Shown here: positions 1 to 8,663 of the stretch, piece by piece
Layout of the letters: each line of letters starts with the position of its first letter
Numbering within the stretch: position 1 is the stretch's first letter
IMG/VR virus record: IMGVR_UViG_2671180854_000003
Location: 1-8,663 of that record
Source of the DNA: a virus
Taxonomy: Duplodnaviria > Heunggongvirae > Uroviricota > Caudoviricetes
Length of the DNA: 8,663 bases
Reading direction: 5' to 3' (one strand)
Made by a program: the position numbers and the translations under genes
Notes under the pieces: model-generated
The model's input: the letters and a program-made list of their open reading frames with translations, nothing else
Told to the model about the DNA's origin: nothing
The model's database searches: none

Positions 1-411
1 ATGCCTGCCCCCGTCGTCCTGATCCTTGCGGCCGGGCGTGGAGAGCGCTTTCTCGCCTCCGGGGGAAATACCCATAAGTGTATCGGCTGGCGTCAGTCCC
101 CGGAGGTTGCGCCTTATCGCTGGCCATTTGAAGAAAACGGGAGAACTTTCGACCTTGCGATTGAACCGCAGATTACGACTAATGATCTGCGTCTGATGTT
201 GAGGCTGGCTCTTGCCGGCGGAGGAATAACAATTGCCACTCAGGAAACTTTCAGGCCATATATTGAAAGCGGTAAGCTTGTATCGCTGCTTGATGACTTT
301 CTTCCACAATTTCCGGGCTTCTATCTGTATTTCCCACAGCGTCGCAATATTGCACCAAAGCTCCGCGCCCTGATTGACTACGTCAAAGAATGGCGGCAGC
401 AATTGGCTTAA
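1..411 (+). CDS. yagP: LysR-family transcriptional regulator, C-terminal effector-binding portion only (136 aa; no N-terminal HTH in window); probably a truncated gene or pseudogene
   Basis: ORF at window edge; C-terminal tail ...IAPKLRALIDYVKEW is typical of LysR-family regulators; size and position beside a tRNA-Thr fragment match my memory of the yagP locus in E. coli K-12 (not verified). Confidence 0.55.
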   Translation: MPAPVVLILAAGRGERFLASGGNTHKCIGWRQSPEVAPYRWPFEENGRTFDLAIEPQITTNDLRLMLRLALAGGGITIATQETFRPYIESGKLVSLLDDFLPQFPGFYLYFPQRRNIAPKLRALIDYVKEWRQQLA

Positions 412-537
412 ATGTCTGCACCTGCACTGCCTGATGTCAGAACAGTATTTTGATGAATTGCCAAGGTTACAATGGCACAAATACGGCACAGGAGGAAACG
501 TGGTGTATTTAAATATGGGGTAACTCTTTGATTTTAA

Positions 538-583
538 TGATGCCGATAATAGGAGTCGAACCTACGACCTTCGCATTACGAAT
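538..583 (-). pseudogene. Partial tRNA-Thr(CGU) copy: anticodon loop through acceptor 3' end, no 5' half; integration-site (att) remnant of a thrW-targeting element
   Basis: Reverse complement of 541-583 reads AATTCGTAATGCGAAGGTCGTAGGTTCGACTCCTATTATCGGCA, which matches the 3' half of E. coli tRNA-Thr(CGU) as I remember it (anticodon CGT, T-loop GGTTCGACTCC); sequence diverges completely beyond 584; the CCA end reads TCA (one mismatch). Confidence 0.75.
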
Positions 584-1023
584 TATAAGAATCCGATTCT
601 AATTCAAAGCATTACCCCATCAACACTGCGCTCACACGTCCCGCCACATCAAAACATGTAAAGCCTTGCAAGCCATTGCGAGGCCTTATGTGTCTCAGTT
701 TTGTCCCACCTTGTATTACGACTTGCATAGCCAATGAAGATAAATGTGACGACAAACGGCGCAGCAGTCTTCTTTTCTTTCATACTTTCCCACACCCGGC
801 TTGCATACCTTTCTGCCATAACTATAGTGAATGTCTGTTATGAGAGAGAGACGGAAGTCCCCCACTTTATAAGTCAGTTAATGGAGAAATTACTAGCAGA
901 CGGTGTACTTGGAACAAGTTAATGGATTATAATGATAAATTAAGCATCGTTATGATTTGAAATACTTAATTATGCTAATATTGATGGAAGCAATGAATTT
1001 TAAGACATGCATAGAGTTATAAA

Positions 1024-3834
1024 ATGATAAATTTAAATCCACTTTCTTTTTCTGAATATGACTTGAACGAAATATTGAATGCCAGTCAAGATAATAAGTT
1101 AGTTCTTTTTATTGGTGCTGGTTTTTCTAAATTCAGCGAAACGGAATTAATAAAAATACCAACCTGGAGGGAGTTAATAAATGAGCTAAAAGACGACTTA
1201 GGATTGTCTGAAGAAAATGATTATTTAAAAATAGCCCAACTTTACTTTCTTCAATACGGACAAAACTCTTATGTTAAAAAAGTCAAATCAATAATTAGAG
1301 ATTTGAAACCAAGTTTTTTTCATAAGATGCTATTTGAATTAAACCCCCACTATATAATTACAACCAACTGGGATAGTTTGCTTGAAAAAACTGCACAAGA
1401 CATAGGATTGGCTTATGATTTAGTTAGTTCTGACGTGGACCTGGCACAAAGTCATTTGGACAAGAAAATTATAAAGATGCATGGGGATTTTCGACAGAAT
1501 AATTTTGTTTTTAAAGAGGATGATTACTTACAGTACAGCCAAAATTTTCCACTTATCGAAAATTTTATAAAAGGAATATTCTCAACAAACACTGTTGTGT
1601 TTTTAGGATACTCTTATAGTGATTATGATTTAAAACAGATTGTTTCATGGGTTACAACTATATCAAAAGCAACACCAAGAAAATATTTGCTCCAGAAAAA
1701 TCATGATGCAGCCCAGGCTCTTTACTTAAGAAATCATGGGATATCCTTGTTGACACCGATGAATACTGACATTAGCTATCATGATCTTTATTCAAAATTT
1801 TTCAGTGATTTCAAGCTTGTTAAAAACCAAGATGAGTTTATAAAGAGGACCCTGATCTATACTGAGTCAAAGGTAAAAAAAATAGAAGATGACCTGAGAA
1901 TGTCTGATTTTGATAAAAATAAATTGAAGAATGATATTCAATGTATTGTAACAAAAAAAATAAATAAATATGTTGATAGCAAACTAAAAGCATTAACACA
2001 ATACAAAGTATTGCTCCCTGAGCAGATCAGTAAAAAATTAACTAATAGTACCATTGATTATGATAAGTCTGGGGTTAAACTAACCTCCCACAATAATATT
2101 TTGACGACTGATTATGACGAGTATAGCAGGAAAATAAATAGCATATACCTTAATGACATTTTGAGTAAAAATACTCACTTAAAAAAGACATTCTCATCTA
2201 TTTTGGAAAAGGCATTTATAAATACAGTTAGTTATGACTCGAAACTGTATGAGGTGATTAGTTCTTCAGAATTAGAGTCTGAGCTATACAATAAGATTTC
2301 TTTCGCTTATTCAAAGGATAATGCTGAAATACTTCTTATTAACAAGGAATATGGCAAACTTCTCGATATTCTTATTTCGAAAGTAAAGCTTCATCTTAAT
2401 GAGAGAAACTATATTCTCGCCACCATTCACATGTCTAATTTTGATTATGCTTACAGGATGTTGAAGTCGGATTTACACTGTAACGGTAAGGACATTGATG
2501 AAGATTGTAAATCAATAATGGAAAGCCATACTCCATTTGAGTTTAAAAGTAAAACAATTGATTTTCCACGGGGGGTGCAAAGTGAGCTACAAGAATTAGT
2601 AAAGATGCTTGAATTTAATGAAATATACAAAGCTTACTATCGATTTGACGTTGAATCGAAGAAGAATTTAGGGTACTCACAAATAAGAAAGAGTGGTGGA
2701 ATAGCATTTTCCAATGATGAATTTAAAACAAGAGCGAAACTGTACCCTTATGTGTATTTCATTTTAGGCAACGAAATTTTAATTGAAGAATATAAAGAGG
2801 TTAAACAATTTTTCGAATTTAATATTCTTAGTAGCCTCGAACACTATCTATGCGAAGAGATATTCTATGTTAATAGAATCGATCTATTTATGTTAATAAA
2901 ATACTGCGAGACAGAAAAACTCAAAAAATTTTTAAGTAAGGTAATAAAAGACAAAATAATAATCAGCACCAGCAAACTTGACAAAAGAGAAGTTCACCAT
3001 ATTAAGAAATATTTACTCAACTCTCTCGAAAACATATGCAACCTGATTAGGTTGAAAAATAAAAATTTTATTCATACCACTTCAATAGATCGATGGACCA
3101 ATAATTTATTGATTATATTAGGATGTGTTCCGTGGAGTTCAAACCAGTTAAAGAAAATAATAAATGGTTTGCTTCCTTTGTTAGAAGGCAGAACTAATAA
3201 CATAAATATTTATGAAAACATACATAATCTTCTAGCTGTGAATGAGTTTTTGTATCAAAAATCCCATGATGATATGTTAAAAATCCTGGATGTAATACTT
3301 ATAAAAATCAATACAGGAGAGTTAAATGGTTATGACCAGCATGTAATTAACTCCAATATCTTACGAAACATTTACATATTATCAGAGAATCATAATTACG
3401 AATACAAAAACACTGAACTATTAACATTAGCGTTAACAAAAATACAATTATTTGATGATAAGTGGAAAAGATCCATCACTAAGAGTTTATTATTGAACAT
3501 CAAAAGGATTGGCTCTCCTGAGGTCGTTGACATTATAGACAAGTTTATTAACAGTAATATTTTAAACCTACCACTGGCAACAGTAAGCGATATTATGGAA
3601 TGTTTGCATTTAGTCGCAAGCGGATGTGCCATGCCTGATCAATTTCTTGAGGTTATTAACAAATTTGTTTCTGAAAACATCCCGAATAAATTAGGCGAGT
3701 TAGATTTCATTACAGCTGGTGTAGAAAGTGATTTTCCTAACTTAATTAAAAGCCTTATAAAGGATAGAGGCTTTGTTGAATTTCAAGACACATTGGACAT
3801 ATTCAATGAACGAATGCAATCTCTAAAAAAATAA
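1024..3834 (+). CDS. SIR2-like (sirtuin/NADase-type) domain protein, 936 aa: N-terminal SIR2_2-like domain (~aa 1-300) plus ~630-aa C-terminal region of unknown function; candidate single-gene anti-phage defence protein (DSR-like architecture)
   Basis: Long uninterrupted ORF; N-terminal motifs LVLFIGAGFS (aa 26-35), ITTNWD (Asn115, nt 1366-1368), KMHGD (His153, nt 1480-1482), VVFLGYSYSD match the layout of SIR2-type NAD-binding/catalytic motifs in ThsA/DSR-type defence proteins; no Walker A P-loop seen; gene is far more AT-rich (~25-33% GC on sampled lines) than flanks (~50-55%). Confidence 0.8.
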   Translation: MINLNPLSFSEYDLNEILNASQDNKLVLFIGAGFSKFSETELIKIPTWRELINELKDDLGLSEENDYLKIAQLYFLQYGQNSYVKKVKSIIRDLKPSFFHKMLFELNPHYIITTNWDSLLEKTAQDIGLAYDLVSSDVDLAQSHLDKKIIKMHGDFRQNNFVFKEDDYLQYSQNFPLIENFIKGIFSTNTVVFLGYSYSDYDLKQIVSWVTTISKATPRKYLLQKNHDAAQALYLRNHGISLLTPMNTDISYHDLYSKFFSDFKLVKNQDEFIKRTLIYTESKVKKIEDDLRMSDFDKNKLKNDIQCIVTKKINKYVDSKLKALTQYKVLLPEQISKKLTNSTIDYDKSGVKLTSHNNILTTDYDEYSRKINSIYLNDILSKNTHLKKTFSSILEKAFINTVSYDSKLYEVISSSELESELYNKISFAYSKDNAEILLINKEYGKLLDILISKVKLHLNERNYILATIHMSNFDYAYRMLKSDLHCNGKDIDEDCKSIMESHTPFEFKSKTIDFPRGVQSELQELVKMLEFNEIYKAYYRFDVESKKNLGYSQIRKSGGIAFSNDEFKTRAKLYPYVYFILGNEILIEEYKEVKQFFEFNILSSLEHYLCEEIFYVNRIDLFMLIKYCETEKLKKFLSKVIKDKIIISTSKLDKREVHHIKKYLLNSLENICNLIRLKNKNFIHTTSIDRWTNNLLIILGCVPWSSNQLKKIINGLLPLLEGRTNNINIYENIHNLLAVNEFLYQKSHDDMLKILDVILIKINTGELNGYDQHVINSNILRNIYILSENHNYEYKNTELLTLALTKIQLFDDKWKRSITKSLLLNIKRIGSPEVVDIIDKFINSNILNLPLATVSDIMECLHLVASGCAMPDQFLEVINKFVSENIPNKLGELDFITAGVESDFPNLIKSLIKDRGFVEFQDTLDIFNERMQSLKK

Positions 3835-3845
3835 AGCCACTGAGA

Positions 3846-3892
3846 TAGGGCTGCTCTCTGTCAATTACCGCTCTTGGCACATAGCAGCCCTA
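3846..3892. repeat. Perfect 10-bp inverted repeat (TAGGGCTGCT ... AGCAGCCCTA) with 27-nt spacer, in the gap between the convergent SIR2 gene and pin
   Basis: Read directly: 3846-3855 is the reverse complement of 3883-3892. Confidence 0.6.
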
Positions 3893-4054
3893 GAAATGGT
3901 GACGTATAGTCATAGATGGTCGGTGACAGGAGATGCAAATCATCTCATACAAAAATACGTAAAATCAATAACGGCTAGAAATTATTCAACACTCGCACTA
4001 TCGACATTTCACCAGCTAACCGTAGCACGTTCTTGCATACGACGTGCTACGGTT

Positions 4055-4609
4055 TCATTTATCTCCAACCGGAAACTTCTTATACAGTGTCGATATACCA
4101 ACATCATAGATGATCGCCACCTTCTGGCGAGGAACGCCTGATGCAATTAATCGCCCGGCCTGCGCCCATTGTTCTGGTGTAAGTTTGGGACGACGTCCCC
4201 CAATTCGTCCCTGTGCGCGAGCAGCTTCCAGTCCAGCTTTTGTTCGTTCAACAATCAGTTCTCGTTCCATTTCAGCCAGGGCACCCATCACATGAAAGAA
4301 AAAACGCCCCATCGGTGTGCTGGTATCAATAGCATCCGTCAGGCTGCGAAAATTAACGCCACGTTCGCGCAACTCCTCAACCAGAATGACCAGATGCCGC
4401 ATACTACGCCCCAGCCGATCCAGTTTCCAGACCACCAGAGTGTCACCTGCCGATAATGTCCTGAGCAGTTTTTTCAGTCCCGGTCTTTCGGACTTCGTAC
4501 CGCTTATCTTGTCTTCAAAAATCAGTTCACATCCTACACAGTTCAACGCATTACGTTGTAGATCGGTGTTCTGGTCATTTGTTGATACGCGAACATAGCC
4601 AATAAGCAT
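4055..4609 (-). CDS. pin: Serine-recombinase DNA invertase, Pin/Gin/Hin/Cin family (184 aa from ATG at 4609)
   Basis: Translation MLIGYVRVSTNDQNTDLQRNAL...VVWKLDRLGRSM...GRIGGRRPKL is near-identical in pattern to Pin/Gin invertases (catalytic Ser in YVRVST motif, C-terminal HTH); the ORF-track start at 4645 adds a 12-aa extension that homologues lack. Confidence 0.9.
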   Translation of the reverse strand: MLIGYVRVSTNDQNTDLQRNALNCVGCELIFEDKISGTKSERPGLKKLLRTLSAGDTLVVWKLDRLGRSMRHLVILVEELRERGVNFRSLTDAIDTSTPMGRFFFHVMGALAEMERELIVERTKAGLEAARAQGRIGGRRPKLTPEQWAQAGRLIASGVPRQKVAIIYDVGISTLYKKFPVGDK

Positions 4610-4635
4610 GGTAGATCCCCCAGGTAAAAGCAGGA

Positions 4636-4971
4636 ATGATGCCATTTGCTCGTTATTTCTGCATTTTCATAAACCTTGGTTTTGGAGAAGGTGCTAACTG
4701 GGTTATGTTACCTGGAGGAATGATAATTCAGCGTGTTTATCTTGGATTTCCTGTCGGCACCAATGTAAGACACATAACTTTCCCCCGGTCGTTTACAACA
4801 ACGAACTATTCCATCTCAATTAACTGGAATGATATCGGTACTGTAACAACTGAAACACAATCGCCAGCAAATGTGGCGGTTGTTCATCAAACAAAATCAT
4901 TAACAGGGGCCAGCATCTGGCAGGCAGGTCCCGGGGGATTTAATGTGGACATTATAGCGGTGGGGTATTGA
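4636..4971 (+). CDS. Alternative tail-fibre C-terminal cassette (Sv'-type), currently in the silent orientation; would be fused to the constant stf 5' part after inversion
   Basis: ORF encodes NLGFGEGA across the crossover site, mirroring ENLGLGEGA at the second site inside stf; followed directly by a tfa gene; the ATG at 4636 lies outside the invertible segment and is probably not a real start. Confidence 0.5.
   Translation: MMPFARYFCIFINLGFGEGANWVMLPGGMIIQRVYLGFPVGTNVRHITFPRSFTTTNYSISINWNDIGTVTTETQSPANVAVVHQTKSLTGASIWQAGPGGFNVDIIAVGY
4664..4689. other. Invertase crossover site (gix/hix-like), invertase-proximal: TTTTCATAAACCTTGGTTTTGGAGAA
   Basis: Quasi-palindromic 26-mer with AAACC-NN-GGTTT core resembling Hin/Gin recombination sites; lies ~55 bp upstream of the pin start. 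Confidence 0.7.
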
Positions 4972-4972
4972 T

Positions 4973-5401
4973 ATGTACGTATGGAGCGCTAAAGCAAATG
5001 GCTTTTTCCCCATATCGGAGAAAGAAAAATTTGAGGCATCAGGTCTGTGGCCTGATGATGGTGTAATAGTCAGTGAGGAAGAACATAAGAAGTTATTTAT
5101 GGATATTCCACCAGGAAAACAGATTGGAACACTGAATGGAAAACCAGCACTGATAGATATTCCTCAGCCGACCAAAAAGGAATTAATAGCTATTGCTGAA
5201 GTTAAAAAATCCCAATTACGGGAAAAAGCTGACAGTGAAATATCCTGGCGTCAGGATGCTGTTGATGCTGATATCGCAACTGATGAAGAAGCTACAACTC
5301 TCACCCAATGGAAGAAATACCGTGTGCTGCTGATGCGTGTTGATACGTCAACAGCACCCGATATTGAATGGCCTACGCCTCCGGCAGTTCAGGCCAGATG
5401 A
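4973..5401 (+). CDS. Tail fibre assembly protein (Tfa/Mu U-like), partner of the alternative cassette
   Basis: 142-aa ORF with C-terminal motif KKYRVLLMRVDTSTAPDIEWPTPP typical of phage tail-fibre assembly chaperones. Confidence 0.8.
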   Translation: MYVWSAKANGFFPISEKEKFEASGLWPDDGVIVSEEEHKKLFMDIPPGKQIGTLNGKPALIDIPQPTKKELIAIAEVKKSQLREKADSEISWRQDAVDADIATDEEATTLTQWKKYRVLLMRVDTSTAPDIEWPTPPAVQAR

Positions 5402-5966
5402 TATCCGGCGCGGTGCTGGTATCTGTTGCCGTCACCGCGTCAATGTAATCCAGCACGGCGTTAAGTCGGGTTGTTTCTGCCTGAGTCAGTTTCCGTCCGG
5501 CCTGTAATTTCAGCTGAATCAGACTAATGGAAGCCATTGCTGCATCAATCAGTGACTGGCGCTGTGCTTCTGCCGCGTCTACTGCGGCACTGTGTTGTGC
5601 CTCAGTGTCTGTCACCCATTTCTCACCATCCCATTTATCGTATGGCGTTAACGGTGAAATCGTGACATAACCGTCTTTGATGGCACCGATATAATCCACT
5701 GTAACAGCTGCGCCATTTTCGATTGAGTAAACAGTCTCATTGCGATGGTCTTCTTCATGGCGCCATCCCTTACCTGTAAATACTGCCACTCTTCCCGGAA
5801 TGTTTTCGCCAGGGTCAATACCAGTGGAACAGGCGGGCATACTTACGCCAGTATTAATATATTCATCAGACCAGCCCGTATACTCAGATGTTTCAGCATC
5901 ATAATAAAAACAACGCATATCGCCCGGCACTGTAGCCAGCCCATTTTCATCAAAAACAGGTTTCAT
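5373..5966 (-). CDS. Tail fibre assembly protein (Tfa/Mu U-like), partner of the currently expressed tail-fibre variant
   Basis: 197-aa ORF with C-terminal motif DTSTAPDIIWPELPEA; start overlaps stf stop (TAATG at 5964-5968). Confidence 0.85.
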   Translation of the reverse strand: MKPVFDENGLATVPGDMRCFYYDAETSEYTGWSDEYINTGVSMPACSTGIDPGENIPGRVAVFTGKGWRHEEDHRNETVYSIENGAAVTVDYIGAIKDGYVTISPLTPYDKWDGEKWVTDTEAQHSAAVDAAEAQRQSLIDAAMASISLIQLKLQAGRKLTQAETTRLNAVLDYIDAVTATDTSTAPDIIWPELPEA

Positions 5967-6712
5967 TATTTAGCCCTCACCAGAAAGTTAAATGCAATAT
6001 TTCGCGGTCTGACAGCAACAAAATTCACACCATCACCCACAGAGTTACTGGTGAAATTAAATCGTGAAAATCCTGGCTGATTTCCGGCGATGCCATCATG
6101 AAAGTTAATTGCGTGTCCCGCACCTTCGCCTATATTCCCGGCAAACTGAGAAAAGTTTGTAGCTGCCTGCCAGCTTAATAATTCGCGACCACCGTCTGCA
6201 CCTCGCCCGTCATCCCAGATACGAATGAAATCACCGCGGGCTTCAGGTAATACCAGCGAAGGAAACACTTTCGCCAGCACAGGATAATCAGTGGCAGAGA
6301 ATTTCGCGCCGTTGAACTTCAAAAACACCATACTGGACCAGCTGTCGATTACAGTATTTGGCATTGCAGCGGACGGCCAGAAGAACGGAACGCCAATAGC
6401 TGGAGCACCTTCTCCCAAACCAAGGTTTTCGAGAGCTGTTTTCACCGTGCCATCCGATTTGATATCGCCAAACGGATTCTTGCGGCTTAACAGCAGCGCA
6501 CGAAGCGCGGTAAGCAGCTGGTCGTGCCTCTCCTTCTCCAGGCTGGCACCGGATGCCTCCACCACGCTACAAAGCTCTTCCTGCAACATGTCAAAGTAGT
6601 CATCATCCAGATCGGTGGCAGGCGTGCCGGTCTGGGGGTTGCCACGGGTAAAACCGTTCTTACCCGCGCCGAACTTATCCTTCTGCGCGGTTTTCGTGTC
6701 TATGCGATGCAT
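5966..6712 (-). CDS. Short side tail fibre protein (248 aa): constant N-terminal part (outside the invertible segment) fused to variable C-terminal part (inside it)
   Basis: N-terminus [20 protein letters not shown]... and glycine-rich body typical of e14/Mu-type tail fibres; crossover site lies inside the ORF at aa ~93-101; followed by a translationally coupled tfa. Confidence 0.85.
6410..6435. other. Invertase crossover site (gix/hix-like), distal, inside stf: TTCTCCCAAACCAAGGTTTTCGAGAG
   Basis: Its reverse complement matches the 4664-4689 site at 21 of 26 positions; central dinucleotide AA versus TT shows the two sites are in inverted orientation. Confidence 0.7.
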
Positions 6713-6715
6713 GGA

Positions 6716-7300
6716 TTACTCCGGATATTTAAAAATTACGTAGGTATGAGACGGACAGAGTTTGTTAAGCACACATTCGACAACGGTATCGCCCCAGATA
6801 CGCAGTGCGGAATCACAGGGATCGCCACATGTCATCCAGGTGGTGTTTGTGGCGGCTGGCATGTTGACCTGCCAGTAATACCGCCATTCCGGCGCATTCA
6901 CCGCGTCAGTACAGGCCGATGAGCAGGTGAACGTGCTTTTGTCGTATCGCGTGATGGTAGCGTCTGGTCTGCCCAGGGCAGCAAGCTGTGCAAGATAAAA
7001 ATTCTCGTTGATGCCGCCCGCCAGGTTAACCTTCGCATCCAGCCGTTGCTGACGCTGGCGAAGGGTCTGTGTCCCTGCGGGAATACATTCATCCGGCAGA
7101 CCGCACAGACGCTCCCAGCGGTTTATCAGTTCGGTGGTGGTGCGCGGATCCAGCTCCCGCATCAGGGCATCCGCACGCTGATGAACGCGGGTTAATGACG
7201 GTGCCGCACCGGCAATCGACGGATCGCTGGCTGACCACGCCGGACCGGGGGGCAACAGTGCCGACAACAGACGGATGTAATCATCGTTTGTCACGTCCAT
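6716..7300 (-). CDS. ymfQ: Phage tail/baseplate protein, YmfQ/DUF2313 family (Mu gp48 / P2 gpI-like position), 194 aa
   Basis: 194-aa ORF immediately upstream of stf with a 3-nt gap (translational coupling); sequence beginning [22 protein letters not shown] recalls the e14 YmfQ family (from memory). Confidence 0.7.
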
Positions 7301-7449
7301 GAAATCGTCCCCAGTACCGCCAGTTCATTTTTTGCAATGGAGATATTGTCTGCCGGTGCAAGCAACTGATGGCTGTATTCCCCGTTCGCACCGGAAATCG
7401 CCTCACTGATACGCGATACCTTCAGTTCTCCCTGCGGATATGGGCAGCT
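7291..7449 (-). pseudogene. Probable 3' remnant (~52 codons) of a baseplate-J-like tail gene, truncated at its 5' side
   Basis: Open frame on the minus strand from the Rz stop down to a TGA at 7291-7293 that overlaps the ymfQ start by 8 nt (typical tail-operon overlap); no start codon or 5' part present; identity as J-like is inferred from gene order only. Confidence 0.3.
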
Positions 7450-7911
7450 CTATCTGCACTGCTCATTAATATACTTCTGGGTTCCTTCCAGTTGTTTTTG
7501 CATAGTGATCAGCCTCTCTCTGAGGGTGAAATAATCCCGTTCAGCGGTGTCTGCCAGTCGGGGGGAGGCTGCATTATCCACGCCGGAGGCGGTGGTGGCT
7601 TCACGCACTGACTGACAGACTGCTTTGATGTGCAACCGACGACGACCAGCGGCAACATCATCACGCAGAGCATCATTTTCAGCTTTCGCATCAGCTAACT
7701 CCTTCGTGTATTTTGCATCGAGCGCAGCAACATCACGCTGACGCATCTGCATGTCAGTAATTGCCGCGTTCGCCAGCTTCAGTTCTTTGGCATTTTTGTC
7801 GCGCTGGGCTTTATAGGTAATGGCGTTATCACGGTAATGATTAACAGCCCATGACAGGCAGACGATGATGCAGATAACCAGAGCGGAGATAATCGCGGTT
7901 ACTCTGTTCAT
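7450..7911 (-). CDS. Rz: Rz-type i-spanin (153 aa from ATG at 7911)
   Basis: Translation [41 protein letters not shown]... closely matches lambda Rz as I recall it; start overlaps the endolysin stop (ATGA). Confidence 0.9.
7509..7691 (-). CDS. Rz1: Rz1-type o-spanin lipoprotein (60 aa), embedded in the +1 frame inside Rz
   Basis: Translation [26 protein letters not shown]...PPPPPAW... with lipobox (VVGC) and proline-rich region, as in lambda Rz1. Confidence 0.85.
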
Positions 7912-8405
7912 TGCTGACCCCACAAACAGATTTCACGCTCAATCTCACGACGAGTCATGAGACCTTTCCATTGCTTACCGCCAGCATATGTCCAGCGACG
8001 TAACTGATCACATGCGCCTTTGATATCGCCCTGGTTTATTTTGCGAAGAAGCGTCGATGTTCTGAAATTGCCAGCACCCACGTTGTAAACGAATGAGTAA
8101 AGAGCGCCGCGCGTTGTTTCCGGTATATCGACTTCGATGTATGGGTTAATTTGTCTGGCGACAGTGGCAAGGTCTTTATTCAAGAGTGCTTTGCATTCTG
8201 CTTTGGTATACGTTTTACCGAGCATGATGTCTTTTCCTGTATGCCCGTGACATACGGTCCATACACCAACAATATCTTTGTATGGTATGTAGCTGACACC
8301 TTCCAGACCATCGTTACCACTTGGGCCAGTGATTAACACTGATGCTATAGCAATTGCTCCGCCACCAATAGCAGCAGCAACGGCTTTTCGTAATGATGGA
8401 GGCAT
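7908..8405 (-). CDS. SAR-type endolysin (phage lysozyme, P21 R / DLP12 RrrD-like), 165 aa
   Basis: N-terminal signal-anchor-release segment [30 protein letters not shown] followed by lysozyme body; near-identical to P21-type endolysins from memory; start overlaps holin stop (TAATG). Confidence 0.9.
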
Positions 8406-8540
8406 TATTCACCTCTCGCAGCCTTGCGCTTATCTTCTTTAATCTTGAAATAAAGGTTTGTCAGGTACGTCAGCAGGCCAAATACCAGGCTACCCAGCAC
8501 ACCTATTGCTGCCCACTGTGAGGGCGTGACTTTATCGAGC
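8405..8540 (-). pseudogene. Pinholin (S21/EssD-like) 3' remnant; N-terminal ~25 codons replaced by an IS insertion
   Basis: Minus-strand translation ...[44 protein letters not shown] matches the C-terminal two-thirds of P21-type pinholins; similarity ends abruptly at ~8540 where an IS terminal sequence begins. Confidence 0.75.
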
Positions 8541-8663
8541 TGAACCGCCCCGGGAATCCTGGAGACTAAACTTCCTGAGAAAGAGGTAAACAGGATGACT
8601 AAAAATACTCGTTTTTCCCCCGAAGTCCGTCAACGGGCAGTCCGTATGGTTCTGGAAAGTCAG
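8541..8663 (+). mobile_element. Left end of an IS3-family insertion sequence (IS629/IS1203-like), continuing beyond the window
   Basis: Terminal sequence TGAACCGCCCCGGG... starts exactly where holin similarity stops; transposase OrfA start follows 54 bp downstream. Confidence 0.7.
8595..8663 (+). CDS. IS3-family transposase OrfA, N-terminal 23 codons (partial, runs off window)
   Basis: Translation [23 protein letters not shown] matches the N-terminus of IS629/IS1203-type OrfA as I recall it; AGGTAAACAGG Shine-Dalgarno-like sequence upstream. Confidence 0.75.

What the first reader, a model, noticed from the sequence alone, without database searches (positions are those of the whole stretch)
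538..583. Half-tRNA-Thr(CGU) copy marks the outer junction of an element integrated at thrW
Only the 3' half of the tRNA (anticodon loop to acceptor end) is present, followed by unrelated sequence. That is the footprint left when a tyrosine-integrase element inserts into the 3' end of a tRNA gene: one complete tRNA at one junction and a partial direct repeat at the other. No integrase gene lies within this window, so the integrase is expected beside the complete thrW copy outside the window, or it has been lost.
Basis: partly seen in the sequence, partly recalled or inferred. Interest (0 to 1): 0.45.

Follow-up and report, generated by a model that had tools for sequence, protein, structure and literature searches.

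The report
Prophage attachment scar at thrW
The 46-base half copy of the threonine tRNA gene thrW is the well-known attachment-site scar at the far end of an SfV/e14-like prophage, here a decayed one, inserted into thrW of Escherichia coli; it is real but ordinary.

Summary
Window 538-583, on the minus strand, equals nucleotides 31-76 of thrW tRNA-Thr(CGU) at 45 of 46 positions; the one change turns CCA into TCA. No shuffle gives such a match, and no complete tRNA is called.

- **Core:** the 46 nt are the published att core of the Shigella/E. coli phages SfI, SfII, SfV and SfX.
- **Left flank (1-537):** this is the native chromosome (paoD end, yagP). It abuts an intact thrW in 948 of 5426 complete E. 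coli genomes, which are empty sites.
- **Right flank (584-709):** this is about 94-96% identical to the SfV attP arm.

The element runs rightward from the scar. It carries a 936-aa SIR2 gene where SfV carries gtrABV, then the Pin invertase, tail-fibre genes and ymfQ. An internal deletion follows at 7437-7440, then the lysis genes rzpD and rrrD and a truncated essD interrupted by an IS3-family element, where the source contig ends.

In two close relatives (UMNK88, ETEC1717) the other end carries the complete thrW next to an integrase (98% identical to SfV Int in UMNK88). The source genome's own thrW could not be inspected. The window holds no tyrosine integrase. This is already known biology and of low interest.

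The parts
1..22 (+). 3' end of paoD (chromosomal backbone)
   Evidence: paoD ends at L001 20022, which is window 22, in UMNK88. The same gene order occurs in K-12.
73..411 (+). yagP, a remnant of a LysR-family regulator (backbone gene next to the thrW insertion site)
   Evidence: Pfam LysR_substrate, E 1.4e-14. RefSeq annotates it as partial in UMNK88. Window 1-583 is 99.7% identical to K-12 yagP-side DNA.
412..537 (.). Native DNA downstream of thrW (the B' side of the junction); holds an IHF-consensus match AATCAAAGAGTTA at 521-533 (minus strand)
   Evidence: It is contiguous with the intact thrW CCA end in 948 genomes, at 100% identity in the listed hits. Positions 520-537 also resemble the phage int-side arm.
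538..583 (-). Half tRNA-Thr(CGU): thrW nucleotides 31-76, the 46-bp att core of SfV-type phages, with C75>T
   Evidence: The published core sequence is in PMC3636060.
584..709 (.). Phage arm of attP on the cargo side (P arm), with a terminator-like hairpin at 663-702 (+)
   Evidence: Window 520-705 is 94% identical to SfV in the interval between int and gtrA. Window 536-709 is 96% identical to another thrW prophage that carries different cargo (L010).
710..4017 (+). Variable cargo slot; here it holds one gene, a 936-aa SIR2_2 protein (1024-3834)
   Evidence: The anchor boundaries come from blastn against L010. Domain evidence: Pfam SIR2_2, PADLOC ThsA-type SIR2, and the DSR2 SIR2 domain in PDB at E 6.6e-35. 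The same slot holds gtrABV in SfV, mcrA in e14, and AraC plus GIY-YIG in Z1323HEC0423.
4055..4645 (-). Pin-type serine DNA invertase (not the integrase)
   Evidence: Pfam Resolvase plus HTH_7. It is annotated pinE in UMNK88 and is 91% identical in DNA to e14 pinE.
4636..6712 (.). Tail-fibre C-terminal segments and tail-fibre assembly genes in opposed orientation (the Pin-invertible host-range module) plus the tail-fibre gene 5966-6712
   Evidence: Pfam Gp53-like_C and Caudo_TAP twice. The layout matches UMNK88 and e14 stfP-tfaP-tfaE-stfE-pinE.
6716..7440 (-). ymfQ (Mu gp48-like baseplate wedge, 6716-7300) and the last ~150 nt of the baseplate J/gp47 gene (7291-7440)
   Evidence: Pfam Phage_Mu_Gp48. 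Identity is 96-98% to UMNK88, SfV and e14, and ends at 7440 in all three.
7437..7440 (.). Internal deletion or recombination junction with 4 nt shared by both sides; about 18 kb of head and tail genes are missing relative to UMNK88
   Evidence: UMNK88 homology ends at 7440, and lysis-cassette homology (O145 L005) starts at 7437. UMNK88 has baseplate-to-terminase genes between these points. No complete genome spans the junction.
7450..8540 (-). Lambdoid lysis genes: Rz endopeptidase rzpD (7450-7923), lysozyme rrrD (7908-8405), and the 3' fragment of the holin essD (8405-~8540)
   Evidence: Pfam Phage_lysis and Phage_lysozyme. Annotations come from a 99.1% identical O145:H28 prophage.
8541..8663 (+). 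Left end of an IS3-family insertion sequence (IS629-like from my recollection of its terminal repeat) interrupting essD; the source contig ends here
   Evidence: It is annotated 'IS3 family transposase' under the 99.2% match in O145:H28. Window 8663 is the end of contig CXZD01000007.1.

Best explanation
Window 538-583 is the integrase-distal junction of an SfV/SfI-like prophage (with e14-like late genes) that integrated into the thrW tRNA-Thr(CGU) gene of an Escherichia coli chromosome. In lambda convention this junction is attR, i.e. phage arm, core, then bacterial arm.

Mechanism. The phage attP carries a 46-bp copy of thrW nucleotides 31-76. A tyrosine integrase of the SfV/P22 type recombines attP with thrW. 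After integration, the 5' part of thrW is joined to the phage-borne 3' part, giving an intact thrW next to int at one end. The original chromosomal 3' part (nt 31-76) is displaced to the other end of the prophage, where it still abuts its native downstream DNA (yagP, paoD). That displaced piece is what the window contains.

Shown here: the sequence identity, the native left flank, the phage arm on the right, and the complete thrW plus an adjacent integrase at the other end in two close relatives (SfV-type in UMNK88, where it was compared).

Inferred: strand exchange lies near the anticodon-loop end of the identity block. This rests on my recollection that P22-type integrases use the anticodon-loop sublocation. 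It also fits the sequence just beyond the tRNA 3' end (window 520-537), which is of the host type rather than the phage type.

The prophage in this genome is defective. Its head and tail genes from baseplate J to upstream of the lysis cassette are deleted, and its holin gene is interrupted by an insertion sequence. The half tRNA is therefore a fossil junction, not one end of a phage that could still form particles. The C75>T change is most simply a neutral mutation in a non-functional tRNA fragment.
For: The half copy matches thrW nt 31-76 at 45/46, unique in the window, with 0/200 shuffles matching. The 46-nt string equals the published att core of SfI/SfII/SfV/SfX (PMC3636060).

An empty site (proA-thrW-window flank) is contiguous in 948/5426 genomes, at 100% identity in the listed hits. 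Window 520-705 is 94% identical to the SfV int-attP-gtrA interval. The identical junction occurs in 483/5426 genomes, and thrW followed by an SfV-type int occurs in 1491/5426.

UMNK88 has thrW (294869-294944), int (98% identical to SfV Int), a whole prophage, SIR2, then the half copy in direct orientation about 38.7 kb away. ETEC1717 has the same junction, with integrase and thrW about 26 kb away.

The gene order att-cargo-pin-tail fibres-ymfQ-baseplate J matches SfV and e14. Only a serine invertase is present in the window, and no Phage_integrase domain. The deletion junction and the IS are documented.
Against: The source assembly (GCA_001277455.1) is a draft and the contig stops in the IS at window 8663. 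The complete thrW, the integrase and the direct-repeat relationship were therefore not observed in the source genome itself.

The exact crossover point was not determined. Excision or any other activity was not tested. The 7437-7440 junction lies in a short-read draft contig and is not seen in any complete genome, so an assembly join cannot be formally excluded. This does not affect the att junction.
Confidence: 0.95

Rival explanations
1. The half tRNA is the K-12-type thrW pseudo-copy (known as ptwF, from my own knowledge), i.e. the junction left by a CP4-6-like island that uses the IntF integrase. The phage-like DNA would then have arrived later or be unrelated to the scar.
For: K-12 has a half thrW copy at exactly this chromosomal position next to yagP. 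Window 1-583 is 99.7% identical to K-12 there.
Against: In K-12 the repeat extends further 5': the CP4-6 feature starts at thrW nt 28 and the alignment shows CGC before ATTCG. K-12's repeat is followed by intF. In the window, identity to thrW starts at nt 31, as in the 46-bp SfV-type core. The adjoining 126 nt are the SfV attP arm. IntF and the SfV-type Int show no significant BLASTP similarity.
Confidence: 0.02
2. It is an internal junction of a tandem array at thrW. A further island would lie between this half copy and the true chromosomal backbone, so it would not be the outermost junction.
For: Tandem occupation of thrW does occur. In Z1323HEC0423 the same half copy and arm are preceded by an integrase fragment and an autotransporter island instead of yagP. 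Several hits start only at window 530-537.
Against: In this window the flank 188-537 is the sequence that directly follows intact thrW in 948 unoccupied genomes. It continues into yagP-paoD-paoCBA-yagU-ecp, as in K-12 and UMNK88.
Confidence: 0.02
3. It is a chance resemblance, or a decayed independent tRNA pseudogene unrelated to integration.
For: None beyond the fact that no complete tRNA is called.
Against: It matches at 45/46 with 0/200 shuffles matching. Its boundaries coincide exactly with a published att core. An empty-site/occupied-site polymorphism exists across thousands of genomes.
Confidence: 0.005

Closest known systems
att junction of the Shigella flexneri serotype-converting phages SfV / SfI / SfII / SfX at thrW (46-bp core ATTCGTAATGCGAAGGTCGTAGGTTCGACTCCTATTATCGGCACCA; PMC3636060)
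   Same: It has the same 46-nt core (45/46) and the same host gene, thrW beside proA. It has the same phage arm next to the core (94% over window 520-705). The layout int-attP-cargo-tail fibre-baseplate is the same, and the integrase in relatives is the same type (98% to SfV Int).
   Different: The cargo next to att is a 936-aa SIR2 gene instead of the gtrABV O-antigen glucosylation genes. A Pin invertase with an invertible tail-fibre module is present, as in e14 and unlike SfV. The prophage is internally deleted and interrupted by an IS. The core carries a C75>T change.
E. coli K-12 cryptic prophage CP4-6 right junction (half thrW copy next to intF and yagP; called ptwF in K-12 databases, from my own knowledge)
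   Same: It has the same chromosomal position, the same displaced thrW 3' half and the same yagP-side flank (99.7% over window 1-583).
   Different: It is a different element with an unrelated integrase (IntF). The repeat starts about 3 nt earlier in the tRNA. In K-12 the integrase gene sits beside the half copy, whereas here it is expected beside the complete thrW.
E. coli K-12 cryptic prophage e14, right end (ymfQ-stfP-tfaP-tfaE-stfE-pinE-mcrA-attR/icdC)
   Same: It has the same module order up to the junction, 91-96% DNA identity in the pin and ymfQ/baseplate J segments, a defence-type gene between pin and the att scar, and a partial duplicate of the target gene at the junction.
   Different: e14 integrates in the protein gene icd, not in a tRNA gene. 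Its cargo is mcrA rather than SIR2.
Salmonella phage P22 attP/thrW
   Same: PMC3636060 states that the SfI core is identical to that of P22. From my own knowledge, P22 also integrates in thrW.
   Different: P22 is a podovirus with different late genes. P22 was not compared with the window here.

Membership tests
SfV/SfI-type prophage att junction at thrW | 46-bp att core identical to thrW nt 31-76 | tested here: met
   45/46 identical to thrW and to the published core.
SfV/SfI-type prophage att junction at thrW | One side of the core is the native chromosome downstream of thrW (bacterial arm) | tested here: met
   The synthetic empty site is contiguous in 948/5426 genomes, at 100% identity in the listed hits.
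SfV/SfI-type prophage att junction at thrW | The other side of the core is the attP arm of the phage | tested here: met
   Window 584-705 aligns to the SfV int-gtrA interval; 94% over 520-705.
SfV/SfI-type prophage att junction at thrW | Complete thrW plus SfV-type tyrosine integrase at the opposite junction, with the two repeats in direct orientation | not testable with these tools
   The source contig ends at window 8663. The feature is met in the relatives UMNK88 (Int 98% identical to SfV Int) and ETEC1717 (integrase annotated, not compared with SfV Int).
SfV/SfI-type prophage att junction at thrW | Int/Xis-dependent excision regenerating attB and attP | not testable with these tools
   This needs PCR or sequencing of the strain. 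The deletion and the IS argue that the prophage cannot form particles, but they do not show whether excision is still possible.
Functional tRNA gene | Complete cloverleaf detectable by a tRNA finder | tested here: not met
   ARAGORN finds 0 genes, Rfam gives no tRNA hit at E<=1, and only nt 31-76 are present.
CP4-6 / IntF-type island junction (K-12 half thrW copy) | The repeat reaches thrW nt 28 and the element side carries intF-type DNA | tested here: not met
   The repeat starts at nt 31 and the element side is the SfV arm. IntF is unrelated to the SfV-type Int.
e14-like prophage late/right-end module | Order ymfQ - invertible tail-fibre genes - pin - cargo - att scar | tested here: met
e14-like prophage late/right-end module | Integration in icd | tested here: not met
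   The junction is in thrW, not icd.

The most novel reading that the evidence does not exclude
The att core plus the conserved 126-nt phage arm (584-709) and the pin-proximal anchor (from about 4018) may frame a cargo-exchange slot shared by SfV/e14-like prophages. In that slot O-antigen modification genes (gtrABV), restriction genes (mcrA), GIY-YIG/AraC genes and, here, a 936-aa SIR2 protein replace one another. The SIR2 protein has a DSR2-like N-terminal NADase domain, but its roughly 660-residue C-terminal part matches nothing. It could therefore be an uncharacterised single-gene anti-phage sensor. The half tRNA itself would remain an ordinary att scar.
Probability: 0.35. Interest if true: 0.3.

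Novelty: already known. Interest (0 to 1): 0.08.

Why it matters
It matters mainly for annotation. The 46-nt scar fixes the exact right-hand boundary of a prophage at thrW, between 583 and 584. It separates backbone genes (paoD, yagP) from horizontally acquired DNA. It also identifies the element family (SfV/SfI/e14-like), and therefore which integrase to look for at the other end. thrW is among the most frequently targeted tRNA genes for islands in E. coli (PMC7545054), and the same junction is present in about 9% of complete E. coli genomes, so nothing here is surprising. The only forward-looking aspect is the variable defence/serotype cargo slot directly inside the junction.

Tried and rejected
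- **Rfam and ARAGORN.** The permissive Rfam scan and ARAGORN gave no tRNA call. This fits a half copy and is not evidence against the finding.
- **Seeing past the window.** Looking up the SIR2 protein recovered the source contig, CXZD01000007.1 of GCA_001277455.1. The contig ends exactly at window 8663, inside the IS, so the source's thrW and int could not be examined. I ran no further search on fishing for the other contig, because hitting that one assembly among thousands was unlikely.
- **Literature on the crossover.** A search for the anticodon-loop crossover of P22-type integrases at thrW found nothing in the held library. That step therefore rests on my own knowledge.
- **K-12 CP4-6/IntF as the source of the scar.** Considered and rejected.
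- **Tandem-array internal junction.** Considered and rejected for this window, although it occurs in other strains.
- **C75>T blocking excision.** Considered and judged unlikely, because the change lies at the far end of the core from the inferred crossover. Not tested.
- **Small ORFs 649-819 (-) and 734-922 (+).** Neither matches any defence family. They are treated as spurious.
- **Repeats as integrase arm sites.** A repeat scan of the att region gave only short two-copy matches, apart from one 20-nt inverted repeat, which is reported under Noticed in passing.

Full report
**1. Observation**

Window 538-583, read on the minus strand, is ATTCGTAATGCGAAGGTCGTAGGTTCGACTCCTATTATCGGCATCA. Aligned with thrW of K-12 and of strain UMNK88, it covers nucleotides 31-76 of the 76-nt tRNA-Thr(CGU). 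That span runs from the last base of the 5' anticodon-stem strand, through the anticodon loop (anticodon CGT), to the acceptor end. It has one mismatch, C75>T, so ACCA becomes ATCA.

A search allowing 3 mismatches finds this one site only, and none of 200 dinucleotide-preserving shuffles gives a match. ARAGORN finds no tRNA gene in the window, and a permissive Rfam scan lists no tRNA. The only additions are the strand (minus) and a weaker similarity to att sites that continues to about window 520.

**2. Which side is chromosome and which is element**

The window starts with the end of paoD (1-22) and the LysR remnant yagP (73-411), as in K-12. Window 1-583 is 99.7% identical to the K-12 DNA that borders cryptic prophage CP4-6.

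I built a hypothetical unoccupied site: K-12 proA-thrW, up to CCA, joined directly to the reverse complement of window 188-537. This 697-nt sequence occurs as one contiguous place in 948 of 5426 complete E. coli genomes, and every listed hit is 100% identical over its full length, e.g. ATCC 8739. Window 1-537 is therefore the native DNA downstream of thrW, and the inserted DNA begins at 584.

The occupied junction itself (window 420-720) is present in 483 genomes. The opposite junction type, thrW followed by an SfV-type integrase, is present in 1491 genomes.

**3. What the element is**

Window 520-705 is 94% identical to the interval between int and gtrA of Shigella phage SfV, which is its attP region. 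The 46-nt string is, apart from the one mismatch, the att core published for SfI and stated there to be identical in SfII, SfV and SfX (and P22). All of these integrate in thrW beside proA (PMC3636060).

To the right of the arm the window carries these features:
- A 936-aa SIR2_2 protein at 1024-3834.
- A Pin serine invertase at 4055-4645 (minus strand).
- Opposed tail-fibre and tail-fibre-assembly genes.
- ymfQ (Mu gp48-like) and the last 150 nt of the baseplate J gene.

This order matches SfV, with gtrABV in place of SIR2 and without pin. It also matches the right end of K-12 prophage e14: ymfQ-stfP-tfaP-tfaE-stfE-pinE-mcrA-att scar.

**4. The other end in relatives**

- **UMNK88.** This strain shares window 1-4690 at 99.4% identity. 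Its order is proA, thrW (294869-294944), integrase (294959-296077), a complete lambdoid/Mu-tailed prophage, SIR2, the half tRNA, then yagP. The half copy is in direct orientation about 38.7 kb from thrW nt 31. Its integrase is 98% identical to SfV Int. It shows no significant similarity to K-12 IntF.
- **ETEC1717.** This strain is 99.4% identical over window 1-4525. It has a scrambled prophage that ends in an annotated site-specific integrase followed by tRNA-Thr and proA, about 26 kb away.

**5. State of the element in this genome**

Homology to UMNK88, SfV and e14 stops at 7440. Homology to a lambdoid lysis cassette (rzpD, rrrD, essD fragment; 99.1% to an O145:H28 prophage) starts at 7437. 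Relative to UMNK88, about 18 kb of baseplate, tail, head and terminase genes are missing.

The holin gene essD is interrupted at 8541 by the left end of an IS3-family element, which I recognise from memory as IS629-like. The window is identical to positions 8978-17640 of contig CXZD01000007.1 (GCA_001277455.1), and that contig ends at the last base of the window.

The prophage is therefore defective. The part that would contain int and thrW lies on other contigs that I could not reach. No complete E. coli genome in the collection contains the 7437-7440 junction.

**6. Mechanism**

Established for this phage family (PMC3636060): attP, located between int and the cargo genes, recombines with attB in thrW, and the attP sequence is then split between the two prophage ends.

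Applied here, the intact thrW at the int end is a hybrid of the host 5' part and the phage-borne 3' part. The window's half copy is the displaced host 3' part, still joined to its native downstream DNA.

This fits the polymorphisms just beyond the tRNA end (window 520-537):
- They are of the host (empty-site and K-12) type, TTAAAATCAAAGAGTTACCCC.
- They are not of the phage type found in SfV attP and UMNK88 attL, TTTAAATCAATAAGTTACAC.

Strand exchange must therefore have occurred inside the 46-bp identity. I infer that it lies at the anticodon-loop end. This rests on my own knowledge of P22-type integrases; the library search for a citable source found nothing. The C75>T change is best read as a neutral mutation in a non-functional fragment.

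**7. Rivals**

- **K-12 CP4-6 scar.** K-12's half copy sits at the same position, but it belongs to CP4-6/IntF. Its repeat starts at tRNA nt 28 and it is followed by intF. The window's repeat starts at nt 31 and is followed by the SfV arm, so the scar here was made by an SfV-type element.
- **Internal junction of a tandem array.** This occurs in other strains. It is excluded here by the empty-site comparison.
- **Chance.** Excluded.

**8. Comparison with known systems, and novelty**

This is a textbook tRNA-gene att scar of a described phage family, at one of the most used integration hot spots of E. coli (PMC7545054). It is present in hundreds of sequenced genomes. It is already known, and interest is low.

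**9. Things seen in passing**

The slot between the phage arm (ending at 709) and the pin-proximal anchor (starting at about 4018) is variable. It holds:
- SIR2 here.
- gtrABV in SfV.
- mcrA in e14.
- An IS fragment plus AraC plus a GIY-YIG protein in Z1323HEC0423.
- Other products named, such as a RES-domain protein, a TrlF-like ATPase and an acyltransferase.

The SIR2 protein's first ~270 residues resemble the SIR2 NADase domain of Bacillus DSR2 (PDB 8k98, E 6.6e-35) and ThsA. It scores 67 bits against a cut-off of 1400 for the NCBIfam Dsr2 model. Its remaining ~660 residues match nothing.

A 20-nt inverted repeat (515-534 and 601-620, 17/20) brackets the half tRNA. None of 100 shuffles reached 17. 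Its left arm contains a perfect IHF consensus at 521-533.

A terminator-like hairpin at 663-702 lies in the phage arm, and the underlying sequence is conserved in SfV. In the circular phage it would lie downstream of int across attP. That position is reminiscent of lambda sib/tI, which is an inference only.

Noticed in passing
window 1024-3834 (+): A 936-aa SIR2_2 protein lies directly inside the att junction. Its N-terminal ~270 residues resemble the NADase domain of Bacillus DSR2 (PDB 8k98, E 6.6e-35) and ThsA. It falls far below the NCBIfam Dsr2 cut-off (67 vs 1400 bits), and the C-terminal ~660 residues match nothing. It is probably a single-gene anti-phage defence cargo of the prophage.
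   Followed up: partly
window 710-4017; compare L006 4123-6850, L010 6174-8898, L011 14241-15413: This is a variable cargo slot between the conserved attP arm and pin or the tail-fibre module. It holds SIR2 here, gtrABV in SfV, mcrA in e14, and an IS fragment plus AraC plus GIY-YIG in Z1323HEC0423. Other genomes list a RES-domain protein, a TrlF-like ATPase and an acyltransferase.
   Followed up: partly
window 515-534 and 601-620: A 20-nt inverted repeat (17/20 complementary) brackets the half tRNA, with one arm in host DNA and the other in the phage arm. None of 100 shuffles reached 17 (maximum 16). The host arm contains a perfect IHF consensus, AATCAAAGAGTTA (521-533, minus strand), one of 2 such matches in the window. 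Its meaning is unknown; it may be a protein-binding site of the att region.
   Followed up: partly
window 663-702 (+): A terminator-like hairpin (9-bp stem, then a T-rich tail) lies in the phage arm, in sequence conserved in SfV. In the circular phage it would lie just downstream of int across attP, and it is separated from int in the prophage. That position recalls lambda sib/tI retroregulation, which is an inference only.
   Followed up: no
window 7437-7440: This is an abrupt junction between the 3' fragment of the baseplate J gene and the DNA just downstream of rzpD, with 4 nt shared. About 18 kb of morphogenesis genes are missing relative to UMNK88. The junction is not found in any of 5426 complete E. 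coli genomes.
   Followed up: partly
window 8541-8663 (+): The left end of an IS3-family element (IS629-like by recollection) is inserted in the holin gene essD, and the source contig ends inside it. O145:H28 strains carry the same IS in essD, but the join is offset by 26 nt: window 8514-8539 has no counterpart there.
   Followed up: partly
window 3956-4077: An 87-nt segment (3956-4042) is about 83% identical to the ecpE-ykgJ intergenic region of the same chromosome. It overlaps a sub-threshold Rfam CssrB hit (4021-4077, a hairpin). It is probably a small intergenic repeat or terminator between SIR2 and pin.
   Followed up: no
window 5169-5352 (+): A sub-threshold Rfam match to IS009 (48.6 bits vs gathering score 117) lies inside a tail-fibre assembly gene. 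It is most likely sequence homology of the coding region rather than an RNA gene.
   Followed up: no
window 1-411 (+): The 136-aa yagP ORF begins with codons that overlap the end of paoD and continues into only the C-terminal half of a LysR substrate-binding domain. It is a truncated regulator shared with K-12, which shows that the backbone beside thrW has itself been eroded.
   Followed up: no

What the first reader, a model, noticed from the sequence alone, without database searches (positions are those of the whole stretch)
584..3895. Compositional island between the tRNA-Thr att remnant and the prophage tail module
Sampled lines inside 1024-3834 run at roughly 25-33% GC, against about 50-55% in the LysR fragment and in the phage genes from 3900 onward. 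The block starts after the partial tRNA copy and ends within ~15 bp of the SIR2 stop codon, where a perfect inverted repeat sits. This looks like a horizontally acquired cargo (moron) placed at a prophage-end hotspot rather than ancestral phage or host DNA. The AT-rich upstream region (~900-1023) is a likely promoter region and a likely target for H-NS silencing.
Basis: partly seen in the sequence, partly recalled or inferred. Interest (0 to 1): 0.55.

Follow-up and report, generated by a model that had tools for sequence, protein, structure and literature searches.

The report
DSR2-like defence gene in prophage slot
The AT-rich block is real and is a swapped-in cargo gene, a distant relative of the anti-phage NAD-destroying enzyme DSR2, sitting in a variable slot at the end of an SfV-like prophage where other E. 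coli strains carry different defence genes; this is a good but fairly ordinary example of a known pattern.

Summary
The compositional island exists, but it is narrower than reported. Maximum-likelihood GC breakpoints fall at 865 and 3835, with 30.6% GC inside against 49.2% outside. Positions 584-858 are 43-46% GC and are conserved phage end, not island.

The backbone is an SfV/SfI/SfII/SfIV-like prophage integrated at tRNA-Thr, on the paoD side. The island lies between attP and the tail-fibre/pin genes. This is the slot, and the orientation, in which Shigella SfV carries gtrABC.

The SIR2 gene occurs in 14 of 5,426 complete E. coli genomes, while the att-flank module occurs in 997. In other strains the slot holds Ppl, PD-T4-3, Avs2, a RES-domain gene, a SMEK-domain gene, an autotransporter, or nothing.

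The single 936-aa ORF is a divergent homologue of DSR2:
- The family profile matches B. subtilis DSR2 at E 4.5e-60 over residues 29-749.
- The predicted fold matches full-length DSR2 (TM 0.62-0.65).
- The catalytic Asn115 and His153 are invariant in the family.
- It misses NCBIfam's Dsr2 cut-off and shows no DSR model among its PADLOC hits.

The most likely function is a single-gene abortive-infection NADase. NADase activity, the trigger, the promoter and H-NS silencing are untested. I rate it a new member of a known kind, of modest interest.

The parts
1..411 (+). Host flank: C-terminal fragment of a LysR-family regulator downstream of paoD. It marks the chromosomal side of the junction.
   Evidence: Pfam LysR_substrate 1.4e-14. 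RefSeq annotates it as an incomplete LysR pseudogene next to paoD in all comparison loci.
539..584 (-). att core: a 46-base copy of the 3' part of tRNA-Thr, read on the complementary strand. It carries one G-to-A change relative to the other loci.
   Evidence: Window 530-583 matches annotated tRNA-Thr genes at 94-100% identity. No whole tRNA is found. The Sf phages have a 46-bp attP and integrate in thrW (PMC3851460). The substitution is visible in alignment A3.
585..808 (+). Conserved phage end (attP flank), 43-46% GC, not part of the AT-rich island. It contains a strong hairpin at 654-693.
   Evidence: Window 520-708 is 94-97% identical to the attP/int-proximal region of SfI, SfII, SfIV and SfV. 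It is shared by all comparison loci. The hairpin folds at -21.5 kcal/mol, z -4.3. This position is annotated 'terminator' in SfII.
809..858 (+). A 5' end of about 50 bp common to cassettes with unrelated cargo and absent from the empty allele.
   Evidence: Alignment A5: shared by the SIR2, RES, Ppl, Avs2, SMEK, IS/AraC, hyp+AAA and phi458 loci, and missing in L020 and L021.
859..1023 (+). AT-rich (29.7% GC) leader specific to the SIR2 cassette and presumed to be the promoter region. It has a perfect -10 hexamer at 928-933.
   Evidence: GC. It is unique to SIR2-carrying loci. Only weak promoter-like matches were found, so promoter function is not shown.
1024..3834 (+). Cargo gene: a 936-aa DSR2-like defence-associated sirtuin. 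The SIR2 NADase domain spans about aa 14-273, with Asn115 and His153. A helical middle domain and a C-terminal solenoid span about aa 274-936.
3846..3892 (+). Stem-loop 12 bases after the stop codon that straddles the cassette/backbone junction. The left arm is cassette-specific and the right arm lies in the shared module. It has no U-tract.
   Evidence: It was not called as a terminator by the scan.
3868..4054 (.). Conserved right-hand module of about 190 bp that follows each cargo in the slot. It ends in the pin terminator hairpin at 4018-4054.
   Evidence: It recurs after RES, Ppl, hyp, SMEK, Avs2 and phi458 Orf54 at 76-92% identity, and twice in L016. The hairpin folds at -22.6 kcal/mol, z -5.2, with compensatory changes visible in A4.
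4055..4645 (-). pin (pinE-like) serine DNA invertase, the first backbone gene after the slot. The annotated start in relatives corresponds to Met13 of this ORF.
   Evidence: Pfam Resolvase 1.5e-51 plus HTH_7. RefSeq annotates pinE in the comparison loci.

Best explanation
Positions about 809-3879 are an exchangeable cargo cassette. It sits in the attP-proximal slot of an SfV-like, Mu-tailed, pin-carrying prophage integrated at tRNA-Thr on the paoD side of E. coli. This is the position, and the transcription direction, in which Shigella SfV carries its gtrABC O-antigen genes.

The cassette holds one gene for a 936-aa protein that is a divergent homologue of the defence-associated sirtuin DSR2. 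It has an N-terminal SIR2 NADase domain with the catalytic Asn and His, followed by a helical middle domain and a C-terminal alpha-solenoid.

By analogy with B. subtilis DSR2, the protein is expected to be inactive in the lysogen. Binding of a protein from an infecting phage to the C-terminal solenoid would switch on NAD+ hydrolysis, which would abort the infection.

Shown here:
- the compositional step;
- the rarity of the gene within a common slot;
- the alternative cargoes, several of them matching models of named anti-phage systems;
- homology and predicted fold similarity to DSR2 along the whole length;
- conservation of the catalytic residues;
- occurrence as a lone gene on several kinds of mobile element.

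Inferred: NADase activity, abortive infection, oligomeric state, the trigger, and expression from its own promoter in the lysogen.
For: Composition: breakpoints at 865 and 3835, 30.6% against 49.2% GC, GC3 30.5%.

Backbone: window 520-708 matches the attP flank of SfI/II/IV/V at 94-97% identity. Window 6409-7440 matches SfV orf19-21 at 96%. The SfV map reads tfa, terminator, gtrV-gtrB-gtrA, attP, int. The literature places the Sf serotype-conversion genes next to int-attP, with integration in thrW (PMC3851460).

Hotspot: SIR2 is in 14 of 5,426 genomes, while the att-flank module is in 997. Other occupants are:
- Ppl (PADLOC 5e-157) and PD-T4-3 (2e-140);
- Avs2;
- RES-domain gene, SMEK-domain gene, an AAA ATPase pair, an autotransporter and an acyltransferase;
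- an empty allele.

Protein:
- profile against DSR2, E 4.5e-60 over DSR2 residues 29-749;
- Foldseek top 44 hits all full-length DSR2, TM 0.62-0.65;
- N115 and H153 align to DSR2 N133 and H171, are invariant in 32 homologues, and are required for DSR2 NADase activity (PMC10981675).

Genomic context of homologues: single-gene status, with no shared neighbour in a lambdoid prophage, an ICE, a mobilisable island and a GmrSD-adjacent site. The gene is AT-rich in all of these hosts.
Against: The protein scores 67 bits against NCBIfam's Dsr2 equivalog model, whose cut-off is 1400. No DSR model appears among its PADLOC hits, which are only the SIR2 parts of ThsA and weak candidates. By current annotation rules it is therefore not a DSR2.

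Identity to DSR2 is about 17% overall. The last 230 or so residues, where DSR2 binds its trigger, do not align by sequence. One DSR2 tetramerisation residue (Tyr71) lies in a segment absent here.

The structure is a prediction. No functional data exist for this protein or its family (no paper mentions WP_000609167). No isolated phage in the INPHARED set carries it. No convincing promoter or canonical terminator was found.
Confidence: 0.8

Rival explanations
1. The SIR2 protein is a lysogenic-conversion factor that serves host physiology or virulence, for example as a protein deacylase or ADP-ribosyltransferase, rather than an anti-phage NADase.
Against: The closest structural and sequence relatives of the SIR2 domain are all defence NADases: DSR2, KomC, ThsA and Avs5. 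The C-terminal two thirds match only DSR2. Homologues sit on assorted mobile elements and next to GmrSD. In DSR2 the acetyl-lysine channel is blocked (PMC10981675).
Confidence: 0.08
2. The gene is one component of a multi-gene system, either Thoeris-like ThsA or an Avs5-type SIR2-STAND, and needs a partner or an NTPase module.
Against: Those matches cover only the SIR2 domain, aa 15-230. Pfam finds no SLOG, TIR or NTPase domain. The model is all-helical after residue 270, with only two short hairpins. No neighbour is conserved across five contexts, and in this window the gene stands alone between att and pin.
Confidence: 0.04
3. The AT-rich block is ancestral to this phage lineage. It would be a fast-evolving or H-NS-shaped region rather than acquired cargo, and the apparent hotspot would reflect repeated loss.
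For: Every occupied slot shares the same 50-bp 5' end and the same right-hand module. The empty allele could be a microhomology deletion.
Against: The gene is in 14 of 5,426 genomes against 997 with the flank. The SIR2 copies are 99% identical or more, while the flanks differ by 3-10%. Unrelated genes occupy the same interval. Close homologues (84% and below) occur in Serratia, Klebsiella and Enterobacter on other elements.
Confidence: 0.03

Closest known systems
DSR2 (defence-associated sirtuin 2) of Bacillus subtilis 29R, a tail-tube-activated NADase (Garb et al. 2022; cryo-EM structures 8K98, 8WKS, 8WY8 and others)
   Different: Identity is about 17% overall. The last 230 or so residues do not align by sequence. 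Tyr71 of the DSR2 tetramer interface lies in a segment absent here. The protein fails the NCBIfam Dsr2 cut-off (67 against 1400 bits) and hits no PADLOC DSR model. The host is a gamma-proteobacterium and the carrier is a myovirus-tailed prophage. The trigger is unknown.
gtrABC / oac serotype-conversion locus of Shigella flexneri phages SfV, SfI, SfII and SfIV
   Same: The phage backbone is the same, as is the slot between the tail-fibre genes and attP, the orientation (read from att inward) and the tRNA-Thr integration. GC is also lower than the backbone: 38% for the SfV gtr region.
   Different: The cargo is a cytoplasmic NADase-type defence protein rather than membrane O-antigen-modifying enzymes. 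This phage also carries pin and an invertible tail-fibre segment between the slot and the fixed tail genes.
Prophage-encoded defence hotspots and classical morons, such as the P2/P4 hotspots (from my own knowledge of Rousset et al. 2022) and mcrA next to pin at the end of e14 (own knowledge)
   Same: Conserved flanks bracket a highly variable, AT-rich interval that holds one or a few defence genes per strain. Here these include Ppl, PD-T4-3, Avs2 and the DSR2-like gene.
   Different: The phage family and the slot differ. The cassettes here share a defined 50-bp 5' end and a right-hand module of about 190 bp, can be stacked, and have an empty allele joined at ACATA. I found no paper describing this slot as a defence hotspot. 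My searches were limited.

Membership tests
DSR2 (defence-associated sirtuin 2) | N-terminal SIR2 domain with the catalytic Asn and His (DSR2 N133 and H171) | tested here: met
   Pfam SIR2_2 3.4e-24. N115 and H153 align to N133 and H171 and are invariant in 32 homologues.
DSR2 (defence-associated sirtuin 2) | Helical middle domain plus C-terminal alpha-solenoid sensor following the SIR2 domain, in one polypeptide of about 1000 aa | tested here: met
DSR2 (defence-associated sirtuin 2) | Recognition by curated family models (NCBIfam NF041819 Dsr2 equivalog; PADLOC DSR models) | tested here: not met
   The protein scores 67 bits against a cut-off of 1400, and only over the SIR2 part. No DSR model appears among the PADLOC hits at E <= 0.01.
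DSR2 (defence-associated sirtuin 2) | Acts as a single gene without a conserved partner | tested here: met
   The gene is a lone ORF here. No neighbour is shared in the Enterobacter, Citrobacter, Yersinia and Avibacterium contexts.
DSR2 (defence-associated sirtuin 2) | Tetramer whose NADase is switched on by a phage tail tube protein, causing NAD+ depletion and abortive infection | not testable with these tools
   This needs biochemistry and infection assays. D166, which aligns to D188 of the DSR2 tetramer interface, is invariant, but Y71 has no counterpart.
Thoeris ThsA | SIR2 domain fused to a C-terminal SLOG domain, encoded next to a TIR-domain ThsB | tested here: not met
   PADLOC ThsA hits cover only aa 15-230. 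No SLOG or TIR domain is found in Pfam. No adjacent gene lies in the slot.
Avs5 (SIR2-STAND) | Central STAND NTPase (NOD) between the SIR2 domain and the sensor | tested here: not met
Moron / prophage cargo hotspot | Present in some and absent from other closely related prophages, at a fixed position between conserved flanks, with deviant composition | tested here: met
Moron / prophage cargo hotspot | Own promoter and terminator, allowing expression from the repressed prophage | tested here: inconclusive
   A stem-loop follows the stop codon but has no U-tract. Only weak promoter-like matches lie upstream. No expression data were available.
Integron-type gene cassette | IntI integrase with attI, and an attC imperfect palindrome at each cassette end | tested here: not met
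   The window has no IntI; the only recombinase is the serine invertase Pin. The cassette 5' end and the right module are no more similar to each other than shuffled sequence. The two matches to the core of the pix (pin inversion) site lie only at 4664-4689 and 6410-6435, not at the cassette junctions.

The most novel reading that the evidence does not exclude
The slot may not be just a recombination-prone interval. It could be a dedicated cassette dock. Unrelated cargoes share a defined 50-bp 5' end and a right-hand module of about 190 bp, can be stacked with one module per cargo, and have an empty allele joined precisely at an ACATA microhomology. These features would fit a site-specific or transposition-like cassette exchange mechanism in SfV-like prophages. 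In addition, the gamma-proteobacterial DSR2-like clade, with its divergent C-terminal tip, might sense a trigger other than a siphovirus tail tube while tolerating the tail tube of its own myovirus-type carrier.
Probability: 0.08. Interest if true: 0.6.

Novelty: new member of a known kind. Interest (0 to 1): 0.3.

Why it matters
The finding adds an untested, divergent enterobacterial branch to the DSR2 family that current defence-finder models miss. Defence inventories of E. coli therefore undercount it.

It also shows that the slot known for O-antigen serotype conversion in the Shigella Sf phages serves in E. coli as a defence-gene hotspot. The flanks are well defined: 709-858 on the left and 3868-4054 on the right. 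They can be used as handles to mine the slot across Enterobacteriaceae for new candidate systems, such as the RES-domain, SMEK-domain and AAA ATPase cargoes seen here.

It does not overturn anything. The pattern and the mechanism class are both established.

Tried and rejected
1. Cassette ends as att-like repeats. I tested whether the 5' end (809-858) is a diverged direct repeat of the start of the right module (3880-3935). Local alignment scores are no better than shuffles, so I rejected this.

2. Pin as the agent of cassette exchange. Of five loose matches to the pix-site core, no more than chance predicts, only the two exact ones sit in full 26-bp inverted sites. These are 4664-4689 and 6410-6435, which bound the tail-fibre segment and are not at the cassette junctions. 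Rejected.

3. The stem-loop at 3846-3892 as a canonical intrinsic terminator. Neither strand has a U-tract immediately after the stem. Its left arm is cassette-specific and its right arm is backbone. Function is left open.

4. ORF 3896-4141 (81 aa, plus strand) as a gene. It overlaps the conserved non-coding module and the 3' end of pin. It has no Pfam or NCBIfam hit and is unannotated in RefSeq loci. Treated as spurious.

5. Rfam search of the whole window. Only two sub-threshold matches were found: IS009 at 5169-5352 (48.6 against 117 bits) and CssrB at 4021-4077 (36.7 against 76 bits). Nothing lies in the island.

6. Looking for the gene in isolated phages. tblastn against 50,697 phage records gave only two weak SIR2-domain hits.

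7. Literature searches. Searches for the protein accession and for thrW/prophage/defence hotspot found nothing specific.
Full report
**Observation**

A sliding GC profile and a two-breakpoint maximum-likelihood segmentation agree that the window holds one sharply bounded low-GC block. The best breakpoints are 865 and 3835, with a log-likelihood gain of 147 nats.

| Segment | GC |
|---|---|
| 859-3869 (block) | 30.6% |
| 1024-3834 (ORF) | 30.3% (GC3 30.5%) |
| Rest of window | 49.2% |
| 584-708 | 45.6% |
| 709-858 | 43.3% |

GC3 is 40-61% in most neighbouring phage genes and 33% in one tail-fibre-assembly gene. The right edge is as stated.

The inverted repeat after the stop codon is real. Its arms are 3846-3864 and 3874-3892, with a perfect 10-bp outer core. 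It folds at -27.2 kcal/mol, z -3.0.

ARAGORN finds no complete tRNA. However, window 530-583 matches annotated tRNA-Thr genes at 94-100% identity. The 46-base core at 539-584 corresponds to the 46-bp attP reported for the Sf phages (PMC3851460).

**Layout of the window**

| Coordinates | Strand | Feature |
|---|---|---|
| 1-411 | + | LysR-family fragment next to paoD (host side) |
| 539-584 | - | att core |
| 585-858 | + | conserved phage end, with a strong hairpin at 654-693 |
| 859-3869 | + | AT-rich block with a single 936-aa ORF |
| 3868-4054 | . | conserved module ending in the pin terminator hairpin |
| 4055-4645 | - | pin invertase |
| 4664-4689 and 6410-6435 |. | 26-bp pin inversion (pix) sites bounding an invertible tail-fibre-tip and assembly-gene segment |
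| 5966-6712 | - | tail fibre |
| 6716-7300 | - | Mu gp48/ymfQ-like gene |
| about 7440 onward | - | abrupt junction to a DLP12-like Rz/lysozyme cassette |

**Which phage, which slot**

Window 520-708 is 94-97% identical to the attP-proximal region of the Shigella flexneri phages SfI, SfII, SfIV and SfV. Window 6409-7440 is 96% identical to SfV orf19-21.

In SfV the order is: tail-fibre assembly gene, terminator, gtrV-gtrB-gtrA, attP, int. After integration, the gtr operon therefore lies at the prophage end and is read inward from att. The SIR2 ORF has exactly this position and orientation.

The literature states that in these phages the serotype-conversion genes lie next to int-attP and that the phages integrate into thrW (PMC3851460). 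The block thus occupies a known lysogenic-conversion slot of a known phage family. The difference is that this phage also has pin and an invertible fibre segment next to the slot.

**Is it acquired cargo?**

- The SIR2 gene is in 14 of 5,426 complete E. coli genomes. All copies are chromosomal and 99% identical or more.
- The att-flank module 530-858 is present at 80% coverage or more in 997 genomes.
- Homology between the window and loci with other cargo breaks at 708/709, 843 or 858 on the left. On the right it breaks at 3868, 3870, 4018, 4056 or 4209. These positions bracket the GC steps.

Occupants of the same interval in other strains:

| Cargo | Locus |
|---|---|
| TrlF-type ATPase, a full-length match to PADLOC Ppl (5e-157) | L005 |
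| GIY-YIG protein, a full-length match to PD-T4-3 (2e-140), with an AraC gene | L003, L018 |
| Avs2 | L017 |
| RES-domain protein plus two hypotheticals | L004 |
| AAA ATPase pair | L016 |
| SMEK-domain protein | L019 |
| Autotransporter | L006 |
| SIR2 stacked with PD-T4-3 and an acyltransferase | L002, L007 |
| Type II restriction-modification system after an empty first slot | L020 |
| Empty (att flank, module, pinE) | L021 |

All these inserts are below backbone GC, at 34-45%.

**Fine structure of the slot**

All occupied slots share a 5' end of about 50 bp, equal to window 809-858. They also share a right-hand module of about 190 bp starting at window 3868, at 76-92% identity. This module ends in the pin terminator hairpin, which shows compensatory changes, and it occurs twice where two cargoes are stacked.

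The empty allele joins window ~807 to ~3880 inside an ACATA/CATA microhomology. At least 17 records carry it. I cannot tell whether this is a microhomology deletion or an unoccupied target.

The idea that the two cassette ends are diverged att-like repeats failed a shuffle test. The two matches to the pix-site core are not at the junctions. Exchange by homologous recombination between the conserved flanks is the simplest account.

**The protein**

Pfam sees only SIR2_2 at aa 111-242. Sequence search of the PDB puts B. subtilis DSR2 first: E 6.6e-35, query aa 14-273. Asn115 and His153 align with DSR2 N133 and H171, the residues whose mutation reduces DSR2 NADase activity (PMC10981675).

A database search found a compact family of proteins of about 936 aa. 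Members occur in Enterobacterales, Aeromonas, Gilliamella, Acinetobacter, Neisseria and Avibacterium. In a 32-member alignment N115, H153 and D166 are invariant.

A profile of that alignment matches DSR2 at E 4.5e-60 over DSR2 residues 29-749, far beyond the SIR2 domain.

An AlphaFold model built from the alignment is confident (pLDDT 86, pTM 0.76).
- Foldseek's top 44 PDB hits are all full-length DSR2 chains, with about 960 aligned columns, TM 0.62-0.65 and 17% identity.

The C-terminal 647 residues alone find only 83 cluster representatives among 1.84 billion proteins. Nearly all full-length hits are 890-950 aa, and the last 90 or so residues are the least conserved.

**Genomic context of homologues**

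Homologues are lone genes with no shared neighbour. They were found:
- in the nin region of a lambdoid prophage in Enterobacter;
- inside an ICE in Citrobacter;
- on a mobilisable island in Yersinia;
- beside GmrSD and an IS element in Avibacterium.

In each host the gene is 25-31% GC whatever the flanks.

**Mechanism**

The best-supported account is a single-gene, DSR2-type abortive-infection system. The SIR2 domain would be held inactive until a phage protein binds the C-terminal solenoid. NAD+ would then be hydrolysed and the infection would fail.

Homology, predicted fold, catalytic residues, single-gene status and mobility are shown here. Enzymatic activity, oligomeric state, trigger and phenotype are inferred from DSR2. 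Because the sensor tip is the most divergent part, a tail tube trigger is possible but uncertain.

**Membership**

The protein meets the architectural and catalytic criteria for DSR2. It fails the curated model thresholds: NCBIfam Dsr2 scores 67 bits against a cut-off of 1400, and no DSR model is among its PADLOC hits. I therefore call it a divergent DSR2-like family member, not a DSR2 equivalog.

It is not ThsA, because it has no SLOG domain and no ThsB neighbour. It is not Avs5, because it has no NTPase domain. The slot is not an integron, because there is no IntI or attC.

The AT-rich leader (859-1023) contains a perfect TATAAT at 928-933, but with a poor -35 hexamer. The standard scan reports no plus-strand promoter there. 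H-NS binding is plausible for 30% GC DNA, on general knowledge, but no data were available.

**Verdict**

The interpretation as acquired cargo at a prophage-end hotspot is supported. The cargo is a previously unclassified, untested relative of a known defence protein, sitting in a known kind of locus. Interest is modest. The defined cassette ends and the empty allele are the only unusual elements.

Noticed in passing
window 4664-4689 and 6410-6435 (segment 4690-6409): Two 26-bp pin inversion (pix) sites in inverted orientation (TTTTCATAAACCTTGGTTTTGGAGAA and TTCTCCCAAACCAAGGTTTTCGAGAG) bound a 1.75-kb invertible segment. The segment holds alternative tail-fibre tips and two opposed tail-fibre assembly genes. 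Homology with other strains breaks exactly at 4690, consistent with segment shuffling.
   Followed up: partly
window ~7437-7445: The SfV-like tail module stops about 140 bases upstream of ymfQ, inside the 3' end of the baseplate J gene. It is joined directly to a DLP12-like lysis cassette (Rz 7450-7923, lysozyme 7908-8405, essD-like beyond). In other genomes that cassette borders an IS3-family element. None of the eight best-matching complete E. coli genomes listed spans this junction, so it is a strain-specific rearrangement or deletion.
   Followed up: partly
L021 3625-3650; L020 3625-3650 (equivalent to window ~807 joined to ~3880): This is an 'empty slot' allele in at least 17 complete genomes. 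The att flank is joined to the right-hand module inside an ACATA microhomology. It lacks the 50-bp cassette 5' end and the first 12 or so bases of the module. It could be either a deletion scar or an unoccupied target.
   Followed up: partly
window 660-719; L002 9792-9850; L007 13482-13540: A 60-bp copy (90% identity) of the att-flank hairpin region recurs between the acyltransferase cargo and the tail-fibre assembly gene. It occurs in loci where SIR2 is stacked with PD-T4-3 and an acyltransferase.
   Followed up: no
window 649-847: This stretch is 88.6% identical to DNA of phage 21 and several lambda hybrids. It contains a 56-aa minus-strand ORF (649-819) with a hydrophobic centre, annotated 'hypothetical protein' in some of those phages. 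It may be a small conserved gene at the phage end.
   Followed up: no
window 541: The att core reads TGATGCC where all six comparison loci and the tRNA-Thr gene read TGGTGCC. This single G-to-A change lies in the part corresponding to the acceptor end of the tRNA.
   Followed up: no
L004 2998-4377, 5032-5706, 5900-7198; L016 5565-6344, 6956-8760; L019 5722-6828: Several occupants of the same slot have no PADLOC match or were not scanned. They are a RES-domain protein with two hypotheticals, a hypothetical plus an AAA ATPase pair, and a SMEK-domain protein. Their position makes them candidate defence genes.
   Followed up: partly
window 4055-4645: The mechanical ORF for pin is 196 aa. RefSeq relatives start 12 codons later (MLIGYVRVS..., 184 aa), so the true start is probably at 4609.
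   Followed up: no
window 5169-5352 and 4021-4077: Two sub-threshold Rfam matches: IS009 (48.6 bits against a gathering score of 117) inside the invertible segment, and CssrB (36.7 against 76 bits) over the pin terminator hairpin. Both are probably not significant.
   Followed up: no

What the first reader, a model, noticed from the sequence alone, without database searches (positions are those of the whole stretch)
1024..3834. Stand-alone 936-aa SIR2-domain protein: candidate single-gene NAD+-depleting anti-phage system
Its N-terminal ~300 aa carry the ordered motifs of the SIR2_2 (defence-associated sirtuin) fold: a glycine-rich NAD-binding stretch LVLFIGAGFS (aa 26-35), a putative catalytic Asn in ITTNWD (Asn115, nt 1366-1368), a putative catalytic His in KMHGD (His153, nt 1480-1482) and VVFLGYSYSD. 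The Asn/His spacing resembles the catalytic pair of Thoeris ThsA and DSR-type NADases. The gene stands alone (no HerA, Argonaute, TIR or STAND partner in the window), which fits a DSR1/DSR2-like single-polypeptide architecture. It is strongly AT-rich relative to its flanks and sits at the edge of a prophage beside the invertase, the position that mcrA occupies next to pinE in prophage e14. The family assignment beyond 'SIR2-like domain' is inference, and it may already exist in databases as a hypothetical protein.
Basis: partly seen in the sequence, partly recalled or inferred. Interest (0 to 1): 0.85.

Follow-up and report, generated by a model that had tools for sequence, protein, structure and literature searches.

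The report
DSR2-type anti-phage sirtuin in prophage
The 936-aa gene is real and is a distant, full-length relative of the Bacillus anti-phage protein DSR2, which destroys the cell's NAD+ when it detects a phage protein; it is a new member of a known kind, carried as swappable cargo at the end of an E. coli prophage.

Summary

- **Sequence:** a family profile aligns with DSR2 residues 29-763 (E = 1e-59).
- **Active site:** S35, N115, D117 and H153 align with DSR2 S51, N133, D135 and H171 and are invariant in 66 homologs.
- **Single gene:** there is no conserved partner gene in seven genomic contexts.
- **Location:** the gene fills a ~3-kb variable slot (about 859-3867) between the prophage attachment site and pin. 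Other strains carry a RES NAD+ phosphorylase, a TrlF ATPase or a GIY-YIG nuclease there.

RefSeq already holds it as "SIR2 family protein" (WP_000609167.1, two substitutions away). The Dsr2 models in PADLOC and NCBIfam miss it, but they also miss the solved DSR2. The trigger, the oligomeric state and the NADase activity are inferred, not shown.

The parts
1024..3834 (+). DSR2-like defence-associated sirtuin gene (936 aa plus stop codon)
   Evidence: ORF scan. Same CDS in RefSeq, WP_000609167.1, differing by F98L and T511I. Full-length homologs of 915-950 aa occur across Gammaproteobacteria and Neisseria.
1024..1833 (+). SIR2 NADase effector domain (aa 1 to ~270), with pocket residues S35, N115, D117 and H153
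1834..2247 (+). Linker subdomain of MID (aa ~271-408): long helices plus two beta-hairpin modules (aa 342-355 and 399-410)
   Evidence: Secondary structure of the model. The profile alignment runs continuously through the DSR2 Linker, residues 299-408.
2248..2619 (+). Helical-bundle subdomain of MID (aa ~409-532)
   Evidence: The profile alignment covers the DSR2 helical bundle, residues 409-547. The model is all-alpha here with pLDDT about 90.
2620..3831 (+). HEAT-like alpha-solenoid C-terminal domain (aa ~533-936), the putative phage-protein sensor
859..1023 (+). Cassette-specific upstream region with a candidate promoter (-10 TATAAT at 928-933, weak -35 TGTACT at 904-909, 18-nt spacer)
   Evidence: Homology to strains with other cargo stops at ~843-858. 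The promoter is a pattern match only; the standard scan found none on the + strand here.
585..858 (.). Conserved left arm of the prophage end, between the attachment-site remnant and the cargo slot
   Evidence: Shared at 94-98% identity with strains carrying RES, TrlF or AraC/GIY-YIG cargo. Homology to K-12 stops at ~584.
537..584 (-). tRNA-like 3' fragment marking the prophage/chromosome boundary next to yagP
   Evidence: Identical in K-12, where the annotated end of prophage CP4-6 maps to this junction beside yagP. Neither ARAGORN nor Rfam calls it a tRNA.
3868..4054 (.). Start of the conserved right arm leading into pin; the right junction of the cargo slot is at ~3866-3869
   Evidence: Homology with the RES and TrlF strains resumes at 3868 and 3870.
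4055..4645 (-). pin serine invertase, the conserved neighbour of the cargo slot
   Evidence: ORF scan. RefSeq names it pinE, site-specific DNA recombinase.

Best explanation
The gene encodes a single-polypeptide abortive-infection sensor and effector of the DSR2 type.

Shown here:
- An N-terminal SIR2 domain with an intact NAD+ pocket (S35, N115, D117, H153).
- A Linker plus helical-bundle adaptor.
- A C-terminal HEAT-like solenoid.
- The whole chain superposes on B. subtilis DSR2.

Inferred by homology with DSR2:
- The protein rests as an inactive head-to-head tetramer held together by its SIR2 and MID domains.
- During infection, a newly made phage protein is captured by the C-terminal solenoid. 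In DSR2 that protein is monomeric tail-tube protein. Here the trigger is unknown, and a structural protein is the default guess.
- The conformational change passes through MID to the SIR2 pocket.
- NAD+ is hydrolysed to ADP-ribose and nicotinamide, and the infected cell stops supporting phage growth.

The gene is carried as exchangeable cargo at the attachment-site end of a prophage. It therefore most likely protects the lysogen against superinfecting phages.
For: - **Full-length fold:** the AlphaFold model has pLDDT 86.9 and pTM 0.78 and was made without templates. The top 44 Foldseek PDB hits are all DSR2 chains (E = 6e-22, TM 0.64/0.63, ~940-970 columns).
- **Sequence profile:** the family profile against the PDB gives E = 1e-59 in one stretch covering window aa 14-739 and DSR2 29-763.
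- **SIR2 closeness:** the SIR2 domain scores 124 bits to DSR2, against 55 bits to ThsA and 53 bits to KomC.
- **Catalytic residues:** they align with DSR2 N133 and H171, which are needed for defence, and with S51 and D135. All four are invariant in 66 homologs.
- **No partner gene:** none is conserved in E. coli, Enterobacter, Aeromonas, Pectobacterium, Acinetobacter, Neisseria or Avibacterium.
- **Mobile and defence context:** the gene occurs in a prophage nin region, a relaxase island, an integrase island, and next to GmrSD.
- **Variable slot:** other strains hold a RES NAD+ phosphorylase, a TrlF ATPase or a GIY-YIG nuclease at the same place.
- **Patchy distribution:** 14 of 5,426 complete E. 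coli genomes carry it.
- **Uneven conservation:** SIR2 shows 60% mean pairwise identity and the remaining domains 31-34%.
- **Viral contigs:** IMG/VR viral contigs of ~41 kb carry the gene at one end.
Against: - No experiment covers this protein or its clade. I found no paper naming it.
- Overall identity to DSR2 is only 17%. Pairwise BLASTP detects the SIR2 domain alone.
- The last ~200 aa have no detectable sequence similarity to DSR2, so the trigger cannot be transferred from DSR2.
- PADLOC lists no Dsr2 hit, and the NCBIfam Dsr2 equivalog scores 67 bits against a cutoff of 1400. The solved DSR2 fails these models too.
- Oligomeric state, NADase activation and the abortive phenotype could not be tested.
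- DSR1, another SIR2 single-gene system, depleted NAD+ only transiently and did not arrest growth, so the outcome for the cell may differ.
Confidence: 0.8

Rival explanations
1. It has the same DSR2 chassis but a different trigger. The solenoid would sense something other than a tail-tube protein, for example a capsid, portal or sheath protein or a non-structural phage product. The outcome might be transient NAD+ lowering and not cell death.
For: The distal CTD (aa ~740-936) has no sequence similarity to DSR2. The non-SIR2 domains diverge quickly within the family, at 31-34% mean pairwise identity. DSR2 recognition is allele-specific even among SPbeta-like phages. Dsr1 sensors recognise major capsid proteins. 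DSR1 gave only transient depletion.
Against: The only characterised protein with this fold uses tail-tube protein, and the solenoid geometry is conserved. Nothing here points to any particular alternative trigger.
Confidence: 0.45
2. It is an orphan Thoeris ThsA-like effector that a signalling nucleotide activates, not a phage protein.
Against: The ThsA match covers only profile positions 11-229 of 478, which is the SIR2 half, and there is no SLOG/STALD domain. No TIR ThsB gene is present in the window or in six other neighbourhoods. The solved DSR2 gives the same ThsA hits. The C-terminal 660 aa match DSR2 MID-CTD.
Confidence: 0.03
3. It is a SIR2-STAND (Avs5-like) or Dsr1-like sensor with a different sensor class.
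Against: There is no Walker A or B motif, and no NTPase family appears in Pfam. No Dsr1 model hits in PADLOC or NCBIfam. E. coli Dsr1 is a different protein, WP_029488749.1, with a bilobed TPR sensor. DSR2 outranks every other structure at full length.
Confidence: 0.03
4. It is not a defence gene. It would be a regulatory sirtuin (protein deacylase or ADP-ribosyltransferase), or a prophage-maintenance toxin that does not respond to phage.
For: No functional data exist. The SIR2 fold supports several chemistries.
Confidence: 0.05

Closest known systems
Bacillus subtilis 29R DSR2 (Garb et al.; PDB 8K98, 8WY8, 8YG1 and others)
   Same: Both are single polypeptides with SIR2, Linker, helical bundle and HEAT-like solenoid in the same order. 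They superpose at full length (TM 0.64), and profile homology reaches DSR2 residue 763. The pocket residues are identical (S, N, D, H). Both are carried as stand-alone genes.
   Different: This protein has 936 aa against 1005. Overall identity is 17%, and 31% within the SIR2 domain. Its family has a ~16-position longer helical segment after SIR2. The distal solenoid has no sequence similarity to DSR2. The host is Gram-negative, and the trigger and any phage inhibitor are unknown.
Dsr2 as modelled by NCBIfam NF041819 (~1215 profile positions)
   Same: It has an N-terminal SIR2 domain, which matches this protein at E = 9e-19 over aa 14-211.
   Different: The score is 67 bits against a cutoff of 1400, and nothing matches beyond the SIR2 domain. 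The solved B. subtilis DSR2 does not hit this model at all. The model therefore describes a narrower, different clade.
DSR1 / E. coli Dsr1 (WP_029488749.1)
   Same: It is a single-gene SIR2 NADase defence protein with a helical-repeat sensor.
   Different: The Dsr1 sensor is a bilobed TPR domain shared with Avs7 and recognises major capsid proteins. No Dsr1 model hits this protein.
Thoeris ThsA
   Different: ThsA has a SLOG sensor for a signalling nucleotide and needs the TIR protein ThsB. Both are absent here.
mcrA next to pinE in cryptic prophage e14 of E. coli K-12
   Same: The position is the same: a defence gene between the Pin invertase and the prophage attachment-site end, downstream of the ymfQ, tail-fibre and tfa genes.
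   Different: The protein is unrelated (a type IV restriction enzyme). mcrA is co-directional with pinE, whereas this gene is convergent with pin.

Membership tests
DSR2 (sensu B. subtilis DSR2, solved structures) | N-terminal SIR2 domain with catalytic Asn and His (N133, H171) plus S51 and D135 | tested here: met
   N115, H153, S35 and D117 align with these residues and are invariant in 66 homologs. SIR2_2 E = 3.4e-24.
DSR2 (sensu B. subtilis DSR2, solved structures) | MID adaptor made of a mixed alpha/beta Linker and a helical bundle | tested here: met
   The profile alignment is continuous through DSR2 residues 299-547. The model shows helices plus two beta-hairpins and then a helical bundle.
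DSR2 (sensu B. subtilis DSR2, solved structures) | C-terminal HEAT-like alpha-solenoid sensor domain | tested here: met
DSR2 (sensu B. subtilis DSR2, solved structures) | Single-gene system with no obligatory partner | tested here: met
   Seven different neighbourhoods share no gene.
DSR2 (sensu B. subtilis DSR2, solved structures) | Head-to-head tetramer | not testable with these tools
   Only a monomer could be predicted.
DSR2 (sensu B. subtilis DSR2, solved structures) | Activation by phage tail-tube protein, inhibition by DSAD1, and NAD+ depletion with abortive infection | not testable with these tools
   This needs phage challenge and NAD+ measurement. The mechanism is known for B. subtilis DSR2 only.
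Dsr2 equivalog (NCBIfam NF041819) / PADLOC Dsr2 | Whole-protein score above the curated cutoff | tested here: not met
   67 bits against 1400, SIR2 part only. PADLOC lists no Dsr2 hit. Control: solved B. subtilis DSR2 residues 29-763 also fail both.
DSR1 | Match to Dsr1 models and an Avs7-like bilobed TPR sensor | tested here: not met
   No Dsr1 hit at E <= 1 in PADLOC or NCBIfam. The best structural matches are to DSR2.
Thoeris ThsA | SLOG/STALD ligand-binding domain and a TIR ThsB partner | tested here: not met
   The ThsA models match only their SIR2 half. There is no TIR gene nearby.
Avs5 (SIR2-STAND) | STAND NTPase module with Walker A and B motifs | tested here: not met
   No Walker motifs and no NTPase Pfam family.
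SIR2-HerA / SIR2-pAgo | Adjacent HerA or Argonaute gene | tested here: not met
   Neither gene is in the window or in the homolog neighbourhoods.
Canonical sirtuin deacylases (Pfam SIR2, PF02146) | PF02146 match and a Cys4 zinc module | tested here: not met

The most novel reading that the evidence does not exclude
This Gram-negative clade may use the DSR2 scaffold to recognise a coliphage protein other than a siphovirus tail-tube protein. It would then be the first E. coli-native DSR2 model with a new trigger. In addition, the slot between the attachment site and pin in these e14/SfV-like prophages may be a systematic defence hotspot. Its other, uncharacterised cargos (the TrlF AAA-like ATPase, and the LEM-3-like GIY-YIG nuclease with AraC) would then be new anti-phage systems.
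Probability: 0.35. Interest if true: 0.55.

Novelty: new member of a known kind. Interest (0 to 1): 0.4.

Why it matters
DSR2 has been studied in a single Bacillus protein with a single phage family. This clade of ~920-950-aa proteins is spread across Enterobacterales, Aeromonas, Acinetobacter, Neisseria and Pasteurellaceae. It keeps the whole DSR2 architecture, yet it is labelled only "SIR2 family protein", and the Dsr2 models I could run do not detect it. Recognising it would improve defence-system annotation in Gram-negative genomes. It would also give a DSR2 representative that can be tested in E. coli with well-characterised coliphage panels, which makes the question of what the solenoid senses directly approachable. 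Finally, the locus shows a cleanly bounded cargo slot next to pin that could be mined for further defence genes.

Tried and rejected
- I searched the protein database with the DSR2 SIR2 fragment to retrieve full-length DSR2 and its family. Only proteins under 480 aa came back. I therefore rebuilt DSR2 residues 29-763 from a printed alignment and could not run a reciprocal profile-profile comparison of the distal CTD.
- An exhaustive search with aa 416-936 looked for the sensor fused to other effectors. It found none. Hits of odd length were N-terminally truncated fragments.
- ARAGORN and Rfam on the tRNA-like fragment gave no call. The boundary was set by alignment to K-12 instead.
- The standard promoter and terminator scan found no more sites than shuffled sequence and no + strand promoter upstream of the gene. 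A relaxed scan gave only a pattern-level candidate.
- I looked for repeats flanking the cargo junctions and found none.
- Literature searches for 'DSR2-like' and for the RefSeq accession returned nothing. The E. coli defence-island survey does not mention this locus.
- Deposited phage genomes do not carry the gene.
- I considered and rejected the ThsA, Avs5, Dsr1, SIR2-HerA, SIR2-pAgo and canonical sirtuin assignments (see the membership tests).
Full report
**Observation.** The ORF scan lists one long ORF at 1024..3834 on the + strand, with an ATG start and 936 aa. RefSeq annotates the same CDS in E. coli UMNK88 and in porcine ETEC strains as WP_000609167.1, "SIR2 family protein". The window's protein differs from it by F98L and T511I. 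The gene has 30.3% GC against 47-57% for its neighbours. Pfam SIR2_2 matches aa 111-242 at E = 3.4e-24.

**What the protein is.** Family libraries recognise only the N-terminal ~240 aa.
- PADLOC gives the SIR2 half of ThsA models (E = 5.5e-29) and weak hits to candidate families.
- The NCBIfam Dsr2 equivalog scores 67 bits against a cutoff of 1400.

Against the sequences of solved structures, the best match is B. subtilis DSR2. It scores E = 6.6e-35 over aa 14-273, well ahead of ThsA and KomC. That alignment places N115 on DSR2 N133 and H153 on H171.

I collected homologs and aligned 66 of them (A1). They are full-length proteins of 915-950 aa from Enterobacterales, Aeromonas, Acinetobacter, Neisseria, Gilliamella and Avibacterium. 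An AlphaFold model built from that alignment, without templates, is confident: mean pLDDT 86.9 and pTM 0.78. It shows an alpha/beta SIR2 core, long linker helices with two small beta-hairpin modules, and then about 500 aa of alpha-solenoid.

Three results tie the whole chain to DSR2.
- Foldseek against the PDB returns DSR2 cryo-EM chains as the top 44 hits: E = 6e-22, TM 0.64/0.63, about 940-970 aligned columns and 17% identity. A 659-residue DSR2 chain (apparently lacking the SIR2 domain) still scores E = 4.6e-14.
- A profile of A1 aligns with DSR2 in one stretch at E = 1e-59, covering window aa 14-739 and DSR2 29-763.

Using the published DSR2 domain limits (SIR2 1-298, Linker 299-408, helical bundle 409-547, HEAT-like 548-1005), the window protein divides into four parts:
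- SIR2, aa 1 to ~270
- Linker, aa ~271-408
- helical bundle, aa ~409-532
- HEAT-like solenoid, aa ~533-936

Beyond aa ~739 only the fold is conserved, not the sequence. The DSR2 pocket residues S51, N133, D135 and H171 correspond to S35, N115, D117 and H153, and all four are invariant in A1.

**Control on the family models.** I rebuilt DSR2 residues 29-763 from the printed alignment, and the residue counts agreed with the numbering. I then scanned that fragment. It hits no Dsr2 model in PADLOC or NCBIfam, and it gives the same ThsA and PDC-S25 hits as the window protein. Those models therefore describe a different, narrower clade. Missing their cutoffs is not evidence against membership of the family of the solved DSR2. 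Pairwise BLASTP finds only the SIR2 domain, at 31% identity over 245 aa. That is why routine annotation stops at "SIR2 family protein".

**Single gene, mobile, patchy.** Neighbourhoods of homologs share no gene.

| Organism | Context of the homolog |
|---|---|
| Enterobacter | lambdoid prophage, between replication gene P and DinI/RusA |
| Aeromonas | housekeeping genes |
| Pectobacterium | relaxase island with a YobI-type ATPase |
| Acinetobacter | integrase island next to a PHP/AAA_23 ATPase |
| Neisseria | housekeeping genes |
| Avibacterium | next to GmrSD and an IS element |

The protein has no Walker A/B motif and no CxxC zinc module. An exhaustive search with aa 416-936 found only 80 representative clusters. 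Nearly all are ~890-950 aa with the region at the same offset, and those of odd length are truncated fragments. So I found this sensor region only in this architecture. Within the family, SIR2 is much better conserved (60% mean pairwise identity) than the other domains (31-34%). In E. coli the gene is in 14 of 5,426 complete genomes, always chromosomal and single copy. No deposited phage genome carries it, but IMG/VR viral contigs of ~41 kb hold it at one end.

**Locus.** The left flank is the chromosomal paoD and yagP remnant. Homology to K-12 ends at window ~584, just after a tRNA-like 3' fragment. In K-12, the annotated end of prophage CP4-6 falls at the corresponding position beside yagP. 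From ~585 to ~843-858 the sequence is shared with strains that carry other cargo, and homology resumes at ~3868-3870 and runs into pin. The variable slot is therefore about 859-3867, and here it holds only this gene. Other strains carry different cargo in the same slot:
- a RES family NAD+ phosphorylase with hypothetical genes
- a TrlF family AAA-like ATPase
- AraC, IS1 and a LEM-3-like GIY-YIG protein
- the SIR2 gene together with GIY-YIG and an acyltransferase

The junctions carry no flanking repeats. The orientation differs, because this gene is convergent with pin. A preprint reports serine recombinases as markers of defence genes in Bacillota, which fits the general pattern.

**Mechanism.** The fold, the domain order, the intact pocket, the lack of a partner gene and the mobile, defence-rich context are shown here. 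The rest is inferred from DSR2. That protein is an inactive head-to-head tetramer. Monomeric tail-tube protein binds the C-terminal domain. The change passes through MID to SIR2, and NAD+ is hydrolysed, which aborts infection. I put 0.8 on the claim that this is a phage-triggered NADase of the DSR2 type. I put well under one half on the trigger being a tail-tube protein, because the distal solenoid has no sequence similarity to DSR2 and DSR2 recognition is allele-specific.

**Rivals.** ThsA-like, Avs5-like, Dsr1-like and canonical sirtuin readings each fail a defining feature that I tested.

**Novelty and score.** This is a new, divergent member of a known kind. A specialist would not be surprised that a stand-alone SIR2 protein in a prophage slot is DSR2-like. 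The useful points are practical:
- It belongs to a widespread Gram-negative clade that the Dsr2 models tested here (PADLOC, NCBIfam) miss.
- It offers an E. coli-native route to ask what the DSR2 solenoid can sense.
- It sits in a well-bounded cargo slot worth mining.

I found no paper that names or tests this protein. The searchable library is incomplete, so I cannot exclude one. Interest is 0.4.

Noticed in passing
window 4671-4695 and 6404-6428: A 25-nt inverted repeat (96% complementary) brackets a ~1.7-kb segment holding alternative tail-fibre C-termini and two tail-fibre assembly genes. This is the Pin-invertible segment next to pin (4055-4645, - strand).
   Followed up: partly
window 7441-8663: A lambdoid lysis cassette (rzpD with the embedded Rz1 ORF, and rrrD lysozyme; the essD annotation appears under the match near the window end) follows ymfQ (6716-7300) directly. 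In UMNK88, baseplate and tail genes follow ymfQ. No complete E. coli genome matches the window contiguously, so the resident prophage is a mosaic and probably defective.
   Followed up: partly
window 537-584 (- strand): A tRNA-like 3' fragment is shared with K-12, where the annotated end of cryptic prophage CP4-6 maps to this junction beside yagP. It marks the attachment-site boundary. Neither ARAGORN nor Rfam calls it a tRNA.
   Followed up: yes
L003 2498-3877; L004 2446-5199; L005 2573-5691; L006 5743-8136: The same slot between the attachment site and pin holds other cargo in other strains: a RES family NAD+ phosphorylase, a 917-aa TrlF family AAA-like ATPase, AraC with IS1 and a LEM-3-like GIY-YIG protein, or GIY-YIG with an acyltransferase beside the SIR2 gene. 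Several of these are uncharacterised candidate defence genes.
   Followed up: partly
L012 10618-13332: In Acinetobacter, the SIR2 homolog lies in an integrase-bounded island next to a 904-aa PHP_C/AAA_23 ATPase. This resembles the TrlF-type ATPase that occupies the E. coli slot in another strain.
   Followed up: no
window 3846-3855 and 3883-3892: A perfect 10-bp inverted repeat straddles the right cargo junction (~3868) between the convergent SIR2 gene and pin. It has no T-run, so it is not a canonical intrinsic terminator. Only its right arm belongs to the conserved prophage arm.
   Followed up: partly
window 1-411: The 136-aa ORF listed at 1-411 is not a gene. It merges the last codons of paoD with the yagP LysR-family pseudogene, which RefSeq annotates at 73-411.
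   Followed up: yes
PADLOC and NCBIfam models versus B. subtilis DSR2 residues 29-763: The structurally characterised DSR2 is not recognised by any 'Dsr2' model in PADLOC v2.0.0 or by NCBIfam NF041819. The name DSR2 therefore covers at least two clades that these models do not connect.
   Followed up: partly
L007 7136-8350: In strain EH09-18-41, the SIR2 cassette lies next to a tyrosine integrase of a second, satellite-like element (TOPRIM/DUF927 primase, Ash family and AntA/AntB genes), not next to yagP. The cassette therefore travels in more than one context within E. coli.
   Followed up: no

Follow-up and report, generated by a model that had tools for sequence, protein, structure and literature searches.

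In the window, as we call the whole stretch of DNA analysed here (8663 bases), a gene for a serine DNA invertase, pin, lies beside a segment bounded by two inverted crossover sites, and this segment holds two tail-fibre C-terminal cassettes, each accompanied by its own tfa chaperone gene (Table 1). An earlier note on this DNA had described about 1.75 kb with two tail-fibre C-terminal cassettes and two convergent tfa genes, a distal site located inside stf, and an inversion that would exchange the C-terminus of Stf together with its chaperone. All of this was borne out, given that the segment measures 1746 bp, that the cassettes and chaperones were recognized by Pfam and PHROGs, that the crossover point is near codon 97 of the 248-aa stf ORF, and that the reading frame is kept when the segment is inverted in silico.

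Table 1. Genes, crossover sites and other features of the inversion switch, with their positions in the window
Feature	Position	Strand	Matches and remarks
pin, serine DNA invertase, 184 aa	4055-4609	-	Resolvase (PF00239) 1.5e-51; HTH_7 (PF02796) 5.6e-13
Putative homologue of the recombinational (Fis) enhancer	4524-4591		pin nt 19-86, 5' end of pin
Pin-proximal ORF, 111 aa	4636-4971	+	Leader from outside the segment (MMPFARYFCIFINLG) fused to a gp53-like tail-fibre C-terminal cassette
Pin-proximal crossover site (pix)	4664-4689		TTTTCATAAACCTTGGTTTTGGAGAA; central dinucleotide 4676-4677
Invertible segment	4677-6422		1746 bp between central dinucleotides; 1720 bp between sites
tfa, tail-fibre assembly chaperone, 142 aa	4973-5401	+	Caudo_TAP (PF02413) 6.6e-33; phrog_188 2e-54; paired with the gp53-like cassette
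tfa, tail-fibre assembly chaperone, 197 aa	5373-5966	-	Caudo_TAP (PF02413) 1e-27; phrog_105 8.8e-85; paired with the currently expressed cassette
Stf variable C-terminal part, present orientation (collar/StfE-type)	5966-6422	-	PHROG tail fibre/tail collar: phrog_3100 5.7e-57, phrog_523 1.6e-42
stf-internal crossover site (pix)	6410-6435		TTCTCCCAAACCAAGGTTTTCGAGAG; central dinucleotide 6422-6423
Constant stf N-terminal part, ~97 codons	6423-6712	-	phrog_1396 9.3e-54 over residues 1-103
ymfQ, Mu gp48-like baseplate wedge	6716-7300	-	Phage_Mu_Gp48 1.4e-26; phrog_203 1.8e-84

The constant N-terminal part of Stf is nearly identical (~98%) to the N-terminus of K-12 StfP, and the variable part to which it is presently joined is homologous to the variable part of K-12 StfE. 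The two convergent tfa genes overlap by 29 bp. After inversion in silico, the constant part reads in frame into a 193-aa Stf ending in AVGY*, with a tfa gene directly after it, and this flipped protein is the one annotated in strain I4 as WP_047671663.1. The pin-proximal cassette, where the 111-aa ORF matches the Pfam family Gp53-like_C (PF21882, 6.9e-06), is not simply silent, since an ATG located outside the segment, at 4636, and accompanied by an AGGA Shine-Dalgarno opens an StfE-like ORF in front of it. Its leader has 15/20 residues in common with the beginning of K-12 StfE, and in the inverted arrangement in silico it reads into the other cassette to give 165 aa.

Crossover sites, invertase and putative enhancer

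The coordinates and sequences given before for the two 26-bp sites held, as did their inverted orientation and their match of 21/26 positions after reverse-complementing one of them. The AAACC-NN-GGTTT core attributed to them occurs twice in the window, exactly in these two sites and nowhere else. Read from the segment side, the proximal site is TTCTCCAAAACC-AA-GGTTTATGAAAA, differing by 2 nt from the pin-proximal pix of e14, and the distal site is TTCTCCCAAACC-AA-GGTTTTCGAGAG, identical to the pix inside stfP of K-12 e14; both therefore have the same central dinucleotide AA, that is, a matched core. A search pattern derived from gix, cix and pix (TTCTCNNAAACCAAGGTTTNNGANAA, with up to 3 mismatches allowed) matched only these two sites in the window, the proximal one with 0 mismatches and the other with 1, where the chance expectation was 0.00 (200 shuffles). 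The alignment to known family sites that had been suggested was also carried out, and the sites align with pix, with gix of Mu, and with cixL and cixR of P7 as TTCTCNNAAACC-AA-GGTTTNNGANAA. The best inverted repeat returned by a repeat finder (25 nt, 96% complementary, 4671-4695 / 6404-6428) extends 6 bp further into the segment, the outer half-sites being divergent, and it is thus asymmetric about each site. A chance inverted repeat was rejected, its expectation in shuffles being 0.00.

The Pin protein shares 95% of its residues with K-12 PinE, 79% with Cin, and 77% with Gin, it keeps Ser9 and all the invariant core residues in the comparison with these three, its gene is free of frameshifts or stops, and its best matches among solved structures are those of Gin (3UJ3/4M6F, E=3.5e-93). 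The ATG of pin at 4609 and the base at which the proximal site begins are 54 nt apart, in agreement with the ~55 bp estimated earlier. The mechanically longest pin ORF starts at ATG 4645 and has 196 aa; the RefSeq annotation of relatives has the 555-nt form.

A recombinational enhancer was expected in the 5' end of pin, and a homologue was found there that aligns without gaps to the “enhancer” annotated in P7 cin, with 63/68 positions identical in K-12 pinE and 52/68 in gin as well as in the annotated cin enhancer. It contains two Fis-like 15-mers of the G...C type at conserved positions, 4574-4588 (GTATCAACAAATGAC) and 4525-4539 (GTGTAGGATGTGAAC), with their centres 49 bp apart in the register chosen in the analysis, and the distance of 95.5 bp from the centre of the first to the centre of the site is the same in Mu gin and K-12 pinE. 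In the enhancer interval (codons 1-33), synonymous-codon conservation is not raised compared with the rest of pin, and the enhancer is therefore called by homology and geometry, as a putative Fis-binding element. A pin promoter overlapping the proximal site, as had also been proposed, found weak backing: no sigma-70 consensus match of at least 9/12 was found between pin and the site, and in a relaxed scan the best candidates reached 7/12, with TTCTCC-15-GAAAAT coinciding with the site.

By analogy with the rest of the family, the two pix sites would be bound by Pin dimers, and a synaptic complex would then be assembled by the Fis-bound enhancer within the first ~90 bp of pin. Pin would cleave the central AA of each site, and a 180-degree rotation of one half followed by religation would leave the segment inverted. 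The predicted outcome is an exchange of the C-terminal cassette and adjacent tfa that join two fixed starts, namely, the constant stf N-terminus downstream of ymfQ and the short leader ORF from 4636 beside pin. For the source strain itself, we infer both the expression of Pin and a dependence on Fis.

Relation to e14 and other inversion systems

We estimate at about 0.9 the probability that this stretch carries an e14-type P-segment inversion switch of the Hin/Gin/Cin/Pin family. The e14 P segment of E. coli is present here as an intact copy, comprising the Pin invertase, two crossover sites and two tail-fibre cassettes, and as such it is an already known and ordinary system. The P inversion of e14 was reportedly described in 1984-85, by van de Putte et al. 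in 1984 and by Plasterk and van de Putte in 1985, and both of its orientations occur across hundreds of sequenced E. coli genomes.

The window element and K-12 e14, also a defective prophage, have in common the order ymfQ, stf, tfa, convergent tfa plus stf', pin, and a cargo gene, as well as the same leader ORF beside pin. They differ in their locus (paoD/yagP for the window element, icd for e14), in their cargo (a 936-aa SIR2-family protein vs. mcrA), and in the length of the segment (1746 vs. 1827 bp, centre to centre), and the gp53-like cassette with its tfa is of different alleles from those of K-12, having no DNA similarity over 4691-5353. Unlike e14, the window element breaks off at baseplate J, where it adjoins lambdoid lysis genes. 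Its segment is in the “inverted” state when compared with the MG1655 reference.

The G segment of Mu with Gin is similar in that the invertase is encoded outside the segment by a gene whose 5' end is beside a site, at equal spacing in a gap-free alignment, and also in its 26-bp sites with the AAACC-NN-GGTTT core, in having an S/U-type tail-fibre C-terminus plus chaperone in each cassette, and in the 77% identity of the proteins; on the other hand, Mu is a functional phage, the central dinucleotide of gix is GA instead of AA, and the G segment has ~3 kb, with far longer tail-fibre genes. The C segment of P1/P7 shares the 79% identical invertase, the AA core of cix, the alternative tail-fibre C-termini and, in P7 cin, the annotated enhancer within the gene's 5' end, but it is the 3' end of cin, not the 5' end, that lies beside cixL, and the segment has ~4 kb. 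In the H segment of Salmonella, hin is located inside the segment, and the flip moves a promoter for flagellin genes, with no coding-cassette swap. The Hin enhancer is placed ~100 bp from the nearest site. Hin belongs to the same recombinase family and has the Fis/enhancer mechanism in common (PMC3798978).

Inversion isomers in related strains

Assemblies record only one orientation of segments such as this one. The switch is almost certainly active, judging from near-identical and oppositely oriented copies in other strains. In E. coli I4, window positions 4671-6428 appear reversed with 1757/1758 identities between collinear flanks of 99.1-99.8% identity, and the flipped junction is identical at 600/600 positions. 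A SNP of the inner half-site travels with the segment in I4, which places the crossover at site positions 8-19, and since the two copies differ by 1 nt in 1758 and yet are inverted, the inversion is recent. The ETEC strains E1433 and E54 carry exact reverse complements of each other (1746/1746) between flanks at least 99.96% identical, and there the identity of the two sites ends at position 14, with the crossover mapping to site positions 8-14 (AAACCAA), an interval of 7 bp that includes the central dinucleotide; the window segment is of equal length to the E1433 copy and 98.7% identical to it. A further pair, L012 and L016, is inverted over 1885/1885 positions, with flanks identical at 4878/4878 and 1822/1822. 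Conservative inversion at the site cores is thus seen in relatives I4, E1433/E54 and L012/L016, and a junction census found all four junction types, in 21 to 229 of the 5426 complete E. coli genomes. The exact arrangement of the window (SIR2 cargo, cassette pair and Rz junction) is absent from these 5426 genomes, and the isomers are therefore near relatives rather than the same strain.

These orientation differences could in principle come from RecA-dependent recombination between short inverted repeats instead of Pin, given that the 25-nt, 96% inverted repeat exists and that 25 nt is close to the shortest length that homologous recombination allows. We consider this extremely improbable and have rejected it, because the crossover is narrowed down to 7-12 bp at the core (I4, E1433/E54), and the 7-bp interval of E1433/E54 is far too short for such recombination; besides, the segments have been inverted exactly and conservatively at the position of family cleavage. 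In K-12, moreover, where the e14 P segment is ~30% inverted in wild-type cultures, deletion of pinE locks the segment (Kirigo et al. 2025, PMC12529663).

Truncation of the element and possible present roles

The gene ymfQ is the last structural gene remaining upstream of stf. In relatives, baseplate J precedes ymfQ, whereas here, ~140 bp of baseplate J is left, and this remnant is joined to a lambdoid Rz gene; the baseplate-J/Rz junction (7420-7460) has no covering match in the 5426 complete E. coli genomes and no exact match among the GTDB species representatives. Exact matches of the YmfQ protein are all in intact-prophage contexts. Because the element is truncated just upstream of ymfQ, the switch probably no longer serves its classical purpose of alternating the host range of virions, and host-range switching is ruled out as a present role if the virion genes are gone. 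The retention of a complete switch in a gutted prophage had been regarded as notable, and it is not, given that K-12 offers the textbook case in e14, a defective prophage with a P segment that inverts (PMC12529663).

The same truncation, together with the absence of a consensus promoter upstream of pin and the loss of pin to IS26 at the same locus in I4, which tells us that decay of the switch does occur, would fit a switch that looks intact while Pin is unexpressed or inactive in the source strain and the segment has stopped inverting. We find this quite improbable, though less so than RecA-driven flips, since pin has no frameshift or stop and stays 95% identical to the active PinE, both sites have a matched core, and the I4 inversion is recent; furthermore, the equally defective e14 of K-12 still inverts, and Pin-family invertases elsewhere in the cell can act in trans (PMC12529663).

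If the e14-type switch is active, as we favour, its inversion might serve to set the distal domain on the pin-proximal leader ORF, producing a small protein that blocks the adsorption of incoming phages, the role reported for StfE2 of the K-12 e14 in the PinQ/StfE2 system (Kirigo et al. 2025, PMC12529663). Besides this published precedent, such a role would be in keeping with a leader ORF that is conserved with K-12 stfE and begins outside the segment, where it has an ATG and a Shine-Dalgarno of its own, with the StfE2-like configuration of the window, where the leader is fused to the gp53-like domain, and with the neighbouring cargo, whose SIR2 domain is ThsA-like and whose slot is occupied in relatives by mcrA, Avs2 and other defence genes. 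Nevertheless, we judge it unlikely, and we likewise doubt that the truncated element kept the switch because it gates an anti-phage function rather than virion host range: the precedent is a single study, no promoter was found for the leader ORF, and no PADLOC model matched either Stf ORF. In addition, BLASTP of K-12 StfE2 against the 111-aa ORF aligned only the 20-aa leader, the gp53-like domain of the window not being alignable beyond it, and the two proteins, although both gp53-like by Pfam or annotation, are different alleles.

Were the defence role true, the window would now stand in an “on” configuration resembling that of StfE2, with a gp53-like domain whose sequence is not related to the K-12 one, and the switch, by sitting beside the SIR2 defence gene, would form with it a small defence island of a specificity unlike that of PinQ/StfE2. 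If the 2025 report of adsorption-blocking chimeric Stf fragments holds, such allelic variants would be candidates for different blocking specificities. The pin-proximal cassette is mislabelled in places in RefSeq, where it appears as “integrase”, as “hypothetical protein”, or as a frameshifted gene.

Crossover sites and their surroundings

The system is the Pin switch of e14, the cryptic prophage of E. coli K-12, and is already known as such, the gene order of the K-12 P region being the same as that of the window (table). We confirmed what the earlier note had observed, and its interpretation is supported with corrections. The two 26-bp pix sites lie in inverted orientation where they had been placed, with the same 21/26 match, and they are the only occurrences of the AAACC-NN-GGTTT motif in the window; a pattern derived from gix, cix and pix also matched at these two sites only, against 0.00 matches expected (200 shuffles). 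From the best inverted repeat returned by a repeat finder (25 nt, 96% complementary, 4671-4695 / 6404-6428) it follows that site identity runs 6 bp into the segment and is lost in the outer half-sites, and in this inward extension both cassettes encode ...GEGA.... Viewed from the segment, both sites have AA as central dinucleotide (4676-4677 and 6422-6423), so that 1746 bp separate the crossover points. The sites also align to the known family, as the window sites, e14 pix, Mu gix (TTCCTGTAAACCGAGGTTTTGGATAA) and P7 cixL and cixR share TTCTCNNAAACC-AA-GGTTTNNGANAA on the segment side, with the gix core being GA. No base differs between the stf-internal site and the pix inside stfP of K-12 e14, and the pin-proximal site differs from its e14 counterpart in two bases, the window core thereby being the better palindrome.

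Features of the window around the invertible segment
Feature	Coordinates	Strand	Remark
LysR pseudogene	1-411		adjoins paoD
SIR2-family gene	1024-3834	plus	936 aa
pin	4055-4609	minus
111-aa ORF	4636-4971	plus	gp53-like C-terminus
Pin-proximal site	4664-4689
Invertible segment	4677-6422		1746 bp
Second tfa	4973-5401	plus
tfa	5373-5966	minus
stf	5966-6712	minus	248 aa
stf-internal site	6410-6435
ymfQ	6716-7300	minus	Mu gp48-like
Baseplate-J gene, 3' remnant	about 7300-7440	minus	~140 bp
Rz/Rz1	7450-7923	minus
Lysozyme	7908-8405	minus

Upstream of ymfQ, UMNK88 and similar relatives carry a complete Mu-like baseplate module, whereas in the window this module is deleted and lambdoid lysis genes stand instead. 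At the junction (7437-7452), the baseplate-J remnant is joined ~10 nt downstream of the stop codon of the lambdoid Rz gene, which is rzpD-like and 100% identical to many E. coli. Neither an IS element nor a pix-like sequence was found at the joint, and the junction had no match in 5426 complete E. coli genomes or in GTDB species representatives. Lysozyme-Rz and ymfQ-stf-tfa are thereby on one strand, and ymfQ-stf-tfa could be transcribed by same-strand read-through from the lysis genes. At the left edge, the ORF covers the substrate-binding, C-terminal portion of a regulator of the LysR type; in relatives it is annotated as a pseudogene without the N-terminus, beside paoD, and this remnant shows where, at the pao/yagP locus, the element borders on the chromosome.

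Inversion isomers and reading frames

The segment is found in both orientations among related genomes. In E. coli I4, which has the same cassette pair, window 4671-6428 is matched in reverse (1757/1758) between flanks collinear with the window on both sides (99.1-99.8%), and I4 matches the stf junction predicted for the flipped state at 600/600. Site position 7 holds the only difference between the inner half-sites (A/C); it moved with the segment while the outer differences stayed, which places the exchange within site positions 8-19. ETEC E1433 and E54 share flanks of at least 99.96% identity, and the stretch from one central dinucleotide to the other (1746 bp) matches 1746/1746 as reverse complement, the crossover lying in AAACCAA (site positions 8-14). 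Two full-prophage contexts (L012 and L016) agree at 4878/4878 and 1822/1822 in the flanks and at 1885/1885 in the segment when inverted. The four possible junctions, searched with 600-bp probes, were covered in 83, 71, 229 and 21 of 5426 complete genomes. In K-12, ~30% of e14 segments are inverted in wild-type culture, and deletion of pinE locks the segment, which is a substrate of PinQ and PinR as well (PMC12529663).

The proposal that inversion swaps the C-terminus and its chaperone held in silico: flipping 4677-6422 puts the gp53-like cassette in frame behind the constant Stf N-terminus (~97 codons), giving a Stf of 193 aa that ends just before this cassette's own tfa. The leader ORF, whose sequence MMPFARYFCIFINLG is homologous to the K-12 stfE start, begins outside the segment (4636) with an AGGA Shine-Dalgarno, and therefore the pin-proximal cassette is not strictly silent; after the flip, the leader ORF runs into the other cassette (165 aa). 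At present, a StfP-type (gp53-like) domain is attached to the leader and the StfE-type (collar) domain to the constant part, which is the inverted state by comparison with the MG1655 reference.

RefSeq labels the pin-proximal cassette variously as "integrase", "hypothetical protein", "phage tail protein" or a frameshifted/partial pseudogene (relatives' loci L001 7639-8050, L005 5550-6011, L011 7296-7757), which reflects the orientation caught by assembly and not real decay. In I4 (L005 5347-5487), pin is cut to 141 bp by an IS26 belonging to a qnrB19/tetR(A) resistance array inserted at the position of the window's SIR2 gene; this copy could flip only if a different invertase were supplied in trans.

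Pin, its putative enhancer and candidate promoters

Pin starts at ATG 4609 and is 184 aa long, with 95% identity to K-12 PinE, 77% to Gin and 79% to Cin; it retains Ser9 and the whole invariant core. The recombinational enhancer, which could not be made out by eye inside the 5' end of pin, is probably represented by a homologous interval at 4524-4591: pin nt 19-86 align without gaps to the interval annotated as cin enhancer in the P7 record (nt 19-86 of the gene), with identities of 63/68 to pinE, 52/68 to gin and 52/68 to cin, against ~70% in the rest of the gene. Two Fis-like G...C 15-mers with A/T-rich centres occupy pin nt 22-36 and nt 71-85, positions that are conserved, with 49 bp from centre to centre in the register used here, and the TAATG tract found between the Hin Fis sites is present as well. 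The first of these centres is 95.5 bp from the proximal site centre, a distance shared exactly with Mu gin and K-12 pinE and in agreement with the ~100 bp from hixL to its enhancer (PMC3798978). Synonymous-site conservation over the enhancer interval gave no added support.

The suggestion that the pin promoter overlaps the proximal site fared less clearly, as the best site in the pin promoter scan scored below 9/12 to the sigma-70 consensus. Relaxed scanning gave two orientation-independent candidates at 7/12, the first (TTCTCC-15-GAAAAT, 4689..4663) coincident with the site and the second, which has a TG extension, immediately outside it; judged from these motifs, the overlap is plausible. 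Directly past the pin stop codon, at 4018-4054, the repeat finder detected a perfect 13-bp hairpin (AACCGTAGCACGT ... ACGTGCTACGGTT, 11-nt loop) that leads on the plus strand into a run rich in T, which may be a terminator between the convergent SIR2 and pin genes.

Present role and variants of the locus

The earlier note had considered a complete switch in a gutted prophage notable, but such survival in a defective prophage is what the prototype itself shows and not an anomaly. Given that baseplate and tail genes are missing upstream of ymfQ, alternation of virion host range is unlikely as the present role. Three options remain: a still active switch that is a functionless remnant, a locus that provides Pin in trans together with cassettes with which incoming phages could recombine, or a defence role. 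The last is modelled on K-12, in which StfE2, a chimera fused to the leader, is reported to block adsorption of T2 (2025 report, PMC12529663); the window has the required architecture and a SIR2 defence-type gene adjoins the switch, but the distal domain here bears no sequence relationship to that of K-12 StfE2, and we consider such a role improbable.

The slot just downstream of pin holds differing defence-type cargo by strain (the window and relatives' loci L004, L006 and L012-L021): mcrA/HNH in K-12 and others, the 936-aa SIR2 protein in the window and in UMNK88, and elsewhere Avs2, a LEM-3-like GIY-YIG gene with AraC, a RES NAD+ phosphorylase or a TrlF-like ATPase. The SIR2 protein matches Thoeris ThsA in its SIR2 part only (residues 15-230, 5.5e-29), the ~700 C-terminal residues being without assignment.

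In an ETEC O6:H16 lineage (L006 6679-9632 in E1433; L010 and L011 at the same coordinates), the counterpart of window 3868-6423 has the same 1746-bp segment between two outward-facing pin genes, of 184 aa beside Avs2 and of 172 aa beside the LEM-3-like GIY-YIG gene, without the stf constant part and ymfQ. Its second site is TTCTCC[C/A]AAACCAACATTTATGAAAA. The arrangement resembles what would arise if two e14-like elements had recombined at their pix sites in a Pin-type reaction, and its segment still flips between sibling isolates.

Follow-up and report, generated by a model that had tools for sequence, protein, structure and literature searches.

Why does a phage lysis cassette stand directly upstream of a tail-fibre module in this stretch of DNA? 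The window, by which we mean the whole stretch of 8,663 nt that was analysed, corresponds exactly to the last 8,663 nt of the draft contig CXZD01000007.1 (assembly GCA_001277455.1). The source contig stops inside an IS element, 1.2 kb past the junction between the two modules. A sequence-only reading had proposed that the junction was formed by a deletion and that the element is the defective remnant of a prophage. In this study, we determined the chromosomal site and the gene content of the element, the exact position of the junction, and the interval that separates the two modules in intact relatives. Other ways in which the junction could have formed were weighed against the same evidence.

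Results

The end of paoD occupies positions 1-22 of the window and flanks the prophage. It is followed by a LysR-type pseudogene (LysR', 73-411), and the same arrangement is present in UMNK88 and G4/9. The prophage end (att) adjoins the LysR' pseudogene and paoD and consists of a copy of the 3' part of thrW (tRNA-Thr) with adjacent bases at 520-583. This copy gave a 64-nt match, 93.75% identical, to positions 38419-38482 of the G1/2 prophage (locus L017), which overlap an annotated tRNA-Thr (38437-38512) beside the integrase. A tRNA search of the 8,663 nt of the window found no complete tRNA. One chromosomal site is thus occupied in UMNK88, G4/9, and G1/2, with paoD and LysR' on one side; on the other side, in G1/2, lies the tRNA-Thr with proA. 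Integration at thrW has been reported for the Shigella phages SfI and SfV, which share the e14-type morphogenesis module and lambdoid early genes (PMC3636060). On the basis of the tRNA-Thr copy and its neighbours, we assign the window to the cargo-proximal end of an SfV/SfI/e14-type prophage at thrW, next to paoD. Prophages of this type combine lambdoid early and lysis genes with a head resembling that of HK97 and a contractile tail resembling that of Mu.

All genes around the junction are on the minus strand. In the order of transcription they are R, Rz with Rz1 embedded in it, an open frame without a start codon, ymfQ, a tail-fibre gene, tfa, an inverted second tfa with an alternative fibre end, and pin. 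The endolysin gene R (7908-8405, minus strand) encodes an intact RrrD-type protein of 165 aa (Pfam Phage_lysozyme, E = 2.8e-45) and is named rrrD in matching records. The i-spanin gene Rz (7450-7911, minus strand) is of the RzpD type and is also intact, with 153 aa from its ATG (Pfam Phage_lysis, E = 2.8e-54). The ORF listing extends the start of this frame to a GTG at 7923; the source contig annotation gives 153 aa. The o-spanin lipoprotein gene Rz1, which lies inside Rz (7509-7691, minus strand), is intact as well (Pfam Rz1, E = 2.9e-20). For the holin gene essD, however, only the 3' part remains (8405-8540, minus strand; 136 of 216 nt), and the matches to the loci L003 and L017 stop at 8540 inside essD. 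The left end of an IS3-family element (IS1203/IS629-like) occupies 8541-8663 on the plus strand, with the terminal repeat TGAACCGCCCCGGG and the start of orfA, and matching records are annotated as IS3-like or IS1203 family transposase. The insertion has severed the 5' part of essD together with its start codon. The lysis cassette had been described as kept. This holds for R, Rz, and Rz1 but not for the holin, which is cut at 8540/8541, and the cassette as it stands is predicted to be non-functional.

On the other side of the junction, ymfQ (6716-7300, minus strand) is intact and encodes a Mu Gp48-like baseplate/tail-fibre-proximal protein of 194 aa (Pfam Phage_Mu_Gp48, E = 1.4e-26). The exact YmfQ protein is widespread, being found in 4,272 blocks of the searched collection. 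The adjacent tail-fibre ORF (5966-6712, minus strand) has 248 aa and its 3' part lies inside an invertible segment; the exact protein adjoins ymfQ in intact prophages. It is followed by the tfa ORF (5373-5966, minus strand). The invertible tail-fibre segment (4671-6428) carries two tfa genes together with an alternative C-terminus for the fibre. It is bounded by pix-like crossover sites at 4671-4689 (minus strand) and 6410-6428 (plus strand), and its ends form a 25-nt inverted repeat that is 96% complementary. The serine DNA invertase gene pin (4055-4609, minus strand), named pinE in relatives, encodes 184 aa as in the source contig (Pfam Resolvase and HTH_7). Between pin and the prophage end, a SIR2-family cargo gene (1024-3834, plus strand) encodes a putative defence protein of 936 aa (Pfam SIR2_2, E = 3.4e-24). 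PADLOC matched its protein to the ThsA-type SIR2 domain over residues 15-230 only.

The open frame between Rz and ymfQ had been taken for the 3' end of a J-like tail gene that lacks its 5' part. On the minus strand, the translation of 7455-7291 reads R, the Rz stop codon, SCPYPQGELKV...GTISWT, and a TGA stop codon at 7291-7293. Exactly 52 sense codons therefore follow the Rz stop (7450-7452) in frame, where about 52 had been counted. Open runs of at least 52 codons make up 5% of the inter-stop runs in the six frames of the window. Since the length of the run is thus unremarkable by itself, the identity of the frame was settled by homology. Window positions 7200-7440 are 100% identical at the nucleotide level (E = 6e-119) to sequences in many E. 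coli prophages that comprise the 3' end of J/gp47 and the beginning of ymfQ. Direct comparison with a baseplate J protein showed that 49 of 49 residues agree with positions 304-352 of J from E. coli G1/2, a protein of 352 residues that itself matches Pfam Baseplate_J over residues 69-317 (E = 6.5e-53). A Pfam scan of the 52-residue fragment alone gave no match because only 14 of its residues fall inside the Baseplate_J profile. These results demonstrate that the last 49 codons and the TGA are a remnant of the baseplate gene J/gp47 (7291-7440, minus strand; 150 of 1,059 nt retained). The first three codons do not belong to J but to the native 3' flank of Rz.

The J remnant overlaps ymfQ, whose ATG is at 7300-7298, by ATGGACGTGA. 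The overlap had been given as 8 nt; it is 10 nt when the stop codon is included and 7 nt when it is not, and the same 10-nt overlap of J and ymfQ is also present in intact relatives. The remnant has no in-frame start codon able to give a product. With the Rz stop codon intact and no usable start in the J remnant, a fusion protein does not arise. The frame that Rz and the J remnant share is a 1-in-3 coincidence and has no consequence, as the TAG stop is intact. Between Rz and ymfQ, the minus strand showed neither a terminator nor a promoter gained or lost through the junction.

The junction was mapped by aligning the window with the J parent (L001, L002, and L003) and with the Rz parent (L003). 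The window tracks J as far as ...CCCTGCGGATA and tracks the Rz flank from GATATGGGCAGC... on. GATA, at 7437-7440, is the only stretch common to both parents, the flanking positions being essentially unmatched, and the BLAST segments overlap there. A deletion junction had been placed at the Rz stop codon. The window does switch from one parent to the other, but the breakpoint lies 10-13 nt downstream of the stop. The 9 nt at 7441-7449 (minus strand) are identical to the sequence downstream of rzpD in L003 and L017. They encode the codons S, C, and P and, in intact phages, lead to iss/bor. The J-derived codons begin at Tyr304. From the junction to 8450, the window (7437-8450) is 99.9% identical to a region annotated as rzpD/rrrD/essD in lambdoid prophages. 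At the join itself, exactly 4 nt are shared without longer homology, and neither an IS end nor a pix-like site within three mismatches is present.

We searched for the same junction in other records. None of 5,426 complete E. coli genomes contained a junction-spanning sequence, and none was found in the phage or plasmid collections. An exact 37-mer across the junction had no match in species-representative genomes, metagenomes, or viral contigs, and look-ups with the YmfQ and Stf proteins returned the junction only on the source NCBI contig. For the same strain, the Logan contig of ERR124655 reaches no further than SIR2 and pin.

The content of the missing interval was determined from intact relatives. 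G1/2 carries an apparently complete prophage (NZ_CP060083.1, 4.035-4.073 Mb) between the tRNA-Thr (thrW, beside proA) and the end with pin and the cargo gene. Its first half is ordered as integrase, lambdoid early genes, quuD, essD-rrrD-rzpD, iss, HNH, terS, terL, ymfR, portal, protease, capsid, and connectors. The second half continues with sheath, tube, tape measure, the DNA-circularisation protein, baseplate P, V, and gp46, J, ymfQ, fibre, tfa, pinE, and the cargo gene. Both flanks of the junction map onto this late region. Window positions 6409-7440 correspond to L017 3410-4441, on the same strand and in the same order as the segment on the Rz side, in which window positions 7437-8540 correspond to L017 21956-23059 with 99.909% identity. 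The endpoints are thereby mapped to collinear flanks 17,518 bp apart in G1/2, where L017 4442-21959 is the part that the window lacks. This part comprises 22 complete annotated genes, from iss/HNH/terminase through baseplate gp46, together with 909 of the 1,059 nt of J (86%).

The same genes separate the two modules elsewhere. In UMNK88, F9792, and G1/2, the HNH, terS, terL, portal, protease, capsid, sheath, tube, tape measure, and baseplate genes lie between Rz and ymfQ. In nine of the ten listed places that encode the identical YmfQ, the full 352-residue J is directly upstream, and J is upstream of the identical fibre protein in all carrying contigs except the source contig. None of the intact relatives compared has Rz natively next to ymfQ. 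These results agree with the sequence-only reading that packaging, head, and tail genes separate the modules in intact phages, and that the head, packaging, and most tail genes are missing here.

Discussion

We propose that the junction arose by a single internal deletion of 17,518 bp in one thrW prophage through GATA-mediated illegitimate recombination, a reading to which we give a probability of about 85%. This study observed directly what the two flanks are, that they are collinear, how large the deleted interval is and which genes it contained, and that the join carries a microhomology. One illegitimate recombination event inside one prophage would have joined the 3' flank of Rz to codon 304 of J. 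It would have removed iss/bor, HNH, terS, terL, ymfR, the portal, protease, and capsid genes, the head-tail connectors, the sheath, the tube, and the tape measure. The genes for the DNA-circularisation protein and baseplate P, V, and gp46 would have been lost with them, as would 86% of J. The resulting scar would have no function of its own, and the element would no longer be able to build virions. The holin gene has additionally been broken by the insertion of the IS3-family element, before or after the deletion. Illegitimate recombination in E. coli uses homologies of 1-10 nt. The event was probably independent of RecA and may have proceeded by end joining after a double-strand break, by slippage, or by an error of a topoisomerase such as gyrase. 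The ORFs that were retained all remain intact and closely match their counterparts in intact prophages, which suggests that the deletion is recent.

The same junction could have been produced by ectopic recombination between two prophages, a DLP12-type lambdoid prophage carrying essD-rrrD-rzpD and an e14/SfV-like prophage at thrW, with a deletion or rearrangement of the chromosome. The lysis cassette is a shared lambdoid module, and it is 99.9% identical in an intact lambda-type prophage at argU in RM14723. The contig also ends in an IS element, so that the far side of the lysis genes is unseen. However, thrW prophages with this lysis cassette, in the same orientation to ymfQ, are present at the same locus in G1/2 (99.9% identical) and in G4/9. 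Because such thrW prophages exist at the same locus, a simple collinear deletion explains everything. On the K-12 map, a join between argU and thrW would remove or invert about 300 kb of the chromosome, a cost that also speaks against this origin. A rearrangement between prophages is therefore less economical than an internal deletion, and we regard it as improbable.

A chimeric join, made by the assembler or carried by a read, could instead have created the junction from a prophage that is in fact intact. The source is a draft short-read assembly, and the junction was in no other record of any collection searched. Its sole source is this one assembly, whose entry reads '2 samples with this contig', and there is no independent replicate. 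However, the contig is recorded for two samples, and the structure is biologically typical, with the same kind of scar in G4/9, K-12 e14, and the locus L015. The parents have just 4 nt in common, far below the k-mer overlap of an assembler, and a mis-join in the assembly graph is implausible for this reason. We consider an artefact very unlikely.

The elements in the neighbourhood of the join offer two further routes, namely recombination by Pin on pseudo-pix sites and an adjacent deletion by the nearby IS3-family element. The sequence TTCTCCC, the outer 7 nt of a pix half-site, is present at 7426-7432, 5 nt from the join, and a 2-nt crossover core could fit within the shared GATA. However, within three mismatches the 19-nt crossover sequence matched only the two genuine pix sites in the window (4671-4689 and 6410-6428), against 0.01 expected by chance. 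The conserved inner AAACC/GGTTT is absent from both parents at the join. Invertase-mediated deletion on 26-bp sites with the core AAACC-NN-GGTTT was therefore rejected, the bases at the join being TGCGG/AACCA in the J parent and CATCG/ATGGG in the Rz parent. The IS element sits 1.1 kb from the join, but an adjacent deletion leaves an IS end at the junction, and here the IS end is at 8541, beyond intact Rz and R. As the junction joins phage DNA to phage DNA with no IS terminus abutting it, IS-mediated adjacent deletion was also rejected. Both routes seem hardly credible. A native arrangement, in which some phages of the group would naturally have Rz, a short ORF, and ymfQ in this order, had nothing in its favour and was ruled out, with next to no probability left to it, by the genome searches (0 of 5,426 complete E. 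coli genomes, and likewise no phage or plasmid record, span the junction), by the full-length J or another truncation of J upstream in relatives with identical YmfQ or Stf, and by the exact identity of the fragment with the 3' end of J.

The proposal that the element is a defective remnant is borne out by the missing structural genes. Genes essential for virion production are absent between Rz and ymfQ, and the holin gene is truncated by the IS element. Past the lysis genes, the relatives G4/9 and G1/2 have a full lambdoid early region; the source contig stops before that point. The sequence-only statement that the element kept only lysis, tail-fibre/invertase, and defence genes therefore goes further than this contig end allows. 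The scar matters little alone, being one more precisely mapped example of prophage decay, and its value is mainly for annotation. Appropriate labels are a defective thrW prophage for the element, a J pseudogene fragment and not a gene for the 52-codon frame, and, for SIR2, a cargo gene that occupies the variable slot beside pin.

We also considered whether the spared block of ymfQ, fibre, tfa, invertible segment, pin, and SIR2 might be a host-selected anti-phage module and not inert debris. If so, selection protecting the block would cause deletions to stop repeatedly just upstream of ymfQ. It has been reported that the inverted e14 P segment yields a fibre-like protein that blocks adsorption of T2 (PMC12529663). 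All four scars compared, those of the window, G4/9, K-12 e14, and L015, stop inside J and spare ymfQ. Of 60 records sampled across the 1,433 that matched, about three quarters retain the complete block from baseplate to ymfQ. The truncated copies in this sample are mostly K-12 laboratory derivatives and so represent one event, and the sample also shows endpoints inside ymfQ or beyond it, including loss of ymfQ. From these K-12-dominated truncations and the endpoints in and beyond ymfQ, neither selection nor a hotspot is established. A deletion hotspot in J was not accepted on the four J endpoints, since the sample is small and biased and other endpoints occur. Selection for the block therefore appears doubtful. 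Should a proper survey confirm that the block is spared by independent deletions, this would be relevant to how prophage remnants become domesticated as defence loci.

The closest intact counterparts of the element are the thrW prophages of the G1/2 type. They have the same site, a lysis cassette 99.9% identical to that of the window, and a matching placement of pin and the cargo slot. Over ymfQ and the 3' end of J, G1/2 is about 96% identical to the window, and its cargo is a GIY-YIG gene, whereas the window carries SIR2. Unlike the window, the intact thrW prophages and SfV/SfI still have the packaging, head, and tail genes of the 17.5-kb interval, and their holin gene is uninterrupted. The defective thrW prophage of G4/9 (NZ_CP060073.1) resembles the window in its locus, its lysis cassette, and a scar that ends inside J. 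In G4/9, however, terL' runs into the remaining 588 nt of J, the loss amounts to about 13.6 kb, and iss, HNH, and terS are kept.

The comparison with e14, a cryptic prophage of E. coli K-12, rests on the RefSeq annotation. Like the window, e14 has J', ymfQ, the tail fibre, tfa, the invertible segment, pin, and a defence cargo in the same order, its own order being the beeE'-jayE' junction followed by ymfQ-stfP-tfaP-tfaE-stfE-pinE-mcrA. Its internal deletion also has the distal end in J and leaves ymfQ intact. Unlike the window, e14 sits at icd and not at thrW, and its cargo is McrA in place of SIR2. In e14, a portal fragment (beeE) is joined to about 790 nt of J (jayE), with about 12.7 kb lost. 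A second deletion took the lysis genes of e14, whereas the window keeps R, Rz, and Rz1.

In the coordinates of the G1/2 late region, the window has lost 1185-18698, with an overlap of 4 nt at the join. The deletions in the other three elements span about 4649-18258 in G4/9 (overlap of about 6 nt), about 5324-18060 in K-12 e14 (about 4 nt), and about 10576-18165 in the e14 variant L015 (about 9 nt). The scars of the window, G4/9, K-12 e14, and L015 are independent events. The scar of the window is a strain-specific, precisely mapped instance of ordinary, well-known prophage decay, in an element of e14-like architecture.

Deletion Endpoints in the Prophage Family

The distal end lies inside the baseplate J gene, with the adjacent ymfQ spared, in each of four independent deletions mapped in this prophage family. 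The joins were located at 7437-7440 in the window, at 22391-22396 in L003 (the defective thrW prophage of E. coli G4/9), at 10136-10139 in L024 (K-12 e14), and at 5328-5336 in L015 (an e14 variant). The proximal ends of these deletions differ and fall in the Rz flank, terL, the portal, and the sheath region. Such a pattern would fit a deletion hotspot in J or selection sparing ymfQ. Both explanations are unproven, because a spread sample of genomes also contains endpoints within ymfQ or past it.

At 7426-7432, 5 nt from the deletion junction, the heptamer TTCTCCC matches exactly the outermost 7 nt of a half-site of pix, the crossover site of the Pin invertase. The window contains three copies of this heptamer, where 0.7 would be expected. 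As a recombination site it was rejected and taken as coincidence, since the rest of the crossover site is absent around 7426-7432.

Lysis Cassette, Prophage End, and Cargo Slot

At 8540/8541 the holin gene essD is broken off by an IS3-family element of the IS1203/IS629-like type, whose left end lies at this point (window 8405-8663), and the source contig terminates within this element. As only 136 of the 216 nt of essD remain, the lysis cassette is not intact.

The prophage end is marked at 520-583 by 64 nt that duplicate the 3' portion of tRNA-Thr (thrW) together with adjacent bases; it adjoins a LysR-type pseudogene and paoD. In K-12, CP4-6 sits at the corresponding position. Between this end and pin lies a variable cargo position (584-4054), which carries a SIR2-family gene in the window and in porcine ETEC strains. 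The same slot was located at 20412-24054 in L002 (a related E. coli prophage locus), at 15412-18473 in L003, at 1-1084 in L017 (the intact thrW prophage of E. coli G1/2), and downstream of pin in L006-L015. Its contents in relatives are GIY-YIG plus AraC, a RES NAD+ phosphorylase, a TrlF ATPase, an McrA-like HNH protein, DUF4145, and unknown proteins. The slot thus looks like a defence-gene hotspot.

The SIR2 protein has 936 residues (1024-3834), and PADLOC ThsA-type SIR2 models cover residues 15-230 only; no Pfam or PADLOC family matched the C-terminal ~700 residues. Only two contigs were found with the exact protein.

Invertible Tail-Fibre Segment

Two pix-like crossover sites, at 4671-4689 (- strand) and 6410-6428 (+ strand), flank a 1.76-kb invertible tail-fibre segment (4671-6428). 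This segment is the counterpart of the e14 P segment, whose inversion was reported in 2025 to yield a protein that blocks T2 adsorption (PMC12529663).

Follow-up and report, generated by a model that had tools for sequence, protein, structure and literature searches.

The window, i.e. the whole stretch of 8,663 nucleotides analysed here, is identical to the last 8663 bp of draft contig CXZD01000007.1 (GCA_001277455.1). Bases 1-7440 match a prophage that adjoins paoD and a truncated LysR gene and that contains lambdoid early genes, an HK97-type head and a Mu-like contractile tail. A complete version of this prophage is present in the ETEC strain UMNK88. Only the 3′ part of the LysR-family regulator gene is found in the window (1-411, + strand), directly after paoD, and the corresponding gene in relatives is annotated as 'missing N-terminus'. 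This gene is probably the integration target of this prophage family. Alignment with UMNK88 and with E. coli G4/9 identified a deletion junction at 7437-7440 (context 7301-7450) containing the 4-bp microhomology GATA, at which the 3′ end of the baseplate-J gene is fused to DNA just downstream of Rz. The baseplate, tail, head, terminase, HNH and bor/iss genes were removed by this deletion, which spans at least 18 kb; the complete UMNK88 prophage contains more than 18 kb between the same points. The 7440 junction was found in none of 5,426 complete E. coli genomes, nor in a set comprising one genome per species. Irrespective of the IS629 sequence described below, this prophage was already, or later turned into, a non-viable remnant.

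Two other features of the remnant were observed. A single gene for a 936-aa SIR2-domain protein (1024-3834, + strand) lies between the prophage end and pin. Residues 15-230 of this protein match the SIR2 domain of the Thoeris defence protein ThsA (PADLOC, E = 5e-29), and the roughly 700 C-terminal residues are uncharacterised. As related prophages carry GIY-YIG/AraC, RES or TrlF-like cargo in the same slot, this position looks like a defence-gene swap site. The Pin-type invertase gene (4055-4645, - strand) adjoins a 1.7-kb segment bounded by 25-nt inverted repeats that are 96% complementary (4671-4695 and 6404-6428). It contains sequences for alternative C-termini of the tail fibre as well as genes for tail-fibre assembly, and represents a host-range switch of the e14/Mu style that was kept although the prophage lacks a tail. 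A Logan contig of run ERR124655 stops at about window position 4682, within the left repeat, which would fit mixed orientations of the segment in the sequenced population.

The lysis genes are encoded on the - strand. The rrrD gene (7908-8405) specifies an intact 165-aa SAR (signal-arrest-release) endolysin that differs from the common allele by two substitutions. Its lysozyme domain matches PF00959 with 154 bits, and residues 1-165 align end to end with structures 4zpu (RrrD) and 3hde (phage 21 lysozyme) at E ~1e-111. The protein has the features of a SAR endolysin of the R21/RrrD type (GH24), including a weakly hydrophobic, Gly/Ala-rich N-terminal SAR segment as well as E35, D44 and T50, which we take to be the catalytic residues. 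The inner-membrane spanin gene rzpD (Rz, 7450-7911, 153 aa) is also intact, matching PF03245 with 183 bits over profile positions 1-126 of 126, and differs from its relatives by one or two substitutions. The outer-membrane lipoprotein spanin gene rzoD (Rz1, 7509-7691, 60 aa) is intact as well; the PF06085 match (72 bits) spans profile positions 1-40 of 41. Rz1 is embedded in the +1 frame of Rz and contains Cys20 after LVVVG; together with the N-terminal TMD of Rz, this arrangement fits the two-component spanin layout. The first-pass annotation had described the SAR endolysin and Rz/Rz1 as intact, and both the Pfam matches and the alignments confirmed that these genes are full length. In ten other loci with an identical RrrD, a 71-aa holin gene lies directly upstream of the endolysin gene (10/10), the gene order of intact loci being Q - porin - S - R - Rz. 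This RrrD is a very common protein, and the loci sharing it are otherwise unrelated to the one in the window.

IS629 and the essD remnant

The sequence immediately upstream of rrrD is the 3′ remnant of an S21/DLP12-type pinholin gene, here called essD′ (8405-8540, - strand), which was identified by translation, alignment and a match to PF04971, 'Bacteriophage P21 holin S'. This match scored 74.9 bits against a cut-off of 26 and covers only profile positions 24-63 of 64. When 8539-8405 on the - strand is translated, the product is the same as EssD of E. coli G4/9 (71 aa) from residue 28 to residue 71, and these residues are identical in 9 of 10 further loci sharing the same endolysin. The remnant holds codons 28-71 of 71 with the stop codon, plus the last base of codon 27. 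The essD TAA (8407-8405) and the rrrD ATG (8405-8403) overlap as TAATG, the same layout as in the ten intact loci, and the rrrD ribosome-binding site is retained within the essD 3′ end. Gene families, gene order and the stop/start overlap are also those of the phage 21 genes for S21 71/S21 68 and R21 and of the E. coli K-12 DLP12 genes essD-rrrD-rzpD-rzoD.

Base-level alignment with intact essD was perfect through 8540 and unrelated from 8541, placing the break between codons 27 and 28. The remainder of the window (8541-8663, + strand) is the left end of IS629, an IS3-family element, and consists of the left inverted repeat, a leader and orfA up to codon 23. This segment is identical at 122 of 123 positions to elements annotated as 'insertion sequence: IS3 family IS629'; the comparison covers 123 of 1310 bp. 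Position 8541 aligns with the first base of the 1310-bp element annotated in LC567828.1 and is therefore base 1 of IS629. The left inverted repeat TGAACCGCCCCGGGAATCCTGGAGA (8541-8565, + strand) starts with 5′-TG and equals the IS629 left end in LC567828.1. The right end of that element (...CCAGGAAACCCGGGGCGGTTCA) bears an inverted copy of the same repeat with 23 of 25 matching positions. The first-pass annotation had placed the end of holin similarity at about 8540, where an IS3-family element was said to begin; both points proved correct, and the boundary is exact. The window contains only 123 bp of IS629 because its source contig ends there, as is typical of short-read assemblies at repeats. 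The same 123 bp are also 100% identical to positions 1918-2040 of AF017626.1, where they lie under a feature annotated as int; this 2.6-kb 'Escherichia phage 21' int-region record thus appears to contain an IS629 end.

The start of orfA (8595-8663, + strand) was recognized by translation and by the presence of LC567828.1 orfA at the same offset. The match of this fragment to HTH_Tnp_1 was weak (E = 9e-4) and, with just 23 residues available, did not reach the Pfam cut-off. In IS3-family elements orfA and orfB are joined by a programmed -1 frameshift to give a DDE transposase; the window extends to codon 23 of orfA. OrfA had been described as reading outward on the strand opposite to the lysis genes. 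The strand was assigned correctly, whereas the direction was not: orfA runs from the left inverted repeat into IS629 and is divergent from the lysis genes. Transposase transcription therefore cannot enter the lysis genes.

The part of essD that is missing from the window includes its ribosome-binding site, its dual start (codons M1 and M4) and all of the weakly hydrophobic TMD1, in agreement with the earlier claim that the start codon and the first transmembrane region are missing. The loop between TMD1 and TMD2, TMD2 itself and the charged C-terminal tail are kept, and the hydropathy profile agrees with this assignment. In S21 the aromatic patch YWFLQW ends TMD1 and the loop to TMD2 reads LDQVSPSQ (10.1101/2021.04.20.440580); the EssD counterpart is YWFLQL followed by LDKVTPSQ. 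With codons 1-27 gone, the features characteristic of an S21-type pinholin (a class II holin), i.e. paired transmembrane domains, a SAR-like TMD1 and a dual start, are absent here. The missing 5′ part of essD (5′ 81 bp, AGCAGCTGTAAAAACC / AGCAGCTGTAAAAACCAGTAACCGG) was not found elsewhere in the window, and comparison with uninterrupted holins, which had been proposed as a check, identified no complete holin ORF with its own start in the window.

A search for a rescue start found no ATG, GTG or TTG in frame before the GTG at 8500, which would yield a peptide of only 31 aa without the start of TMD2. The frame upstream of essD′ is closed by a stop codon at 8632-8630, and no chimeric ORF leading from the IS629 end into essD′ was found in the window. 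Since none of the in-frame starts would produce a peptide with TMD2 complete, essD is a pseudogene here and not a functional pinholin gene. The remnant corresponds to residues 25-68 of S21 68 and thus falls between the engineered truncations 24-68 and 30-68, which still form transient pores; TMD2 of S21 is regarded as necessary and sufficient (10.1101/2021.04.20.440580). On these grounds the essD′ product could be active if it were translated. Unlike the engineered S21 TMD1 deletions, however, essD′ has neither a start codon nor a ribosome-binding site, and for this reason no product is expected.

Over its remaining 136 bp, essD is 100% identical to holin genes in deposited phage genomes, and the IS629 event in essD therefore looks recent. 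Taken together, we consider it very probable that an IS629 element sits in essD between codons 27 and 28, with its left end toward the 3′ part of the gene, and disrupts the pinholin gene of a prophage remnant.

Probable consequences for the lysis genes

In intact loci the Q-dependent late promoter sits upstream of the holin gene. An IS629 element within essD would separate rrrD-Rz-Rz1 from this promoter by at least 1.3 kb, and we infer that late transcription into rrrD has been lost. The disruption of essD would also take away the membrane-depolarising, lethal trigger of the cassette. SAR endolysins are exported by the Sec system and are released slowly when no pinholin is present. Any RrrD still made would thus be released slowly and with no trigger, and lysis would be delayed and untimed.

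The first-pass annotation proposed that the element is a possible source of an outward-reading promoter and that the locus fits domestication of a cryptic prophage. According to this explanation, IS629 would drive rrrD-Rz-Rz1 and the host would use the holin-less SAR endolysin, for example for cell-wall turnover or vesicle control, as suggested for the DLP12 lysis operon of K-12. The intact state of rrrD, Rz and Rz1 and the retained rrrD ribosome-binding site are compatible with such a use, and in K-12 an effect of the DLP12 lysis operon on the production of outer-membrane vesicles has been reported and the operon has been termed domesticated (PMC7918800). However, the effects reported for K-12 concern the complete operon with its holin, and as the event looks recent, the intact state of the downstream genes can be explained without selection. 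The divergent orientation of orfA also argues against this explanation. Moreover, when the - strand of 8541-8663 and a complete IS629 were scanned for promoter consensus sequences, neither showed a promoter-like site, although this result is weak negative evidence since the scan was a crude consensus match. IS3-family elements such as IS911, IS2 and IS3 are known to have an outward-facing -35 element in the right end, not in the left end. The proposed promoter source is accordingly not supported, and we give domestication very little credence. The part of the earlier proposal that stood is that this is a decaying prophage; no selected use of the endolysin is evident.

The first-pass annotation also described the endolysin as uncoupled from its holin. 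Plain degradation is the simpler explanation, as at least 18 kb of virion genes were also lost from this prophage. We conclude that the net effect is a further step in the grounding of a dead prophage and not a new regulatory arrangement, i.e. that the locus represents routine IS-driven prophage decay in which domestication is not demonstrated.

The disruption of a prophage gene by IS629 is a well-documented kind of event. In E. coli O157:H7, 62% of IS629 copies are located in prophages or prophage-like elements (PMC3271280). The case described here resembles the IS629/IS1203 insertions in lambdoid prophages of O157:H7 and STEC in both the element and the kind of target, a prophage gene. It adds to the record a further gene that IS629 has inactivated within a degraded E. 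coli prophage, and has little significance alone. It also serves as a caution, in that contig ends inside IS copies conceal half of the event.

Insertion or deletion at the junction

As the contig ends inside IS629, the conclusion that this was a simple insertion is an inference from other genomes. We searched complete E. coli genomes with the holin-IS junction in both orientations. Strain CFSAN027350 contains a simple insertion at the exact phosphodiester of the window, in the same orientation and with an AGC duplication; the element is an IS1203-type isoform, the holin allele is 92% identical, and the 5′ part of the holin gene lies on the far side of the IS. O157:H7 strain F6667 contains a simple insertion at the same phosphodiester in the opposite orientation, again with an AGC duplication and with the 5′ part of the holin gene on the far side. 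The 3-bp duplication can be seen at this site in these relatives, whereas the window contains only the left 123 bp of the element. IS629 has been described as generating target duplications of 3-4 bp (PMC3271280). By analogy, IS629 would have entered essD in the window by the copy-out/paste-in transposition usual for the IS3 family, duplicating 3 bp of the target (AGC).

An IS-associated deletion could have produced the same visible junction. In this case the 5′ part of essD and the upstream prophage DNA (porin, Q and early region) would have been removed, either after insertion or by recombination between two IS629 copies, and the IS would border unrelated DNA. A precedent is found in about 17-20 O145:H28 genomes, in which IS629 lies in essD 27 bp nearer the stop codon without a target duplication. 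The other IS629 flank in these genomes is a truncated integrase gene next to tRNA-Arg, indicating a deletion. PGAP annotates the O145:H28 essD as 'missing N-terminus' beside an IS3 family transposase, and equivalent holin fragments beside IS3-family transposases are annotated by PGAP in other genomes. The O145:H28 essD::IS629 loci (RM9872, RM13514) share with the window the gene, the IS and its orientation, and rrrD and rzpD are intact in both. They differ in the breakpoint 27 bp closer to the stop codon, in the lack of a duplication, in the large deletion and in the chromosomal locus, which is argU in O145:H28 and pao/LysR in the window. Two other results are consistent with a deletion: the same prophage has already undergone one large deletion, and in O157 genomes matching duplications were present at only 21 of 47 copies of IS629 (PMC3271280). 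Nevertheless, at the exact site of the window, both genomes in which the two sides of the element are visible (2/2) have a simple insertion with AGC. We consider the deletion the less likely alternative and, on the basis of this comparison, somewhat favour a simple insertion in the strain from which the window derives.

It was also conceivable that the holin-IS junction is a chimeric contig end made by the repeat, since no more than 123 bp separate the junction from the end of the contig, which belongs to a short-read draft assembly. Past a true junction, such contigs normally extend one k-mer length into the repeat. The break coincides exactly with base 1 of IS629, and the homologous junction is present in finished genomes. 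An assembly artefact is thus exceedingly improbable.

Recurrent IS629/IS1203 insertions in S21-type holin genes

The search of complete E. coli genomes identified five further types of IS629/IS1203 junction in S21-type holin genes. Together with the window there are six types, all within 47 bp. Three of the six are located at the identical base, with AGC in both cases in which two flanks are visible. Relative to this base, the junction lies at +13 bp with an ACC duplication in an O157:H7 clade of eight genomes, at +20 bp with a TCC duplication in UTME-6 and at -27 bp in O145:H28. The IS copies within the holin genes occupy positions 3624-4933 (L007), 2597-3906 (L011, F6667), 2610-3919 (L012), 3629-4938 (L008) and 4078-5387 (L001) of the respective loci. 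Two other candidates, MDR_56 and O157:H7 F3113, were rejected as the IS is located upstream of an intact holin gene in each.

Flanking sequences of the recurrent junctions differ to within 4 bp of the IS, and the isoforms of the element are not the same either; the window and CFSAN027350, for example, are identical at 119 of 123 positions. These differences indicate that the junctions represent at least six independent events and not one event spread by recombination. The junction exactly as it occurs in the window, within this essD allele, was found in 0 of 5,426 complete E. coli genomes, and a scan of one genome per species did not identify the exact holin-IS junction. No holin::IS629 junction in either orientation was present in deposited phage genomes, and a literature search for IS629/IS1203 together with holin returned no description of such insertions.

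These data suggest that the stretch of about 50 bp encoding the end of TMD1 and the loop may be a preferred target of IS629/IS1203, a tentative reading to which we assign somewhat less than an even chance and which we regard as a lead and not as a result. Since the holin gene would be inactivated by an insertion at any position, selection for holin loss cannot account for the clustering, which would have to result from the sequence or structure of the local DNA, e.g. the GCAGCTGC palindrome or the nearby IR-like GTAACCGG motif. According to an earlier description, IS629 has no sequence-specific target (PMC3271280). If the hot spot is real, IS629 would be a recurrent, semi-targeted means of disarming lysis in lambdoid prophages. 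A target preference would imply a repeatable loss of the lethal lysis trigger in STEC and related E. coli, bearing on prophage grounding and, where the prophage is Stx-like, on the release of phage and toxin. The apparent pinholin hot spot is the only part of this analysis that might repay further work.

A further observation concerns F6667, in which PGAP calls a 63-aa 'class II holin family protein' (L011 2461-2652) that starts inside the right end of the IS. This ORF continues into the loop, TMD2 and the tail, and is a candidate for a chimeric pinholin lacking TMD1. The IS end beside it is the one that contains an outward -35 element in IS3-family elements.
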